From Podarcis melisellensis (lineage: Eukaryota), in assembly GCA_964234715.1 (NCBI GenBank), contig OZ174275.1: a stretch of 64,000 nucleotides of DNA; one strand, 5' to 3'. The translations under genes and the position numbers were made by a program. The notes under the pieces were generated by a model. The model saw only the letters and a list, made by a program, of their open reading frames with translations. It was not told the origin of the DNA and ran no database searches. Positions 1 to 64,000 of the stretch are shown piece after piece (positions within the stretch are counted from its first letter, which is position 1; the number at the start of each line of letters is the position of its first letter).

Positions 1-1925
1 AATAAAAAGCTCCCTTAGGCAACCAAAGCTAAGGAAGACTTCACAAGTTATTTCCAAGCATGAGCAGGCATTTCACAACATTATACAAATATGCTCGAGT
101 GGAAGGTGACTGCGCTTTCCCTCAGACTTGCAGGATATTACAACACCCAGTAGGATGTCTGCCTACTTGTCTACAGTCTTGGTTAAGATCAGTCTCCAGG
201 TAGCTCTATGAAGGAGAAGACTTCTCTCTCAATGGTCTCAAAAGAACCTTTGTTTTTAAGGTGGTGCACTTAAGCATAGGGCTTTTGTGTAAGGGCCACC
301 TTCCTACGTTTGCTCTCCTTTCTGAGCCTCACAACAACTCACAAGGAACCATTTTGGGTTTTGCCAGGTATATGTGTATCTGGAGTGGGGACCTTGTGGC
401 TCTCCAGATGTTGCTGAACTGTAACGTCCACCATCCCTGACCATTGTCTATGTTGGTTGATGGCCAGAAAGCCTACAATATCCACACTCTCAACCTGAGT
501 TTCCCAAAGTGGTCCATATCGATCCTCTGTGGTTGATGGGACGATAAAGTGGGTGGTGAATAAAGACCTGGAGTTCCAAAGGGAGTCCAAAAGAGCTTGA
601 TGGGAAAGGAAGTTTACAAGAGCAAACAATTTAATTAGGAACTATGAGCACCAGAAGTAAAGGTCATTGGCATGTACAGAGTGCACACACACCCCTTCCC
701 AATAAGAAACCTCTGTATGGTTTTGTTATCATTTTCACTATTTTTGCTTCCTTATTTATTATATATTTTTTACAATTCCTATTAATGCTGATTGGGGATT
801 AAAACATGATTATATAGTGATATTTATTGACTTTCTTTCATTTACATCCCTAAGAATTTGGGTTGGTGTCAACAACAGCTTTGCAAGCTCATCCAGGCAT
901 CAGTGAACTCAGAAGTTTGTAAAAACCCTGTTCGAAACATTTATTCAACTTACTAGATTTCACAGGCACTGTAGTTCTCTAATGTTTATGGATGGCAGCA
1001 AGATGGCATTGGGACCTTATGCTTTTGCAGGGCTTAAAGGATCCTCACGCACCCTGACAGTTCTGCAAATGCTGCATTGAGTCTTCCCTAGAGCACAGCT
1101 GATTTTAGCTGCTTAAAGGAGCTATCAGTGTGCCATATTTCGGTTCTGGTGTGAATACCTTGCAGGCGCAATGCGACAGTATCAGCCCAGCACCATGTTA
1201 AAAACTGCTTCTGGCTACATGTCAGCAGTAAAATAAAATAAAAAGCTACACCAACAAGCAGTAGCATGTGCTTCCCAGATGCCTCAAATATTTGGATATC
1301 GCCTAGGCCCTAGAAGGATTGCAACAGCTCCAATCACCGCTCTAAAATTTGGTCGGGAGGAAAAGAAAAGATGAAGTACATGCTGTTCTAAAAAGATCAC
1401 TAGCAAACACTCCCAGATATCTTTCCCCCTGAAATATGTTCCCCTAAAGGCCTTTGCATATGAAAAATTAATAATGCTTTCATGTTATTATAAAGCACCT
1501 GAAGTTTCATTATTATATCTGACAGAACAGCAGGTGTTAACAGCTGGAAAGAACGAGAGTGTGGGGAGCTGAAAGGAACCAGATGTGGCATTCGCTTGGG
1601 TTTTGATATTTATTTGAATAGGCCTTCAACTAATGTGCTCAGTTTTGAAAGATCTCCTACCAGCTTTTGTTGGTTCCCTAATGCAGGGCATCAAATTGTA
1701 TCCTTCCCCGCTAACTCTTTTTTATTGTACTTCCGCTTGTAAAAAGTACATTTGTTAATCTCTCGGGGAAACAGCATTTCTCAGATAGCAAACTCAGGGG
1801 GCCATTGGAAAGCAATTCCAGCCAGTAGCTTCGTCAAGAAATGCCTACACACAGAAGGGTCCAGCGTGAGACTGGGTACCAACTGCCTTTGCCCTTGCAT
1901 GGAAATGACGACAGCCAGGTCACAT

Positions 1926-2125
1926 CCACCACCTCTTACACTTAAAGGGCATTTAATGCCAGTTTAACAACCATACCTTCCCCCTCAGAGAATCCAGGGA
2001 ACTGTAGCTTACTCCTCACAGAGCTATGATTCCTAGCACTCTGAACAAACTACAGTTCTCAGGATTTTAGAGGAAGGCATGAGACTGTTGAGAGTTGGAT
2101 AAGAGTGCTTTAAACGCATAAACTG
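1926..2125. mobile_element. Palindromic MITE (GGGAACTGTAG / CTACAGTTCTC type); relatives at ~37985-38087 and ~59810-59970
   Basis: Imperfect inverted structure repeated elsewhere in the window. Confidence 0.5.
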
Positions 2126-2164
2126 CCCCATGAGCCTCAAGTGGAGGGTGTATATTAATTTGAT

Positions 2165-2665
2165 TGATTGATTTGGGGGGTCTTTTTCTTGGTGGGTTTT
2201 TTTTTTTGGTATAGTTTTAATTAAGTTTTCATATTTTACATTTTAGAACATTCATTTGAACAACCTTAAAATACTGACTTTCCTTCTCCTCCTTCATGGT
2301 TCAATTTGCATGCCATTGATCCCTGCATATTTTACATCAACTAAGCAATTTAGTATTCCATTTTTACATCCATCAAAACTTATTCACACTGTTGAATTTA
2401 TCTTAATGCTGCCAACGTTTTCAAATGTACACAATTTTCACCCATATATTCATTACACATTTTCCAATCTTCTTTAAACATATAATATTCTTGTTCTCTT
2501 ATTCCATAAGTTAAGTTTGAAAGCTGTGCATAGTCCATCAGATTAAGTTGCCATTCTTCTTTAATTGGGACCTCACTCATTTTCCATTTTTGGGCTAACA
2601 AAACACAGGCCACAGTAGTAGCATACATAAATAGCCTTTTTTTTAACCTGGGAATTTCCATCTGA
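2165..2665 (-). mobile_element. L1/Tx1-like LINE 3' fragment; related pieces at ~3258-3560 (-) and ~25560-26010 (+)
   Basis: Peptide FMYATTVACVLLAQKWK...P..EEW..NLMDYAQL resembles L1-clade ORF2 C-termini; A-rich tail. Confidence 0.6.
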
Positions 2666-5415
2666 ATTAGTTAATTAAGCATACAGAATGGATATTAAGA
2701 CAGTCCAGGAGGGCAGGAGAAATGGTTATGACTTATGGGAGAAGCAAAACCCCATCTGGGCCAAATACGACCAAGGGGTTCCCCCAGTAGAATCCACATG
2801 GTAGACTTCTACTACCACAATGGGGCTCTCCCCGCACCTTCGTGCTTACCCCATGCTGATGGAATTTGGCTGTGATCTGGGATGGGGTGGGTAGGGGTTT
2901 CATAAGAGTCCCCAGACCAGTGCACAAGGGCGGGGGAGGCAAGAGGGGAGATTGTTCCATAGGACAAGCAGAAACGTTTGCGCTGATGCAACATTTGGAA
3001 AAGCATAACTCCCATTGGGTTGCATTTCTCTCGTTGGGTTTTATATATGCAGGAATGGGGTTCCTGAACATGTAGCATCCCAACCCCACTTGAAGGTATA
3101 TCTTGGGTAAGGATTAACATTTATATCTACCGATTTAGCCAGTTGTTGAAAGAAAGAAAAATCCAAAAACCCAAACCTTAGCAATCTTAGCAACGGCTTC
3201 CCTGTTTATCTATTCTCTCTCTCTCTCTCCCCACCCCCCATGTGTGTGTCGTGGAAATGTTTTTTATGTGGTTTTACAAATATACAATTATAATCATACT
3301 ACAACACACATCCATAATTAAAAGATTCCTCTGAATCTCTGCACTTCCCTCCTTCCCCTCCATGGGTTCTGTTGTTAAACCTTTTCTACTGCATCTTTTT
3401 CAGTAATCCGTTTTTTAAAACTCCATTTTCTCCATAGTACTCGTTACATTACAAGTGTTATTGCAATCCTGCTAATGTTTTCATCTGCTTACAGTGGTCC
3501 TCAAGATAAATTATATAAAAAAATTCCCCATTCCTTGTTGAAGTTTTGGTCTTCTTGGTTTCTGAGCTTCCTGGTCAATTGTGCCATTTCGGCATGGTAC
3601 AACAGTTCAGTCTGCCATTCTTCTCTGGTAGAGACTTTTATCTTCTTTCCATCTCTTGTTTATCTATTCTCATGGTGCAGTTGTGCCTCTGCTTTACATC
3701 CCTGGACAACCATGCTTATTTTGTCCTAAGCCTAACCATTTCCTATGATATGTAGCCCTGCCTGGTCTCTGCATGTTTGCCCCAGGAGAGGGATGAGAAA
3801 CCTCCAGCAAAATGGCTGGACCTCGGGACCTAAGGCTGTATACCATACCATCTGCACAGGCAAAGGAAAGCACAGCACCACATTGCGCACAATTTCAGCT
3901 GGCCCTGTATTGTAGGAAGCTCTTTTGTGGCCACACCCAGAGAGAGAGAGAGACAGAGAGACAGAGAGAGAGAGAGATGGTCCATTGTAACGCCCCCCCC
4001 CTCCACCCCCTCCCGAAGCTCTGAATGGAAGTAGGTGGATCTGGCTCATTGACTTCCCCTTCTCCAGAAAACAAATGAAGAAGGCAGCAGATGGTTTCTT
4101 TGCAATAATTCCACATATGAGAAAATTGTGGATGTTTTGCTTTCCACGTTTCTCGTTCTGTACAAAATTCATATAAGGTGGTAAGTCTGTGTGTGTGTGT
4201 GAACCGGAACCAGAATTGATGGTGAGTGAATTTGGGTATGATATGACAGGGGCCATGTTGTAAGATAACAGATTCTTTTTTGCAGAAGAAAGCGGTGAAA
4301 CACAATAAGCACAGTTCTTGCTATTCAATTAATTTCCATGAGAAACTCCTGTTCATAAAGGGAAGAAATTCTCCAGGACAGATGGCGCTTCGCTCTCAAT
4401 ATCACTGCTCAGAGGAGGGTAATCTTTGATACTGTGGCAATAAAACGGCTCCTTTGCTGTAAACAGAGTAACTGCGATTCTTATTTACAAAATCAATCAA
4501 GGCTTATTAAGGTTCAAAGCAGCCCTTAACCCCCAGCGTCTTAAAAAATGGCAGCCATTTCCCCGATAATTCAGCTGTCAATTATCTACTGCAATTTGTG
4601 CATGTCCCTGTCTAACTACATTACATTTTGCAAAACGTTGCTATGGGGCCCTTGCTAACCCCCAGAAAGAAGCTGCAGAAATCTGCCATCTCAGAGATCC
4701 TTTGTCTTCCATGCCTTTCTTTTCTTTTTTTATTGTTGCCAACTTCTTAACTGACTCGGTTCCTAACCTGCACCTCAATCAGCAACTGTGCCTGCAGAAA
4801 TCAAACAGGTGAAGCGTTTCCAATGGCTGGTTCTCCAGTATCAGACTACTTACAGCTTTGCAACTTTCCAACCTACCTGCGGCAACTTCTGTTCCAGCAG
4901 AAACTGCACCAGGCCAAGCGGGGAGGTTGCTTTTTAAATCAGGATCACAGTGTAGGGAGGAAGGTGCGATGCTTCTTCTCTGGAACCAAAGCCCCAGTCC
5001 TGAAAGGTAGTCTCCCACCCATTCAATTTCTTCTTAAAAGACATGAAATGCAAGCATACATTTCTCGTATCATCTTGCTTGGCCCTGAATATATTAGTTG
5101 CAAACCAAAGTTTTTTTCTTTTTACAGATATTGCAAAGTCTAGAAAGTTATTGCACTCCCATGCTGAAGTAAAACTGCTTATTTTCCCAAATAGAATTTA
5201 GAATAATAATATAATATGATAAATAATGAATACTACTGTATAATGAATAATAATAGTAATAAACACCTTCTTTGTTTTAATTGTACTGGTTGAATGAAGG
5301 GGAAAATCTTATCAATCCTGGGATTTCCCACCTGAATGTATGAGTTGAAAAGGTACATACAAGCTTGTTTTCAAATGAGCATTACCTACATGGCAGAAGC
5401 CACTATTTGATAGCA

Positions 5416-5689
5416 CAGTGGTACCTCGGGTTAAGAACTTAATTCGTTCTGGAGGTCCATTCTTAACCTGAAAGTATTGTTAACCTGAGGTACCACTTTA
5501 GCTAATGGGGCCTTCCGCTGCTACCGTGCCACTGCCACATGATTTCTGTTCTCATCCTGAAGCAAAGTTCTTAACCTGAGGTACTATTTCTGGGTTAGCG
5601 GAGTCTGTAACCTGAAGCGTCTGTAACCTGAAGCATCTGTAACCTGAAGTGTCTGTAACCTGAAGTGTCTGTAACCCGAGGTACCATTG
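5416..5689. mobile_element. Tc1/mariner (pogo/Tigger-like) MITE, copy 1
   Basis: TIR CAGTGGTACCTCGGGTTA; TA at the right flank; four copies in the window. Confidence 0.85.
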
Positions 5690-6042
5690 TAGCTGAAATA
5701 GCAAGTTACTGAGCTTGGCATTGTGACAAAAATGGCTTTGAAAACTCTTCTTTAAAATTTGTCAAATAGGGAACCAAACCTGCATGATTTCCCTTCACTT
5801 GGATGGAAGTAGAACTTTTGGAGGTTGTTTATTATTTTCTGAATGTATAGTAGTTCAATGTGATTTACAAATATACATTAAAACTGAGATAAAACTAAAA
5901 GAGTAAAAGCCAAACTTACTTACTTACTTTTGCACTTGCCTTCCTTTTCAGCTGGCCAAGAGATATTTGTGAGTTTCCTTTAACCTTATTCTACAGATCA
6001 TTTTGCCAGTGGTCAGCTTTCTCAAGTGTCTGTGCTTCAAGG

Positions 6043-6284
6043 CATGGGTAGGCAAACTAAGGCACGAGGGCCGGATCTGGCCCAATCGCCTTCTCAATCC
6101 GTCCCGCGAACGGTCTGGGAATCAGCATGTTTTTACATGAGTATAATGTGCCCTTTTATTTAAATTGGGTTATTTGTGGGCCATAGGAATTCGTTCACCC
6201 CCCCCAAAAAAAAATAGTCTGGCCCCCCACAAAGTCTGAAGGACAGCGGACCGGCTCCCTGCTGAAAAAGTTTGCTGACCCCTA
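6043..6284. mobile_element. hAT-Charlie-like MITE
   Basis: Ends CATGGGTAGGCAAACT / AGTTTGCTGACCCCT; reverse-complement copy at 40500-40753. Confidence 0.75.
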
Positions 6285-8841
6285 TTATAAGGCAACACCT
6301 CCCATGACTCTTTTTCAGACCAGGAAGCGTTGGCAGCCAAGGAAATGGCAGAGTGATGGAGCAACATTTACAAGAAAGAAAGACACACTCATACTATAAG
6401 GTACGGTAAACTCAATATCTCACATTGACTTAAATTCTAAAGAATTTCTGAAATGCCCAGGTAATTGAGGCAGAAAAAATGGACATTTTTTTCCTCAGAG
6501 GAATAAAACTTTTCAGAAATTGGAGGATAGATTTTGGCACACTGGGGAAGAGGATCGGCAAGAGAGAGGGATGCTTAATTCTTTCACACATAATTTATCT
6601 ACACAACACCCCACCTCAATCAACCTGCTTTTCCAGTCAAGGAGAAAAAGAAATGAGCAATGCTAAAGCAGGGAAGGGTCTGCCTCTAACCTCAGCCTTT
6701 GACTTTTAATGAGGATAAAAAATTAAGATGAATTATGGAATTGCCCAACTTGTGCAATTTGGTCTACACACCTTTATAGTTCCAGAATGTGAACAACAAG
6801 CTATGACCTGTAATTAGCATCTTTGTTATTTTATGCTGCGTTGGAATGTTTTAATTTCTTACTCTCTGTGCCTTTGGGTAAAAAGGCACCAAAGTCAATT
6901 AGCTGACCGGCCAACTCACTTTGTGCTTATTTATGTACTTGCTCTGTTCATCTTCTCTTCCATTTCAGACATTTGTAGAAGTATAGCCTTAAAGGAAACT
7001 GTCCTTAGGATTTTTTCCCCTATAGCAGCGTGAGAAACACCACAGAATGTGCCTCTAAGTAACACAAAAGAAATATTTCTTTGCCCAGATACTTGCCCAT
7101 TCCTTGTATCCCGAGAGGGTTTTGTCTTCTTTCGCCATAATTTATTGCACACTGTCTCAGACTCTGCAGAAGTTTCATGAGGAAAACTTTTTACCATGAA
7201 CAGCTACTACCCCTGAGAATACACTGACTTTATGGCAGCATTAGGTATCCCTGTCACCAGGATATACTGCCGAGAAGAATACATTTTAAAGATGGCAATA
7301 TGCCATTCACTATCTATTTAATTCTTTTGGATTCTTAAATGGACCTATTCCCATGACACCATTCTACCATAGTCCCCTTTCTAGCTATGGTACTTCAAGG
7401 GAGTCAACAGGCTAAGGACATTTTTACAGGTAAGGTTAGAACCATTCTTTTAGTGTAGCACATGGCACCCACGTAGGAGAGGCAGTGGTAGAGATATGAG
7501 CTTTAAAAAACTATATATAAGCTACAGTCCTCATTCAAACCACCTTATGTGAAAATGCTAGATTTAAGCAGGGCTTGTGAGAAGTGTCAAAAATCTTTGG
7601 CTGTTGACTGAAATCACATCCAACTTGCCTGCTTTGAAAAAAGCCAGTGCTCAGGGAGAATTCACGTCTAGTGAGATATTGTGCAAACATCCACCCATAG
7701 GGAAATGTCGTAGGACAACAGATGCCACGCTCTGCAGTCCCATACTTACTAGACGGATCTGCAATCACATATGTTGCTAACAACTTGGTACCACTACATA
7801 AAAAAAATGTTCAGTACAAATCACAGAGAACAAGCTTCCTCCAGGTTTAAAAGAGGACAAAAATGTTAAGTTTGTACAATTCAACCTGACCTAGATCCTT
7901 TTATCCAGCTACTTTGCTAGCACAGTAATTGCTCAGAACCTTTAAAAAATGAAAACAATTGCAGTGGTTGCCATACTAAATGTGATGTCTCAGCTTATTT
8001 TCCAACAAAGCTGTTTTAAACTACACGAAGAACTTCATGGATAATTGCTTAAGAAAGACAACACTGGTATAGCATAATGGCTGAAAGTGGGACCTGTGGC
8101 CCCTAAATCTCTAGTTCAGGGACTGCTAACTAGTAGCCCTACAGTTGTTGCTGGAACTCCAGCTTCCATCAGCCTCAACCAGCACGGCTAATGGTCAGGG
8201 AAGATGGGAGTTGTAGTACAGGCACACCAAACTAGAACTGCTGTCGATTCAAGGTTCCCTCAGCCATGACTTCATGAGCCAGTCTTCCTCCTCAGGCTTC
8301 ACCCTCACATTTGAACTGCAACATGGGAGTGACAACACTGACCCAGTCTGAAAGGACTGTGTTGCTATTCCATATATATCTTATTTGAAGCCCATCAACG
8401 CTACAATAAACAAAATAACTGGAAATTAAATTATCTCATAACAAACTAATTATGACTCTGTTCGTCAGGATTTGGAAGAGGAAAGTAATTTTATTAGATG
8501 AAATTGTCCTGATACTCATCATTCTTCCCTTTTCAATGTACCTTTTTGTTAAGTTAGTTTTGTTTCTTCACTTAATTATCTCACCTCCACTGCCCTCACC
8601 ATAGTTGGAAGGGTTTGGATCTTAAAAGGGCCCATCGTGCTGCAATCATCTTGACTCATGGCAATTTCTGATTTATGTGTATTAACGGGCTTGTTTCCTT
8701 GTAGCATTTCCACGGGTGTTCCATAACCATTAAGGCGCTCCAACAGCCAGCATTCTAATTTGATCTTTGAAACAGGATAATTATCAATTATTGCTTCTTG
8801 AAAAATGAAAAAGAAACTGGTTCAACGAGGCTGTAATTATA

Positions 8842-11800
8842 TTTAATACATGTTTTGCTTTTAACAGCAATTTGAAGTAAACATCGTCAACCTTTACAAT
8901 TCAAAACTAGTGAAGAGTTTATAGTGCTTATAAAGTTGTATCTAAAATATATCTTAGTCATCCTCTACAGAACATTTTGAAGACAGTCTAATATTATAAT
9001 TACACATTATACAGTAGCTGCTTCTTCCCACCACTGTAATTAAGGCATTCCCATTACAAACCTCTCCTCCCAAAATTCTAGTACTGGCTAGTAGGTACAT
9101 AAAAATCAACACATGTTTTGTTAAACGAAAAGCTACTCATCAACAGAAAAGCAGTAGTCCACAAGAATGACTTTGGGGTGACTTTGCATCACTGGCTTAA
9201 AGACATGGAAGAGTCACTGAACTTATTCCAAGTGGCATTTTCAAACTGACCATGTATTATCTATCACTGGCTGACAAACAGTGCAAGGCCTTGTATACAA
9301 GGATGCCTGGTGAGTAGTTACGATATACAAAAGGTTTTATTCTCCATGTTCATGTTAATATACAAAGGATGAGATAAATATATGAAGATGTATGTAAGAT
9401 TTAACACCACATTGGAAATTTTTCAGCAAGGTGGATGAAAACCGGTTTTTCTCCCTTGTTACAGCTGGGTGAAAAGAACACGTGGCACAAAAGCAAGAAA
9501 GATTTGTAAGTGGCAAATCTGTTAAGTCCTCCAAAGTTTGCAGAGTCCGTTACAGAATACAGTGGTATTCATAACATTCGATTAACATAGCCATGAACAG
9601 CCATCTTTTTTAGCTATTGCATGCCATATTGTCAACTGAGGTACCACACAATTGCTCTTCGTGCCTTCATAATTCTTTTCACATTTCGTGTCAACTAGAT
9701 TTAAAAGCAACAACTGTGGGAACAAGAGACCTGCTATCCTCCCAAGACCATCTACTCCCAACAAGAGTTGCCCTAGACTATACATGTGAAACAGAAGGTG
9801 ATCTCCTTGATAACTACTAGCTCTCTGCTGATATGCTCCAAGCTCACCTGTCTGTGGGAAGGCCCTGGAGAATACAAGCAATGACTAGAAACTTCTAAGT
9901 AAGAGATCTCTTGTACAGTTCACGTAAAAAGCTCCACACATCTTACTGGTCTGTTGCCTAATTTAATCTATTGTTTTCCAAGGGCCAAACTGCCAGATTT
10001 AAGCCTTCAAAATATACTCATGCCACAATTTTAACAAACACTTTAAATAGTTGGGTTGACCCATAAATATTAATCAGCAGGATCACGGATGCACTTGCAA
10101 GTTATGCTGGAATACTAAGCTCTCTGTTGACTTAATTTTAAAATATCTCCACAATCCCAAGTGACATTTGTACCATTCAAGGAAATGCTTCAAAATTAAA
10201 TCATATAAATATACACTAAGTGTTTGCATTTCAGTGTGGGGAAGGGCATATAAGGAGATACACTAAGGCGTAAGTGCTTTCTCCGTAACATTAAGTCCAT
10301 AGGACGACACAGGAAACATTTCAGTGCAGCGGTGGGAAGCTACAACACCAAGTGGGAAGTCTCAGCTACTGATATTTTGCATATTATTTGCTTTTGCGCT
10401 TTTTCTTTTCTTTAAGTCTTATTGATTGCACATTTTCCTTCCGACATCTTTTTGTCCCAAGCTTTCATTGCATATTCTTCATATATTAGCATGCAAGCCT
10501 TAAAAACGCTGCTTAGTTTGTCTGTTCCACAATTTTTTTAATGAACACAACAATATACATTATTAAAGAAAAATAAAACATTTTGTCTAAACACATCAGT
10601 TCTTTGGACCAAGCCCTTTCGAGTCACTGTAACACATTTTCTAAAAAAAACCTTTTACAGAATATTTCTTTTAAAAAGAAAATGTTCTTTAAAAGAATAT
10701 AAGCAGCTCTCTAAAGCTAAATGAATGACAATAGAAGGAATGAAACTGGTCAAGTTTAGAACAGATTCAACTTATGCTTTTTACTTAGAATCAACAACTT
10801 TAGGGCTTCATTACAAGTAAGGCATTTCTCCCTCCTGCCACACCCCAACCTCAATGGACACCTCTAATAAGAGTGTGTCAAGGTCACATCATACTCTGGC
10901 CTTCTTCGAGTCTGTTTAACCAAGCACAATCTAATGCAGGGATGGGAAACCTCTGGCCTGCCAGATGTTGTTGGACTACAAATTCCATCATCCCTGACCA
11001 CTGTCTATGCTAGCTGGGGCTGATGGAAGCTGGAGTCCAACAACACCTGAAGGGTAAGGGGCTCCCAATCCCTGAACTACTGGGATCCTTTCACGTTTGC
11101 TGTAGCATACAATTATCCACTCATCCATTCTTTTCAATGGGGCACGCATAGGAGAAGTTCACAGCAGATTGTGTCTTCTATCATCAGAATGCATGTGAGA
11201 ATCCACACTTATGCATATAGTGCAAGTGAAACTTCCAACAAGTAAACAGAGGCTGATCTCACTGAATTTAAAGAAGTTCTGGTTTTCCTATTTCCACAGC
11301 AGATCTATCATCCACAGATGACTTATTTTCAGGTGGTCTCAGTAGCATCACTCCATGTCAGCCATGTCTGCACTCGCAGCAGTGTTTACTGCTAGTGTTG
11401 CATGAAGGGTCCTACAACAGAATGCACCTATTTACAAAGGAACATGGCAGGCACAGACAACATGACTGCAGCAGAAGCCTCACCTGTACGTATGCAGAAT
11501 GGTCCAGGTTGGTTTTACATCCAATATACAATCAACCCATGACACAGAACAAGTTGGTTGTGTATAACTGTACCTGACATACAACTAACCTGTTGATTTT
11601 TTGGGTGGGGTGGGGTAGGGACAAGTGAAGTCACAGCCTTGAATTATATTTGTGATTTACTGTCCTCAATGCCTTTTCAGGCCACCTTTACATCACTCTG
11701 GCATGAATAATAAAATAGAAACACTCTAATAACATTTAATCCCCCAAGTTGTCAAGGGGAAGGTAAAAAAAGGAATGCAACTGAGAGAGAGAGAGAGAGT

Positions 11801-12168
11801 TTGGTTTGGCACAGGAACATAATGCAAATGAGAGGATGGTATATGGCAAGACTAGCTTACTTTATAAAGTAAAGGCTTCTATCTAAAAACCAACAACTTG
11901 TCCAGCATGTTGCATTCCAGCAGAATTTCACACTGATCAGATACCAAGATGCTGGGATTTTCAAGTGAATTACAGATGTAGCAATCACAGATTGCAGTAA
12001 AAAGTGTCTTTTGCAGGTGGAACAGGCCAAGGGGGACAGCGAGTGAGAGCAGAAGAAGACACAAGAGAGGGCAACGACTGTTTTGAAAACACTATAAAGT
12101 ACTCCTTGGTGCCAGTTCTTCCAGGTCTGTCATTCATCCTCCTTGAGAAAGGTATGCTTTGCTCTTTT
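8842..12168 (-). other. INSIG2: Putative INSIG2 3' UTR; candidate poly(A) signals AATAAA (9341-9336) and ATTAAA (8847-8842)
   Basis: AT-rich, largely repeat-poor stretch after the stop. The ATTAAA has UGUA immediately upstream and a U-rich tract downstream. The true 3' end cannot be fixed from sequence. Confidence 0.35.
10937..11075. mobile_element. Short hAT-like MITE (CAGGGATGGGAAACCT...); diverged relatives near 385-480, 8087-8225, 16295-16355, 17020-17080, 31147-31245
   Basis: Internal palindromic pattern CCAGATGTTGTTGGACTACAA...GGAGTCCAACAACACCTG recurs across the window. Confidence 0.6.
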
Positions 12169-12210
12169 TCAGTCCTGATGAGACTTTTCTGCAATAACCT
12201 TGCATTCATA
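12169..12210 (-). CDS. INSIG2: INSIG2 last coding exon: YECKVIAEKSHQD*
   Basis: Acceptor ttttgtag|TAT, TGA at 12171-12169. Spliced CDS 247+125+167+100+42 = 681 nt = 226 aa + stop; C-terminal KxHxx-type ER retrieval motif (KSHQD). Confidence 0.97.
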   Translation of the reverse strand, partial: YECKVIAEKSHQD

Positions 12211-12252
12211 CTACAAAATAAAAACACATAAATTAAGTGGCAAGTGTCTCCA

Positions 12253-12255
<3 letters not shown>

Positions 12256-12295
<40 letters not shown>
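12256..12295. repeat. (AC)n microsatellite in INSIG2 intron 5
   Basis: Seen directly. Confidence 0.95.
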
Positions 12296-12297
<2 letters not shown>

Positions 12298-12842
12298 AAA
12301 GGATGCACTGTAGAAATTGAGAACAAGAGATGCAAATGAGTGGAGCTCAGCATGGTAAATTTTCTGGGAGCCCAGCTTTCCGCCTTATTCCTACAATCTG
12401 CAGGTTGAATCCAACGTTGTGTTGAACGGACTTCCACTTACACAGCAAGACTTCATGATGCTGTCATGTGCTCTGCAGCTTTCCCACCCCCTACCAAACT
12501 TCTCTAGGTCTCCCAGCCATCCAGAGCAGGTTTAGAGGGCATGTTGTGGGGTAGGTTTACAGGGGTAGCTGAGAAGGTGAAGTCCCATTATGCAAGTGGG
12601 AGTTCTGCTCATGCACAAACAACATCAGGTACATCCTGGGTTTTATCCTACAAGGCACTGTGAACTGAATAGTGAGTGTAGTTAAGTGGCAGGGTTGGAA
12701 AGCACAAGTACTGCTGTATGTTGAGCTTCCTGAACAGAAGCACAGTTATCTGGATGTGGCCAGCAAAGGATGGCTCACACATCTAAAGGTAGACAAAATT
12801 AAGTATGCTGCAAATAATCCCAGCACTGACAGACTAACTTAC

Positions 12843-12942
12843 CATTGCCAGCTGCCTGCCAATGTTCCCCATAGTTATTCCACCAGCAAAAAATATACAG
12901 GGTAACCAGGAACGCACATAAAGGAAGTCAGGAGATGTGTAT
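12843..12942 (-). CDS. INSIG2: INSIG2 coding exon 4: [33 protein letters not shown]
   Basis: Acceptor ctctctag|A, donor ATG|GTAAGT; 100 nt; matches INSIG2. Confidence 0.98.
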
Positions 12943-13804
12943 CTAGAGAGAGATAAAGAGTCATGGTTAGGCATGAAAGAATGCACAAAGAAACAGGAAA
13001 CCTCCGACACTCTGACGCTGTCGCCTGGGCTCAAGACTGCACTGGTACAAGTAACAGCTTGTACTAATGCATCCGACACAGTCCCGTTTCTGAAAAACGA
13101 GGCACAGCCTGCTCACTGTGCATTGAAGCTTTGCAAAAAGACCCATAAGCAGCACTGTGCTGCAGTGGCTGGGACACCAGCCCTTGCCCAGCAGAGCTGA
13201 TGGCAGATCTTCCATTGGAATCAGCATGGCACCTTAGACCCAGCCCACAATGTCAGAATCGGGCACTGGAAGTCAAGCAAAAGCTTGAAGCCAGGCCCCT
13301 GACCCCATGCTGCACCTCCATGTAACGCCAGGCTTCCTTCCCTAGTTCCAAGTTTGAGATTGGAAAGGTAGCAATAGGGTTGTTGTTTTGGCCCTAGGTG
13401 CTATGGCTAAGCTGCTCATAGGTCATTGGCAATGCAGCTGCCAAAACACCCCAAAGCTTTTCCCTTGGCCTTGTAAGCTGGGAAGAGGGCAGACATCTGC
13501 TGCAAGGTTGGGAACCCAAGTGTGGGGTCCTGCTTGTGGTCCTGCTGCTTGAACACCTCTCCCCTATTTCTTCTTTTAAAACAGAGCAGGCAGGTGTAGA
13601 AGCACACAGTCCCAAAGCCGAAAGGACAGGCCCATGCAAATCCCTGCACCTCTGGTGCAATCTTGCACACCATCCATTCTGATGGGATTGATGCACGCTG
13701 GGCAAGGAGTCGGAATAGTTTTTAGTATTTCATCGGCACCAACCCCTGATACCTCTTCTAATATCCTAGCATTACAATCGCCATACTGAAGAGAAAACAC
13801 TTAC

Positions 13805-13971
13805 TGATAAACTCCATTGTAGACGAGAAGCTGAGTCACCAATGTGGCAAGAAATGCAATTCCTATTCCCAGGCCGAAGCCACTTCGAGATCGATCAAAC
13901 GTCCACCACAGCCCAATTGAAAGTGCAGCAAGTGTGAGGGACAACTGGATGTTGTTGGCAAAATCCACTTT
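13805..13971 (-). CDS. INSIG2: INSIG2 coding exon 3: [55 protein letters not shown](Q)
   Basis: Translated by hand (not in ORF track); acceptor ctcacag|AAA, donor CA|GTAAGT; 167 nt; conserved [10 protein letters not shown] motif. Confidence 0.98.
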
Positions 13972-14608
13972 CTGTGAGCGTCGTTAAGGAACAGTTTCGG
14001 AAGATCAGCGGAACACTGACTAATTGTTTTGGGATTTTGCCTCAAAGGGATTGCCAGTAAGCATAACACAACTCTGATTTTCCTGACACTGAACAGCTTT
14101 CCGAAAATTAGCTCTAACTGGAACGTCCCTAGCTGACCATTTGCAGCACTCTTAGGACTAGACCAAAGGCATGATGTTTCAAATGCTTGTTTAGTAGGTA
14201 TGCAAATACTCATGAGTGCGTGTTGGCTTGCAAAAGTGCCTTCCTTGGGATAGCCACCTTGCTTAAAAGTTTACATGCACCCTGTCATTAGTGTGAACTC
14301 TTGTGCCACGAGAATGTTATTTCTTAATACTTTATTGCTTCTTGCTGCTGTTTTATGGCCAAGCTTTCTTCAGCCACACTGGATTTTTTATTGTGTTTAT
14401 TAAGTTATTTTAAACATGTAGCTTGAAACTGTTGTAAATCACCGTGAGTTAACAATGGAAGGGCAACTAGTAAATTCACTGCCACGTCGGGGAGTACACC
14501 AGGCGTGCAATCCCAGTGAAGTGAGCGGGGCAGCTGTTGTTTAGCTCTTGGCCTCCTAGAAAAAAGTTTGGATGCGGCTGCCAACTTCATTACCATAGAG
14601 AAGGATAC
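13972..14608 (-). other. INSIG2: U12-type (minor spliceosome) GT-AG intron of INSIG2
   Basis: 5' splice site GTATCCTT (14608-14601); branch point TTCCTTAAC (13991-13983) just upstream of the CAG acceptor; no polypyrimidine tract. Confidence 0.95.
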
Positions 14609-14733
14609 AGCACTGGCATGATTTATACCAACAAAGACTGCTACACACCGCATCACACTGGACCATTCCCTCTTAAATTTGTGTGGCTCTCCCAGGTGTC
14701 GATCCATGCAGGGGTACAATAACCCAATCACAG
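14609..14733 (-). CDS. INSIG2: INSIG2 coding exon 2: (A)[41 protein letters not shown]
   Basis: Acceptor tttacag|CT, 125 nt, in frame with previous exon; ends at U12-type donor GTATCCTT. Confidence 0.98.
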
Positions 14734-15203
14734 CTGTAAATGACAACAACAAAAGGCGAAAGGAACAATTATGACTTCTGCCAAATTTGCCATTCGCTGA
14801 CGCTCCCTAAATTGGCTGATATCATACTGGTAACCATTCATTACATTACTAGTTAATTTTACGAAACGACATATTTTTTTATAACTTCCCGCAGATGAAA
14901 ACACGCTAGCAAACAAATTTCTGCCACTGCCCTTGCCTTCAGCCTTGTTGAATGCCCTCCAGATGCTTTGGACTAGAACTTCCATTAGCCCCAGGCAATG
15001 TGGGAAACCAATGTGCTGGTTTTGACCTGTGAAGCCTCATGCAGCTCACTCTCAAAGACCACCTGTCCCCACATGAACCAAGTCAAGACTGTGTTCATCA
15101 CCTGAGGCCCTTCTCCATGTGCACCCACTGAGAGAGGTGCAGAGGGTGGAAACAAAAAAATTCCTTCCAGTAGCACCTTAAAGACCAACTAAGTTAGTTC
15201 TTG

Positions 15204-15241
15204 GTATGAGCTTTCGTGTGCATGCACACTTCTTCAGATAC
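15204..15241 (-). ncRNA. Minimal type I hammerhead ribozyme motif (intact core; sense to INSIG2 pre-mRNA)
   Basis: Exact reverse complement of 15598-15635. Confidence 0.8.
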
Positions 15242-15420
15242 ACTGAAACAGAAGTCACCAGACCCTTCTATATAGTGAGAAGGTGGGGAGGGTATTACTC
15301 AGAAGGGTGGTGGGAATGGGTGATTGGCAGATAGCTGTGATGAGCCTGTTGACGACTCTTAACGACTGCAATAGGTCTTACAGGAAAAAGCAAGGGGTGA
15401 GAAGGTGAAAAATGGCTTTG

Positions 15421-15522
15421 TCATGTATAATGAGATAAGAATCCAATGTCTTTGTTCAGACCAGGTCTCTCCATGGTTTTAAGTTTGGTAATAAGTTGCA
15501 ATTCAGCAGCTTCTCTTTCCAT
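15421..15522 (-). pseudogene. Remnant C-terminus of a Penelope GIY-YIG endonuclease
   Basis: RE..E..LI.K..T...PGLN pattern typical of GIY-YIG domain ends; 5' truncated at the inversion junction. Confidence 0.7.
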
Positions 15523-15597
15523 TCCCACCACCCTTCTGAGTAATACCCCTGCCCACCTTCTCACTATATAGAAGGGTCTGGTAACTTCTGTTTCAGT

Positions 15598-15635
15598 GTA
15601 TCTGAAGAAGTGTGCATGCACACGAAAGCTCATAC
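15598..15635 (+). ncRNA. Minimal type I hammerhead ribozyme motif (intact core)
   Basis: GTAT-CTGAAGA-A-GTGTG(CATG)CACAC-GAAA-GCTC-ATAC: stem I GTAT/ATAC, CUGANGA and GAAA core, stem II, palindromic AGCT stem III, predicted cleavage after C15631. Confidence 0.8.
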
Positions 15636-15979
15636 CAAGAACTAACTTAGTTGGTCTTTAAGGTGCTACTGGAAGGAATTTTTTTGTTTTGACTATGGCA
15701 GACCAACACGGCTACCTATCTGTAACTGGAAGGGTGGAAACATGAAAGCAAGCCTTTTGACTGACAGCATCCTACTTGTGAAACTCTCCCCCAGAAGGCA
15801 TGCCTGGCACCACCACTATGTATTTTCAGGCACCAGACAAAAACATCTCTTTGAACCCAGGCTTTAGCCCCTTAATTTGGAGAGTATCAGCTATCTGTGG
15901 CCTCTTTTAGTGGGGTGGGGTGTTTGAGACCTATATAGGGATGTGTTTTTAGGTTCTCATTCTGTTTGGGTTCCTAATA

Positions 15980-16210
15980 CAGTGGTACCTTGGGTTACGA
16001 ACTTAATTCGTTCCGGAAGTCCGTTCTTAACCCGAAACCATTCTTAACCTGGGGTGCGCTTTCGCTAATGGGGCCTCCCACTGCTGCCAGCGCGATTTCC
16101 GTTCTCATCCTGGGGCAAAGTTCGCAACCCGAGGTACTATTTCTGGGTTAGTGGAGTTTGTAACCCAAAGAGTTTGTAACCTGAAGTGTTTGTGACCCGA
16201 GGTACCACTG
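15980..16210. mobile_element. Tc1/mariner MITE, copy 2
   Basis: Same TIRs, TA duplication on both sides. Confidence 0.85.
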
Positions 16211-17449
16211 TACCCGGTTTTAATGTTTGTACCATTTTTGCAAGTTGCTTCGAGTCACCTTTGTGGGGAAAGTGGCTAATGAAAGCAAACAACAACAGTG
16301 CGGGATGCTGGGAGCTGTACTCTAAACCTCCAGAGGGACCAGGGTGGAGAAGGATGGCAAAAGACAATCAAGCCAAGCAAATGCTTGTGTCTAGAATTGC
16401 CAATCTAGGTGTAAAATAAAAATGAAGCAAATGGTACGGTAAAATACTCAAGGATTTCAGGTGGGCAAAAAATAAATAAATAAAAAGGAAAGATGACAGG
16501 CAGGCAGTTTAGAGATAAAACGAGTCTCTAACTGTGACCAAAATATTCCAAGCGCGCACACACATGCCCCCGAGAAAAGAAAACCAACACATTCAGACAA
16601 TTTACACAGACAATTCCTTTCAAATCTGAATCCTCTGTAAAATCTGTGGTGTATTAATTCCATGAAAAGGTACAAAAGGAAAGTAATTAGATAATGCAAG
16701 ATACGTAGCCTTGAAGATTATCTTCAGCAGCAACAACAAAAACCTGTTTCCTAGACAATAGATCGGTTTATTGACCTGTATCAGAATCTGACAAGCAGCA
16801 CCTCAGGAAAATATTGGCATATTATGGGAGGTTTACTTACAATAGAACCTTCCCCTAGTGCTGCCCCCTGACTCCACTGCCAAGAGGCTTCCGCTGATAA
16901 AAAGATCTTATGCAGCAACGGAATTCATTAAAGTATTGGCTGAATCAGTGGTAGGGAGACTGGAAAGATATGTACCCTACCCTGCCACAGAATCTAGATG
17001 CCATTGTACTACAGAAGCCTTACCCAACCTGGGGTTCTCCAGATGTTTTGGGCTATAACTCTCATCAGCCCCCACCAGCAGTCTGGCTTACAGAAATTCC
17101 GCTCAATCAAAAGAATTCAGCAGATCATGCTACTTACTTAAGATCAGCATTGCCTTGCAAAATTTAAAAACATTTCTACCATAAATCAGATTTTCAAAAT
17201 AAATAAATTTGGACCACCAAATGGAAATTGAAATCAGATTTTTTTTATATAAAAAAATGAAGTTGGATCACTGAATGCAAACTGGCTGCCCATGACTGCT
17301 TTTTCTTTTCTAAACTGCAGCCAGAGGAGGGGAGGTGCAATCCTGACTGGGACTGTAGCTGAAGCAAAGTGTTGGCGTCCCCTCCGACCAGCCCTGGTCC
17401 AGATTAGCTAGGCCTCCCTCTCTGCCTAGGGCCAGTCATGTGGTTGATG

Positions 17450-17900
17450 CAGGGCCAGATTTAGGTTTGATGAGGCCTTCGGCTACTGAAGGTAATGGGG
17501 CCCTTTATATGCCCAGCTGCCCTTTGTCAACAACAAATTGTCACTGTTTTTGGTGTTGAATGTATGCTATATGGTAATTTATGGGCCCAATAGGTATCTA
17601 AAGCCATTTGCACATGTTGCCATGCAACCAGTCCATGCAGAATGTAGGCACCCTATATATAGAACTGAGCAAACCAGTGAGATTTGAGGGAGCAGGCTAG
17701 CAGGCAGGGCCCATTACTTACATCATAGGAACCTACACAACACAAAACACTGTTGCTGTATGCAGGTTTTATTTTTTGTTTTTTATCTTATATTTTGGAA
17801 ACGTACATCCAGTCCCCCCCCCTTTAAATTTCTCTGGGGGCCCCAAGAGAGTAGGGCCCTAAGCTATAGCTTGTTTAGCTTATATGTAAATGCGGCCCTG
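17450..17900. mobile_element. Non-autonomous hAT DNA transposon, same family as 38088-38812
   Basis: TIRs CAGGGCCAGATTTA / TAAATGCGGCCCTG; long colinear similarity to the 38 kb copy. Confidence 0.8.
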
Positions 17901-18378
17901 GGATGCCATGCCCAGATTGGGTCATGAGAAGCAATGACGAATGGAGAATGCCTGGCACGCTTTCCTCTGCCAGAATCTAAGACATCCCAGCAAGCTAATC
18001 CCTACTAGCAGCAAGAGGGGGAGCTGTAACTGGGTTGCACAGTTGCATGAATCCAGCATCTGCATATCCTCCGATGCGCACGCATGAGTTCTCAGCACAT
18101 TAGGTTCCTATGTCAGGGCTACATGATGCACCTCCCACATCTGTGACTCTCTGTCCACCTCATTCTTCATGGCTGAGCAGAGGTGACAAGGAAGTGCATA
18201 GATACAAAAGGTGCACCCAGACCTCACGTTCCTCTTTACGACCCTTGCCTGGTTCATGTCCACAGGTGTCTTGGAGGAAAGGAGGAGGCAATGCCAAATG
18301 GTGCTTCTGCGGACTGAATCAAGCCCATGATGTCTCCCCTAATAAGGTTTCTCTCCGGCCGCATTTGTTCCGACATAC

Positions 18379-18625
18379 CTGATGCTGTTCCACAGCAAAG
18401 CGGTACCCACCAAGCCGAAGAGAAGACGCTGGTGATCACATCTGGTGGGAACAAGGTGACGTTTCTCTGAATTTGTAGCAAGTTTAATACTAGAGCAAGA
18501 AAGACACCAATTAAAAAGAGGACTATCCCGCGGATCATCAAGTTCAGGCTGTGGCTGGTCACCGAGGAAATGTACGGACCGCACTTCTTTGGGATGGATG
18601 GCTGCGTATCATCGTCATCTGCCAT
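18379..18625 (-). CDS. INSIG2: INSIG2 coding exon 1 (gene exon 2): [23 protein letters not shown]...[13 protein letters not shown]
   Basis: Translation matches the vertebrate INSIG2 N-terminus ([46 protein letters not shown]). ATG in strong context (GCCATGG); donor TCAG|GTATGT at 18378; 247 nt, phase 1. Confidence 0.98.
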
Positions 18626-18735
18626 GGCCGCCTGTACTTACAGCAAAATGCAACGCATATGTTGGGAGAGAAGGGAGGATGACCAAGAAGCTTGAAGCAA
18701 TACTATTTTTCTTAATTCAGGGTATACTCCAAATC
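18626..18735 (-). other. INSIG2: INSIG2 exon 2, 5' UTR portion
   Basis: Polypyrimidine tract and acceptor tgtttgttttgttttgcacag|GATTT at 18736/18735, upstream of the ATG. Confidence 0.8.
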
Positions 18736-19338
18736 CTGTGCAAAACAAAACAAACAAACAATATAATTATGGAACGCACTCATATATAATCTTTGAAGAA
18801 GGCTGCTGCAGCATGGCATTAACTCACGAGGACTTCTACTAGCCAGTTTCTGCAGCTTTCAATCCTTGTGCACCTTTGGAGAGCTACTGTACAGGGAATA
18901 AGTGGCCGGTGGATTCAACCCATTCCAAAGATGCTTCTGAGTAGAAAACAAGCACAGCCGCTCTTGGTGCTTGTCTCAGCTGTCCACTAAAATACAGAGG
19001 AATCAGGTTCTGCAATGAATGCACACTAATGTGTGTGAGCAAGAAAGGCTTTTTTGTCACTATTCACAGTGGGGAGGAGTGGGTTAAAAGAGCACTTTGG
19101 CAATGTGGCTACTCACATGGGAATAAGTCCATAGGTGCCCACTGCTCAACTGAAAATATAGGTTCTGCTAAAAAAAATAATAAGTTGCTGATATAAAGAT
19201 AAATGTAGCATCACCTTAAAACACGCATAAGGAGGTTCTTTTCTATATGAAAAAATCAACACCCAGATAATCAGCGTAATTGGCAAGAATTCCCAGCTTT
19301 CATTTATTTTAGTACTATAAAATTCTACTCCTCATTTG

Positions 19339-19479
19339 TGAATAAAAGCTTTAAATCCTGGGGTCATATGCATCCAGATTTTATTCAGAGTAGACCTATT
19401 GACACCCATGGACCTAACTTACCCATGCTCATTTATTTCAATGGGTCTACTCTATGTAAGACTTGGTTGAGTAACACCC
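19339..19479. mobile_element. Short palindromic MITE (AGAGTAGACCTATTGA / TCAATGGGTCTACTCT)
   Basis: Inverted arms seen directly. Confidence 0.5.
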
Positions 19480-19579
19480 ATAACCACCATCTGAATAGAA
19501 AGTTGCAGAAAACAAAATGGAAATGAAATGATTTTTACTAAACTTTCTGGTTCATCATCACTGCTTCAGGAATTATTTA

Positions 19580-19826
19580 CCGTATTTTTCGCTCTATAAG
19601 ACGCACCAGACCACAAGACACACCTAGTTTTTGGAGGAGGAAAACAAGAAAAAAAATATTCTGAATCTCAGAAGCCAGAACAGCAAGAGGGATCGCTGCA
19701 CAGTGAAAGCAGCAATCCCTCTTGCTGTTCTGGCTTCTGGGATAGCTGCGCAGCCTGCATTTGCTCCATAAGACGCACTTACTTTTTAGGAGGGAAAAAG
19801 TGAGCCTTATAGAGCAAAAAATACGG
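19580..19826. mobile_element. Tc2/pogo-type MITE with internal hairpin
   Basis: TIR CCGTATTTTTCGCTCTATAAG / CTTATAGAGCAAAAAATACGG flanked by TA. Confidence 0.8.
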
Positions 19827-20427
19827 TAATCTTGACAAAACTGATACTAGGACTTTTGGTCTCTATTGCTGAAAGATTCAAGGCCCATCTCCCCAAAAGC
19901 TGAGAACTGAACATGGAATATCATAGGCAGCCAAACATTCATGGGGTAGTGGTGAATCACCGAAGTAGCATAGCCTGTTTTCTTTTCTTTTGTTTTCCTT
20001 TTAGCCAAAGCCTGGCACACATCATGTTACCACAAACTTAAACATACCAAGTCGATGTGGCAACCTCCCAAAGAGGTGATTCCACAAATTGCTGTGATAG
20101 TAAGTGATTAGCGATTGCATAATAAACTGCAGAGCCTAGCTTTAAGTTGAACTTATCAGGAATAGAATCAGAGTAGCTGCACAGATAGCATAATGGCTAG
20201 GGTGTTGCTTTGATGGGGAAAGAAGACGCAGCAGTGTGACTCCTTAGAGGTCAATGGAATTATCCTTGTGTGCCTGACGACTGAATGATGACAACTTCAG
20301 TAATTGACTTGGTTAGATCAATATGCAAACAAAAGAATGGAAACACACCCATTATTAGGTAGTACCGGAGGTAGGAAGAAAGTATTGGTAGGCAGGGCCT
20401 GGTGTACTTTACTACAAGATTCAGACC

Positions 20428-20810
20428 TGAATAGCTCAGCTGGTTAAAGCATGGTGCTGATACAGTGGTACCTCAGGTTAAGTACTTAATTCGTTCCGGA
20501 GGTCCGTTCTTAACCTGAAACTGTTCTTAACCTGAAGCACCACTTTAGTTAATGGGGCCTCCCGCTGCTGCCGTGCCGCCGGAGCACGATGTCAGTTCTC
20601 ATCCTGAAGCAAAGTTCTTAACCTGAAGCACTATTTCTGGGTTAGCGGAGTCTGTAACCTGAAGCATATGTAACCCGAGGTACCACTGTAGTTACATGGT
20701 TGCAGGTTCAATCCCCGTATGGGACAGCTGCATATTACTGCATTGCTGGGGATGGACTAGGTGATCGTCAGGGTCCATTCCAACTCTGAAATTCCATGGT
20801 TCTGTGATTT
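20428..20810 (+). mobile_element. tRNA-Ile-derived SINE with CR1-like tail (split by MITE copy 3)
   Basis: Head TAGCTCAGCTGGTTAAAGCATGGTGCTGATA...GGTTCAATCCCCGTA; tail GGACTAGG...TTCCAACTCT; uninterrupted relative at 50581-50726. Confidence 0.75.
20463..20688. mobile_element. Tc1/mariner MITE, copy 3 (inserted into a tRNA-Ile-derived SINE)
   Basis: Same TIRs, TA duplication. Confidence 0.85.
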
Positions 20811-20827
20811 CTAGAAGAGGTGCTTTT

Positions 20828-20966
20828 CATAGAATTGTAGAGTTAGAAGTGGACCTCCAGGGCCATCTAGTCCAACCCCTGGAATGAAGGAATCTTTCGC
20901 CCAGTGTGGGGCTCAAGCCCCTTACCCTGAGATTAGGAATCTCAGGCTCTACCATCTGAGCCATTT
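20828..20966 (-). mobile_element. tRNA-Lys-derived SINE with CR1-like tail
   Basis: Minus strand GGCTCAGATGGTAGAGCCTGAGATTCCTAATCTCAGGG...GAGCCCCACACTGGGCG resembles tRNA-Lys(CTT); tail CTCTACAATTCTATGA. Confidence 0.75.
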
Positions 20967-22348
20967 CTGGTGTTGCTGTGTGCCTCTCCTCTCCCCACAA
21001 AAACATCATTCAGTAAAGGGACCTTTAAAGGTGTTCTCAATTTCTGAAACAGGTTTTATTAAGACACAAAGTGCTACAGTCAGGTGAGCTCAAGGGGTGC
21101 TTGCACAACAGTTCTTCACACACTTAGCCCCGCGCCAGAAGAGCAGAACATGCAGAGAAAATGACTAAGGTACGCTTTGAAATCAGTAACCTGGCTGGGC
21201 AAACTTGCGTAACTCCAAAGCTGGTCCTCTGTGTGGTAGAAGAGAAAAAGGGAGCCTTTCAGCGAGTGTGCATGTATACCTGAAGCATTTCATAGGAATA
21301 GGAGAGCTGTCTTCCCAGATCAGACTAAAGAGATATCAATTCAAACATCCTATTTCCGACAGGAGCCAGGTAGGTGCTGACAAGCAGGACAGGAAACGAA
21401 ACAGTCAACCCAACCCTTTGGTGCTCAGAATTATTATGTTATTATTGCTTATTTCATCTATGAGTCGCTTCCCACGAGGCATCCCAAAGTGATTCACAGC
21501 ATAATAAAAACTTATATAAAATGGCTACATAGATAAAAACCAAATGAACACATATATTTTAAAACAACAGCAGCACGTGGAAGTTTTAAATCTGATACAG
21601 AGGTAAAGATCTCTATTTTGAAGGCTTGCTGAAACAGGAATGTCTTTAGCACTCACTGAATGACAACAGGGGAGTTGCCTCTCTGATATGTAGCAGACAT
21701 AGATATGTTCCAAAGGGGAGATGCTACCACCCTAATTCTGGCCCAGTTCTGAAATGAGCCTCTTTGATAGAGTGGTACCTGCAAGATGCCCTCCATGGAA
21801 GGGCACAGTGATCAGTTGGTTACGTAGGGGATGACTCAATGTTTAAGTTATCCTTGTTTAGATAGCATCGTTCAGAAAACAGAACTCGCTGTGCAGGTGG
21901 TGTCTTTAGCTCCATTGTGAGGTGTGCTGCATGTACAGGCAGACCTTTCAAGTTTTTGCAGAGTTTCCAAGCTTAACTCCATTCAATGGTTTGCTTTGCT
22001 CGGAGAAGCAGAAGTCACCCACAGAAGCTTCAGCCAAGCCACACAATCAACTCTTACTCTGAACTCACAACCTAAGCCTTCAAAAAGCATTTCTTCTTGT
22101 GCCCTTTTCTACATCTTGCCCCCAGTGTCTTAGCCATCTGCCCTCCCTCAAGGCTTTTCATCCAACTCACCACAAACTCTTCAAAATCCAAAATATTGCC
22201 ACCAAAAGCTGGACCACTGAAAGCATGGGTGCTGTGTTGACAATTGATGCATTCTTTCAGAACCTGCACACTAGTTGTGGGCAAAGATCCACCACCACCT
22301 ATTGCTTCCCACCTGCGTATCTGGTGCAAAGGGATCCCAAAGCATTCC

Positions 22349-22349
<1 letters not shown>

Positions 22350-22395
<46 letters not shown>

Positions 22396-22959
22396 TTTTA
22401 TTTATATCCTGCCCTTCCCAGTTCAGAAAACTGGGCTCAGGGTGGCTAACAACAAATTGAAAACACTTAATTGATGCAACAAAAAACAGCATAAAATACA
22501 GTATAAAACGTGAATGACAGTAAATTCAGAACTCAAAAATTAATTTAGGGGGGGAAATCCATCCAATAAACATTAGATGATCACTAGGACTAGCTGGCTA
22601 AATTAGTCCTATTTGGGCCAGCGAGGAGACCAGGGGAGAATTAGCTGTGGGATCCCAGAACAGGTAATCTTCATAAAAAGGGGATGGGGAGGGAAGGAAG
22701 GGGAATAGATCAGGCTGAGTTCAAATTGAAAGCCAGGCGCCGTCTTACAGGCCCTGCAGAAGGAAGTTAAATCCTGCAGGGCCCTGGTCTCATGGGAGAG
22801 AGCATTCCACCAAGTTGGAGCCATCACTGAGAAGTCCCTGGCCCTGGTGGAGGATAATCTGACTTCCTTAGGGCCCGGGACCTCTAAACTATGATTATTC
22901 ATGGACCTTAAGGTCCTCTGCGGGGCATACCAGGAAAGGCGGTCCCATAAATATGAGGG
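22350..22959 (-). mobile_element. L2-clade LINE 3' fragment with (ATT)n tail
   Basis: Minus-strand peptide TRARDFSVMAPTWWNAL (RAFS..AP.LWN.LP motif) and ATT tail. Confidence 0.75.
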
Positions 22960-23903
22960 CTGTACAGAACCTTGCTAGACTACCTTTGTGGAAGGGGGTT
23001 GAAAAGTGATTGCAACTTCCTTATTTTTTATTTTTTACTATTCTCAGTTGGCAATTTGTTGGGTGCAGAAGTGCAGGCCAGCAGCAGTAGTCCACACCTG
23101 CAGGCAGTTCTGTGTGCTCCGAGAATCTGCTGAATAAGAGGTGGCGTAGAAGAAACACACAGTCTCTTGCTGCTACATCTCCACTTGCTTAAGAATAAGC
23201 GCTATCAAAAGAGGCAAACGGTTGGCAGCTTCAGAATGTGCAAAACAACGCTTCTGGGGGAGGGTTTTCCCCTCCCTTTAACGTTCCAGGTGACTAAGCT
23301 GTCAGTCAAAATACTTGTTATACACGAATGTGAGACCGGATCCATGTAGAACAAGATATTTGATTGACAGGTTGGAAAAAGAGGTGTCTGAAAAAGGAAT
23401 TCTGCCAGTCTGATCCAGAGGGTGTGTAGGAGAGCTGGTGAGGAGTGTGGAATTTTCTTGAGTACAGTACTTGATGTAGAAGGCATAGAAGTATGCCTTA
23501 GTTATGTGATCATATGGGTGGTTTTTGCTTTGTTTTGAAGGCTGATTTCCCCACTTCCAACTCTGCAATTTATGCAGCCTAAGCTTTCCTTTGGTCCAGA
23601 ATGACCTTGTCATAACATTCTTTGCTCTGGTGACCATCAGATCTCACTTTTGGTTAATTGCCATCTCTGTGCAGACTTCCTACAGTAGTTCCCTATCATT
23701 TGCAGTTCTCTTCACAGTTCAACAGTCAAGTTGCCTACTGATCTAGGCAACTGCAGGTACATTACAGTGTTTTGCTACAAAGCAGGAAATAGAGTTTTCA
23801 GACTCTACTATTGGGTTTTGGAAGGTCCTCTAATGTTTGAAACCTGCGTCCAGAACCTTGTTCTGGGTTTGTAGTCAAGACATCAAGCACAGTTCTAAGA
23901 CCA

Positions 23904-24124
23904 AATAAAAAAAAAATCCTTCCAGTAGCACCTTAGAGACCAACTATGTTTGTTATTGGTATGAGCTTTCATGTGCATGTACACTTCTTGTATCTAAAGA
24001 AGTGTGCATGCACACGAAAGCTCATACCAATAACAAACGTAGTTGGTCTTTAAGGTGCTACTCGAAGGAATTTTTTCATTTTGTTTTGACTACGGCAGAC
24101 CAACACAGCTACCTACCTGTAACT
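23904..24124. mobile_element. Penelope-like fold-back insertion B (older, diverged), in INSIG2 intron 1
   Basis: Same pLTR sequence in inverted arms meeting at 23989/23990; imperfect 13-bp TSD AGTTCTAAGACCA (23891-23903) / AGTTCTGGGACCA (24125-24137). Confidence 0.85.
23990..24027 (+). ncRNA. Degenerate hammerhead motif (core CTAAAGA)
   Basis: Identical to the copy A motif except G-to-A in the CUGANGA box. Confidence 0.65.
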
Positions 24125-27100
24125 AGTTCTGGGACCATGCGTCAATGACATAAATCAGTGGGCAATGCCTTGGTCTGACGGCACTGTCCCCAATATAGAT
24201 AGAAAAAGACCACAAAACAGCTATAAAATACAAAGTTTTTTTAAAAGATCCAAGGGCAGCTACATCAGTCCACCCAAAAAATTAAAACACCAAATCAGTT
24301 AAAACTAATTCAAATATGTTTTCAAGGCAGCTTGCAGGCCAGAGGCCTGTATAAATAAAAATGTTTTTGCCTGCTCCTCCTAAACTGAAAGCTAAGCCAA
24401 GTGTTCATTCCCCACCAACAATTTTTTGCAAATCCCCTAAAGCAGACATGACAAGGCTGTCAGTCATTTTTCACTTCTTTTACATATAAAATGGAACGGT
24501 CTTACATTTGACGGGGGATAGGGGACACAATAATGTATTTACAACAGTTCAAGAGATTTCTATGTGAAGACTAGTGTCCAGACAAGACCTTTTGTGGCTA
24601 TATGTGGGGTCCTGTTTTCTGTGATGCCCACCTCCTTACCAACTCTCAACTTGCCACTGTGCTAGGTATAATCACCCTCACATAAGAGCTATCTTCTGAT
24701 CTGGTCCTCTCCATAATGCCAGCAAGAGGTATTCTTCTATTTTGTGTGAGTAGCCTACATGCCAGGGCCCTATATAAAAGCAGGCCATCAGATAACGGAA
24801 TGTGATGCAGAGGAAGAGCTCTCATCACAGAGAATGGCTGGCTAAGCAGCAGCACATACGGCACCATGAAAGTGCAACTAGTAAAGGGTGCAGAGCAAGG
24901 AGGGAAAAGAGGGCTTGGGTGCACTTGCAGAGATCCTCTCCACATGCATATGGAAGGTTTTATGGACCAGGGAAGGGCAAATTTGTCTATGTCCTGCCTA
25001 TTTCATTCACAAACTCATTCCTGCTTTAAAATGCTATTTGCTTTTAAACAATCTGCCAAACGTATTTGTATTAACTTAACATATTTTATCTCACTGTGTG
25101 CATTTCTAAACATGTTTTATCCTAAAATAACTCAATTGGTTTGTTGTTGCTGAGCCAAGAACTACAACACAAAATTTGGAGAAATACAAACTCCAAAGGA
25201 TAATTAGTCCAAGCTGCAAGGAAATATAGACCAGGCTAGTTCACACTGGAATTCACAGAAACTGAATTGTAGCTGCACCCCGAGATACCTTTAATTTATA
25301 AATCACTTTCTCAAAAATGAGACTAAAGGCAACTCAACTATTAACTATTACAATACTTAACTATATTAACCCTTCTTGAGCAATGCACTAGTATCGCACA
25401 AATTTATGGTTGAGTAGCACATAAAGCAAGGTAAGAAAAGATCTCCTGCATTGAAGCAACTCTTGCAAAGCTCCCTTGCGAAGGCATTGCACCATCAGTG
25501 GCCTTGAAAAACGAAGGCATTTTCAAAATAAATACTCAGTCTGGAATGCAGAATACTATAGTACATGTTTACAAATTATTCCTTGGCACAAAACTGGAAG
25601 CAAGAAGAATTACCAATGAAAGAAGAATGGAGGATGAAATTGATGGGACTATGCAGAATTAGATAAACTAACAGGAAGGATTTGAAACCTGCAGGACCAG
25701 AGATTCTCAGAAGACTGGAGTAAATTTATGGATTATTTGAAAAGTAATTGTGATGAACAGATTACGCTAGTAGGTTTGCAAGAAGTTTTGTAAGGTGAAT
25801 TATTTGAAACATTGCAAAAAAGATAATGAGGAGAATTATTAGTTAAAGATAATTAAAGGTAATATGAAATTAAGAAATGCATAATAAGGGATAAGAACGG
25901 AAAATCATCAGAGGTCTTGACGGAAGTCCAAAAAATATTGTATAAGGTGTGAAGTTCTCTTGTATGAATGTTAATTAAAATGATAAAAACTAATAAAAAA
26001 TACATTAAAAAACCCAAACTATTCCAAATTATTCTGAAACGATGGGGAGCAAATATCCTAAATGACAATATATCTATATAGCAGATTTCCTATTGATTTT
26101 AAATGAAATGATTTTAAATTGCATTCTGTATGAACAACACACAAACCTCCTTTGTACAGTACCACAATAACTAGACTCACAAATATGAGTCCGCTTATTT
26201 TTGTTTGGCTTGTTATTTCAACCATTATTTGTGGCTGCCATGCCAGGAAGCACTATGCAGGGTGTTTTCTCTTCCTGGTGAGGTTTCCTAGGGCCTTTGG
26301 GAAGGAGCCTAGTGACTATCTTGTTCTCAGTGTACATTACAGGGGCACTGCAAGCAGATTTAGTGGATCCCATTTATAGAGCCATTGACCACATAATAGC
26401 AGATTCAAAACAAATGCACAGATCGACTTGCATGGACAGCTATCTGTAGGTAAACACTTCAATGAAATTGCCGTTACCATGCTTCTACAACCTCTCAAGA
26501 AAGTTGGTGATGGTACAACTCAGTTTGGTGAGTTCCAGAGAGGACACATAGCCATGTGGTAGCTTACCTCACCTAGTAAGGCATGGTTGGAACGCAAGAG
26601 ACATAGTGATGGACAAACAGAAAGTGCCTAACACTGCGGGCCAACCCAGAGACAGGAACAATCTACATACACGCAGGAAGGACTTGAAGATGTTTCTACT
26701 GCCGCTGGTGTTGCAGATTGACGTTGCTTTTAAATCCCTCAAGTTAATAAAAAAACCAACCAACTCTCCCCCACCTCACTTTATTCTTAGATGGAATTGA
26801 TAAGAACTTGATATAAACCTTGTACATAATTATATATCTTCAAGATCCTTGAAGAAATGACACTAGAATAAGTGTGTGTGTTTGGGCGGGGGGTGAAGAT
26901 ACCTTTTCAAAAAGCAGAAAATTTGTTGCATCAAAAAACCAGAAAACAAAGAAAGCGCCTGAATACTAAAACCCACACTACATCCACTCCCTGTTTTGCC
27001 TTCTGTGACGTAGTCAGTGACCTGATGAAGTGTATTGTCCTAAAGGGATGACGTCTACTGCAGGATGCAATCTGGTGGACATTGTGTTGTGGTTAGCTGG

Positions 27101-27689
27101 GAGCACTGAGCTAGGACCAGGTTCAAACCTCCTCTCAGGCATGGACTTCCCTGGGTGGGGACGGGATGAAATTTGGGCAGGCAGAGGAAGATTGGCAAAA
27201 CGACATAATTTCGCCTTGCGCTTCCTTTTATGCGCAACGGTGGGATATAAATACAAACAGCAGGCAAGAAGAAACCTTCATTCCTGGCTTTGATGTAGAC
27301 AAGCTACTTCCTGAACCGGATGGTCTTTGAACCAGCCAATTTGGGCTGTCCCAAGTTCAGGTTTGGCTGGTTAGAGGAAGAGGTGTCGGGGGGTGTGTGT
27401 GTCTGGAAAAAGGACAGATTCCCTGAGCCTTGTCTTGGTTCTCGACCTGGCGATTCAGCTGCTTGCAGGGGGTTGGACTAGATGACCCTTGGGGTCCCCC
27501 CTCCCAACCCTACAACTCTCTCTGCGAAAACATGTGTCGTTCTCTCCGGCTTGACAGGAGGGCAAGGAGCAGCAAGCACCCTTTACAAAAGTAGCGCTGT
27601 CTAGACGGGGGTGGCATGAGAATCACCCCTAAGGCTGACTGTCGGTCTGTCTGTCTGTCTCCCTCTGACTGGCAGGCGTCAGGAGCCAC

Positions 27690-28190
27690 TCAACTCCGTC
27701 ACCATAAACCAGGAGAGGCAGGAGGGGCGCGGGGAAGGCAGCTGCCTATTAGGTATAGATAGACATATAGATATATGGGAGCCCCCCGCCCCCTCTGCTG
27801 CCGCTGCTGCATCCCCTCCGAAGCGCCCTCCCCGCTGGCCGGCTGCAGCCCCGCCGCGGCCGAGTCCCGCTCCCTCTCCGCCCGCCCCGCCGCAGGCACG
27901 CCGAGCTCTCTACTCACTCTGCCTCCGCCATCTTCTCCCTCCCCTGCCTGCTTGCTAGTCTCCGCCTCCCGCGTCTTCTCTAACCCGGCAGCGGGCTCGC
28001 CTTGCCGACGACGACGACGACACCTGACTCGGGGCAAAGCCGCTTCCGCCGAGCCGCGGAGGCTGCAGGGAAGTCCGGGGCCCGAGAGGCCGCCGGGACC
28101 GGGAGACCGGGCAGCGGGGTGGTGGTGGGTGCTGCCGGCTGCCTCCCAGACCGACGACGAGAAGTGGGGGGGTGGGCGCCTCACAATATG
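27690..28190. promoter_or_regulatory. CpG island / INSIG2 promoter
   Basis: Very GC- and CpG-rich against a CpG-depleted background; GC boxes (CCGCCC), ETS-like GGAAG and YY1 motifs. Confidence 0.85.
27918..28100 (-). other. INSIG2: Probable non-coding first exon of INSIG2 (3' end defined, TSS approximate)
   Basis: Consensus donor AGA|GTGAGT at 27917 inside the CpG island, preceded by the YY1/Kozak-like AAGATGGCGG. Would give a 9182-nt intron 1. Confidence 0.6.
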
Positions 28191-31100
28191 CAAGGATTGA
28201 GCTTTGTGCGCTTCCTAATAAATTTGGGTTGCGAGTTGGTTTGCTTGCTTGAGTGTGGAGAGAGAAGAAGTTCCAGTCAATTCTTCCATCATCATCATCA
28301 TCATCATCATTATTATTATTAGACAGATATGCTTCAAACCAAGTAGGAAAGAGGGGTTGTTTCTGCGTTTGGGTCCTGTCGCATTTTCTGAGCCATGCCT
28401 ACACTGCAAATTTAAATTGCTGCGCAGGGAAATAGCGGGTTAGATTTATAACTGGTCTTCTGTTTTCAGACTTAAGTGTTTGCTATTCTGTGTATATTTT
28501 TACCTGGATTTGGATGCAACAGAATACGCTCCTTTGCACATAGTGGTCTATCGTTGGACCATTAATTGTTTGCTAAAAGTAAAAGTTAGCAATGGTATCT
28601 ATATTTAAAACATAGCTAACAGCAGTGCTGTAGCCGGCTCTTTTTTTTTTCCTTCCCCCCCCCCCCCTTGGCAGACCCCTTGAGAGAAGTATGGTAGCTT
28701 TTCCTTCATCACATCAGCATCTTCACAAGCATAATTGCTGCTTGGCCAGCTGTTGTTAAAACTCCTAAGGGCCCTGCCTGGAAAAATGAAATAAAATAGC
28801 AAGCTTAAAATGTTTATAATAAAATAGAAATAGAAATCAAAGTAAGTTGTATAATGTGACACAAAACTGCATTGTGCTGTATTTGTAAATTCATCAGAAT
28901 AATAAAGAGCAACTACCAATTGGATAATTGTTCTCCATTACTTGTGCAGCTCTTTACAGTTTCTTTACAGTATTATCCCACCCCAAGGACAACTGTTCAG
29001 TATTCCCCCTTTTAAAAGAAAAACTAGGGCTGTAGGTTTAATTGATTGACAAATTAAATCCATTTAAAGAAATCTGTCATGCAAAAACAATTACCAGTGG
29101 ATGCCTACAATAGTGAAGATTGGTTATTTATGGTTCTGGCTACTACTGTATTTCATTTGACCTGTCTGTAGATTTATTGCAGGATAAGAGAATTCCTTTC
29201 CTAAGGTGGAGTGACCTTTTCTGGTGAAGATAAGCTTTCTTGCACATCACTCCTGCCTGAGGCTAGAGACTCTCACACATGTAATAAGTACACCTCAGAA
29301 TCTTAATTCAGGAGATGTGTGCCTTTTCCAGGTACTGCTACTATTTGATTGCTTAACTGAGTGGAGTTATAGTGGAACAGTTGTCTCGGAGCCCGTTCAC
29401 GGCGCTTCCCAGATGTGATCTTACACAGTTCCACAATTTTGTGTATGAAGGAAGCGTATATCAAGGATGGGACACTGTATGGATTGCACCAAGAAGAAGT
29501 GACTCTTGCCACTGCAAGTACATATGAATTCTGCCACAGACACCAGGACAAATAGGGCTGCCATATTCCCCCCTGCATGAAACTCTTTGCTGCATAACAT
29601 GCCGAAACCAACAGGTGCATCTTATTCTAGATTGTGATGGATTGCTGGAAAATACTTGTGGTGAATTTTGCCTGTGTTGCATTTATTCAAGTAAAATAGA
29701 TGACAGCCTTACAAGTGTGAACAGCTTTTGTGAGAGTGTGGCTGGAGTAGATTTGGCACAGTTGGGTGTCATTCATCAGAGGGGCAGGCCATTGGCTGAG
29801 ATGCAACTGGTCTAAGGGTCAGGAGATCAAACTGAGCCAAGTTGAGGTAGCAGGTTCAAGGAACACAGTCAAACCCAGGAGTTAGCAATAGAGCCTGCAG
29901 TAGCAGTCAGGCATCAAAACAGTAGGGTGGCAATGGTAACCAGCCTCATAGGCCTGTAGATTGCTGCAGTGACATGCCCACTGTGGCACAATGCAAGTAT
30001 TTTAACACTTCAGTGCTAGCTGCTTCCCTAATGGCTTTATGGCCCTCAATTCTTCAGTAAACTAGGGGGTTCGGGCTCCCTGGCACACAGGGACAAGTCA
30101 TGAAGCAAGACACACTTGCAAAGGTGACCTAGCCATAGCTACCTGACTTTTGAGCAGGTCATTTTATCTGTCAGTGACAAAATAATAAATTTATATTTTC
30201 TGCCAGATTTTTAGACTGCCCTTCCACCATAGATAGTGACCTTATCACAATTTCCAACAGAAAACAGATCCTATTTAACAGAAAAGAACCGTAAGACTAC
30301 TTCAGCCTGATCATTAGTAAAATGCAGCAGTGCAGACAACCCTCAAAACGTTAAACCCATTTACTAATTTCCTCCAAAGGCTTTCAAGAGCAAAGTTTTC
30401 CTGGTTACGCAACAGACTTTGGTAAAGGGGGTACACTTGAGGCCCTTTGAAGTAGTCTGTGTGAAAAAACAGAATATAGTGTTTGGGGCAAGGGAATTGA
30501 GTTTGAGTGAGGGCACAGAAAATAGCAATGTGTTGATCTTGGGGTGGGGGGACGGTGACATTTCCACTGAAGCAGCATAGCACATTGACACAGAAGAACA
30601 ACAAGTTAGTCTTTTTACACAGGCCACAGAATAAATAAAAGAAATGAAGGCAATAGTGGATTCGTTCCTGGGAAATTTGTTTCTGGGTAAAGTAAACAAG
30701 ATAACAAAAAGTTAGGTTAACTTTAGGCAGGATGAGTGCCACACTGTATATTTGCAGGGACATCAGAGTGGTTCTGCCTTCAACTCTACATGAGATTGCT
30801 GTAGCAAGATTTCTACCTTTCTGTGGGATTATCCTTGGTAGCAGAGTGGTACATAAAAGACAATGGGAGGTCTTCAGTGCCTCAAGAGTTCTGCTTCTAA
30901 GGGCATTAGTGTGGGAGTATCTGATTGCATTTGGGGGCCTCCTGCATACTCCTTCTCAACAGCCTGTCGGTCCCTTTCGGAGTGGGCCAGCTTCATTTGT
31001 ACAAACTCTCACAGCTTATTTGCCATTGAAATTAGCTGCAGTTCAGCCCTCCTAAGACAATGTTTCAAAATTGGTAGGAGAATGAGGTTGCTTGCGCTAT

Positions 31101-32924
31101 CCTCACTCCCAACCTCCACATGTTCAGATGAAAATCTGCGTAAAGCAGTGTTCTTCAGCCTTGGAGTTCCCACAGGCTGTTGGGACTCCAGGGACGATGG
31201 GAGTTGTAGTTAACAATATCTGAGGAGGACCTAAGGTTGAAAACCAGTGGCATAGACAGCTGGCAGGGTTGGCCCAATGGCCCAAGACCCTTAGCTACCT
31301 GAGATGAAGGTATGCAGTTGACTAGACTGCAGTAGGAGACACACGAGCACTGAAATTTAAGTAGGAGAAACCTAGCTCTAGATTTGCATTGTGGAATAAT
31401 CAAAACGTGAACTCTACTATTTGTCTTCATCATACTTCATTGGGTATTGCATCATAATTCTAAAAAGCATTTGTATGGTGTCAGTCAGACTTAAAAAGCG
31501 TCCCCAGGCAGTTTACAATATTAGAATAGTGTTACAATTAAAACCCATAAAACGTCAAAGCAAGCCAATAAAATGACTTCACATGCAGGTAAGAATTAAA
31601 ATGCAGCAAACGCTTGGCAGAATAAAAATGGCAGGTTACAACAGTCCTAACCCCACCGATCTGCTGGCTGCAGGAGGTTAAGACTGAGCCGAGGCACCTC
31701 TGGCAGCAGAGGAGAATGCCTACAGATATCTCTATGGACCTAAAGATACCACTGATGTGGGACATTCCAGGGTGGGATGGAGGTGCCTTCATTTATCGGG
31801 AATGGGTTCCCCCTGTACACCAGCCCAGAAGTGGCACAACCATTTCTTCCCTTACTAGTACCGGGGGTGGGGGGCATAAGAAAATACTGATAGCTGTACA
31901 AAGGGAAGGGAGCAAGTTCAACGCCCACTCCCCAGTGCGCAGACACTTCCATTGCCTCCCCACCATGACCTGATGTGGCTTTAGAAGGGACTACCTGCCA
32001 CTTCACACATGCACATACTGAGGATTGCACTGATAATCTACAATCCAATATATGTTTACCTGGGACTGATGGAACTTATTGGCACTTCTGAATAGACATG
32101 TATAATAGAACTGTACTGTTAACCTCCACCCCACCCCACCGGGGGGAAATCGCCAATGAAGGTGTCAGTCTAACCTCCCTTGAAAGGCGGTATCAGTCTG
32201 AACATTTTTACTTTTAGCCTATAATTAAATATACTGTATGCTGTAAAGCCACACAGTTATTAAAATATCTATCCTTGTTCCTTTGAATAGCACAGTTTGA
32301 ATATGTCCTTCCTGCTGGATATTCAGAATTTGGCATGCAACATTGGGTGGGGGGCGGGAATGCAAGTGTTGCTTGTTTAAATGCAGCTCTTGTAAACATT
32401 CAGCCTTTTAATTGCTGCCAAATCTTAAAGGAAACTATAAGAACCAGAATAGCTGTACCAATGCGTATGCAAAAGGGTTGTAATCAAAGCTGGTAATGTC
32501 CAGCGTGTAGGAACATGGTTGTGCATAAAGGGAGACAGCACACGGCTAACAGTTCCAGCAACTCGGCAAGAGTGCAGCCTACAAGAGATAAGTCATATAA
32601 AATTGGTTTTTCAACGAGGCTGACATGTTAGAGAGTAAAGATAAAGAAACAGCTGTAGCATCAAATCATCAGCTCACATCACCAGCTATAGAGGTAGAAT
32701 ACACAATTTGAGTTGCATTGACTTATTTTATCATTTATGAAAGATTGCCGGATAGTCAGTTGGAAATACTAGAGTTCTTTGTTTATCTGTAGGCCAGGCA
32801 TTAGTCATGCACACCTCACCCTTTTCTGATCATGCAACCTGTGTTTAATTTCATATTTGGAATCCTCTCAAATCCACACCCATTAATTTTTATTGTTAGT
32901 TTGTCTTGCTACTTATATCCTGCC

Positions 32925-32925
<1 letters not shown>

Positions 32926-32988
<63 letters not shown>
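32926..32988. repeat. (GATA)n microsatellite
   Basis: Seen directly. Confidence 0.95.
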
Positions 32989-33417
32989 TCAGGAAGCATA
33001 GGCAGGTTATTCACACAGGTTTAGCTGATGAATAAACACAGCCAGCCAAAGATATTTTTGGCACCCCTCCCCATCAGGGAAAAAAGGGTGAGTAATGATC
33101 TACATTGGGATCTAGTGGGGAATAAAGATCTACATTGGGATCTACTGCCTGTGGTTCCTGCCATCTGAGGCAGCTTGCCTCACAGGTGGGTTGGCCCTGT
33201 GAATAAACGTGCACCTGGCTTGACCTACACCTCCCTAATCACAAAGAAATGTGTTAATGGGGCCCTCAGGTTTGGGGACAGGGTGACCCAGGAGAGGACA
33301 TTCTTTCTGGTAGCCCTAAATTGTGGAATTCACTGCCCACAGTGGAGTTTCTTGTGTTTTTAATATTCTGTTAGGGGCCATTGAGAGTGCTTGGGGCAAC
33401 CCAATCAGATGGGCAGC

Positions 33418-33458
<41 letters not shown>
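33418..33458. repeat. (AAT)n microsatellite (likely LINE tail)
   Basis: Seen directly. Confidence 0.9.
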
Positions 33459-34972
33459 TCCTTCATTTACAGCCTTCCCTCTGTGCTCAAGATGCACCTC
33501 TTTAGCCTGGCCTTTCATAGTTGAGAGAGATATTTTTAGGAGACATGTGACTGCGATTTGTTTTAAACTATTCTCAATATTGCATTTTATATTGCTATAG
33601 CCTGCCCTGCAACTTTCTGGTGAAGAGTAAGTAGCTAACAACAACAACCAATGTAGGTTAACACTGCATGAGATCAGGCTGCCTACCTCCTGTAATCAAA
33701 ACTTGAAAATAAATAAATACCAGCAAATGGAGCAAAGAAACAAATGGGTGCTTCTTGAGTCTGCCATTCTAGGTTGAGCTGTGTCACAGCTGCACAATTT
33801 AAGCTGAACCAAGCTGAACACCCTGGGTGGTGCTCTTGCACAATTCCCATTCACTGAAATCCAAGTTGCTCAGAAGAACTTCCATCAGACAACTCCTTTT
33901 GTTTTGTAAAGAAAATCTCCACTTAGACAAATAGAAGTAATTGGGCATCTTTCGCCACCAAGAAAAATATTTCTTGATTTATTGGGGCGAGGGGATAACT
34001 AGCACCGTCATCGAGAATATTCCGTTAAGAATGAAACGTACACGTTTAATAAGCTTAAAGAGCCTATTCAATTCAAAGCCACGAAAGCCACTGTTATCTA
34101 AAACCCTTACCAGGTTTCGGCTTGGGAGCAGTCACTGAAAAAGCACAAATTAATAAATGGAGATAAATGTAGGGTTATAGGCAAATGTCATGTCATAGAT
34201 TTACCTACCAACAAGACACTGGCAAGGTTTAGGTCAGGGGTTAATGAAAGACATCCAAAGGTCATTTGGTGATTATATGAGAGCATGGGTTTAATAGGGT
34301 GCCGAGACGACAGACACTGACAGAAGATTTATACCAGAGGTGATGACACTACTACGGATACTGCTGATAAAAAGAGCCCCAATATTGGACTGAACAGAAT
34401 GATGAATGGCACCCCCGTCTATTCACACTTCTCATTATAAGCTCTTTCACTCTTGGTGGCACTTAGCTGCATTTATTTACTGTGCTTTGAAGGTGCAGGG
34501 CAATAGCCCAGTATATCTAATGTGTTTAAATGGAGACTTGCCATAAAAAAAAAAAAAAATGAAACAAGAGATAAGATTAGGCCATTGAATAATTGCACAG
34601 CTTTCCTGCAGAGATTATATTCACTAGCGCTAACATTATTTTTTTCCCCTCCTAATGTTCTGAGTTGTGAGGAGAGCTCAAGTGAATTAATTTTCTAAGG
34701 CAGAAGGTCAAAGGAAAATAAACTGATAAGCATTATGCCTGCTATAGAATATGACTTTACAATATTCCCTCACCCTCAATTGTCAGATAGCGGCTACGAG
34801 ATAATACGCTAAAAGTATATAAGCATATTTTTCACTGCGCCATATGTGCAGTTTGGCTTGTCCTTGGATGCTGTTTTTCTTTGTGTGCCTTGGCAAAGGG
34901 GAAGATCAAAGAAGTCAAAATGTCAAATAATGAAAATAATGATAAAAAAACAACTTTGAGAACTGAACTGGG

Positions 34973-34977
<5 letters not shown>

Positions 34978-35008
<31 letters not shown>
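34978..35008. repeat. (GT)n microsatellite; another at ~44774-44800
   Basis: Seen directly. Confidence 0.95.
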
Positions 35009-35010
<2 letters not shown>

Positions 35011-35639
35011 ATATAAGACCTGATGAATAACACACAGTGTCCCAAGAAACTCCTTTTCAAGTAGCTATGTATTTATCAAACTGCTGGAGTGTGTCGTCTG
35101 TGAATAAGACCTATCAGCTTTCCAGGAAAAGGAACACTAGGAAGAGTCATAAGTACTGCAAATGACCAGCCTTACAAAAAGATTACTTGTTTAGCAAATT
35201 GGATTTCTATCCTGCTGGCTCAGGGCAGGTAACACAGCACTACAACCGACACTCAGTACAGTAAAGCTGACAAATTAAAACTCTAAATATTTTTTAAACA
35301 GAATTTAAATTATCCTAAACCAGCTTAACCCCAATCATCAAAAGGCTGGGATTCCTTCAAGATACATAGGCTTGCCCTTTGATATGTGTGTATGGGAAGA
35401 GTATCCCGCTGTTGTGAAAAGGCAAAAAATAAGTTATATTTCAGGCTGAAGACAAGATGATAAGTATCCCCACCCCCACCAGAAAGCTGAAGTGGAATAG
35501 AATCTTAAGGTGTTAACGTTTATTCCACTGTCGTCTCTGGTGAATAGGTTTTGCAAGTTTCTAATAGCGCTTCAAAACCCTGCACAACCTATTCAACAAG
35601 CGACAGGGGTGGGGTAAAGAAATTAATAAATTGAGCACA

Positions 35640-36022
35640 GCATGGATAATGTGCTATCATCTTCAGCTAAAAAAGGAAGTACTTCTTGCAGTGCACAGTG
35701 AAAATTTGGGATACTCTGCCACAGGAGTAGTGATGGCTGGTGGTCACCAGCATGGATGACTTTAAAAGAGATAAATTCATTGAGAAGAAGGCTGTCAATG
35801 GCTATGAGTCAGGACGTCTGTGAACTGCATTCAGTATCAGAGGCAATATGCCTGGAGATCATGAGAGGAAGAATGGAAGGAACACAGCCGGACAGGGTGC
35901 TGTTGCGCTCATGCCCTGCATGCAGGCCTTCCCTGGGCATCAGGTTGGCCACTGTGAGCACAGGATGGTAGACTAGATGGGCCTTGGGTCAGATCCAACA
36001 GAGCTCTTCCTATGTTCTTATG
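35640..36022 (+). mobile_element. Old CR1-type 3' fragment; minus-strand relatives at ~45625-45890 and ~58872-59105
   Basis: GACTAGATGGGCC...GATCCAACAGAGCTCTTCCTATGTTCTTATG tail. Confidence 0.55.
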
Positions 36023-36462
36023 TTGAAACTATTGTGTTTTTTCAGTGCTTTTGCGAAATTGCAAACCAATTGGAATGAATGCTCTCCACATAGCCAACAT
36101 TGTCTAATTTCCGTGCCTAATAAAAAATAAAAGAAGATCATTATGAATGGTCAATATGCAGGTTGTCTGGAGACATCCCTAATTTATCATTCCTCGGAGG
36201 CAGTGGCACCACTCTTTATAGTTATGGTTTAAGAGGCAGAGTTGGGAAACAAAACAAAATGACCAGGGGTGCTTTAGTTGTGATTCCTATATTGAAATGG
36301 TTGGGAATAGATGTCCCTCAGGGACCAACTCTACACACATGTGATTCTATGAGAACTAGGATTTGGTCATTGTTAAGAGGTATTAGAGCCAGGAACCCCA
36401 AAATTCATAAAACCAAATACTCCGTTACCCTATGTTAAAAGCCATTGGGGCTAGAGGTCTTG

Positions 36463-36863
36463 AGTATGTTTCCGAGCACAATTCAAAGTGTTGGTGCTGA
36501 CCTTTAAAGCCCCAAACAGCCTCGGTCCAGTATCCATGAAGGAGCATCTCCACCCCCAATGTTCTGCCCGGATGCTGAGGTCCAGTGCTGAGGGCCTTCT
36601 GGCGGTTCCCTCGCTGTGAGAAGCCAAGTTACAGGGAACCAGGCAGAGGGCCTTCTTGGTAGTGGCACCCACCCTGTGGAATGTCCTCCCTCAGATGTCA
36701 AAGAGAACAACAACTACCAGACTTTTAGAAGACATCTGAAGGCAGCCCTGTTCAGGGAAGTTTTAAATGTGTGACATTTTAATGTATTTTTAATCTTTGT
36801 TGGAAACCGCCCAGAGTGGGTGGGTACAAATAATAAATTATTATTACTATTATTATTATTATT
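36463..36863 (+). mobile_element. L2-clade LINE 3' fragment
   Basis: Highly similar to 42851-43123 plus tail; (ATT)n end. Confidence 0.85.
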
Positions 36864-37084
36864 AAGTGTTATCTGGGCTGTAGAGTGTTCACTGTGTTCT
36901 AAAGTGGACTTCCCAATGGCCTCCCCTGATCGGGAAGAAATAGATAGAACACCAGCTTGCTTGCCTATTCATATCGTGGCTTCGGCCACAGGTGCATTAC
37001 CAGGCTCAAATGCAATTACATCATTCTTTTTCTTAATTCAGATCAAAGCAGGTTAGGAGGAAATGCGTCCAGAGCCAGTGAGAG

Positions 37085-37262
37085 TCAGTGCAGTGCAGTG
37101 CTTAGTGTGCTGGACCTGGGGCATCAGGGTTCAAATCCCCACTCAGCCTAACCTACGTCACAGAGTTGCTGTGGGGATGAACTGAGGAAGGGCAGAACCA
37201 TGTTTGCCACCATGAGCTCCTTATTGGGGAAGGGAGGATAAAAAAGCAATAAATAACAAATA
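37085..37262 (+). mobile_element. Old CORE/MIR-like SINE
   Basis: B box GGGTTCAAATCCC and A-rich tail. Confidence 0.5.
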
Positions 37263-38194
37263 AAACACAGCATTTCCTAAGAAACTGAAGAACAGATAGC
37301 AGGATACATATGAATTGTGACTACCATCGCATGTACAAACCCCAACCGGCAGTGGTAGCACGCTGGATGCAGAGTAAATGTGTGTGTGTGTGTGTACACT
37401 GCCTTTGTTTGGATAATAATAGTATTGTTGTGCCTAAGCCCCAGCTCTTGACTCCTGGTTTGTGATTCTTGGCTTCTGACTCCTGGCTCCCATTCACCAC
37501 CCAGCACCGCCGGTAATTAAGGTTGTCAGCTGATTAACACTTTAGCTTTCAGCCAATTAAATAGCTTGTTAACTGACTAATATAGATGTTGCAATATATC
37601 AATAAAGGTGATATTTTGAGTATATTTCAATTAAGAGTTCTCTTGACCAAACCGCACACTAGAACGAATGATTCCCTGGCAAATCATTTTGTGCACACCG
37701 CCTGAATCATACTACTGCACCTAAATTGTCTACAAGGATGCAGTCAGAGCTGATTTGAAAATTCTCATTGTGAAACTTGCAATTAATGATTTAGTAGGCG
37801 AGAATGTGCATGTTTTGACCAGCTTGGAAGTGAGTCTCTCTTTCCCCCCTTTATTCTATCCATGGGTTGGATTTGAATCACTTATCAGCAAGCAGGTAGA
37901 TGATCAGGCATAAAAGACAGTTTTATGCAAAGTCAGGCCATTGGAGCTTGCAGGGCAATGTTGTCTACTAACAGTTGTGAGCATGCCATACATTTAAAAT
38001 ACATTCCTCCCCTACCAAAAAGCTACAGTTCCCAGCACTCTTAACAAACGACAGTTCTCGGGATTCTTTGGTAGCGATGCTTTCAATTAGGGCCGGATTT
38101 AGGTTTGATGAGGCCCTAAGCTACTGAAGGTAATGGGGCCCTTTATATGCCCAGCTGTCCAGTTTGTCAACAACAAATTGTCGCTGTTTTTTGT

Positions 38195-38467
38195 CAAAAC
38201 AAAAAAAAATTCCTTCCAGTAGCACCTTAAAGACCAACTAAGTTAGTTCTTGGTATGAGCTTTCGTGTGCATGCACACTTCTTCAGATACACTTTTTTCC
38301 TTCCAGTAGCACCTTAAAGACCAACTAAGTTAGTTCTTGGTATGAGCTTTCGTGTGCATGCACACGAAAGCTCATACCAAGAACTAACTTAGTTGGTCTT
38401 TAAGGTGCTACTGGAAGGAATTTTTTTTGTTTTGACTATGGCAGACCAACACGGCTACCTATCTGTA
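38195..38467. mobile_element. Penelope-like fold-back insertion C (two tandem minus pLTR pieces plus one plus piece), nested in a hAT element
   Basis: Same pLTR; perfect 12-bp TSD GCTGTTTTTTGT (38183-38194 / 38468-38479); the host copy at 17450-17900 shows the empty site. Confidence 0.9.
38253..38290 (-). ncRNA. Minimal type I hammerhead ribozyme motif (intact core)
   Basis: Identical to 15204-15241. Confidence 0.8.
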
Positions 38468-38823
38468 GCTGTTTTTTGTGTTGAATATATGCTGTATGGT
38501 AATTTATGGACCTAATAGCTACCTAAAGCCACTTGCGCACAACAAAATATGTATTTTATCAAAGCAGTTGTTGAACTGAAATACAATTAAGAAGAAGTAT
38601 ATTAATAATGAAATAATTATTAAACTACATCATAGGAGCCTACACAACACAAAACACTGTTGCTGTATGTAGGTTTTATTTTATTTGTTTTTTATCTTAT
38701 ATTTGGATATGTACATCCAGGTTGTTGTTTTTCCTTTAAATTGTTTGGGGGCCCCCAAAAGAGTGGGGCCCTAAGCTATAGCTTGTTTAGCTTATACATA
38801 AATCTGGCACTGCTTTCAATGTA

Positions 38824-39032
38824 CAGTCATACCTCAGGTTACAGATGCTTCGGGTTGCACGATTTCAGGTTGCGCACCACGCCGAACCCGGAAGTACCAG
38901 AATGGGTTACTAAATCACGCTTTGTGCATGTGCAGAAGCGCTGAATTGCGACCCGTGCATGCGCAGATGCGGTGCTGCGGGTTGCTAACGTGCTTCCCGC
39001 ACGGATCACGTTCGCAACCCGAGCATCCACTG
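38824..39032. mobile_element. Tc1/mariner MITE, related family
   Basis: TA-CAGT...ACTG-TA ends with imperfect TIRs and CGGGTTGC/GCAACCCG subterminal motifs. Confidence 0.7.
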
Positions 39033-40499
39033 TATGATCTGAATGCAGCCAAAGTCTCAAGCAGCAGTTTTCTCCATGACTTGCAACTTGATGCCAGAGG
39101 TTGAACCTGGAGTGTTCTGGGTGCATAGCATGTGCGCTACCCCTGAGCTGTGCCCGCTTTCAAATATGTGTCCCTGCACATGCTCAGAAAAATACCTTGT
39201 TGTTATTTGAATTAAGCCTTGGCGCTGAGATTGGTCTCCGAAACTAAAATGTGGCTCAAGGAAAGCCTTGAGCCATAATGACCTAACTGACTGGTGTTTT
39301 CGAGCTGACTGCTAATATGGCTGTAGAGCCTGATATGATTCTGGAAACATCCGAGAGAATTCGATAAAAGCAAAATGTTGCCTTTCATTGCATAAAATGG
39401 CCAGGGGCAGGGTTCTGTGAGATGCTCGCCACGCTGCATGCCAAGAATACTGCACCAAAATTTCAGCTTTTCTAAGGGAGGCGTTTCCAGCTACAGTAGG
39501 GGGAGCTGGATAATTTATAGGTTAACATTTTCTTTTTATGCGAATAGCATTTTTTCTCATTTATAGTTAATTAGGTTAAGCATGCATGGGGAGCGAGGGA
39601 GGAAAGGCTTTCAGATAGGATCTAAATGATTAGTAATTTGAATAAAGTAAAAGAAACCTCGAAAAGATGTAGCTCTTGCATATATTAAATATGTGCTGTA
39701 ACTAGCATGGGCATCAGATAGGAATTTTAAAAGACTCCATGTTAATTACAATGCTCACATAAGATACATGGCACATTTTTTATTTTATTTTGCTCATTCA
39801 TTGTTATTTTTTAAATGCTAGGAATAATTAGACTTCGTTCGAACAGGGGAGGTTATTTCTCTATATGTCTTTGGGTGATACCTTTCTCATATATTTCCAG
39901 TCCCAAGAATGTTATTGATATGCACAAGATAACTTCATGCGGTAGGGTGTTGGGGGCAGGGTGGGATCACGTTGAGATTTTAAATGGGTTTTTCACCCAG
40001 ATCCACCCTGAATGGTGCCAGCTTGGGGCTGGTTTCATATGTTTGCTAAGTAATCTATGGAGGGATGCATTCGGACTGTGTACACACATTTTATTCTAGA
40101 ATCAATGGAGACTGAAGCACTTAATTTTTCTAAGTAGTCCACTCACAACCTAGATCTGTTGCATATTTTTTGCCCCTGAAAATGGCTTCTTGTTCGGTGC
40201 TATTTTTCTAGAAAAAGAGGTCCATTGGCCTGATCCTGCAGGCTCTTCTTATGGACACTCAATGCATATCGATTCTGCATTACCTCACAGTGTGGCCATT
40301 TGGAAATAGATGAAGGAGCTCTTGTCAATGGGGAGTGAATGCATTGGGGAGCATAAACCAAGATCGCAAAGCCACTTCCTTGTTCGAACACCTCGGGCAT
40401 CTGCAGGGAGGAAAAGACGTGGATAATCTAACTGAAGGGAGGGTATTCCAGCATGGATCAAAGAACAACAGCCACTCTTGGGGACACCAGGATCTAGAC

Positions 40500-40753
40500 C
40501 AGGGGTCAGCAAACTTTTTCAGCAGGGGGCCGGTCCACTGTCCCTCAGACTTTGTGGGGGGCCGGACTATATTTTTGGGGGACAGGGAAATGAATGAATT
40601 CCTATGCCCCACAAATAACCCAGAGATGCATTTTAAATAAAAGGACACATCCTACTCATGTAAAAACACGCTGATTCCCGGACCGTTCGCGGCCCGGATT
40701 GAGAAGGCGATTGCGCCAGATTCGGCCCCTGGGCCTTAGTTTGCCTACCCATG
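40500..40753. mobile_element. hAT-Charlie-like MITE
   Basis: Ends CAGGGGTCAGCAAACT / AGTTTGCCTACCCATG; flanks ATCTAGAC / TTCTATAA resemble an NTCTAGAN target. Confidence 0.75.
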
Positions 40754-41611
40754 TTCTATAATCAATCTAGATTGAAAGCAGCATATTGAGGAGGAGCGCG
40801 GAGGGAAAAAATCATTTTTATACAATCTTCACAATCTTCTGACATCCCCAAAGATTACTCTCTACTCCTCACCTTTGTTGCCCCTTCTTGTCACAGTCCA
40901 CATATTTCTGCACCTTACATTACCCACTCCACCTGCTCTGCACCCCAGCATTGTTAAACCTTATTTTTCTCTATCCCTCCTCCATCTTCCTGCAGTCCAT
41001 CTATCCTCCTCCCCAACCCAATTCCTCACCAGGTTTGCCAGTAGCAACACACAAGGCTTTCACCCTCCATGCAGTTCATGTTGAAAGGGAACTTCAATCC
41101 CAGACTCAAAATTCAGGTGTGCGGCCATGTCTGCAGTGCAAGAGATTAAAGAGGCTTCACATCTGCATTTTGAACCATTGTTCTCTGAATTTCTCTTTGT
41201 ACAATAAGGCCAAAACGCACTGGATCTATTAGCCTTTCCTTCTTGCCTACCCCATTGGGTTTTTGTTTTTTGGCTGTGGCTTCCAGTCACCCTGTAAAAG
41301 TACCAGCACCCATTAAGCACCTAGCTAGCACTTTTGCTTTCAGGTGGCTTTTGAAAGCGCATCTTTTTAAGGCAGCTTTCTCTTGCAAAGGGTGACTCAG
41401 CCCTTTTATACTACGCTCTGTGGACTTTTGCAATTTTATCCTTTTTAAGGTCTGCTTTTTAAATTGCTGTGTACATTTTATTTTTTGCTGCATATGTTGC
41501 CTTTCCGATATAAAACCTTGCCTTAAAAATAGAACTTATTTTTAAAAGGGGGCAAAGGGAGGTGTCATCTGCAAGTGAATGCCAGCATCTTAAACATGTA
41601 AGAAGGAAAGA

Positions 41612-41613
41612 CT

Positions 41614-41673
<60 letters not shown>
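41612..41673. repeat. (CTTT)n microsatellite; another at ~61223-61285
   Basis: Seen directly. Confidence 0.95.
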
Positions 41674-42582
41674 AGTTGCATGGACAGTTGAGAAAACTAG
41701 ATATTATTCAGCAATTTGCAAGCAGCTTGCAGACACCAATGGGGCAGGGTCATTGCCTGTCTATCTCTCCCTTGCCGCCCCTTTCTTCCCTTCCCTTCTT
41801 CCTTTGGGCAGGTGGTCTAGTGGAACAGCAGCTGATCTCTCTCTCCTCTCCCCACCTCCCGCAATCTTTTTTTCAAATTTAATTTTAATTGAATGCACTG
41901 CTAGGGATGCCTTAAATTGACTCTTTTGGTTTAAATTTCCTAGGGGAGCTTGCCCCAAGATCTCTATCCTAGTGATAACTTATTCTGGCCAATGCATTCA
42001 GTCCACATTTATTGTATAGCTTTCTCTCTCCCCCCAACCCCCCCTCCCTCCTCGGCACCTTCTATGAACATTGCAGTTGTTGATGCCTGGGAAATTACTC
42101 AAGTGTGAAGTGTTTCAGTGTCTGTCACTTTCCTCATTAGGCTAGCAGGGCGGTCGGAGGGGGGAGGGGAAGGGAAAGAAAGAGAAAGAGAAGGAAATAT
42201 ACCTATGACCCTGCCTTCATATGCTCATTAAAGCTGAGCGGTGCTGTGGGCCTATTGCCTCTTTTAAAAGATGTCTGCATAAAAAATGTTTATTTACCGG
42301 AAGGTGCAGAATAGCTTCTGTGTCGCAAAGGCAGCCTCTGCTTATTGCATCCCAAAATAATGCTGTTTGTTTGCATTGCCTGACTCACGTAATTATCTCG
42401 GGCAGAGAAGCTTTGTGGGAGGATAACAGGGACACAGGCAGAAGTGCAGCCCCTTTTCTTAGCCTAAGCTGATCCAAACTTAGATATTGGCAGTAACAAG
42501 TTGCTACCCAGCTGTAGATGGGATGGAGGTGGACATTAGCCTGATGGGGGCTGCTAGGGTGGCCAATTGACTCACAGCAGTA

Positions 42583-43458
42583 CATGGAGGCGCAGGTCAG
42601 TTCTGTGTCCAGGGCTTACCAGCTCCATCTGGTACGCAGGCTGAGACCCTATCTGCCCGTGGACTGTTTCGCCAGAGTGGTGCATGTTCTAGTTACCTCT
42701 TGCTTGGACTACTGCAATGCGCTCTACGTGGGGCTACCTTTGAAGGTGACCCGGAAACTACAACTAATCCAGAATGCGGCAGCTATACTGGTGACTGGGA
42801 GCGGCTGCCGAGACCATATAACACCAGTTTTGAAAGACCTACACTGGCTCCCAGTACGTTTTCAAGCACAATTTAAAGTATTGGTTCTGACCTTCAAAGC
42901 CCTAAACAGCCTCAGTCCAGTAAACCTCCATCGTTCTGCCCGGACACTGAGGTCCAGTGCCGAGGGCCTTCTGGCGGTTCCCTCGCTATGAGAAGCCAAG
43001 TTACAGGGAACCAGGCAGAGGGCCTTCTCAGTAATGGCACCTGCCCTGTGGAACGCCTTCCCACCAGATGTCAAAGATAAAAATAACTACCAAACTTTTA
43101 GAAGACACCTGAAGGCAGCCCTGCTTGGATAGTTTCTATCCAAGAGCTGTGGCCTTTTTGAATGCGGTAACTCGATAGTGTGACCTGGGAGTTTGATGGG
43201 TGTGGGTGTGGGTGTGGCTGGAATGTGGTTTGTTTGGTTGTTGTTGTTGTTTTGCTTTTGTTGTTTTTAAGGGATGGCATCCAATTTCGTTGCACTTGTG
43301 CAATGTTGCACTTGTGCAATGACAATAAAGAATCTATCTATCTATCTATCTTAGGGAAGCTTTTAATGTTTAATAGGTTACTGTATTTTAGTGTTTTGTT
43401 GGAAGCCGCCCAGAGTGGCTGGGGAAACCCAGCCAGATGGATGGGGTATAAATAATAA

Positions 43459-43504
<46 letters not shown>
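42583..43504 (+). mobile_element. L2-clade LINE 3' fragment with (ATT)n tail (interrupted at 43124-43350)
   Basis: ORF 42584-42991 encodes LDYCNALYVGLP...LQLIQNAAA...HITPVLKDLHWLPV, the typical L2/CR1-group ORF2 C-terminus. Confidence 0.9.
43124..43350 (+). mobile_element. Rex1/Babar-like LINE 3' end inserted in the L2 tail
   Basis: Ends CAATTTCGTTG...GCAATGACAATAAAG then (TCTA)n; absent from the sister L2 copy at ~36750. Confidence 0.6.
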
Positions 43505-43506
<2 letters not shown>

Positions 43507-46500
43507 ACAATAGCAAAGTTATGGGAGTTGAGATCTGTGCCTTGTGTGAGAATTAAGGTCTATCCTTCAAAACTCTGTGCCAGCCAAGCAACAGTGTTGA
43601 TCCTTGAGAAGCAAAGGGGGGGGGTTTCCCACTGGGGCTGTGAGCTAACTAACCACCCTTTGACTCTAACTTCTATGGAGAGGAGAGGCTTCCTTTGTGA
43701 GCAAATAATACAACACCCGTGACCTGTTGTTTGTTCCTTCTTAGTGTACTGTTGTGTTTTATGAGCTGTGTCTGAAGTGAAGAGCACATGGCGTCAACTT
43801 TGGGAAGACCATAGCTTTATCTTGACAGTTCCTGAATCATGAATTGCCATTAAAAGAGATTGCTGTTGTCGAATTGACACCTGCTTACAGGAAGTTGATA
43901 ACCAGGTCTTCCTGGCAAACACAGAGTGCTCTGATCTTTTTTGGAACTATGGGGTTTTTCCAGGTCATGTATAAGATAGGAGCTTGTACCAGGGTCACAG
44001 GTAGCGCATGAGGAGTATATTTTATATTAAACTTATGCTATCTGCAGATGGCATGATCCATAGAAATAAGCCATGTAAAAAGTTCAGATTAGTACCCATT
44101 GTTACAAATGTCAATGGTCATCTGTATTTAGCCACAGAAGTCTACAAGCACAATGATGCTATATTCCATTCTCTGTGTCACACACCCAGGGCTAAGGATG
44201 CTTTGTGGTCCCTGGAGATGTATGAGCATATACACACTCAGTGGCGGATTTAAGGCAGTGAGGACAGGTCCTCCTCACAGGGTGCCAAGCTGAGGGGGTG
44301 CAAAAAAGTAGCAATTAAAAAGTTTAAATTTAAAACCTATATTTACATGGGTACCTACTGAGAAGATCCATTGGAAAGGCAACTGTGACAAAATGAATTA
44401 TTGTCAAAATAGGAATTATTTAGGGGAGGCACCAAATTTTGTCCTCGCTCAGGGCATCATATTACCCAAGTCTGCCTGGCACACCAACCATACAACCATC
44501 TGAAAATCTCAGTGGCAGAGTGCATGTTTTGCATTCAATCCCTGGCTACTCTGATTTAAAATGGATCTTAGGTAGCAGGAGTGGAAAAGTCCTTTGCCAG
44601 AAACCTGGGAGGCCTGTTGCCCATCAAGGGTGGTGGTCCTAGCCTGGACAGGCCAATGGTCTGACTCCGTAAAAGGCAGCTTCACGTGTTCCTGGTACTT
44701 TCCAGAACAATGAGTCGCCACACCACACAGCTTGAAAAGAACATTAATCCACAAGGATTGCTCTGCATACAGATGTGTGTGTGTGTGTGTGTGTGTGTGT
44801 ACACAAGAGCAAGACTGTGAGTGTATAGGTGTGCAATGCACATGAAAATGTGGTTTTAGTTTTTTAATGCACTTCTTTTTTATGTGTCTCCCTTTCCTAA
44901 TTTTTATTCATGAGAAGCGGGGAGGAGGAGTAACAGAGATTGCATAAGGCAGGCACTGAATCTTCATGAAAATGTGCAGGGCAATTTTTAGTTGCCACAT
45001 CTGACTTGCAGTGTTTATGATCCATTTTTGTTCTGCCACATAAACGTTCCCTCATTAGCATTTGTGTGCAGAGCACTGGAGATAGAACGTGGCTGATTAG
45101 GTTCAAAGCAGATGTGTTTCCCCTAGAGAGGAGAGGATGATAAATCTTATGGCTCTTTCTGTTATTTAAAGTTGATATTAGATCCAAAATTAAATTGGAG
45201 AATCAGATACTTGACTTGTTCTGCATACACTCTGTCTAATCCTTTCTACATATGATTCTTCTAATTATCTGCATTTACACATTCAAAGGCAATTAGCCCT
45301 GAAATTGCTAGAAGGGCAGAGAAAGAAGTGCCTTTCTCTAAGAAGTGTGAAGAACCTGCTCTCTCTCAGCTGAAGCTGGAATTTAATAAACTGAAGTCTA
45401 ACGCACAGCAAAATGGTGCATAAGACTGTCGCTGGGTGCCTGAGTAGACCTCTATGCATCTGGGTGTCTTGGCAACATTAGAAAAATGCTTGAATAATGT
45501 GTATTGCCAGGAGTTCACAACACGAGCCCTGTTTCTCTGAGATCTTGCTAAAGTATGGTATACAAGTAACAGCCAGCATGCAGACTCTGCTGTCGTTGTT
45601 TCTCATGGTGACACTTCTGCATGTATAAGAACACAGGATGAGCCCTGACGGATGAGGCCAGAGGCCCATCTAGTCTAGCATCCTGTGACCAACCAGATGC
45701 CTATGGAAAGCCCTGAGCACAAACATCATTCTCCCCACTTGTGATTCCCAGCAACCAGTGGAGGTAGGGCAGTGGAGGCAGACCATAGCCACCCATGGCT
45801 AGTGGCCATTGATAGGACTATCCTCCATGCATTTGTTCACTCCTCTTTCTGAGCCATCCAAATTGGTGCCCATCATTGCATCTTGTGGGACCAAGATGTG
45901 AGCAGAGGTATCAGGAGATTTTCTCAGTAACACTGCCAACTTCCAATCAAAGACTTAAACAAATGACTTGCTGCTCAGAGTCAGCTACCATGGGGAGCAC
46001 ATGGTAGGTGTTTCAATGAAAATGCTACACATACACATTGGCTGTCATACCTGGAAGCAGGCAATGCTGGTGGGCAACGATTGCAGATGACTCTCAAAAC
46101 TGACAGGCAATGGCCGATGAATGAAATCTCTATCACATAACCAAACTCTGCCTGAATTCATTGTCCTTCAGAAGTCAAAAGGCTAAGGACTACAAAACTG
46201 GAGTCAGGGTTGCAACCTCAGTGTCTAAGCTGGCCATTGAGTTTCAAGGTTTGTTTTGTTAGTCTAAATAAAATCCAGCCTAGTCTGGATTGTCTATTGT
46301 TTCAACATTTGTCAGGAACCTTCTGTCGTTATAAGCCCAACCTTTTAACATCCAAAACCAAAGTTCCAGAATGGTGATCTGGAACTCTAAGAGAATGGTT
46401 CCTAAATGAAAAGAATGGGTTTATAGCATAGTGACATTACTAATGAAAAATATTGCATTCCCTCCCTTTATTATCAATCCACAGTAAGTAGCGATATGTC

Positions 46501-47039
46501 TGGGCTACTGAAAGGCTCCCGAGAGGTAGAACAATCTTCTTATTTGAGTGTCTCAAAGACATCAATCCCGGATTATAATAGTGGCTCTTTTTTTCAGCAT
46601 GAGCTTGCCCGCTTCCAGACTACTATGGGTTTTTCTGGTTATTCTAGGGATAATTTCTCTGCAATCTAGAATTTTACATCAAACATTCAGTTGACACTTC
46701 TGTTCTTCCATTGTGAAGAAAGACCTTGTTTTGGTGAATCCCCCCACTTGAGTAGTGCATATCCAAATAAAACTATTATAGTCAAAGCTCACTTTATTGG
46801 CTTCTCAAAGAGTCACAAACAGGAATACAATGTTAGAAAACCTACACAGAATTGTATCTTATGTTGAAAACTTTCAATAAAACTATTTTTAAAAAAAGAA
46901 AGAAAGAAAAGAAAACCTGCACAGAATTTAGTAAGGTGTGACTTCTATATGGATAAGGAATCCAATTTTTGGAAGCTACGTATGTAAGTAGCCAACAATA
47001 ACAAGCAACAAACTGACAAATGTATGTTTATGGTAATAC

Positions 47040-47540
47040 TAACAGCAAATCAGATTTGTAGGTCTTTGACATTGCAATTCATTTTTGAAGTCACATCTGG
47101 ACCATTCCAAGAATGTCCTAGTATGTCTGTTTCTTCTAATATACCGGTATTCATTTTTCTTTTTGAAACAGAAAATAGGCTTGGTAACATATGAAACCCA
47201 AGCAGTGCCTTCCACAATTATGAAAGCAAATAATATTAACAGCAAAGCATAAAGACATTCTATAAAACATGTCTTGAACCGGGGTCCAACTAATGTGTAT
47301 ATAACCTGCTTTATAGAACCATAGCTTTAGTAGACTAAGTGCTTAATTGTTATTGATTGGCTCTGCCCACTGTTCCAATATCCATCATTATTGAAATCAT
47401 CTCCATTCCCCTCATTAAGTATGCATCTGTTTCCATGGGAATGGATTTCTAAATAAGAAGTGCCATTTAAATCTTATTGGCTTCCCTGGTTGTACAGGCA
47501 CTCTGCAGTGTGGTTGCCCAATCTGTCATTGTTAATCAAC
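47040..47540 (-). mobile_element. Degenerate L1-like LINE fragment abutting an assembly gap
   Basis: Composition and H..W.C-like remnant; weak evidence. Confidence 0.3.
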
Positions 47541-47740
47541 NNNNNNNNNNNNNNNNNNNNNNNNNNNNNNNNNNNNNNNNNNNNNNNNNNNNNNNNNNNN
47601 NNNNNNNNNNNNNNNNNNNNNNNNNNNNNNNNNNNNNNNNNNNNNNNNNNNNNNNNNNNNNNNNNNNNNNNNNNNNNNNNNNNNNNNNNNNNNNNNNNNN
47701 NNNNNNNNNNNNNNNNNNNNNNNNNNNNNNNNNNNNNNNN
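47541..47740. other. Assembly gap (200 N)
   Basis: Run of N. Confidence 1.
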
Positions 47741-48469
47741 CAGTCGCACTCAGCAAGGAAGGGGGGAAAGCCTTCCTCCCCCTCCCCATTTTCCCCCCCT
47801 TTGCAAATACCTGGGTGGAATCGCCTTAATTTTAAGTTAGCTGGAGGAAACCATTCTGTGCTATTCTTTGTGCTCATGGTGGCATTGTAAGAAGAGCTCT
47901 GATTCTACCCTCCAATATTTTCAGTGGCAGGAAAGTTGAAAATAGCTTGCACTCCGAGGAAATGTACAAACTGGAAAAGAGACCAGCAAAAGTCAATGAG
48001 ACTTTGGTTTCATTATCATGCCATGTGGCTGGTCTTGGCATTTACCATTAGGTTAACCTGGGACTTCATATACAGACTCTTGGGTCCTGGCTTATTCCAT
48101 CAAAGGCCCTGGGGCAGCCTGTTTTTGGAGTTTGTTAACCATTTGTGTTACAGATTCAAGGCTGAATAAAATGTTCTCCATTAACACCAGGCTTGTTGCC
48201 GACGTAAAAATGAAAACAGCATTCAGTAGATGGCTCCTGGTCACTACTCCCAAATTGCATATGGCACTTTTTTTCAGCCGTTCCTTCTCCTTTGCTTATT
48301 TTATTTCTTCCCACTGGAAGCTAAACAGAATTACCAGCTGCCCTTTGCAATCCCAGATGTCGCTATCTGTTAGCCAATTAGAACGGTGCTATATTCTATA
48401 GCTTCCCTTCCTCTCCCCTCCCTCCAAGCCACAAACTGAATAATAGCATCATGCTTCACTGGCAGCCAA

Positions 48470-48601
48470 NNNNNNNNNNNNNNNNNNNNNNNNNNNNNNN
48501 NNNNNNNNNNNNNNNNNNNNNNNNNNNNNNNNNNNNNNNNNNNNNNNNNNNNNNNNNNNNNNNNNNNNNNNNNNNNNNNNNNNNNNNNNNNNNNNNNNNN
48601 N
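48470..48601. other. Assembly gap (132 N)
   Basis: Run of N. Confidence 1.
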
Positions 48602-49968
48602 TTAACAAATGTACTGTGAGTTAATTCGGTAGTGTTTTCTATAAAGTTCTCAGCTGAATGTTCACTTTTCTTTTCTTTCTTTTTTAACTTTCCTCCCATG
48701 CCTAATATTTATTTTTAAGCATTTATTTGAGGAAGCCACACCATCAGCTCAAAGGCTTAAGGCCACAATCCCTGGCAGCAGAACTATGGTGCAGGGTGCG
48801 CATTGTGTTGTAAAGTGCTGGAAAACATGCCACTTAACTCCAGAACCAAATGTGACGTAAGTGGTTTCTGAATTAAAGGCCAACAAAAGCCTTTACTTAC
48901 ACATCACCCCTTCCCTTAAAAAGAAGAAGTACATCACCAACACCAAAACAAGATTTGCAAAAAATGTACATTTGCTAACTTACTAAATGCAAATGCTAAA
49001 TGCAAATGTAGAAAGCATGACTACAACTGAAATCAAAATGTAGGGCGGGATTCAGTGAATGCATCATATAAGTGGAAACGTGATAGAAGTGTGATGTTGA
49101 ATTCCTCCCATGGAATGTATCTCATCTCGGCAGAGAAGTTACCAGGAGACAGGTAGACCTAACAGGGAAGAACTCTGTGCCAGGGCCCCATGCAGAAAGT
49201 GCAGGGTCCCAAAACAGGACAGGATTTACTTACCACGCTTTGAAGAAAGTGAAGTAACTATAGCACACATCACCTTCTAAAGACAGTGTCAAAAGTTCTC
49301 TAACAACGTCTCTGGTTGATCCTGCCTTGGTCTATTTCAACCTTTTAGAGATATAGACACAGACCTTTTAAATTATTTATTTTACAAATCCATTCATTTT
49401 ACAAGCTGACAAACCACAAACAAGATAAAAATGAGATAAGAGACCCATAACAACAACAACAATAATAATAATTCTTAAAACCAACAAAACCATTTATTTA
49501 GATGTACAATTAATATTCCACAAAGGCCTGGGTCACACATCAGGGAAAGCCTTCTTGGAACCAAAAAACATCTTCAGCAGGTGCCTGAACATCACAATAC
49601 AACACCAGCTTATTCCACTAGCTAGGCCTCAGGAGTCTGAGGACTGGTGTGGTGAAAGCCAAGGTTTGTATGTTTCACCTTCCCCTATTTAGCAAAGCTT
49701 GTCTTTATGTTGGGGAAAACTCTGCTGCCTGTTGGGGAGATGATTAGAGTCAAGGATACACTTTTAAAACATTGTCATTGCACATCTAGGTGCATTGGAG
49801 TTCTCCAGGATCCAGCCCCTTTTGTCTGGGTCTCTAGAAAATAAATCTCTGTGTAAGGGTTGGGGGCATCGCTTGACTCTCGCACACAGGCATGAAAATG
49901 CACACACCAAATCCTAATGTCCCATTCTGTTTACAGCTGCTCATGTCTAACTACATAGAAGGGAAATA

Positions 49969-50216
49969 AAAGGTAAAGGTAAAGGGACCCCTGACCATTA
50001 GGTCCAGTCGTGGACGACTCTGGGGTTGTGGCGCTCATCTCGCTTTATTGGCCGATGGAGCCGGCGCACAGCTTCTGGGTCATGTGGCCAGCAAGACTAA
50101 GCCACTTCTGGCGAACCAAAGCAGCGCACGGAAACGCTGTTTACCTTCCCATCAGAGGGGTACCTATTTATCTACTTGCACTTTTACATGCTTTCGAACT
50201 GCTAGGTAGGCAGGAG
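49969..50216 (-). mobile_element. Sauria SINE, 5'-truncated
   Basis: (ACCTTT)n tail on the minus strand and characteristic body (GGGTCATGTGGCCAGC...TACCTATTTATCTACTTGCAC). Confidence 0.85.
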
Positions 50217-50580
50217 GGAAATACTGCAGGATATATTTGACTTGCAACTATTCTGTCCCCAGATTAAGGGTAAGTTCACACATTCTTCAGATTCTGGGGA
50301 CGGGGCGATGTTTGTTTTTAGTGAACTGTTATGATCCCATTGGCAATGCTCCTTTCCTCAGACGCCAGTGCTACTGCACAGTAAATGAACAGGAACAAAG
50401 GAAGTGCCTTATATCAAATCAGACCATTGCTCCATCTTAGCTCAGCATTGTCTGCACTGGTTGGTAACCATGCTCCAGGTTTTACAGAAGATTCTTTCCC
50501 AGCTCTGCTCTTCTTTAAGCAAACCTGTTGCTATAGGCCTTCCCCTACAACATCTAATTGGTGAAGAAGATTCCCTTCCA

Positions 50581-50726
50581 CATCAGTTGGTTAGACCATG
50601 CGGCTGATCATGCCAAGGCTGCAGGTTCGATCCTCGTATGGGACAGCTGCATATTCCTGCATTGCAGGGAGTTGTATTAGATAATCCTCAGGGTCCCTTC
50701 TAACTCTACAATTCTATTATTCTATG
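50581..50726 (+). mobile_element. tRNA-Ile-derived SINE with CR1-like tail
   Basis: B box GGTTCGATCC, tail CTCTACAATTCTATTATTCTATG. Confidence 0.7.
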
Positions 50727-50795
50727 TGTTGTTAGGGGATGAAAGGGTGTGTTTCAAGCAGTGGTCTTTGGTGTGAGAACAGGCCTTTCATTGTA

Positions 50796-51021
50796 CAGTG
50801 GTACCTCGAGTTAAGAACTTAATTCGTTCTGGAGATCCGTTCTTAACCTAAAACTGTTCTTAACCTGAGGTACCACATTAGCTGATGGGGCCTCCTGCTG
50901 CCGCCATGCCACCACCGTGCGATTTCTGTTCTCATCCTGAAGCCAAGTTCTTAACCTGAGGTACTATTTCTGGGTTAGCCAAGTCTGTAACCTGAAGCGT
51001 CTGTAACCTGAGGTACCACTG
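50796..51021. mobile_element. Tc1/mariner MITE, copy 4
   Basis: Same TIRs, TA duplication. Confidence 0.85.
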
Positions 51022-54000
51022 TACAGAATGATGTCCCTATTTGTGTCAGAGAAGTAATGGATTTATGGGTTGGGGGGTCAAAAGTATTTTATCATGTGTG
51101 CTTTTAAAGTTATATTAGACTTACTGGACTTTTAAGGAAGTAGATACCTGAATAGTAAGTTGCTTAAATGCTTTAGAAATAATGGGGGTAGTGGTGTTTT
51201 CTTTTCTTTTGCTTTTTGCTTTGCTTTGTTTGTTTTTTAAAATCCCTCCCTCTCCATCAACAAGGACTACAATCCTAGGCTGCAATCCTACATACACTTA
51301 CCTAGGAGTAATCCCCACACAGTGCAAACACAGTGCAATTTGAACATAGTAAAAACAGATGGGCTAGAGTATAAAAATATATATAAAACATGTGGGTCAT
51401 AAGAGAATCCAAAAGATAAGATCTGAGTTGGTGAGGTGAGGATTATGTAAAACAAAATTATACTGAAAAAAATTGTAACATGTTTGGAGATTTGCATAAA
51501 GCTATGTTGTTCTTGCTGCTGCTGCTGCTGCTGTTCCTGTTGTCCTTGTTCTTCTTGTTAGTCCGATTTCACACCCTGCATTTTAAACTTCTCTGTGTGG
51601 TGGCAAGATGGGTGGTCTGCATTACTAAAACAACAATTTGTGGACTTTTGATTCTGCCCCTTAACCCACCCACCCACCATCCCAAGAAATGGTCTCAGCT
51701 TTTGACAACCAGAGGGAGTTAGTAAAGCTTTTCAGCTACATTTATGGATTGAATCCAGCTACACATTCTTTGACCTGTACTTGAGATTTATTGGCAGATA
51801 CATAAGTCACAGCAAATAACCGAAGCAGCAATTCATGCTCAATGATTTGGGTTTTTGTTTTGCTTTTTGGTTGGTGGGTGGGGACATGGGCTGATTGACA
51901 GATTGCAATAATCTACTCAAGATCTGGCAGCCAGGGTCCTAGAAGGTTTTGCAGAAGCTCTGCTAGGCTGGCAGAACTTAGGATACACTGCTGACGCAAA
52001 AGATGAGCCAGATGAACCCTCCAGATATGCCAGTGGAATGTTCCACCAGTGAAGCCGTTCCACCAGCAAAGGGTGGAGTCATGAGCAACAAAAGGGAGCT
52101 ATGTCTATCTTCTACCCATTCTGTCTATGGCTACGCTTTCATCAATGGCACAAGTCTAAGGTGTATTGTTCTGTTACCTGTGCCCTTGTGCAAGCTCCAT
52201 GACAGACAGGTGTGCAGCTGTGGCCGTATAGTACCTGCTACCTGTTGCCCCACCCATGCACCTTTCGCTTTCAGGATATTCTCCATCATGAGTGCTGATC
52301 AAGAGAGGCTAAAGCCCTTCTCGGGCATTACAGCTGTGAAGGGGAAGCTTGAGAAGATGAGGGCTGCAAGGTTGCATCTTAGACCCACAAAGGTGCAGTT
52401 CATGCCACCTTCCCCATGTTACTTACGGTACTTACTCTTTTGCCATTTATATACCACTTAACGCCATAGGCTTAAAGTGGAGTTCTAATGTAAAGGTTGC
52501 TCACTTGGAGCTGTCCATGGTCCAACAACCTTCGACTTGACTTGCCTCTTTCTCCCAGTGATCCAACACTCCCTCAGCAGAACACAACACTTATGGTGTG
52601 GGGCCACTTGGGCTTTCTTGTGTGTGTTGCATGCAGGAGATGTGTTGCCATCATTGTGGATTCATTGGCATATGGTACAGTTCCTAATCGGTTGATACCA
52701 AGGGTGTTTACATGGACATTGTTTGTATTTCCTTGCTGTGGGCTTCCTGCCTCTTCTCCTTGGCTGAGCATCCATTGGACATAGTGGCTGTTCTGCCTGT
52801 ATATCAGCAACAGATGTACTGCCCCATGGCCTCTCTGGGAACACCTTACTTTGCATATTGCAACCCGGTTGCTTTAATCCTTGGGAGAGGCACACTTAGT
52901 AGTGCTGTGGGCTCTGGAGGTTCATCTTGCGACCACTAAGACCGGGGCCTTTAGTGTGGTGGCAGCTTCCCATTAAAATGCAATCCCACTGAATATCAGG
53001 CAACCATGTACACCCTTGGCATTTAGAGGCCTGCTTAGAAGTCGTCTGTTAACCCAGGCTTTTCCTGAGAGGAGATCTGGCTACTTCACTGTATTAAGCT
53101 GATTTGGGGTGTATTTTGTACTTTTTGCATTAATGTAATTTTATTGTTGGTTTTATGCTGTTCAACACCAACATATTTATTTAATTTTTGATGTTGGCAG
53201 TGTGTAAATTTTTGCAAATAAATAAATAAAGCGAGTGTAAAGCTTGTTCCCTTAGCAAGTGACCGAAACTGACGCCTGCTATAAAAATGTGTGTCATGCA
53301 CATTTAAAAAAAAATAAAAATAAGGAAAGATTACAATATAACTGGAAGGTTAAAAGCATATTCCAAGTATGATTCCTATAGACAGAGAGCTGAAAAGATA
53401 AGATGTAGTTAGTCATGCTGTGATATGGATAATGAAATCATGAAGCAATCCTAGATGACGGCAAAAGCCAAGTGCCAACCACTACTACTGAACAACATTC
53501 ATACATTTGGGAGAGGCATGTGTAGGAATGCACAATAAGGTGTAGTGTGTGTGTGTGTGTCCTCACTAAGTTTTTTAAGGAGCTGTTCTAAGGGCTGTTG
53601 AACTCCTTGACATTTATCTCCCCCACTTTAATCTTAATGGGCTTAGGGATAGGCTCTGGGTGTTACATCTCTGGGATATCTGGTAAGTACCTCTGGTACA
53701 ACCTTGCATCATTGCTTAAATGCATTATGGATGGGTAAGGGAAAAGGAGGTCTTTTCTTCTTGAGGATCATATACCAGCCACATTGTAATCAGGGCTTCA
53801 AATGTGAAAGACTAGCAACCTGATCTGAAATAGTAAATCCTATGTTCCTAATGGATCTATTTTATGATCCCTCTATTTAATGTGAACATGGCATTGAAAT
53901 GAAACAGACTCCCAAATCAATATTTAAAATTGAATTCAAAGGGAAAATAAAGCTGGACTTTCTGTTTTTATTTTCTCCTCATGGAGGGATTTTTTAAATA

Positions 54001-55094
54001 TCTAGTCGAGTATGCCAAATTTTCGTCAAACGGGGGGAAGCTTAAGTGGGAAAACTTAAAGAGAAGCGAGAAAGGGGAAATAACTTTATTTGAATTTTCA
54101 GAATTTATTTTGCTTGCAACATTGGATTTGCATATCTAAATTAATAGCACTTTATTGTTTTTGGGTGCCTTTTGATGACCCATTTTGGCTAATGGAAAAC
54201 AAGGCACCCTCAAGCGCTTATTTTGTTATGCTTCCTTTGGCAAAATGAGAACATGTGTAAATGAAGTACACAATAACTGGAAACAAAGCATCATTTCACA
54301 CATTATTTTTTAAATTCAATTGATTGCTGAATGCATGCATGCATTCAATTGATTGCTAAATGCATGCATTTAGCAATCCTAAAATGGTAGGGAGGCGGGG
54401 CTGGAGATTCTGCTGTGGAGAAACCTCCAGTTCCCAAACTTGTGCCAAGTAAGGCAAAAGGAGGAGGGTGGATTTTCCCATTCGGTTTGGTTCCGCTCAG
54501 CTTCCGATTTCCACTAAGAAAGGCCAAAAGGAGTACGCCAGTTTCAGGATAGGTGTAACTTTTCACCTTTCCTGGGGGCATGTTAGGGAATGAAGGGGCT
54601 CTATTTGTAGTAGGTCCATGGCTTCCCTTCATCCGCCCAAGAGCGACCTCTGAAATAGCCTCTTTTGGAGCCATGGGGGCCTCCATCTTCAGAAAGGTCT
54701 GCAGTATCCTAAGACCCTGGGAGCCACCTTCCCAGGGAATGTAGGATTGCTCTCTTAATGTCAAGGGATATTTTATTGTTACTGTGGCTTTGTACACACT
54801 CCTCTTTGCTCTGCATCCAGTGCACTCCCATTGCTGGTTTATGAAGCCCAGTACACATGATGTCAGCCACAATCCATATCTAGCCTGAAGCTCCTTGAGA
54901 AAGACTGCATTTTTGTGTGTTTTCTCCCAAACTGTCTTCAAAACACATCCAACCGTACTGATTTGTACAGCACATGCAAATAGAAATTGAAATAGAGTGG
55001 GGGGGGGGAGAGATGTCACTGCTTCATTTTAAGCCGGTATTGTGTACACGAGTCTTTAACTTATTGTTTGAACTGTTCTGAGATAGGTAAAACA

Positions 55095-55475
55095 AAAAGG
55101 TAAAGGACCCCTGGACAATTAAATCCAGTCAAAGGCGACTATGGGGTTGCAGTGCTCATCTTGCTTTCAGGCTGAGGGAGCTGGCGTTTGTCCACAGACA
55201 GTTTTCCGGGTCATGTGGCCAGCATGACTAAACCACTAATGGCGCGAAAGAACACTGTGGTTGAAGCCAGAGCACAAGGAAACACCGTTTACCTTCCCGC
55301 CGCAGCAGTACCTATTTATCTACTTGCACTGACATGCTTTCAAACTGCTAGGTTGGCAGGAGCTGGGACAGACCAACGGGAACTCACCCTGTCGCGGGGA
55401 TTTGAACAGCTGACCTTCCGATCAGCAAGCCCAAGAGGCTCAGTGTCCCTGAGTTCAGTGTCCCTGAGCGTCCCT
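55095..55475 (-). mobile_element. Sauria SINE, near full length
   Basis: ACCTTT tail, body shared with the 50 kb copy, tRNA-like head with B box (GTTCAAATCC). Confidence 0.85.
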
Positions 55476-57152
55476 GTGCTCTGATGATGAGTAGTATAGA
55501 AATTTTCTGATCCATACACAGAGAGCTCCATATCTAAGTAAGAATGCTTGGTACATCCTTGGCTTTCAATCCTCTAAAGCATTTTGGTAATGCGGAAATA
55601 ATAAAGACATTCAACAATAACAATGGAATGTTATCAGATTATTCAGTTTAAGTTCCCTGCTTTGAGGTGGCATCCTGTCTACAGAGCTAAGCCTCTGAGC
55701 TTCTAGCCTTTCCCCCACCAACATTATTGACACGATAGCTCACTTAATTCTTTCTGAAAATCTAAATGACATTATTCCGCAAACTATCACATTCCTATGG
55801 AGGGAGAGGGTAGTGTTTTGGCATGAACCAGTTGGGGGGACCATCTATGCAAACTCTTTCAACAAGTTAAAATATCCATGGAATCATAGAATCTTAGAAT
55901 TGTAGAGGAAAGGACCCCCGAAGGCTAAAAAAAAATCTGGATTTTCACTTTCTGAAATATGGCAACCCTATAGGATACACACATTTGTTTTGGAAGGAAG
56001 GAAATCAATCCACCTTCCTGCATCCAGCACAACGATGGCGGTGACAAGGGAAAGGACTGGATGGCCTCAGGGTACCATGGGAATTGCTATGTCATTTGCA
56101 GAGGAGCTAGAGAACGCCAAACAGATTGCCAAACAGAGTTAGCACAACAGAACATTAGATCAATCAACAATAATCAAATAAATGTGTTATTTTGGTGTCA
56201 TCTGAAAATACCTTGAAATACTGGAAAACTGTTGGCTATTAATATTAAGGGTTTAATAAGAAGCTGCCTTGTACTGTCTGATCATTGCTCCATCTAGATA
56301 AGTATGGTCTACAGAGACTGGCAGCAGCTTTTCAGGCTGAAGTCTCTTTGTTCTCCTTGAATATACCAGGGATTGAACTTCCTGTGTGCAAAGCAGATGG
56401 TCTACCACTGAGCTATGGCTCCAAAGCATCCACTCCCAATGGTACATATGTACAAAATGCTTAATTCCATGTTCCCACAATCCTGTGCTGGTGACCTGTG
56501 CAGGGTGAGGATTCTAGATACATAGCTAGCTTCCAGCTCTAAGTGAAGGACCTCAAGGTAGGATGAGAGAGACTTGGCCTTTTCTAAGAAGACTCTTGTG
56601 TTTTCCAGTTGCATGCTACAGACATGAAGTGCTGCAAATTCCCATGTGGGACATGTGGTTGGAGTTGTTCTGCAGAAGTTCTGACCAAGCTTGAGGCTGA
56701 GAGAAGGAAATTTATGCTATGCATGTGTAAAAGACAGACTTTACGTGCCATTAGGTTTGTGTGCATCACAGAGAATCATTGCGACCAGATGCGGTGATGG
56801 TCTTAGATGGCTCTCAAAAAGGGTCAGATAAATTCATGGAGGTTGGGATAACTAAGGGTTCATCCACCCTTCTGCTTTCCCCACTGCCTTCCCCTGGGGA
56901 GATCCAATCTTTACTGCTGCATCAGAGCAAATGTCAACTGAGCTTTCTCTGGATTAACATTTGCTCTGATTTAGAGCTGAAGATGCTTTCTAAGCCCAGA
57001 TCCATGCCTAGAAAGCCCAGTAGGAGCAGAAAACCACTTGGACCTGAGGCATGAGACAAGTGGAAGTGTGGATGAACCCTTAAAATGGAACTTCTATGCT
57101 CAGAGACAATGTAACCTGGATTACTAGATGCTGAGGGGGACAACCATTTCCA

Positions 57153-57290
57153 TTATGTCCTATTTGTGAACTTGAACTTCTATGAAAAAAGAAGTTCCTA
57201 TTTGTGAACTTGAACTTCTGTGGGGGAGAAAGTTCCTATTTGTGAACTTCTTTTCTATTATGTCCTATTTGTGAACTTGAACTTCTACGG
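57153..57290. repeat. Short degenerate tandem repeat, core CCTATTTGTGAACTTGAACTTCT x4
   Basis: Cores start at 57159, 57197, 57235 (partial) and 57264. Confidence 0.85.
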
Positions 57291-57379
57291 AAAAAAAGGT
57301 TGGGCCATATGTCTACCTAGTCCAGCAAGGCATTTCTTAGGTGCCCATAATGAAGCATGTGTGTGGGTGCGTGGGTGGG

Positions 57380-57383
<4 letters not shown>

Positions 57384-57421
<38 letters not shown>

Positions 57422-57478
57422 AGGGAGAGGGAGAGGGAGAGGGAGAGGGAGAGGGAGAGGGAGAGGGATGGGGGAGAG
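57384..57478. repeat. (GA)n followed by (GGGAGA)n polypurine tract
   Basis: Seen directly. Confidence 0.95.
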
Positions 57479-57624
57479 AAACACATATAAAGGCCTATCA
57501 TTTCCATAAATTCTCTGGTCCTCTAAGTCCTAAACATTTTGCATGAATCACTTAGCCATGTAATAGTGCAAAAGCAAAAAAAAAAAAAATGTTACCCACA
57601 GGACAAGTTTAGGAAGAGTAAACA

Positions 57625-58184
57625 CACATCAGCATCAACAGAAATTTAGTGTCCCGATCTAGGGAAATAATAGTACCACTCTGTTCTGTCTTGGTCAGAC
57701 CAATACTGTAACCAGTTCTGGGTGCCACAATTTAAGAAAGATATTGACATGCTAAAACAGAGGAGGGCAACCAAGATGATCAAAGGTCTGGAAACCTTAT
57801 GAGGAACAGTTGAGGGAACTGGGTATGTTTAGCCTGGAAGAGAGGAGATGAAGAGGAAATATGATAGCCATTTTCAAATATATGAAGGGCTGTCACATGG
57901 AAGATGGAGGAAGCTTGTTTTCTCTTGGTCTGGAGGATAGGACTCAAACCCATGGATTCAAGTTACAGGAAAGGAGATGCCAACTAAACATCAGGAATAG
58001 CTTTCAGGTGGTAAGAGCTGTTCGACAGTGGGACGGACTCCCTTGGAGTTTGGTGGACTCTGTTTTCGTGGAGGTTTGTAAGCAGAGGTTGGATGGCCAT
58101 CTGTCATGGATACTTTAGCTGAGATTCCTACATTGGACTAGATGACCCTTGAGACCCTTCCAACTCTACAGTTCTACGATTCTG
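57625..58184 (+). mobile_element. CR1 LINE 3' fragment
   Basis: Peptide MIAIFKYMKGCH...SLFS...HGFKLQERR and CR1 tail TTCCAACTCTACAGTTCTACGATTCT. Confidence 0.9.
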
Positions 58185-58559
58185 TCTCAAGCAGCAGAAA
58201 GTATGTGTTACCAAGAACAACAAGAACAAACATGTGAAAATTATTTCCCAATGCCAAATGTGCAGTCATTTGGACACAGGGTTATATTTTATTTTCTTTC
58301 AAATGCATGCACAATTATTATTAATATTTACCAAGAATGGATTTCTGTTTTCAAGCCCAAACTCAGTTGCTTTTTTTTTTAAGGCTCCTTCATTTGCTTA
58401 ACTCCAGCGCCATCTGTTGTTAACTTGGGGAAAATAATGGCCAAATCCAAAGGGAAGCCACACCAATAGATAATGAAATATTAATTTTAACTTTCTGTTG
58501 TGAACATAAATGGTGGCACAGAAAACCATGTTTCTCAGGAGTGGAGGTGAAGGAACTCC

Positions 58560-58738
58560 CTTAAGTGGGAAGACATCTGCTTTGCATGAGATTGTCCCAG
58601 GTTCAATCCTGGCATCTTCAGGTAGGGCTAGGTGAGACCCCCGTCTGAAACGCTGGACGGATATGCCAGTCAGTATAGAGAATACTGAACTAGATAGAAA
58701 AATCCTCAGACTTGGCTGAAGGCGACATCCTACGTTCC
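58560..58738 (+). mobile_element. Short tRNA-derived SINE (Squam3-like); relatives at ~44508-44693 (+), ~56259-56422 (-), ~39050-39155 (-)
   Basis: CATCTGCTTTGCATG...GGTTCAATCC...TGCCAGTCAGT body recurs. Confidence 0.6.
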
Positions 58739-59201
58739 AAAAGTGAATGGATTTGTCACCTTTCTTAAGCAGCGCTGTGTTTTTAACAGCGGACAGACCC
58801 ACAAATATTTGGCAGGTGAAGCGTCTCACCAGTTTGATTTGTGTGTGCCAGGCAACAGTGAAAAAGTCGCAAGAACATAATAAAATCCTGCTGGATCAAG
58901 CCAATAGCCCACTTAGTCCAGCCCCCTGTTGCCACAGTGGTCACCCAGATGCCTGTGGGAAGCCTGCAAACGGAATCCAAGCACAAGAGCCCTGTTCCCT
59001 CCTGGGGTTTTCAGCAAATAGCATTCAGAGAAGCATTGCTGCTTCTGACCATGGAAGCAGAACATAGCTGTTATGGCTAGTAGCTACTGATAGCCTTATC
59101 TTTCATGAGACAGGGTCAGAGTCCGTAAGCAAAAATGCCAACCCTAAAAAAAAACTTAAGGAAACCGTCGTGCAATGTTCATGCCACTCACCATCATGTG
59201 A

Positions 59202-59456
59202 AGCCAGTGTGGTGCAGTGGTTAAGAGCGGTGGACTCGTAATCTGGGGAACCGGGTTCACGTCTCCGCTCCTCCACATGCAGCTGCTGAGTGACCTTGGG
59301 CTAGTCACACTTCTCTGAAGTCTCTCAGTCCCACTCACCTCACAGAGTGTTTGTTGTGGGGGAGGAGGGGAAAGGATAATGTTAGCCGCTTTGAGACTCC
59401 TTTGGGTAGTGATAAAGCGGGATATCAAATCCAAACTCTTTAAACTCTTCTTCTTC
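59202..59456 (+). mobile_element. CORE-type tRNA SINE (Squam2 / Anolis SINE2-like)
   Basis: A box TGGTGCAGTGG, B-box-like GGTTCAC, CORE segment GTGACCTTGGGCTAGTCAC, (CTT)n tail; CATGTG repeated on both flanks. Confidence 0.7.
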
Positions 59457-60096
59457 ATGTGGGCAATGGTAGCTGATCCATTAAGGCCCTTCTGCACCAA
59501 CCTCGTTCTCCAGCTAGCTTCCACCTGCCTGCCTTTTAACCAGTCCAGGGAGGTGGCACCGCCTGTCAATTCTTCCTCCTTAGGCTCAGTGTTGCTCTTT
59601 AAGAACTCATCAGGGTGCAGGATGGGGACAAAATGGGGGAAAGTGGCTGTCATTCTCTGGCTCCATCTACTCTTGGTCTCCCTGCTTTCTGCCCTGCCAA
59701 TCCCAATGGGCTCTGGCTGCCATTTGCCTCTTCACTGCCCCCAAATCCAAAATTTACTTGCCAGTACATAACACATTCTGAAGCTTGGCAACCAGCTGAC
59801 ATTTCTACATGAGGTGCTGTAAAGATTCCACCCCTCAAAGAATTCTGGGCACTGTAGTTAATTAGAGGTTGCTGAGAATTCTAACTCTATGAAGGGTAAA
59901 CTGCCCAGAATTATTTGAGAGAAAGAATATGCTTTGAATGTGCTTTAAAGGTGTGGCGTACCCTACACAGCCAAAGTTTATGTTTCTATGAAAGTTTCCT
60001 TTCTATGAAAAGGGGGAAAATGGTATCTGGACATGCAATTGAGAAATAATGTAACTTCAATGTCAGCAAGATAATTTGAGTCCGCACCAATTTACC

Positions 60097-60222
60097 ATTA
60101 ATAATAATAATTGTAATAATAATAATTTTATTATTTATACCCTGCCCATCTGTCTGGGTTTCCCTAGCCACTCTGGGCAGCTTACAGCACATATAAAAAC
60201 ATAGGAAAACGTCAAACATTAA
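60097..60222 (-). mobile_element. L2 3' tail fragment; another at ~61686-61817 (+)
   Basis: GCCCAGAGTGGCT...GAAACCCAG..AGATGGG motif shared with the longer L2 copies. Confidence 0.65.
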
Positions 60223-61223
60223 AAGTTTGAGTCACTTGCATTTGAGTATCTATCTGTGAAGGCACCCAGATATTCTACCTGCAGTCAAATTAGCTGATGC
60301 TGCTGTTACCCAAGATTACAGCACCTGAGGTTACAACCCTCAAAGGGAAATCCATGCGTGAACAAGTCTTACATTTGTTATGTATGTTGTTTTGCTTGCC
60401 TGTTTTCCTTTGAAATGTCAGGTATCAACTGTTGCCAGGTGCAAGAGATGTTAGGTGGATCTGGCAGAACAGTTCGTGCTACCTGCTCGGCTTACTAACA
60501 AGTAATTATTATTACCAAAGAGAACACAAGTCAGCATCATTGCAGAAGAGTGGGAGATATTTTATCATGCCTCTTCCATACACCAACAAGGAAAGTGCTA
60601 TCGTGCTGCTGATTTTCAAATCAGAATTACAGGTGCCGCTGATAGCGAGCGCTGAGCCATGAAGCTGCAAGAACATGGCTCGATTCTCAGATACCACGCT
60701 GAGTTCTGCTTCTGGTGTCGTTAGAAATAATCTTACAAAATGAGCAAATGTGAATATGGAGCATAACTATGGGAAGCAGAAATGATATTCAGCTGCTTTC
60801 AGATAAGCCTAGTACCCAAGTAGAAATTTCTGTACTGATAAAAGTAAGCAACATTCTGATTTGGTTTGATTCCTTTCCCCTTTCCTTTTGCAAAGGAAAA
60901 GCATTGCAACCTTCGCATCCTAACAGTGCAATCTTTTACATATTTACTCAGAAATAAATCCCAACGTGGTCAATGGGTCCAGAGAAGAGTGTGTACGATT
61001 ACAACCCAAATTAAGGACTCAGCTACATTAGTAAAAATAAAATGTTATAAATGCGTTATAACACTGTGATGCCAGATGGCGTTGTAGAGCTGAAATCAGA
61101 ACTCTGTGAAATTTTCCATTGTGAGCTTTAAAGCAGTTTTTTCCCGGTGCATTTTCAGAGTGTTTTTTACAGCTGTGTAGATGCAGCCTAATAATCTGAT
61201 ACTAATTCAGAGAATAAAACATC

Positions 61224-61276
<53 letters not shown>

Positions 61277-63499
61277 TTTCTTTCCTTCTTTCCCAGTTCT
61301 ATAATGTATGTAGGAACTTGCACTCACTATGACAATGCAGGTTTACTAACACCTGAAGCTCACTACTTCTCTTGTTGAAATCGCCACCAGCATGGTTAGA
61401 ATGTGGGAAAGGGTACATATTGTCACCCCACTTCTTTCAATATGGATGAAATGAAGGGTCTAATCTTCACCAGTGATCTTGACTAAGGATCCAGGCAATG
61501 AATCCCATTCTGCATGCATTAATACAAGGTGTGATTTTGTGTGCATGGCCATGACCCATACACCATTTGCATCATAGGTTATGCAGCAACTTAAACAGCA
61601 ACAAGGTCATTTCTGCACACACAAACACAGCTGTGTTTCAAATTGCATCTTTACATTGCTATAAATACCACGGGGGGGGGGAATATTTAGGAAGTTTTTA
61701 ATGTCTGATGCTTTTAATGTATTTTTAATCTTTTGTTGGAAGCCACCCAAAGTGTCTGGGGAAACCCAGCCAGATGGGTGGGGTATAAATATTATTATTA
61801 TTATTATTATTATTATTCACCCAATGCCCATGACCTGATTTGTTTCCCCGCATCTGAAACCTTCCCAACTTCTATTCAAAGAAGCTGTAACCTTCACAAA
61901 CGTGATGGATGTCTTACATGTACACAGGTTTTTAAGTGAGATGGAAGCTGGTTTGAATGGGACTGCATCACAGGATGTTTTCAGATTTGGTTTATCTGTA
62001 AATGAATTAAGAGAAAAGTCCTCTGAAACCTAAGGCAGTGCTCCCAGCAACGCTTGAAAATGATGTTCCATTGAAACCAGTGGGACTCAGAACAGAGTCA
62101 CAAATGCAAGCTTGCCATACAATGGCTCGCCACTGGATTAATCCACAACATACATTGACTTGCAGTGGATGTATGAACTGCCTCAAGTTAAGTGTGTTCT
62201 TTCAAGTGGTCTGCCTCTTTGGCAGCACAGACTGTTGTAGGGAAAAGAGAAAATAAAGCTCCGTCCTCCCAAAACGTATCTAGCTCGTTCCACTATCAGT
62301 ATATACATTTTATGATATTCTGCACGGTTACGTGTGATGGCTGTTTCAGACATAAAAGTTACCACTTGACATCACAGTCATGAACTGTGAGCTCAGTTTC
62401 CTTAGCAAATGTGTTTAGGATTTATAGTGAAAATACTTTCATTCTTTTACACCACGTACTGTATTGGAAAGGAAATGTTGCAAAAGAGGGTCAGATTCCC
62501 TCTCTTTGCAGCAGATGGGCCTGATGCCTGCAAACTGTTTTTGCCATCATGAACAATGGACCCAGAGATCCAGCACCTTGCCTAAGAGTGCAGAGCAGCA
62601 TGGGGTAAGGGCACCATCAAACCTGGCTTTTTGACCCTGAAAAAACAACAACAACACTGCTCCCTCAAAGTGCTCCATGGATACCAAAACTGTGCACATG
62701 TTGCCATTTAGTCTGGCTCAAATGCACTCTCACCACTGGTGTTTAAAGCCAGAATTACAGGTGACGTTAGTTGCAATCTATAGGTATCTTGTTGTTTCTT
62801 GAGAAATTCTGATGTTTCAAGCAGTGCTTTTTTTTCTTTAAAAATGGTTAGGGGTACTCTCATTTTGACTCAAGAAAACCACCATTTTATAGTTCAAATT
62901 GGGAAAAATACAGTAAATGGACAAAAGCACAAAGATTCACAAATTGTTTAGGGGTATGCATACCCTTACGTACCCCCCCAATAAAAACAACATTGGTTTT
63001 ATGTGTTCTCCCTGTTGCACCCCCACCAGCACAGAGGAGCAGTAGCCAGACCACCTGCAAAACAGCTGGAACTTTTGCTACAATCTTCCTGCTTTGCCTT
63101 GCTATTGCTCCCCACACACCCAGAGACAGGAGAGATTTTTTAAAGGGAAATTCCCTTATTCCGAATAGGATTCCTAGCAAGAAAAAAGTTGACAGCTATG
63201 TGGAGGACACTAGACCCACCCGCTGATTTACTACAGCTGGCCTTGACACCAGACTGCAGGGTGGGGAGATTAGAATGCTACTTAGCGGGCAAATTGTTTA
63301 TTATTTGAGAATCATCAATGTTGTTTGTTATTTATATTGTGTGTTGTTTTTATTTTTTTCATGTTAGGTTAGACAATATATTGATGAGCCCCCTTTCCCC
63401 CTATGGGGTGGGTGTGGGTGTGTTGCTGTAAGTGGCTTAGAGACCTTTGGGTGACAAGCGACTAACAAATTTAATAAACCAATTCCTTCAAACGTTATC

Positions 63500-63953
63500 C
63501 AATGGACACATCTCCGCTTCACCGTGGCTTAACGTTTTCAAATGCAGTGCACGGAAGCATTATGCCGCAATGCTTCTTGCTCAAATCCCGGGCGCCTCGC
63601 TCTGCAGTGACACCCGCAGAGCTCCATGCAGACGATTACTTCCCGGGAATGCTGCTCGGAGACCAGCCCCGCTCGGGTGAACCGCGACGCCGCCCGCTCC
63701 GCGTCTTCCGTTCCAGGCAAGTCACATGAGTGGTCTGTGCTCACTCCCCCCCCTATTCCACCCCTTTTTTTACAAAATGGAACGGTCCGCGTTATGCTGC
63801 GTGCCGTAGTACGGATGAGGGGCGGAGCTGGGTTTCTGGCGGAACAAACCAATGAGCGGGGAAGGGGAGAGGGCAAGTTTGCGGAAGGAGAAACGCGTTT
63901 TGTAGCCTTTGCGCGCTGCGGGATATTAGCGAGCTGGGAGTCGAGAACCTGGC
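63500..63953 (+). promoter_or_regulatory. CpG-island promoter of CCDC93
   Basis: CpG-rich; E/M-box GTCACATGA (63721-63729), GC box GGGGCGGAG (63819-63827), CCAAT (63849-63853). Confidence 0.8.
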
Positions 63954-63995
63954 ATGGGCGCCGTCAGAGGGCAGGAGCACCAGCCTCCTCAGGAG
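63954..63995 (+). CDS. CCDC93: CCDC93 first coding exon: MGAVRGQEHQPPQE
   Basis: ATG in GGCATGG context, 14 codons, then donor GAG|GTAAG at the window end. Resembles the human CCDC93 N-terminus as I recall it (MGLPRGPEGQGLPE); CCDC93 is the head-to-head neighbour of INSIG2 in mammals. Confidence 0.8.
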
Positions 63996-64000
63996 GTAAG

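Follow-up and report, generated by a model that had tools for sequence, protein, structure and literature searches.

How does an intron of a protein-coding gene come to hold two hammerhead ribozyme motifs on opposite strands, and why is it tolerated there? The first-pass annotation had attributed the pair to a fold-back Penelope-like element (PLE) in an INSIG2 intron of the lizard Podarcis melisellensis and proposed that the fold-back silences its own ribozyme. We addressed both questions in the 64-kb window, the whole stretch of 64,000 nucleotides that was analysed. This window contains two runs of N, at 47541-47740 and 48470-48601. Our reading, to which we assign a probability of roughly 75%, is that positions 15154-15730 represent a single PLE insertion primed on both target strands, consisting of two head-to-head, 5'-truncated copies, with a motif that is inactive anyway, and residing in the intron as a neutral passenger.

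The insertion lies in an intron of an INSIG2-like gene

Searching for INSIG exons one by one identified four on the minus strand with matches to Pfam INSIG, at 18380-18625, 14609-14734, 13804-13971 and 12843-12941. The first coding exon (18380-18625) also matched PDB entry 6m49, human INSIG2 (3e-39), and aligned to it from residue 4/5, as expected from the short INSIG2 N-terminus. The insertion is located in the 3.6-kb intron between this exon and the second coding exon (14609-14734; Pfam INSIG, 1.1e-8), ~420 nt upstream of the latter. The Pfam and 6m49 matches thus bear out the annotated intronic position in a minus-strand INSIG2-like gene. The label "intron 2" presumes a non-coding exon 1, presumably as in human INSIG2. 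Transcription proceeds towards lower coordinates and so reaches the antisense arm (15689 to 15519) before the sense motif (15241 to 15204), in the order that had been annotated.

Two head-to-head copies within one target-site duplication

A repeat search found the inverted sequence in two blocks, 15150-15292 with 15547-15689 (143 nt, 99%) and 15290-15319 with 15519-15548 (30 nt, 100%). In a global alignment, the left arm (15150-15319) and the right arm (15519-15689), which also pair with each other in the RNA fold, were identical at 168 of 171 positions and differed by two substitutions and one indel, matching the ~170-bp inverted arms described around the motif pair. Comparison of the flanks revealed a target-site duplication (TSD), AGGGTGGAAAC, at 15143-15153 on the left and at 15731-15741 on the right. 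The longest word common to both flanks is 12 nt (15143-15154 and 15731-15742), giving a TSD of 11-12 bp. Its last four bases, AAAC, read GTTT on the opposite strand, as in the element, which gives a 4-nt microhomology at the left (priming) junction. Since the whole unit is enclosed by only one pair of TSDs, we interpret the 577 bases at 15154-15730 as one insertion event.

Within this unit are a minus-sense, 5'-truncated PLE copy of 365 nt (15154-15518), which contains the end of an ORF, its stop codon, the 3' UTR and the hammerhead motif, and a plus-sense, 5'-truncated copy of 212 nt (15519-15730). The arms are the overlap of the two copies, and each copy also has private sequence: a 199-nt centre with the ORF end in the minus copy, and a tail of ~42 nt at the end of the plus copy. 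Two contigs from a metagenome assembly, L001 and L002, carry further copies of the same element. The 199-nt centre continues the minus-sense arm upstream and is colinear with both of these independent copies. Because L001 and L002 run colinearly from the ORF end into the 3' UTR, the apparent 199-nt loop is the upstream part of the minus copy. Comparison with the same contigs showed that the junction at 15518|15519 is head-to-head (5'-to-5'), with a 3-nt microhomology, TGG.

The two copies also differ in where they end. The minus-sense copy terminates at a T-run, the proximal start site, and lacks the tail. On the plus copy this proximal end point is marked by the end of the T-run at 15685, 54 nt past the predicted ribozyme cut, or by the end of the common GTTT at 15689, 58 nt past it. 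The distal end point lies at 15727-15730, 96-99 nt past the cut site, and the one-sided tail (15686-15730) occupies the interval between the two. The motif follows the stop codon by 180 nt and precedes the two end points by 54-58 and 96-99 nt.

An ORF end and an assignment to Penelope-like elements

The minus-sense copy retains the last 31 codons of an ORF (15424-15516, minus strand; REAAEL...GLNKD...HYT), followed by the stop codon TGA at 15421-15423. An exhaustive representative protein search with this 31-aa remnant returned two short fragments only, P0001 and P0002, both from the one metagenome assembly and encoded on L001 and L002; their C-termini are 84-94% identical to it. At the nucleotide level, L001 and L002 match the minus strand of 15154-15518 at ~90-95% identity over the ORF end and the 3' UTR; in L001 the colinearity extends through the hammerhead to the T-run.

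The ORF end had been labelled a GIY-YIG remnant. Pfam found nothing on the 70-aa minus-strand ORF, nor on P0001 or P0002, and BLASTP of P0002 residues 33-86 against the C-terminus of EN from Poseidon_Ac, a PLE of the lizard Anolis carolinensis, gave no alignment at E<=100. A large protein word search with the same residues retrieved the query itself only, a cluster look-up of relatives yielded no named members, and the protein searches recovered no full-length element. In the protein atlas, the neighbours that have a name are eukaryotic GIY-YIG clusters, but their scores of 0.76-0.86 fall short of the reliability level of 0.9. By eye, P0002, in which 54 codons of the ORF are left, contains a pattern (PGH...RL.RE.AEL...LN) that is reminiscent of the end of Poseidon_Ac, which we treat as a lead only. 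The stretch at 15424-15516 is thus probably the C-terminus of an ORF, and the atlas neighbours weakly suggest that it is the end of a putative GIY-YIG endonuclease; neither Pfam nor BLASTP confirmed that label. There is no RT domain in the insertion, because its 5' truncation stops short of the RT region.

Membership among PLEs was judged from the structure of the insertion (tail, inverted truncated copy and TSD) and from where the hammerhead sits, not from protein domains. An adjacent inverted, 5'-truncated copy and a tail of 30-40 bp at one end are typical PLE anatomy (PMC8557442), and the tail has been described as unique to PLEs (PMC11167929). Together with the arms, these same features bear out the annotation of a fold-back PLE insertion.

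The window contains two more insertions of this family. Copy B (23904-24124, plus strand) is a fold-back with a 7-nt loop, a G5 to A change in the hammerhead core and a degenerate TSD that, read by eye, comprises 13 bp with two mismatches; the longest exact word common to its flanks is 6 nt. Copy C (38195-38467, plus strand) is a three-piece fold-back with a 12-bp TSD, GCTGTTTTTTGT; it is loopless, and its axis lies inside the 14-nt palindromic helix II. All three family insertions in the window (3/3) are therefore inverted arrangements, each with its own TSD and a different breakpoint. L001 and L002 are inverted arrangements too, again with different breakpoints.

Origin of the inverted arrangement

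In vitro, purified Poseidon_Ac protein cuts the two DNA strands and extends each of them (PMC11167929). It initiates at two internal sites, and the tail is the sequence between them (PMC11167929). Because Poseidon_Ac extends both strands, it offers an explanation for head-to-head copies, and the private sequence of each arm at 15154-15730 agrees with such two-strand, two-start extension by a lizard PLE. The spacing is comparable as well. With the Poseidon_Ac hammerhead cut at ~+26/30 and the tail at +85 to +119 (PMC11167929), the distances from cut to start are ~55-59 and 89-93 nt in that element and 54-58 and 96-99 nt here. That priming occurred on both strands is our inference from the anatomy of the insertion and from Poseidon_Ac, a single in vitro system in a different PLE family.

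The element endonuclease would most likely have nicked both target strands ~11 bp apart, and each nicked 3' end would then have primed reverse transcription of element RNA. On the top strand, synthesis would have started at the proximal site, the T-run, and copied 365 nt, reaching into the ORF end. On the bottom strand, 212 nt would have been copied from a start at the distal site, whose position ~42 nt further on would account for the one-sided tail. The converging cDNAs would finally have been joined at the 3-nt microhomology. The 4-nt AAAC/GTTT match at the left junction may have aided priming.

Inverted repeats could also form when a cDNA folds back on itself or when the RT switches onto the nascent cDNA, producing a hairpin copy. 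Copies B, with its 7-nt loop, and C, loopless with its axis in helix II, resemble such snap-backs, and the palindrome would be an easy fold-back point. At 15154-15730, however, a self-copied hairpin could not yield the private 199 nt and the ~42-nt tail. A simple snap-back of one cDNA is excluded because each copy has sequence that is missing from the other, and we regard snap-back in its various forms as very unlikely. Two separate insertions, the second placed within or adjacent to the first and oriented the opposite way, would be in keeping with reports of PLEs integrating in or alongside existing copies (review PMC6765202). Yet one TSD pair encloses the whole unit, no internal TSD is present at 15518|15519, only 3 of 171 arm positions are mismatched, and the same architecture recurs in each of the three local insertions with a TSD of its own, making coincidence of two events extremely improbable. 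A template switch to a second RNA may have taken the place of priming on the second strand.

A minimal type-I hammerhead motif on each arm

A whole-window motif scan located the exact 38-nt motif at 15204-15241 (minus strand) and 15598-15635 (plus strand), precisely where two identical motifs on opposite strands had been annotated. A further exact copy is present at 38253-38290 (minus strand), and the copy at 23990-24027 (plus strand) has one mismatch, the G5 to A change in the core. The motif was found in none of 100 shuffled sequences (0/100). Each arm carries it because both element copies include the 3' UTR. The copy at 15204-15241 is in the sense orientation on the INSIG2 pre-mRNA, with predicted cleavage at 15208|15207, the annotated position, which agrees with the motif layout. 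The copy at 15598-15635 is antisense to INSIG2, with predicted cleavage at 15631|15632.

In its 5' part, the motif consists of helix I (GUAU/AUAC), the core CUGAAGA and an unpaired extra A 5' of helix II. Helix II (GUGUG-CAUG-CACAC) has the closing pair G10.1-C11.1 and is followed by G12 A13 A14, A15.1-G-C-U16.1, C17 and the cleavage site. Compared with the consensus C3 U4 G5 A6 N7 G8 A9 ... G12 A13 A14 A15.1 ... U16.1 H17, the catalytic core (CUGAAGA ... GAAA GC UC) is exact in both arms. Beyond the core, published hallmarks of PLE minimal hammerheads are an additional unpaired nucleotide 5' of helix II, the G10.1-C11.1 pair, a helix II that is long and an open helix I of just 4-5 bp (PMC4209133), as well as palindromic positions 15.2-16.2 (PMC4209133); all of these are found together in the 38-nt motif. 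By its sequence features, the motif thus belongs to the PLE minimal hammerhead class, as had been annotated for both arms, and it may be competent as a ribozyme.

The outcome with covariance models counts against this assignment, and covariation did not add to it. A scan of the 64 kb with a type-I descriptor gave three matches, all intact copies of the motif, and none in 100 shuffles; descriptor scans found no other hammerhead families in the window. The Rfam hammerhead models, which the first-pass annotation had put forward as a check, matched nothing in the whole window at the gathering score and nothing in 15100-15750 even at E<=10, where the sole Rfam match was a spurious one to MIR2118 (E 0.26) on the top of the hairpin. 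Such a miss would be expected, as the models require a helix III, which the motif lacks. Across six full motif copies (four in the window and two in locus L001), all nine pairs of helices I and II (9/9) are invariant and hence uninformative on covariation, and decayed copies have changes on one side of pairs only.

The missing Rfam match and covariation could instead indicate that the motif is not a working ribozyme but a conserved palindromic 3' UTR hairpin for protein binding or priming, with a hammerhead-like core. Hammerhead mutants left in vitro insertion by Poseidon_Ac unaffected (PMC11167929), and PLE clades without hammerheads proliferate well (PMC8557442), which would suit such a role. 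Against it, all core positions co-occur with four PLE minimal hammerhead hallmarks that are not part of the descriptor, and the distance from motif to RT start is nearly that of the Poseidon_Ac hammerhead, which does cleave; a non-ribozyme hairpin is therefore unlikely in our view.

The hairpin is predicted to mask a motif that is probably silent anyway

Folded as host-sense RNA, 15130-15750 is predicted to form a single long hairpin, with an MFE of -370.7 kcal/mol compared with -152 +/- 5 for shuffles. All 38 nt of the motif are paired to the antisense arm in this structure, the pair probability of helix I is ~1e-46, and a fold with helices I and II imposed is less favourable by +68.9 kcal/mol. 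The idea that the hairpin sequesters the ribozyme thus holds in silico, with a ddG of +69 kcal/mol and a fully paired motif. The sense arm alone, with the antisense arm absent, forms helix I with a probability of only 0.006. Helix III is formed by the palindrome AGCU (positions A-GC-U), whose 2-nt loop is unable to close it in cis. When two copies were cofolded, the 14-bp helix II duplex dominated. These predictions accord with published work: cleavage of minimal hammerhead monomers was undetectable and their dimers cleaved poorly (PMC4209133), and dimer cleavage of PLE hammerheads is credited to Lunse et al. 2016 in a passage of the review PMC6765202. The motif would be inactive anyway, because helix III needs a second sense copy (a dimer) and the motif probably also needs the element protein. 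We conclude that the ribozyme is probably silent in the INSIG2 intron with or without the hairpin.

This bears directly on the proposal that fold-back insertion, by sequestering an otherwise active ribozyme, makes intronic insertions tolerable. The orientation of the gene does put the antisense arm first, the predicted hairpin does pair the motif fully and reduce helix I to ~1e-46, and tandem retrozymes are mildly depleted from Xenopus introns (bioRxiv 10.64898/2026.07.22.740005). However, self-silencing is unneeded where the lone motif is already incompetent, with helix I at 0.006 and helix III open in cis, and where the transcript has no second sense copy nearby. Monomers remained uncleaved in vitro (PMC4209133), the Anolis PLE hammerhead requires its own protein, with no RNA-seq reads ending at the site (PMC11167929), and ~44% of Xenopus retrozyme copies are intronic, so that the depletion is modest (bioRxiv 10.64898/2026.07.22.740005). 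Moreover, the fold-back breakpoint of L002 is unrelated to the ribozyme, and neither copy B nor copy C is located within the coding part of the gene. Because breakpoints are unrelated to the ribozyme and B and C are so placed, the fold-backs appear to be a by-product of insertion rather than selected, and self-silencing as the reason for tolerance seems quite improbable. On the folding predictions, masking is real but would be unnecessary, a side effect of the insertion mode. The insertion is probably a neutral intronic passenger; the masking idea is physically true but not needed to explain its tolerance, and the insertion matters little on its own.

A candidate source of double-stranded RNA

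What the insertion does leave in the INSIG2 intron is a near-perfect hairpin of 170 bp, which deserves an annotation flag because it could attract RNA editing or small-RNA processing. By analogy with flies, the hairpin is a plausible source of dsRNA in the INSIG2 pre-mRNA: siRNAs map precisely to the inverted regions of rearranged Penelope copies in Drosophila (PMC3681739). The wider proposition is that PLE fold-backs with private arms and a one-sided tail are the in vivo footprint of dual-strand TPRT begun at two sites, are retained in sense in introns over tandem copies, and are a major source of dsRNA in lizards; this we consider a long shot. Were it true, a sense hammerhead would always be paired with an antisense one, so that fold-backs would outlast tandem, dimer-competent sense copies in introns, and ADAR and Dicer would draw much of their intronic dsRNA in lizards from such fold-backs.

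Comparison with known systems

The insertion has a counterpart in the twin priming of L1, which Ostertag and Kazazian reportedly set out in 2001, and in which both nicked strands are said to prime cDNA, the products being joined at microhomology to leave an inverted 5' part. In L1 twin priming, however, the two segments come from neighbouring stretches of one RNA and do not overlap, whereas here both cDNAs would begin close to the 3' end, so that 170 nt are common to the two and a hairpin results.

A close mechanistic parallel is Poseidon_Ac (Frangieh et al. 2024, PMC11167929), likewise a lizard PLE, from Anolis carolinensis, and of the same hammerhead architecture. In vitro cleavage by its hammerhead follows the expected C3/G8 genetics (PMC11167929), but the hammerhead sequence, CUGAGGA-U-GCCUGCC...GUGGGC-GAAA-CG-UC, has helices wholly different from those of the 38-nt motif. 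Poseidon_Ac is a different family, with a 3' UTR unrelated in sequence and ORF ends without BLASTP similarity. In Poseidon_Ac, helix II contains the start of the ORF; the ATG within helix II of our motif opens only nine codons. Its start sites also need no target homology, in contrast to the 4-nt microhomology at the left junction here.

Paired minimal hammerheads on opposite strands, 100-700 bp apart, were already reported in 2014 (PMC4209133). Compared with those motifs, helix II is here a perfect 14-nt palindrome (5 bp plus a CAUG hairpin). The reptile hosts in that survey were a turtle and snakes, lizards not being among those named. The inverted repeats of Drosophila Penelope (PMC3681739) resemble the present case in that inverted PLE repeats were both suggested and seen to give rise to dsRNA; that work concerned flies and the element's own transcripts, whereas in the lizard the hairpin would be part of an intronic host transcript.

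In its anatomy, the insertion corresponds to the complex PLE insertions described before (Craig et al. 2021, PMC8557442; Evgen'ev & Arkhipova 2005). Strong 5' truncation is common to both, and the adjacent inverted copy and one-sided tail of insertions with pseudo-LTRs (PMC8557442) are also found here. We see no substantial difference, except that the present case is very short, at 577 bp, and has no RT. The insertion at 15154-15730 therefore has the ordinary published PLE anatomy and is a new example rather than a new kind: a clean, young, TSD-bounded natural example with different private sequence on each arm.

Further fold-back copies in the window

Copy C, a third fold-back insertion of the same Penelope-like element (PLE) family, occupies 38195-38467 and is built from three pieces, which we describe along the minus strand. 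The first is an antisense copy with the tail, the one-sided extension of the element, and runs to an axis at 38359|38358 within helix II of the hammerhead motif. It is followed by a sense half-copy that terminates in GGAAGGAAAAAA at 38293, and then by a complete sense copy (38292->38195). Because of this layout, a half hammerhead (GAAAGCUC|AUAC) lies approximately 70 nt upstream of the full hammerhead on the same strand, where it could donate the substrate strand to a dimer-like active site.

The fold-back of copy B (23904-24124) is older and belongs to a slightly different subfamily, with a loop of 7 nt (GTATCTA) and a degenerate TSD, AGTTCT(AA/GG)GACCA. Its sense copy carries a G5->A change in the hammerhead core, and helix II of its antisense copy has two one-sided changes.

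Surroundings of the insertion at 15154-15730

Just downstream of the insertion is a 25-nt inverted repeat (15978-16002 / 16188-16212; 88% complementary, spacing 185 nt) that looks like the termini of a further small transposable element. At 15275-15559, Rfam gave a sub-threshold hit to plant MIR2118 (19.8 bits versus a gathering score of 85, E-value of 0.26), which was rejected as spurious, as it is produced by the top of the hairpin. The window contains two runs of N, at 47541-47740 (200 bases) and 48470-48601 (132 bases).

Metagenomic copies and a candidate ORF start

Two short contigs from ENA metagenome assembly ERZ27260045, L001 (1-598) and L002 (1-697), contain the vertebrate-type retroelement of the 15154-15730 insertion at about 90-95% identity and presumably represent host DNA in the sample. 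Both hold inverted arrangements, with 145-nt arms and a spacing of 285 nt in L001, and with 140-nt arms within the ORF-end region in L002, which also contains a 117-nt direct repeat.

In the tail of the insertion, at 15695-15730, we identified an ATG in good context (ACTATGGCAGACC...), whose frame is open up to the element end. Since the tail of the Anolis PLE Poseidon_Ac is situated within the first 119 nt of the ORF (PMC11167929), this ATG may, by analogy, be the ORF start of the family.

Follow-up and report, generated by a model that had tools for sequence, protein, structure and literature searches.

Insertions of Penelope-like retrotransposons (PLEs) have been drawn as units flanked by a target-site duplication (TSD), in which an inverted, 5'-truncated copy is combined with partial tandems and a tail of 30-40 bp is present at one end (PMC8557442). 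The layout of inverted and direct arms was also drawn by Arkhipova et al. 2013, and palindromes at the inverted junctions of PLEs were published as a regularity in the same paper (PMC3846280). Descriptions of PLE hammerheads include one bulged base 5' of helix II and, as helix III, the palindrome AGCU. Canonical descriptors are known to miss the minimal hammerheads of PLEs, and the published ones cleave poorly and only as dimers or with protein. In Penelope of Drosophila virilis, transcription starts about 120 nt upstream of helix I, and helix I marks the end of an intron. The transposition cycle of PLEs is poorly understood, notably the making of their inverted and tandem repeats.

For PAc (Poseidon_Ac, Anolis carolinensis), Frangieh et al. 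2024 reported that the protein cleaves and extends both target strands, that its endonuclease prefers an ATT motif and that the protein promotes the folding of its own hammerhead, while hammerhead mutants left the insertion products unaltered in vitro (PMC11167929). Reverse transcription of PAc starts internally at two sites that enclose the tail (about nt 85-119 from the ATG); starts of the reverse transcriptase (RT) were located at 111-118, and the ATG begins at A9 of the CUGAGGA box of the hammerhead (PMC11167929).

The DNA analysed here, referred to as the window, is a stretch of 64,000 nucleotides from Podarcis melisellensis (assembly GCA_964234715.1, contig OZ174275.1). It contains three insertions of one family, designated A, B and C. 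Positions in the element follow the PAc convention, A9 of the CUGANGA box being +1. Insertion A is a very young, non-coding, dead-on-arrival pLTR/hammerhead terminal segment of a Penelope-like retrotransposon. It is a 273-bp unit (38195-38467) with the same 12-bp TSD on both sides, and is made up as follows.

38183-38194: left copy of the TSD, GCTGTTTTTTGT, 12 bp (repeat search and paralogous empty sites).
38195-38293, minus strand: copy 1, antisense and without a tail, which extends from RT start site 1 (GTTTTG, about +84 to +86) to AGTGTATC (-13/-12).
38293-38296: T-run filler of about four T's between copies 1 and 2 (copy alignment).
38297-38358, minus strand: copy 2, the left palindrome arm, from GGAAGGAA (+71) to the helix II axis (+10).
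38352-38365: the self-complementary 14-mer GTGTGCATGCACAC, comprising the helix II stem and the CAUG loop, at the palindrome axis (seven window matches).
38359-38467, plus strand: sense copy, which begins at the helix II axis (+10), crosses the T-run and a tail of about 36 nt and reaches RT start site 2 (+117).
38468-38479: right copy of the TSD, GCTGTTTTTTGT (repeat search and paralogous empty sites).

The boundaries of insertion A and its TSD were fixed by paralogues of the host repeat that continue uninterrupted across the insertion point. In contigs from four runs, these empty sites join ~38182-38194 to 38472-38480 and skip 283-289 nt. A contig loose end at 38194 runs on as GTTGAATATATGC, and at the loose end at 38467 the other copies in the contigs finish with ...CTGTAACT and then enter unique flanks. 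The host repeat itself, which covers at least 38089-38680 of the window, is extremely abundant: its summed contig k-mer depth was 10^5-10^6 compared to ~45 in the unique flank, and position 38089 is the end of over 300 contigs. It bears GGGGCCCTAAGCTA-like motifs at 38109-38123 and 38764-38778 and may be a SINE or MITE. Elsewhere in the window, runs of N occupy 47541-47740 (200 nt) and 48470-48601 (132 nt).

Within the unit, copies 1 and 2 form a direct partial tandem (D1; 69 nt, spacing 87, 100% identical), and copy 1 shares 98-100% identity with the insertion C copies. The start of copy 2, GGAAGGAA, directly precedes the T-run and the ATT motif, the latter being contained in the terminus GGAA/TTTT of this copy. 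The T-run at 38293-38298 links copies 1 and 2 where the canonical sequence has A's. The filler T's differ from the canonical 5' continuation tgaaacag, as found in insertion C and in the contig loose ends at 38293, and the left edge of the filler is ambiguous by 1 nt, since 38293 fits either copy 1 or the filler. Non-templated addition, a target-derived T-run and slippage are candidate origins of the T-run. The first 62 nt of the sense copy constitute the right palindrome arm, and its tail of about 36 nt reads GACTATGGCAGACCAACACGGCTACCTATCTGTA.

The palindrome was recovered by an inverted-repeat search of the assembly sequence as two arms of 62 nt (38297-38358 and 38359-38420) that are 100% complementary with a spacer of 0 nt. 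Its axis, between 38358 and 38359, is the midpoint of the 14-mer, which has seven matches in the window compared to 0.19 expected. As single-stranded DNA, the palindrome region folds with -109.6 kcal/mol compared to -29 +/- 4 for shuffles (z = -20), which excludes chance. The DNA self-duplex of the 14-mer was calculated at -18.9 kcal/mol and its DNA hairpin at only -2.4; the helix II hairpin in RNA is also weak (-4 to -5.5 kcal/mol). The palindrome is seen in the assembly, and among the Logan contigs listed none crosses the axis or the interval 38297-38390. Contigs do not bridge insertion A because the unit sits in a second high-copy repeat, at which they break. When the locus was compared with Rfam, mir-559, mir-3910 and others scored 44-64 bits against gathering scores of 90-95, both strands giving like results; a microRNA or hairpin RNA gene family was rejected, as such sub-threshold scores are a generic effect of a perfect hairpin.

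The sense strand of the element contains the motif GUAU-CUGAAGA-A-GUGUG(CAUG)CACAC-GAAA-GCUC-AUAC. Its sequence marks it as a minimal hammerhead of type I: one base is bulged 5' of helix II, the palindromic AGCU stands in for helix III, and the CUGANGA ... GAAA core, helices I and II and an NUH site for cleavage are present. Complete motifs were found with an in-house descriptor at 15598-15635 (plus), 15204-15241 (minus) and 38253-38290 (minus), and none were found in 50 shuffles. The last of these, in copy 1, is the sole complete minimal hammerhead within insertion A; both arms of the 124-bp palindrome are without the CUGAAGA box, so neither holds a complete one. Rfam returned no hammerhead for the whole window at the gathering score, nor for 38100-38550 at E<=10. 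This miss is expected for a minimal variant, and membership thus rests on the motif and the literature.

The other two insertions of the family have the following features.

23904-24124: insertion B, an older member of the family, likewise a fold-back (copy alignment).
23904-23989, minus strand: tail-less arm of insertion B, ending at -3.
23990-24124, plus strand: tailed arm of insertion B, starting with GTATC (-10).
23891-23903 and 24125-24137: TSD of insertion B, AGTTCT[AA/GG]GACCA, 13 bp with 2 mismatches.
15154-15730: insertion C, a young, longer fold-back (copy alignment).
15150-15319 and 15519-15689: 170-nt arms of insertion C, the second followed by a plus tail to ~15727.
15143-15153 and 15731-15741: TSD of insertion C, AGGGTGGAAAC, 11 bp.

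The arms of insertion B differ at 6 of ~75 positions (~8%), three of which are CpG transitions, and subfamily variants are common to both arms. The centre of insertion C consists of 199 nt of unique sequence between the arms. The 5' parts of these arms (15245-15319 compared to 15519-15594) show three differences, while the other ~95 nt are identical. The differences, which lie in the 5' 76 nt, include CCCTC-CCC compared to CCCCTGCCC and GGTGAC compared to GGTAAC. This pattern weakly suggests that the two arms may have been copied from two different RNA templates.

No further copies of the family were found in the window by a sensitive search with blastn and nhmmer; a match at 21266 was rejected as chance. 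Exact-pattern scans for further copies gave six chance matches without a hammerhead in metagenome contigs and none in viral contigs. No ORF for a PLE RT or GIY-YIG endonuclease of the family was found within the window, and the units hold short ORFs only. All three frames of the element close within ~50 nt. Antisense ORFs of 70 and 42 aa are present in insertion C at 15421-15633 (minus) and 15206-15334 (plus), from the ATG in GGTATGAGC (MSFRVHAHFFRYTETEV...); they traverse the hammerhead into upstream element sequence and are probably fortuitous. Insertions A, B and C are non-autonomous or truncated copies. In contigs of related species (runs X4 and X5, ~2% divergence by shared 31-mers), the element family, the host repeat and the classes of fold-back joint all recur, which indicates that the family is shared or active across the species group.

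The layout of all three insertions is that of a PLE. Each is surrounded as a whole by its TSD, of 12 bp in A, 13 bp with two mismatches in B and 11 bp in C. Each is a head-to-head unit with an inverted, 5'-truncated copy beside a direct copy, insertion A having the partial tandem in addition. The inverted, tail-less arm lies on the left and the direct, tailed arm on the right, and a tail of ~36-40 nt (GACTATGGCAGACC...CTGTAACT) is found on the plus arm only. Alignment of the copies showed that the tail-less arms begin at +78 to +86 and the tailed arms at +117 to +123 in 3/3 insertions. These outer ends would correspond to the two RT start sites of PAc, by a match of position between different sequence families.

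The inner ends were then located relative to the hammerhead. The 5' ends of the arms are at -13/-12 (copy 1 of A), +10 twice (the palindrome), -10 and -3 (B) and ~-89 and ~-288 (C), so that 5/7 arm ends of the three window insertions fall at or in the 40-nt hammerhead. The two inner ends of insertion C lie outside it, and the motif is thus not an obligatory stop. In contigs, the best-supported joints outside the host repeat, at least 13 further joint types, all link 38286-38292 (-12 to -6, the helix I edge) to 38351-38363 (+2 to +14, helix II); the sample is biased, being drawn from the best 15 of 409 joints and counting types rather than loci. The 13 types were found in all four runs (three species labels), with 0-2 additional letters and a microhomology of 0-5 nt. 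They show, for many independent fold-backs elsewhere, one arm that stops at the edge of helix I and another that stops inside helix II. The contig reference can reveal joints within and 3' of the hammerhead but not 5' of it, and the clustering of joints on the motif is suggestive and post hoc. Cleavage by the hammerhead was rejected as the cause of the arm ends, as the cleavage site (after GCUC, +24) is 11-37 nt from every end observed.

A first-pass annotation of the window had described a 124-bp perfect, spacer-less palindrome with its axis in the stem II 14-mer, within a unit at 38195-38467. The palindrome arms were recovered at 100%, and the boundaries coincide exactly with the insertion, as judged by the TSD on both sides and the paralogous empty sites. 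The same annotation had bounded the adjacent minus copy at stem I, and copy 1 (38195-38292/3) does end at AGTGTATC, the 5' edge of helix I. Its description of insertion B was likewise borne out, the plus arm running from GTATCT (23990) and the minus arm ending at 23989 within the CUGANGA box. The more general claim that junctions cluster on the ribozyme agrees with the 5/7 arm ends and the contig joint types (at least 13), but not with insertion C, whose ends are at ~-89 and ~-288.

In insertion C, TATATAG (15565-15571) precedes by 30 nt the A of TCAGTG (15595), and AGTGTATC begins with this A. The interval 15565-15602 of the window (reverse complement 15237-15274) thus has standard TATA/Inr spacing directly before helix I of the hammerhead. 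A pol II start is predicted at the first base of AGTGTATC. Since the ends at helix I (-13 to -6) coincide with this predicted TATA(-30)/Inr start, they are probably due to run-off at or near the 5' end of the RNA rather than to stalling on the ribozyme. A stall of the RT caused by the fold would be implausible at helix I, because by that point the RT has already copied and unwound the whole motif. The same stretch, ttctgtttcag/TG, also resembles a 3' splice site and could equally be an acceptor.

Priming on both target strands, followed by joining at the 14-mer, is considered the probable origin of insertion A, with some reserve. The first step of this pathway is shown by the anatomy, and we infer steps 2 to 4. 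In step 1, the endonuclease would cut both strands of the target about 12 bp apart, the target in this case being the T-run of another high-copy repeat, and each 3'-OH would prime reverse transcription. One strand would start at site 1 (the U-run/GUUUUG, ~+85) and give rise to the tail-less arm, and the other would start at site 2 (~+117) and give rise to the arm with the ~36-nt tail, the product being two antisense cDNAs facing each other. In step 2, a full-length cDNA would stop at AGUGUAUC, the RNA start corresponding to the predicted TATA(-30)/Inr site at the 5' edge of helix I. In step 3, the 3' end of a cDNA within the 14-mer would pair with the 14-mer of the opposite cDNA or with itself and then be extended on a DNA template, and the outcome would be a spacer-less palindrome with its axis at the centre of helix II. 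The stability of the 14-mer self-duplex means that two antisense cDNAs, or one folded cDNA, can anneal there; what would count in this step is the self-complementarity of helix II at the DNA level, not the catalysis or fold of the ribozyme. In step 4, the additional direct copy, with copy 1 ahead of copy 2, would represent the usual partial tandem of PLEs, and with the ATT motif in the GGAA/TTTT end the tandem may be the result of self-homing that builds pLTRs.

The strongest mechanistic argument concerns the number of starts. Because each arm begins at an RT start site beside the TSD, two separate target-primed cDNAs are favoured over the snap-back of one cDNA. The three differences between the arms of insertion C weakly favour the same reading. 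Several observations weigh against the pathway. The sample consists of three loci and a biased list of contig joints. The ends of the second arm are scattered from +2 to +14 with little microhomology, and annealing at the 14-mer leaves this scatter unaccounted for; it does look like arrest of the RT in helix II. The start site of Drosophila virilis Penelope lies elsewhere, and the TATA/Inr of the lizard element is a motif prediction. The T filler at 38293-38296 is outside the reach of the proposed pathway.

The mechanism put forward in the first-pass annotation was that the folded hammerhead, or the helix II hairpin, stalls the RT and that the single stalled cDNA then snaps back or switches template. 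The exact position of the palindrome axis in the helix II 14-mer is in keeping with this, as are the many joints whose second arm begins at 38351-38363, across helix II, with 0-5 nt of microhomology, a pattern resembling arrest in a hairpin. Self-priming was moreover proposed for the palindromic junctions of PLEs, and the PAc protein promotes the folding of its hammerhead (PMC11167929). A snap-back should, however, run back through the tail, whereas in 3/3 insertions RT start site 1 forms the end of the tail-less arm. The fold cannot give the ends at -13 to -6, as the RT must unwind the entire motif before it comes to the 5' strand of helix I, and the helix II hairpin in RNA amounts to only -4 to -5.5 kcal/mol. 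In insertion C both hammerheads were traversed with no stop, and the insertion products of PAc hammerhead mutants were unchanged in vitro (PMC11167929). As an account of insertion A, stalling is thus regarded as unlikely. Parts of the earlier mechanism survive, namely that the units were made at or near the time of insertion with inner joints recurring in the hammerhead region (5/7 ends and the contigs), and that template switching or annealing at the 14-mer explains the spacer-less palindrome well (-18.9 kcal/mol). The scattered ends at +2 to +14 also leave some room for a genuine arrest of the RT within helix II. Its other parts fare less well: the ribozyme fold is an unlikely cause of RT stops at helix I, given the coinciding predicted start site and the motif already unwound, and the snap-back of one cDNA is disfavoured by arms that start at two RT start sites in 3/3 insertions. 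The ribozyme fold as a cause, at least of the helix I ends, is probably wrong.

A perfect palindrome could also have been produced secondarily, an alternative already raised in the first-pass annotation, by a deletion between two 14-mers of a longer fold-back like insertion C through slippage or microhomology-mediated repair. The 14-mer is its own reverse complement and is therefore a direct repeat in both arms of a fold-back. Insertion C has two exact direct copies of it, 394 nt apart, in a hairpin-forming structure, and a deletion between them would recreate 38340-38377 exactly. Long inverted repeats are deletion-prone, which also counts in favour of this explanation. It calls for a second event in an insertion that is extremely young, with 100% identity between the arms and between copies 1 and 2, and it offers no route to the asymmetric joints of insertion B and of the 13 contig types. 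Such joints in the hammerhead region imply that a process ending arms there at the time of insertion exists anyway, and a later deletion is considered quite unlikely. Collapse in the assembly or a chimeric long read, with a true locus that has a spacer or only one arm, is highly improbable. It would fit the Logan contigs listed, none of which crosses 38297-38390, and inverted structures of PLEs are known to trouble assemblies (PMC8557442). The palindrome nevertheless belongs to a unit whose TSDs are clean and whose outer ends are canonical, and analogous classes of junction are present in short-read contigs of four runs.

The layout of insertion A is one already described for PLEs, and the insertion, although very fresh, is an unremarkable case of a known type. 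From the perspective of the host, it is an ordinary intronic repeat, whose likely effects are only local instability of the palindrome and possibly a hairpin RNA. The possible link between the junction palindrome and helix II provides a modest new angle. Young, unmutated fold-back scars record the sites where opposing cDNAs joined, and should joints prove to be concentrated at the 5' end of the RNA and within helix II, priming on both strands, the two RT starts and the junction palindromes would come together in one model. It is conceivable, though rather doubtful, that helix II, ~25 nt from the 5' end of the transcript, serves as a programmed site of turn-around or annealing for the opposing cDNAs of both-strand TPRT. 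If so, programmed joining at helix II would account for the long-puzzling head-to-head pLTRs with junction palindromes across PLEs, and the conserved, unusually long helix II would gain a role at the DNA level that is independent of RNA cleavage.

Comparable structures can arise in other ways. In L1 twin priming (Ostertag & Kazazian 2001), a second priming event on the other target strand reportedly produces an inverted 5' part within a single TSD-flanked insertion. The inverted and direct segments are then neighbouring parts of one RNA, whereas here the arms overlap and duplicate the same 62-170 nt; an inversion of the L1 twin-priming type was rejected on this basis. In snap-back self-priming, as in classical cDNA cloning, the palindrome axis is expected at the self-complementary 3' end of the cDNA. 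The second arm should then copy back to the start of the first, but here it ends at a separate RT start site. The animal non-LTR retrozymes (Cervera & de la Pena 2020; Li et al. 2026 preprint) are similar to the present insertions in being non-autonomous, hammerhead-bearing derivatives of PLE pLTRs. They differ in that they are direct tandem repeats with at least two hammerheads and can release circular RNA; insertion A was not assigned to them, as 38195-38467 has only one complete hammerhead and an inverted layout.

Similarity to PAc extends to the position of the hammerhead at the pLTR-body junction, to two RT start sites ~35 nt apart (~+85 and ~+115-120 from A9), and to the use of both target strands and of AT- or T-rich targets. 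Apart from the hammerhead core, the PAc sequence is unrelated to that of the lizard element, and the ORF of PAc has its start at the hammerhead, whereas all frames of the lizard element close within ~50 nt. Frangieh et al. 2024 do not analyse where the opposing cDNAs join (PMC11167929). The described EN+ PLE insertions (Evgen'ev & Arkhipova 2005; PMC3846280; PMC8557442) have in common with the present ones the TSD, the inverted copy, the partial tandem, the tail at one end, the minimal hammerhead in the repeat and the palindrome at the inverted junction. The units in the window are by comparison non-coding fragments of 220-580 bp without an RT or endonuclease ORF. A link between the junction palindrome and helix II was not found stated in the searchable literature, and insertion A differs from the published PLEs in that its junction palindrome is identified with helix II of the hammerhead.
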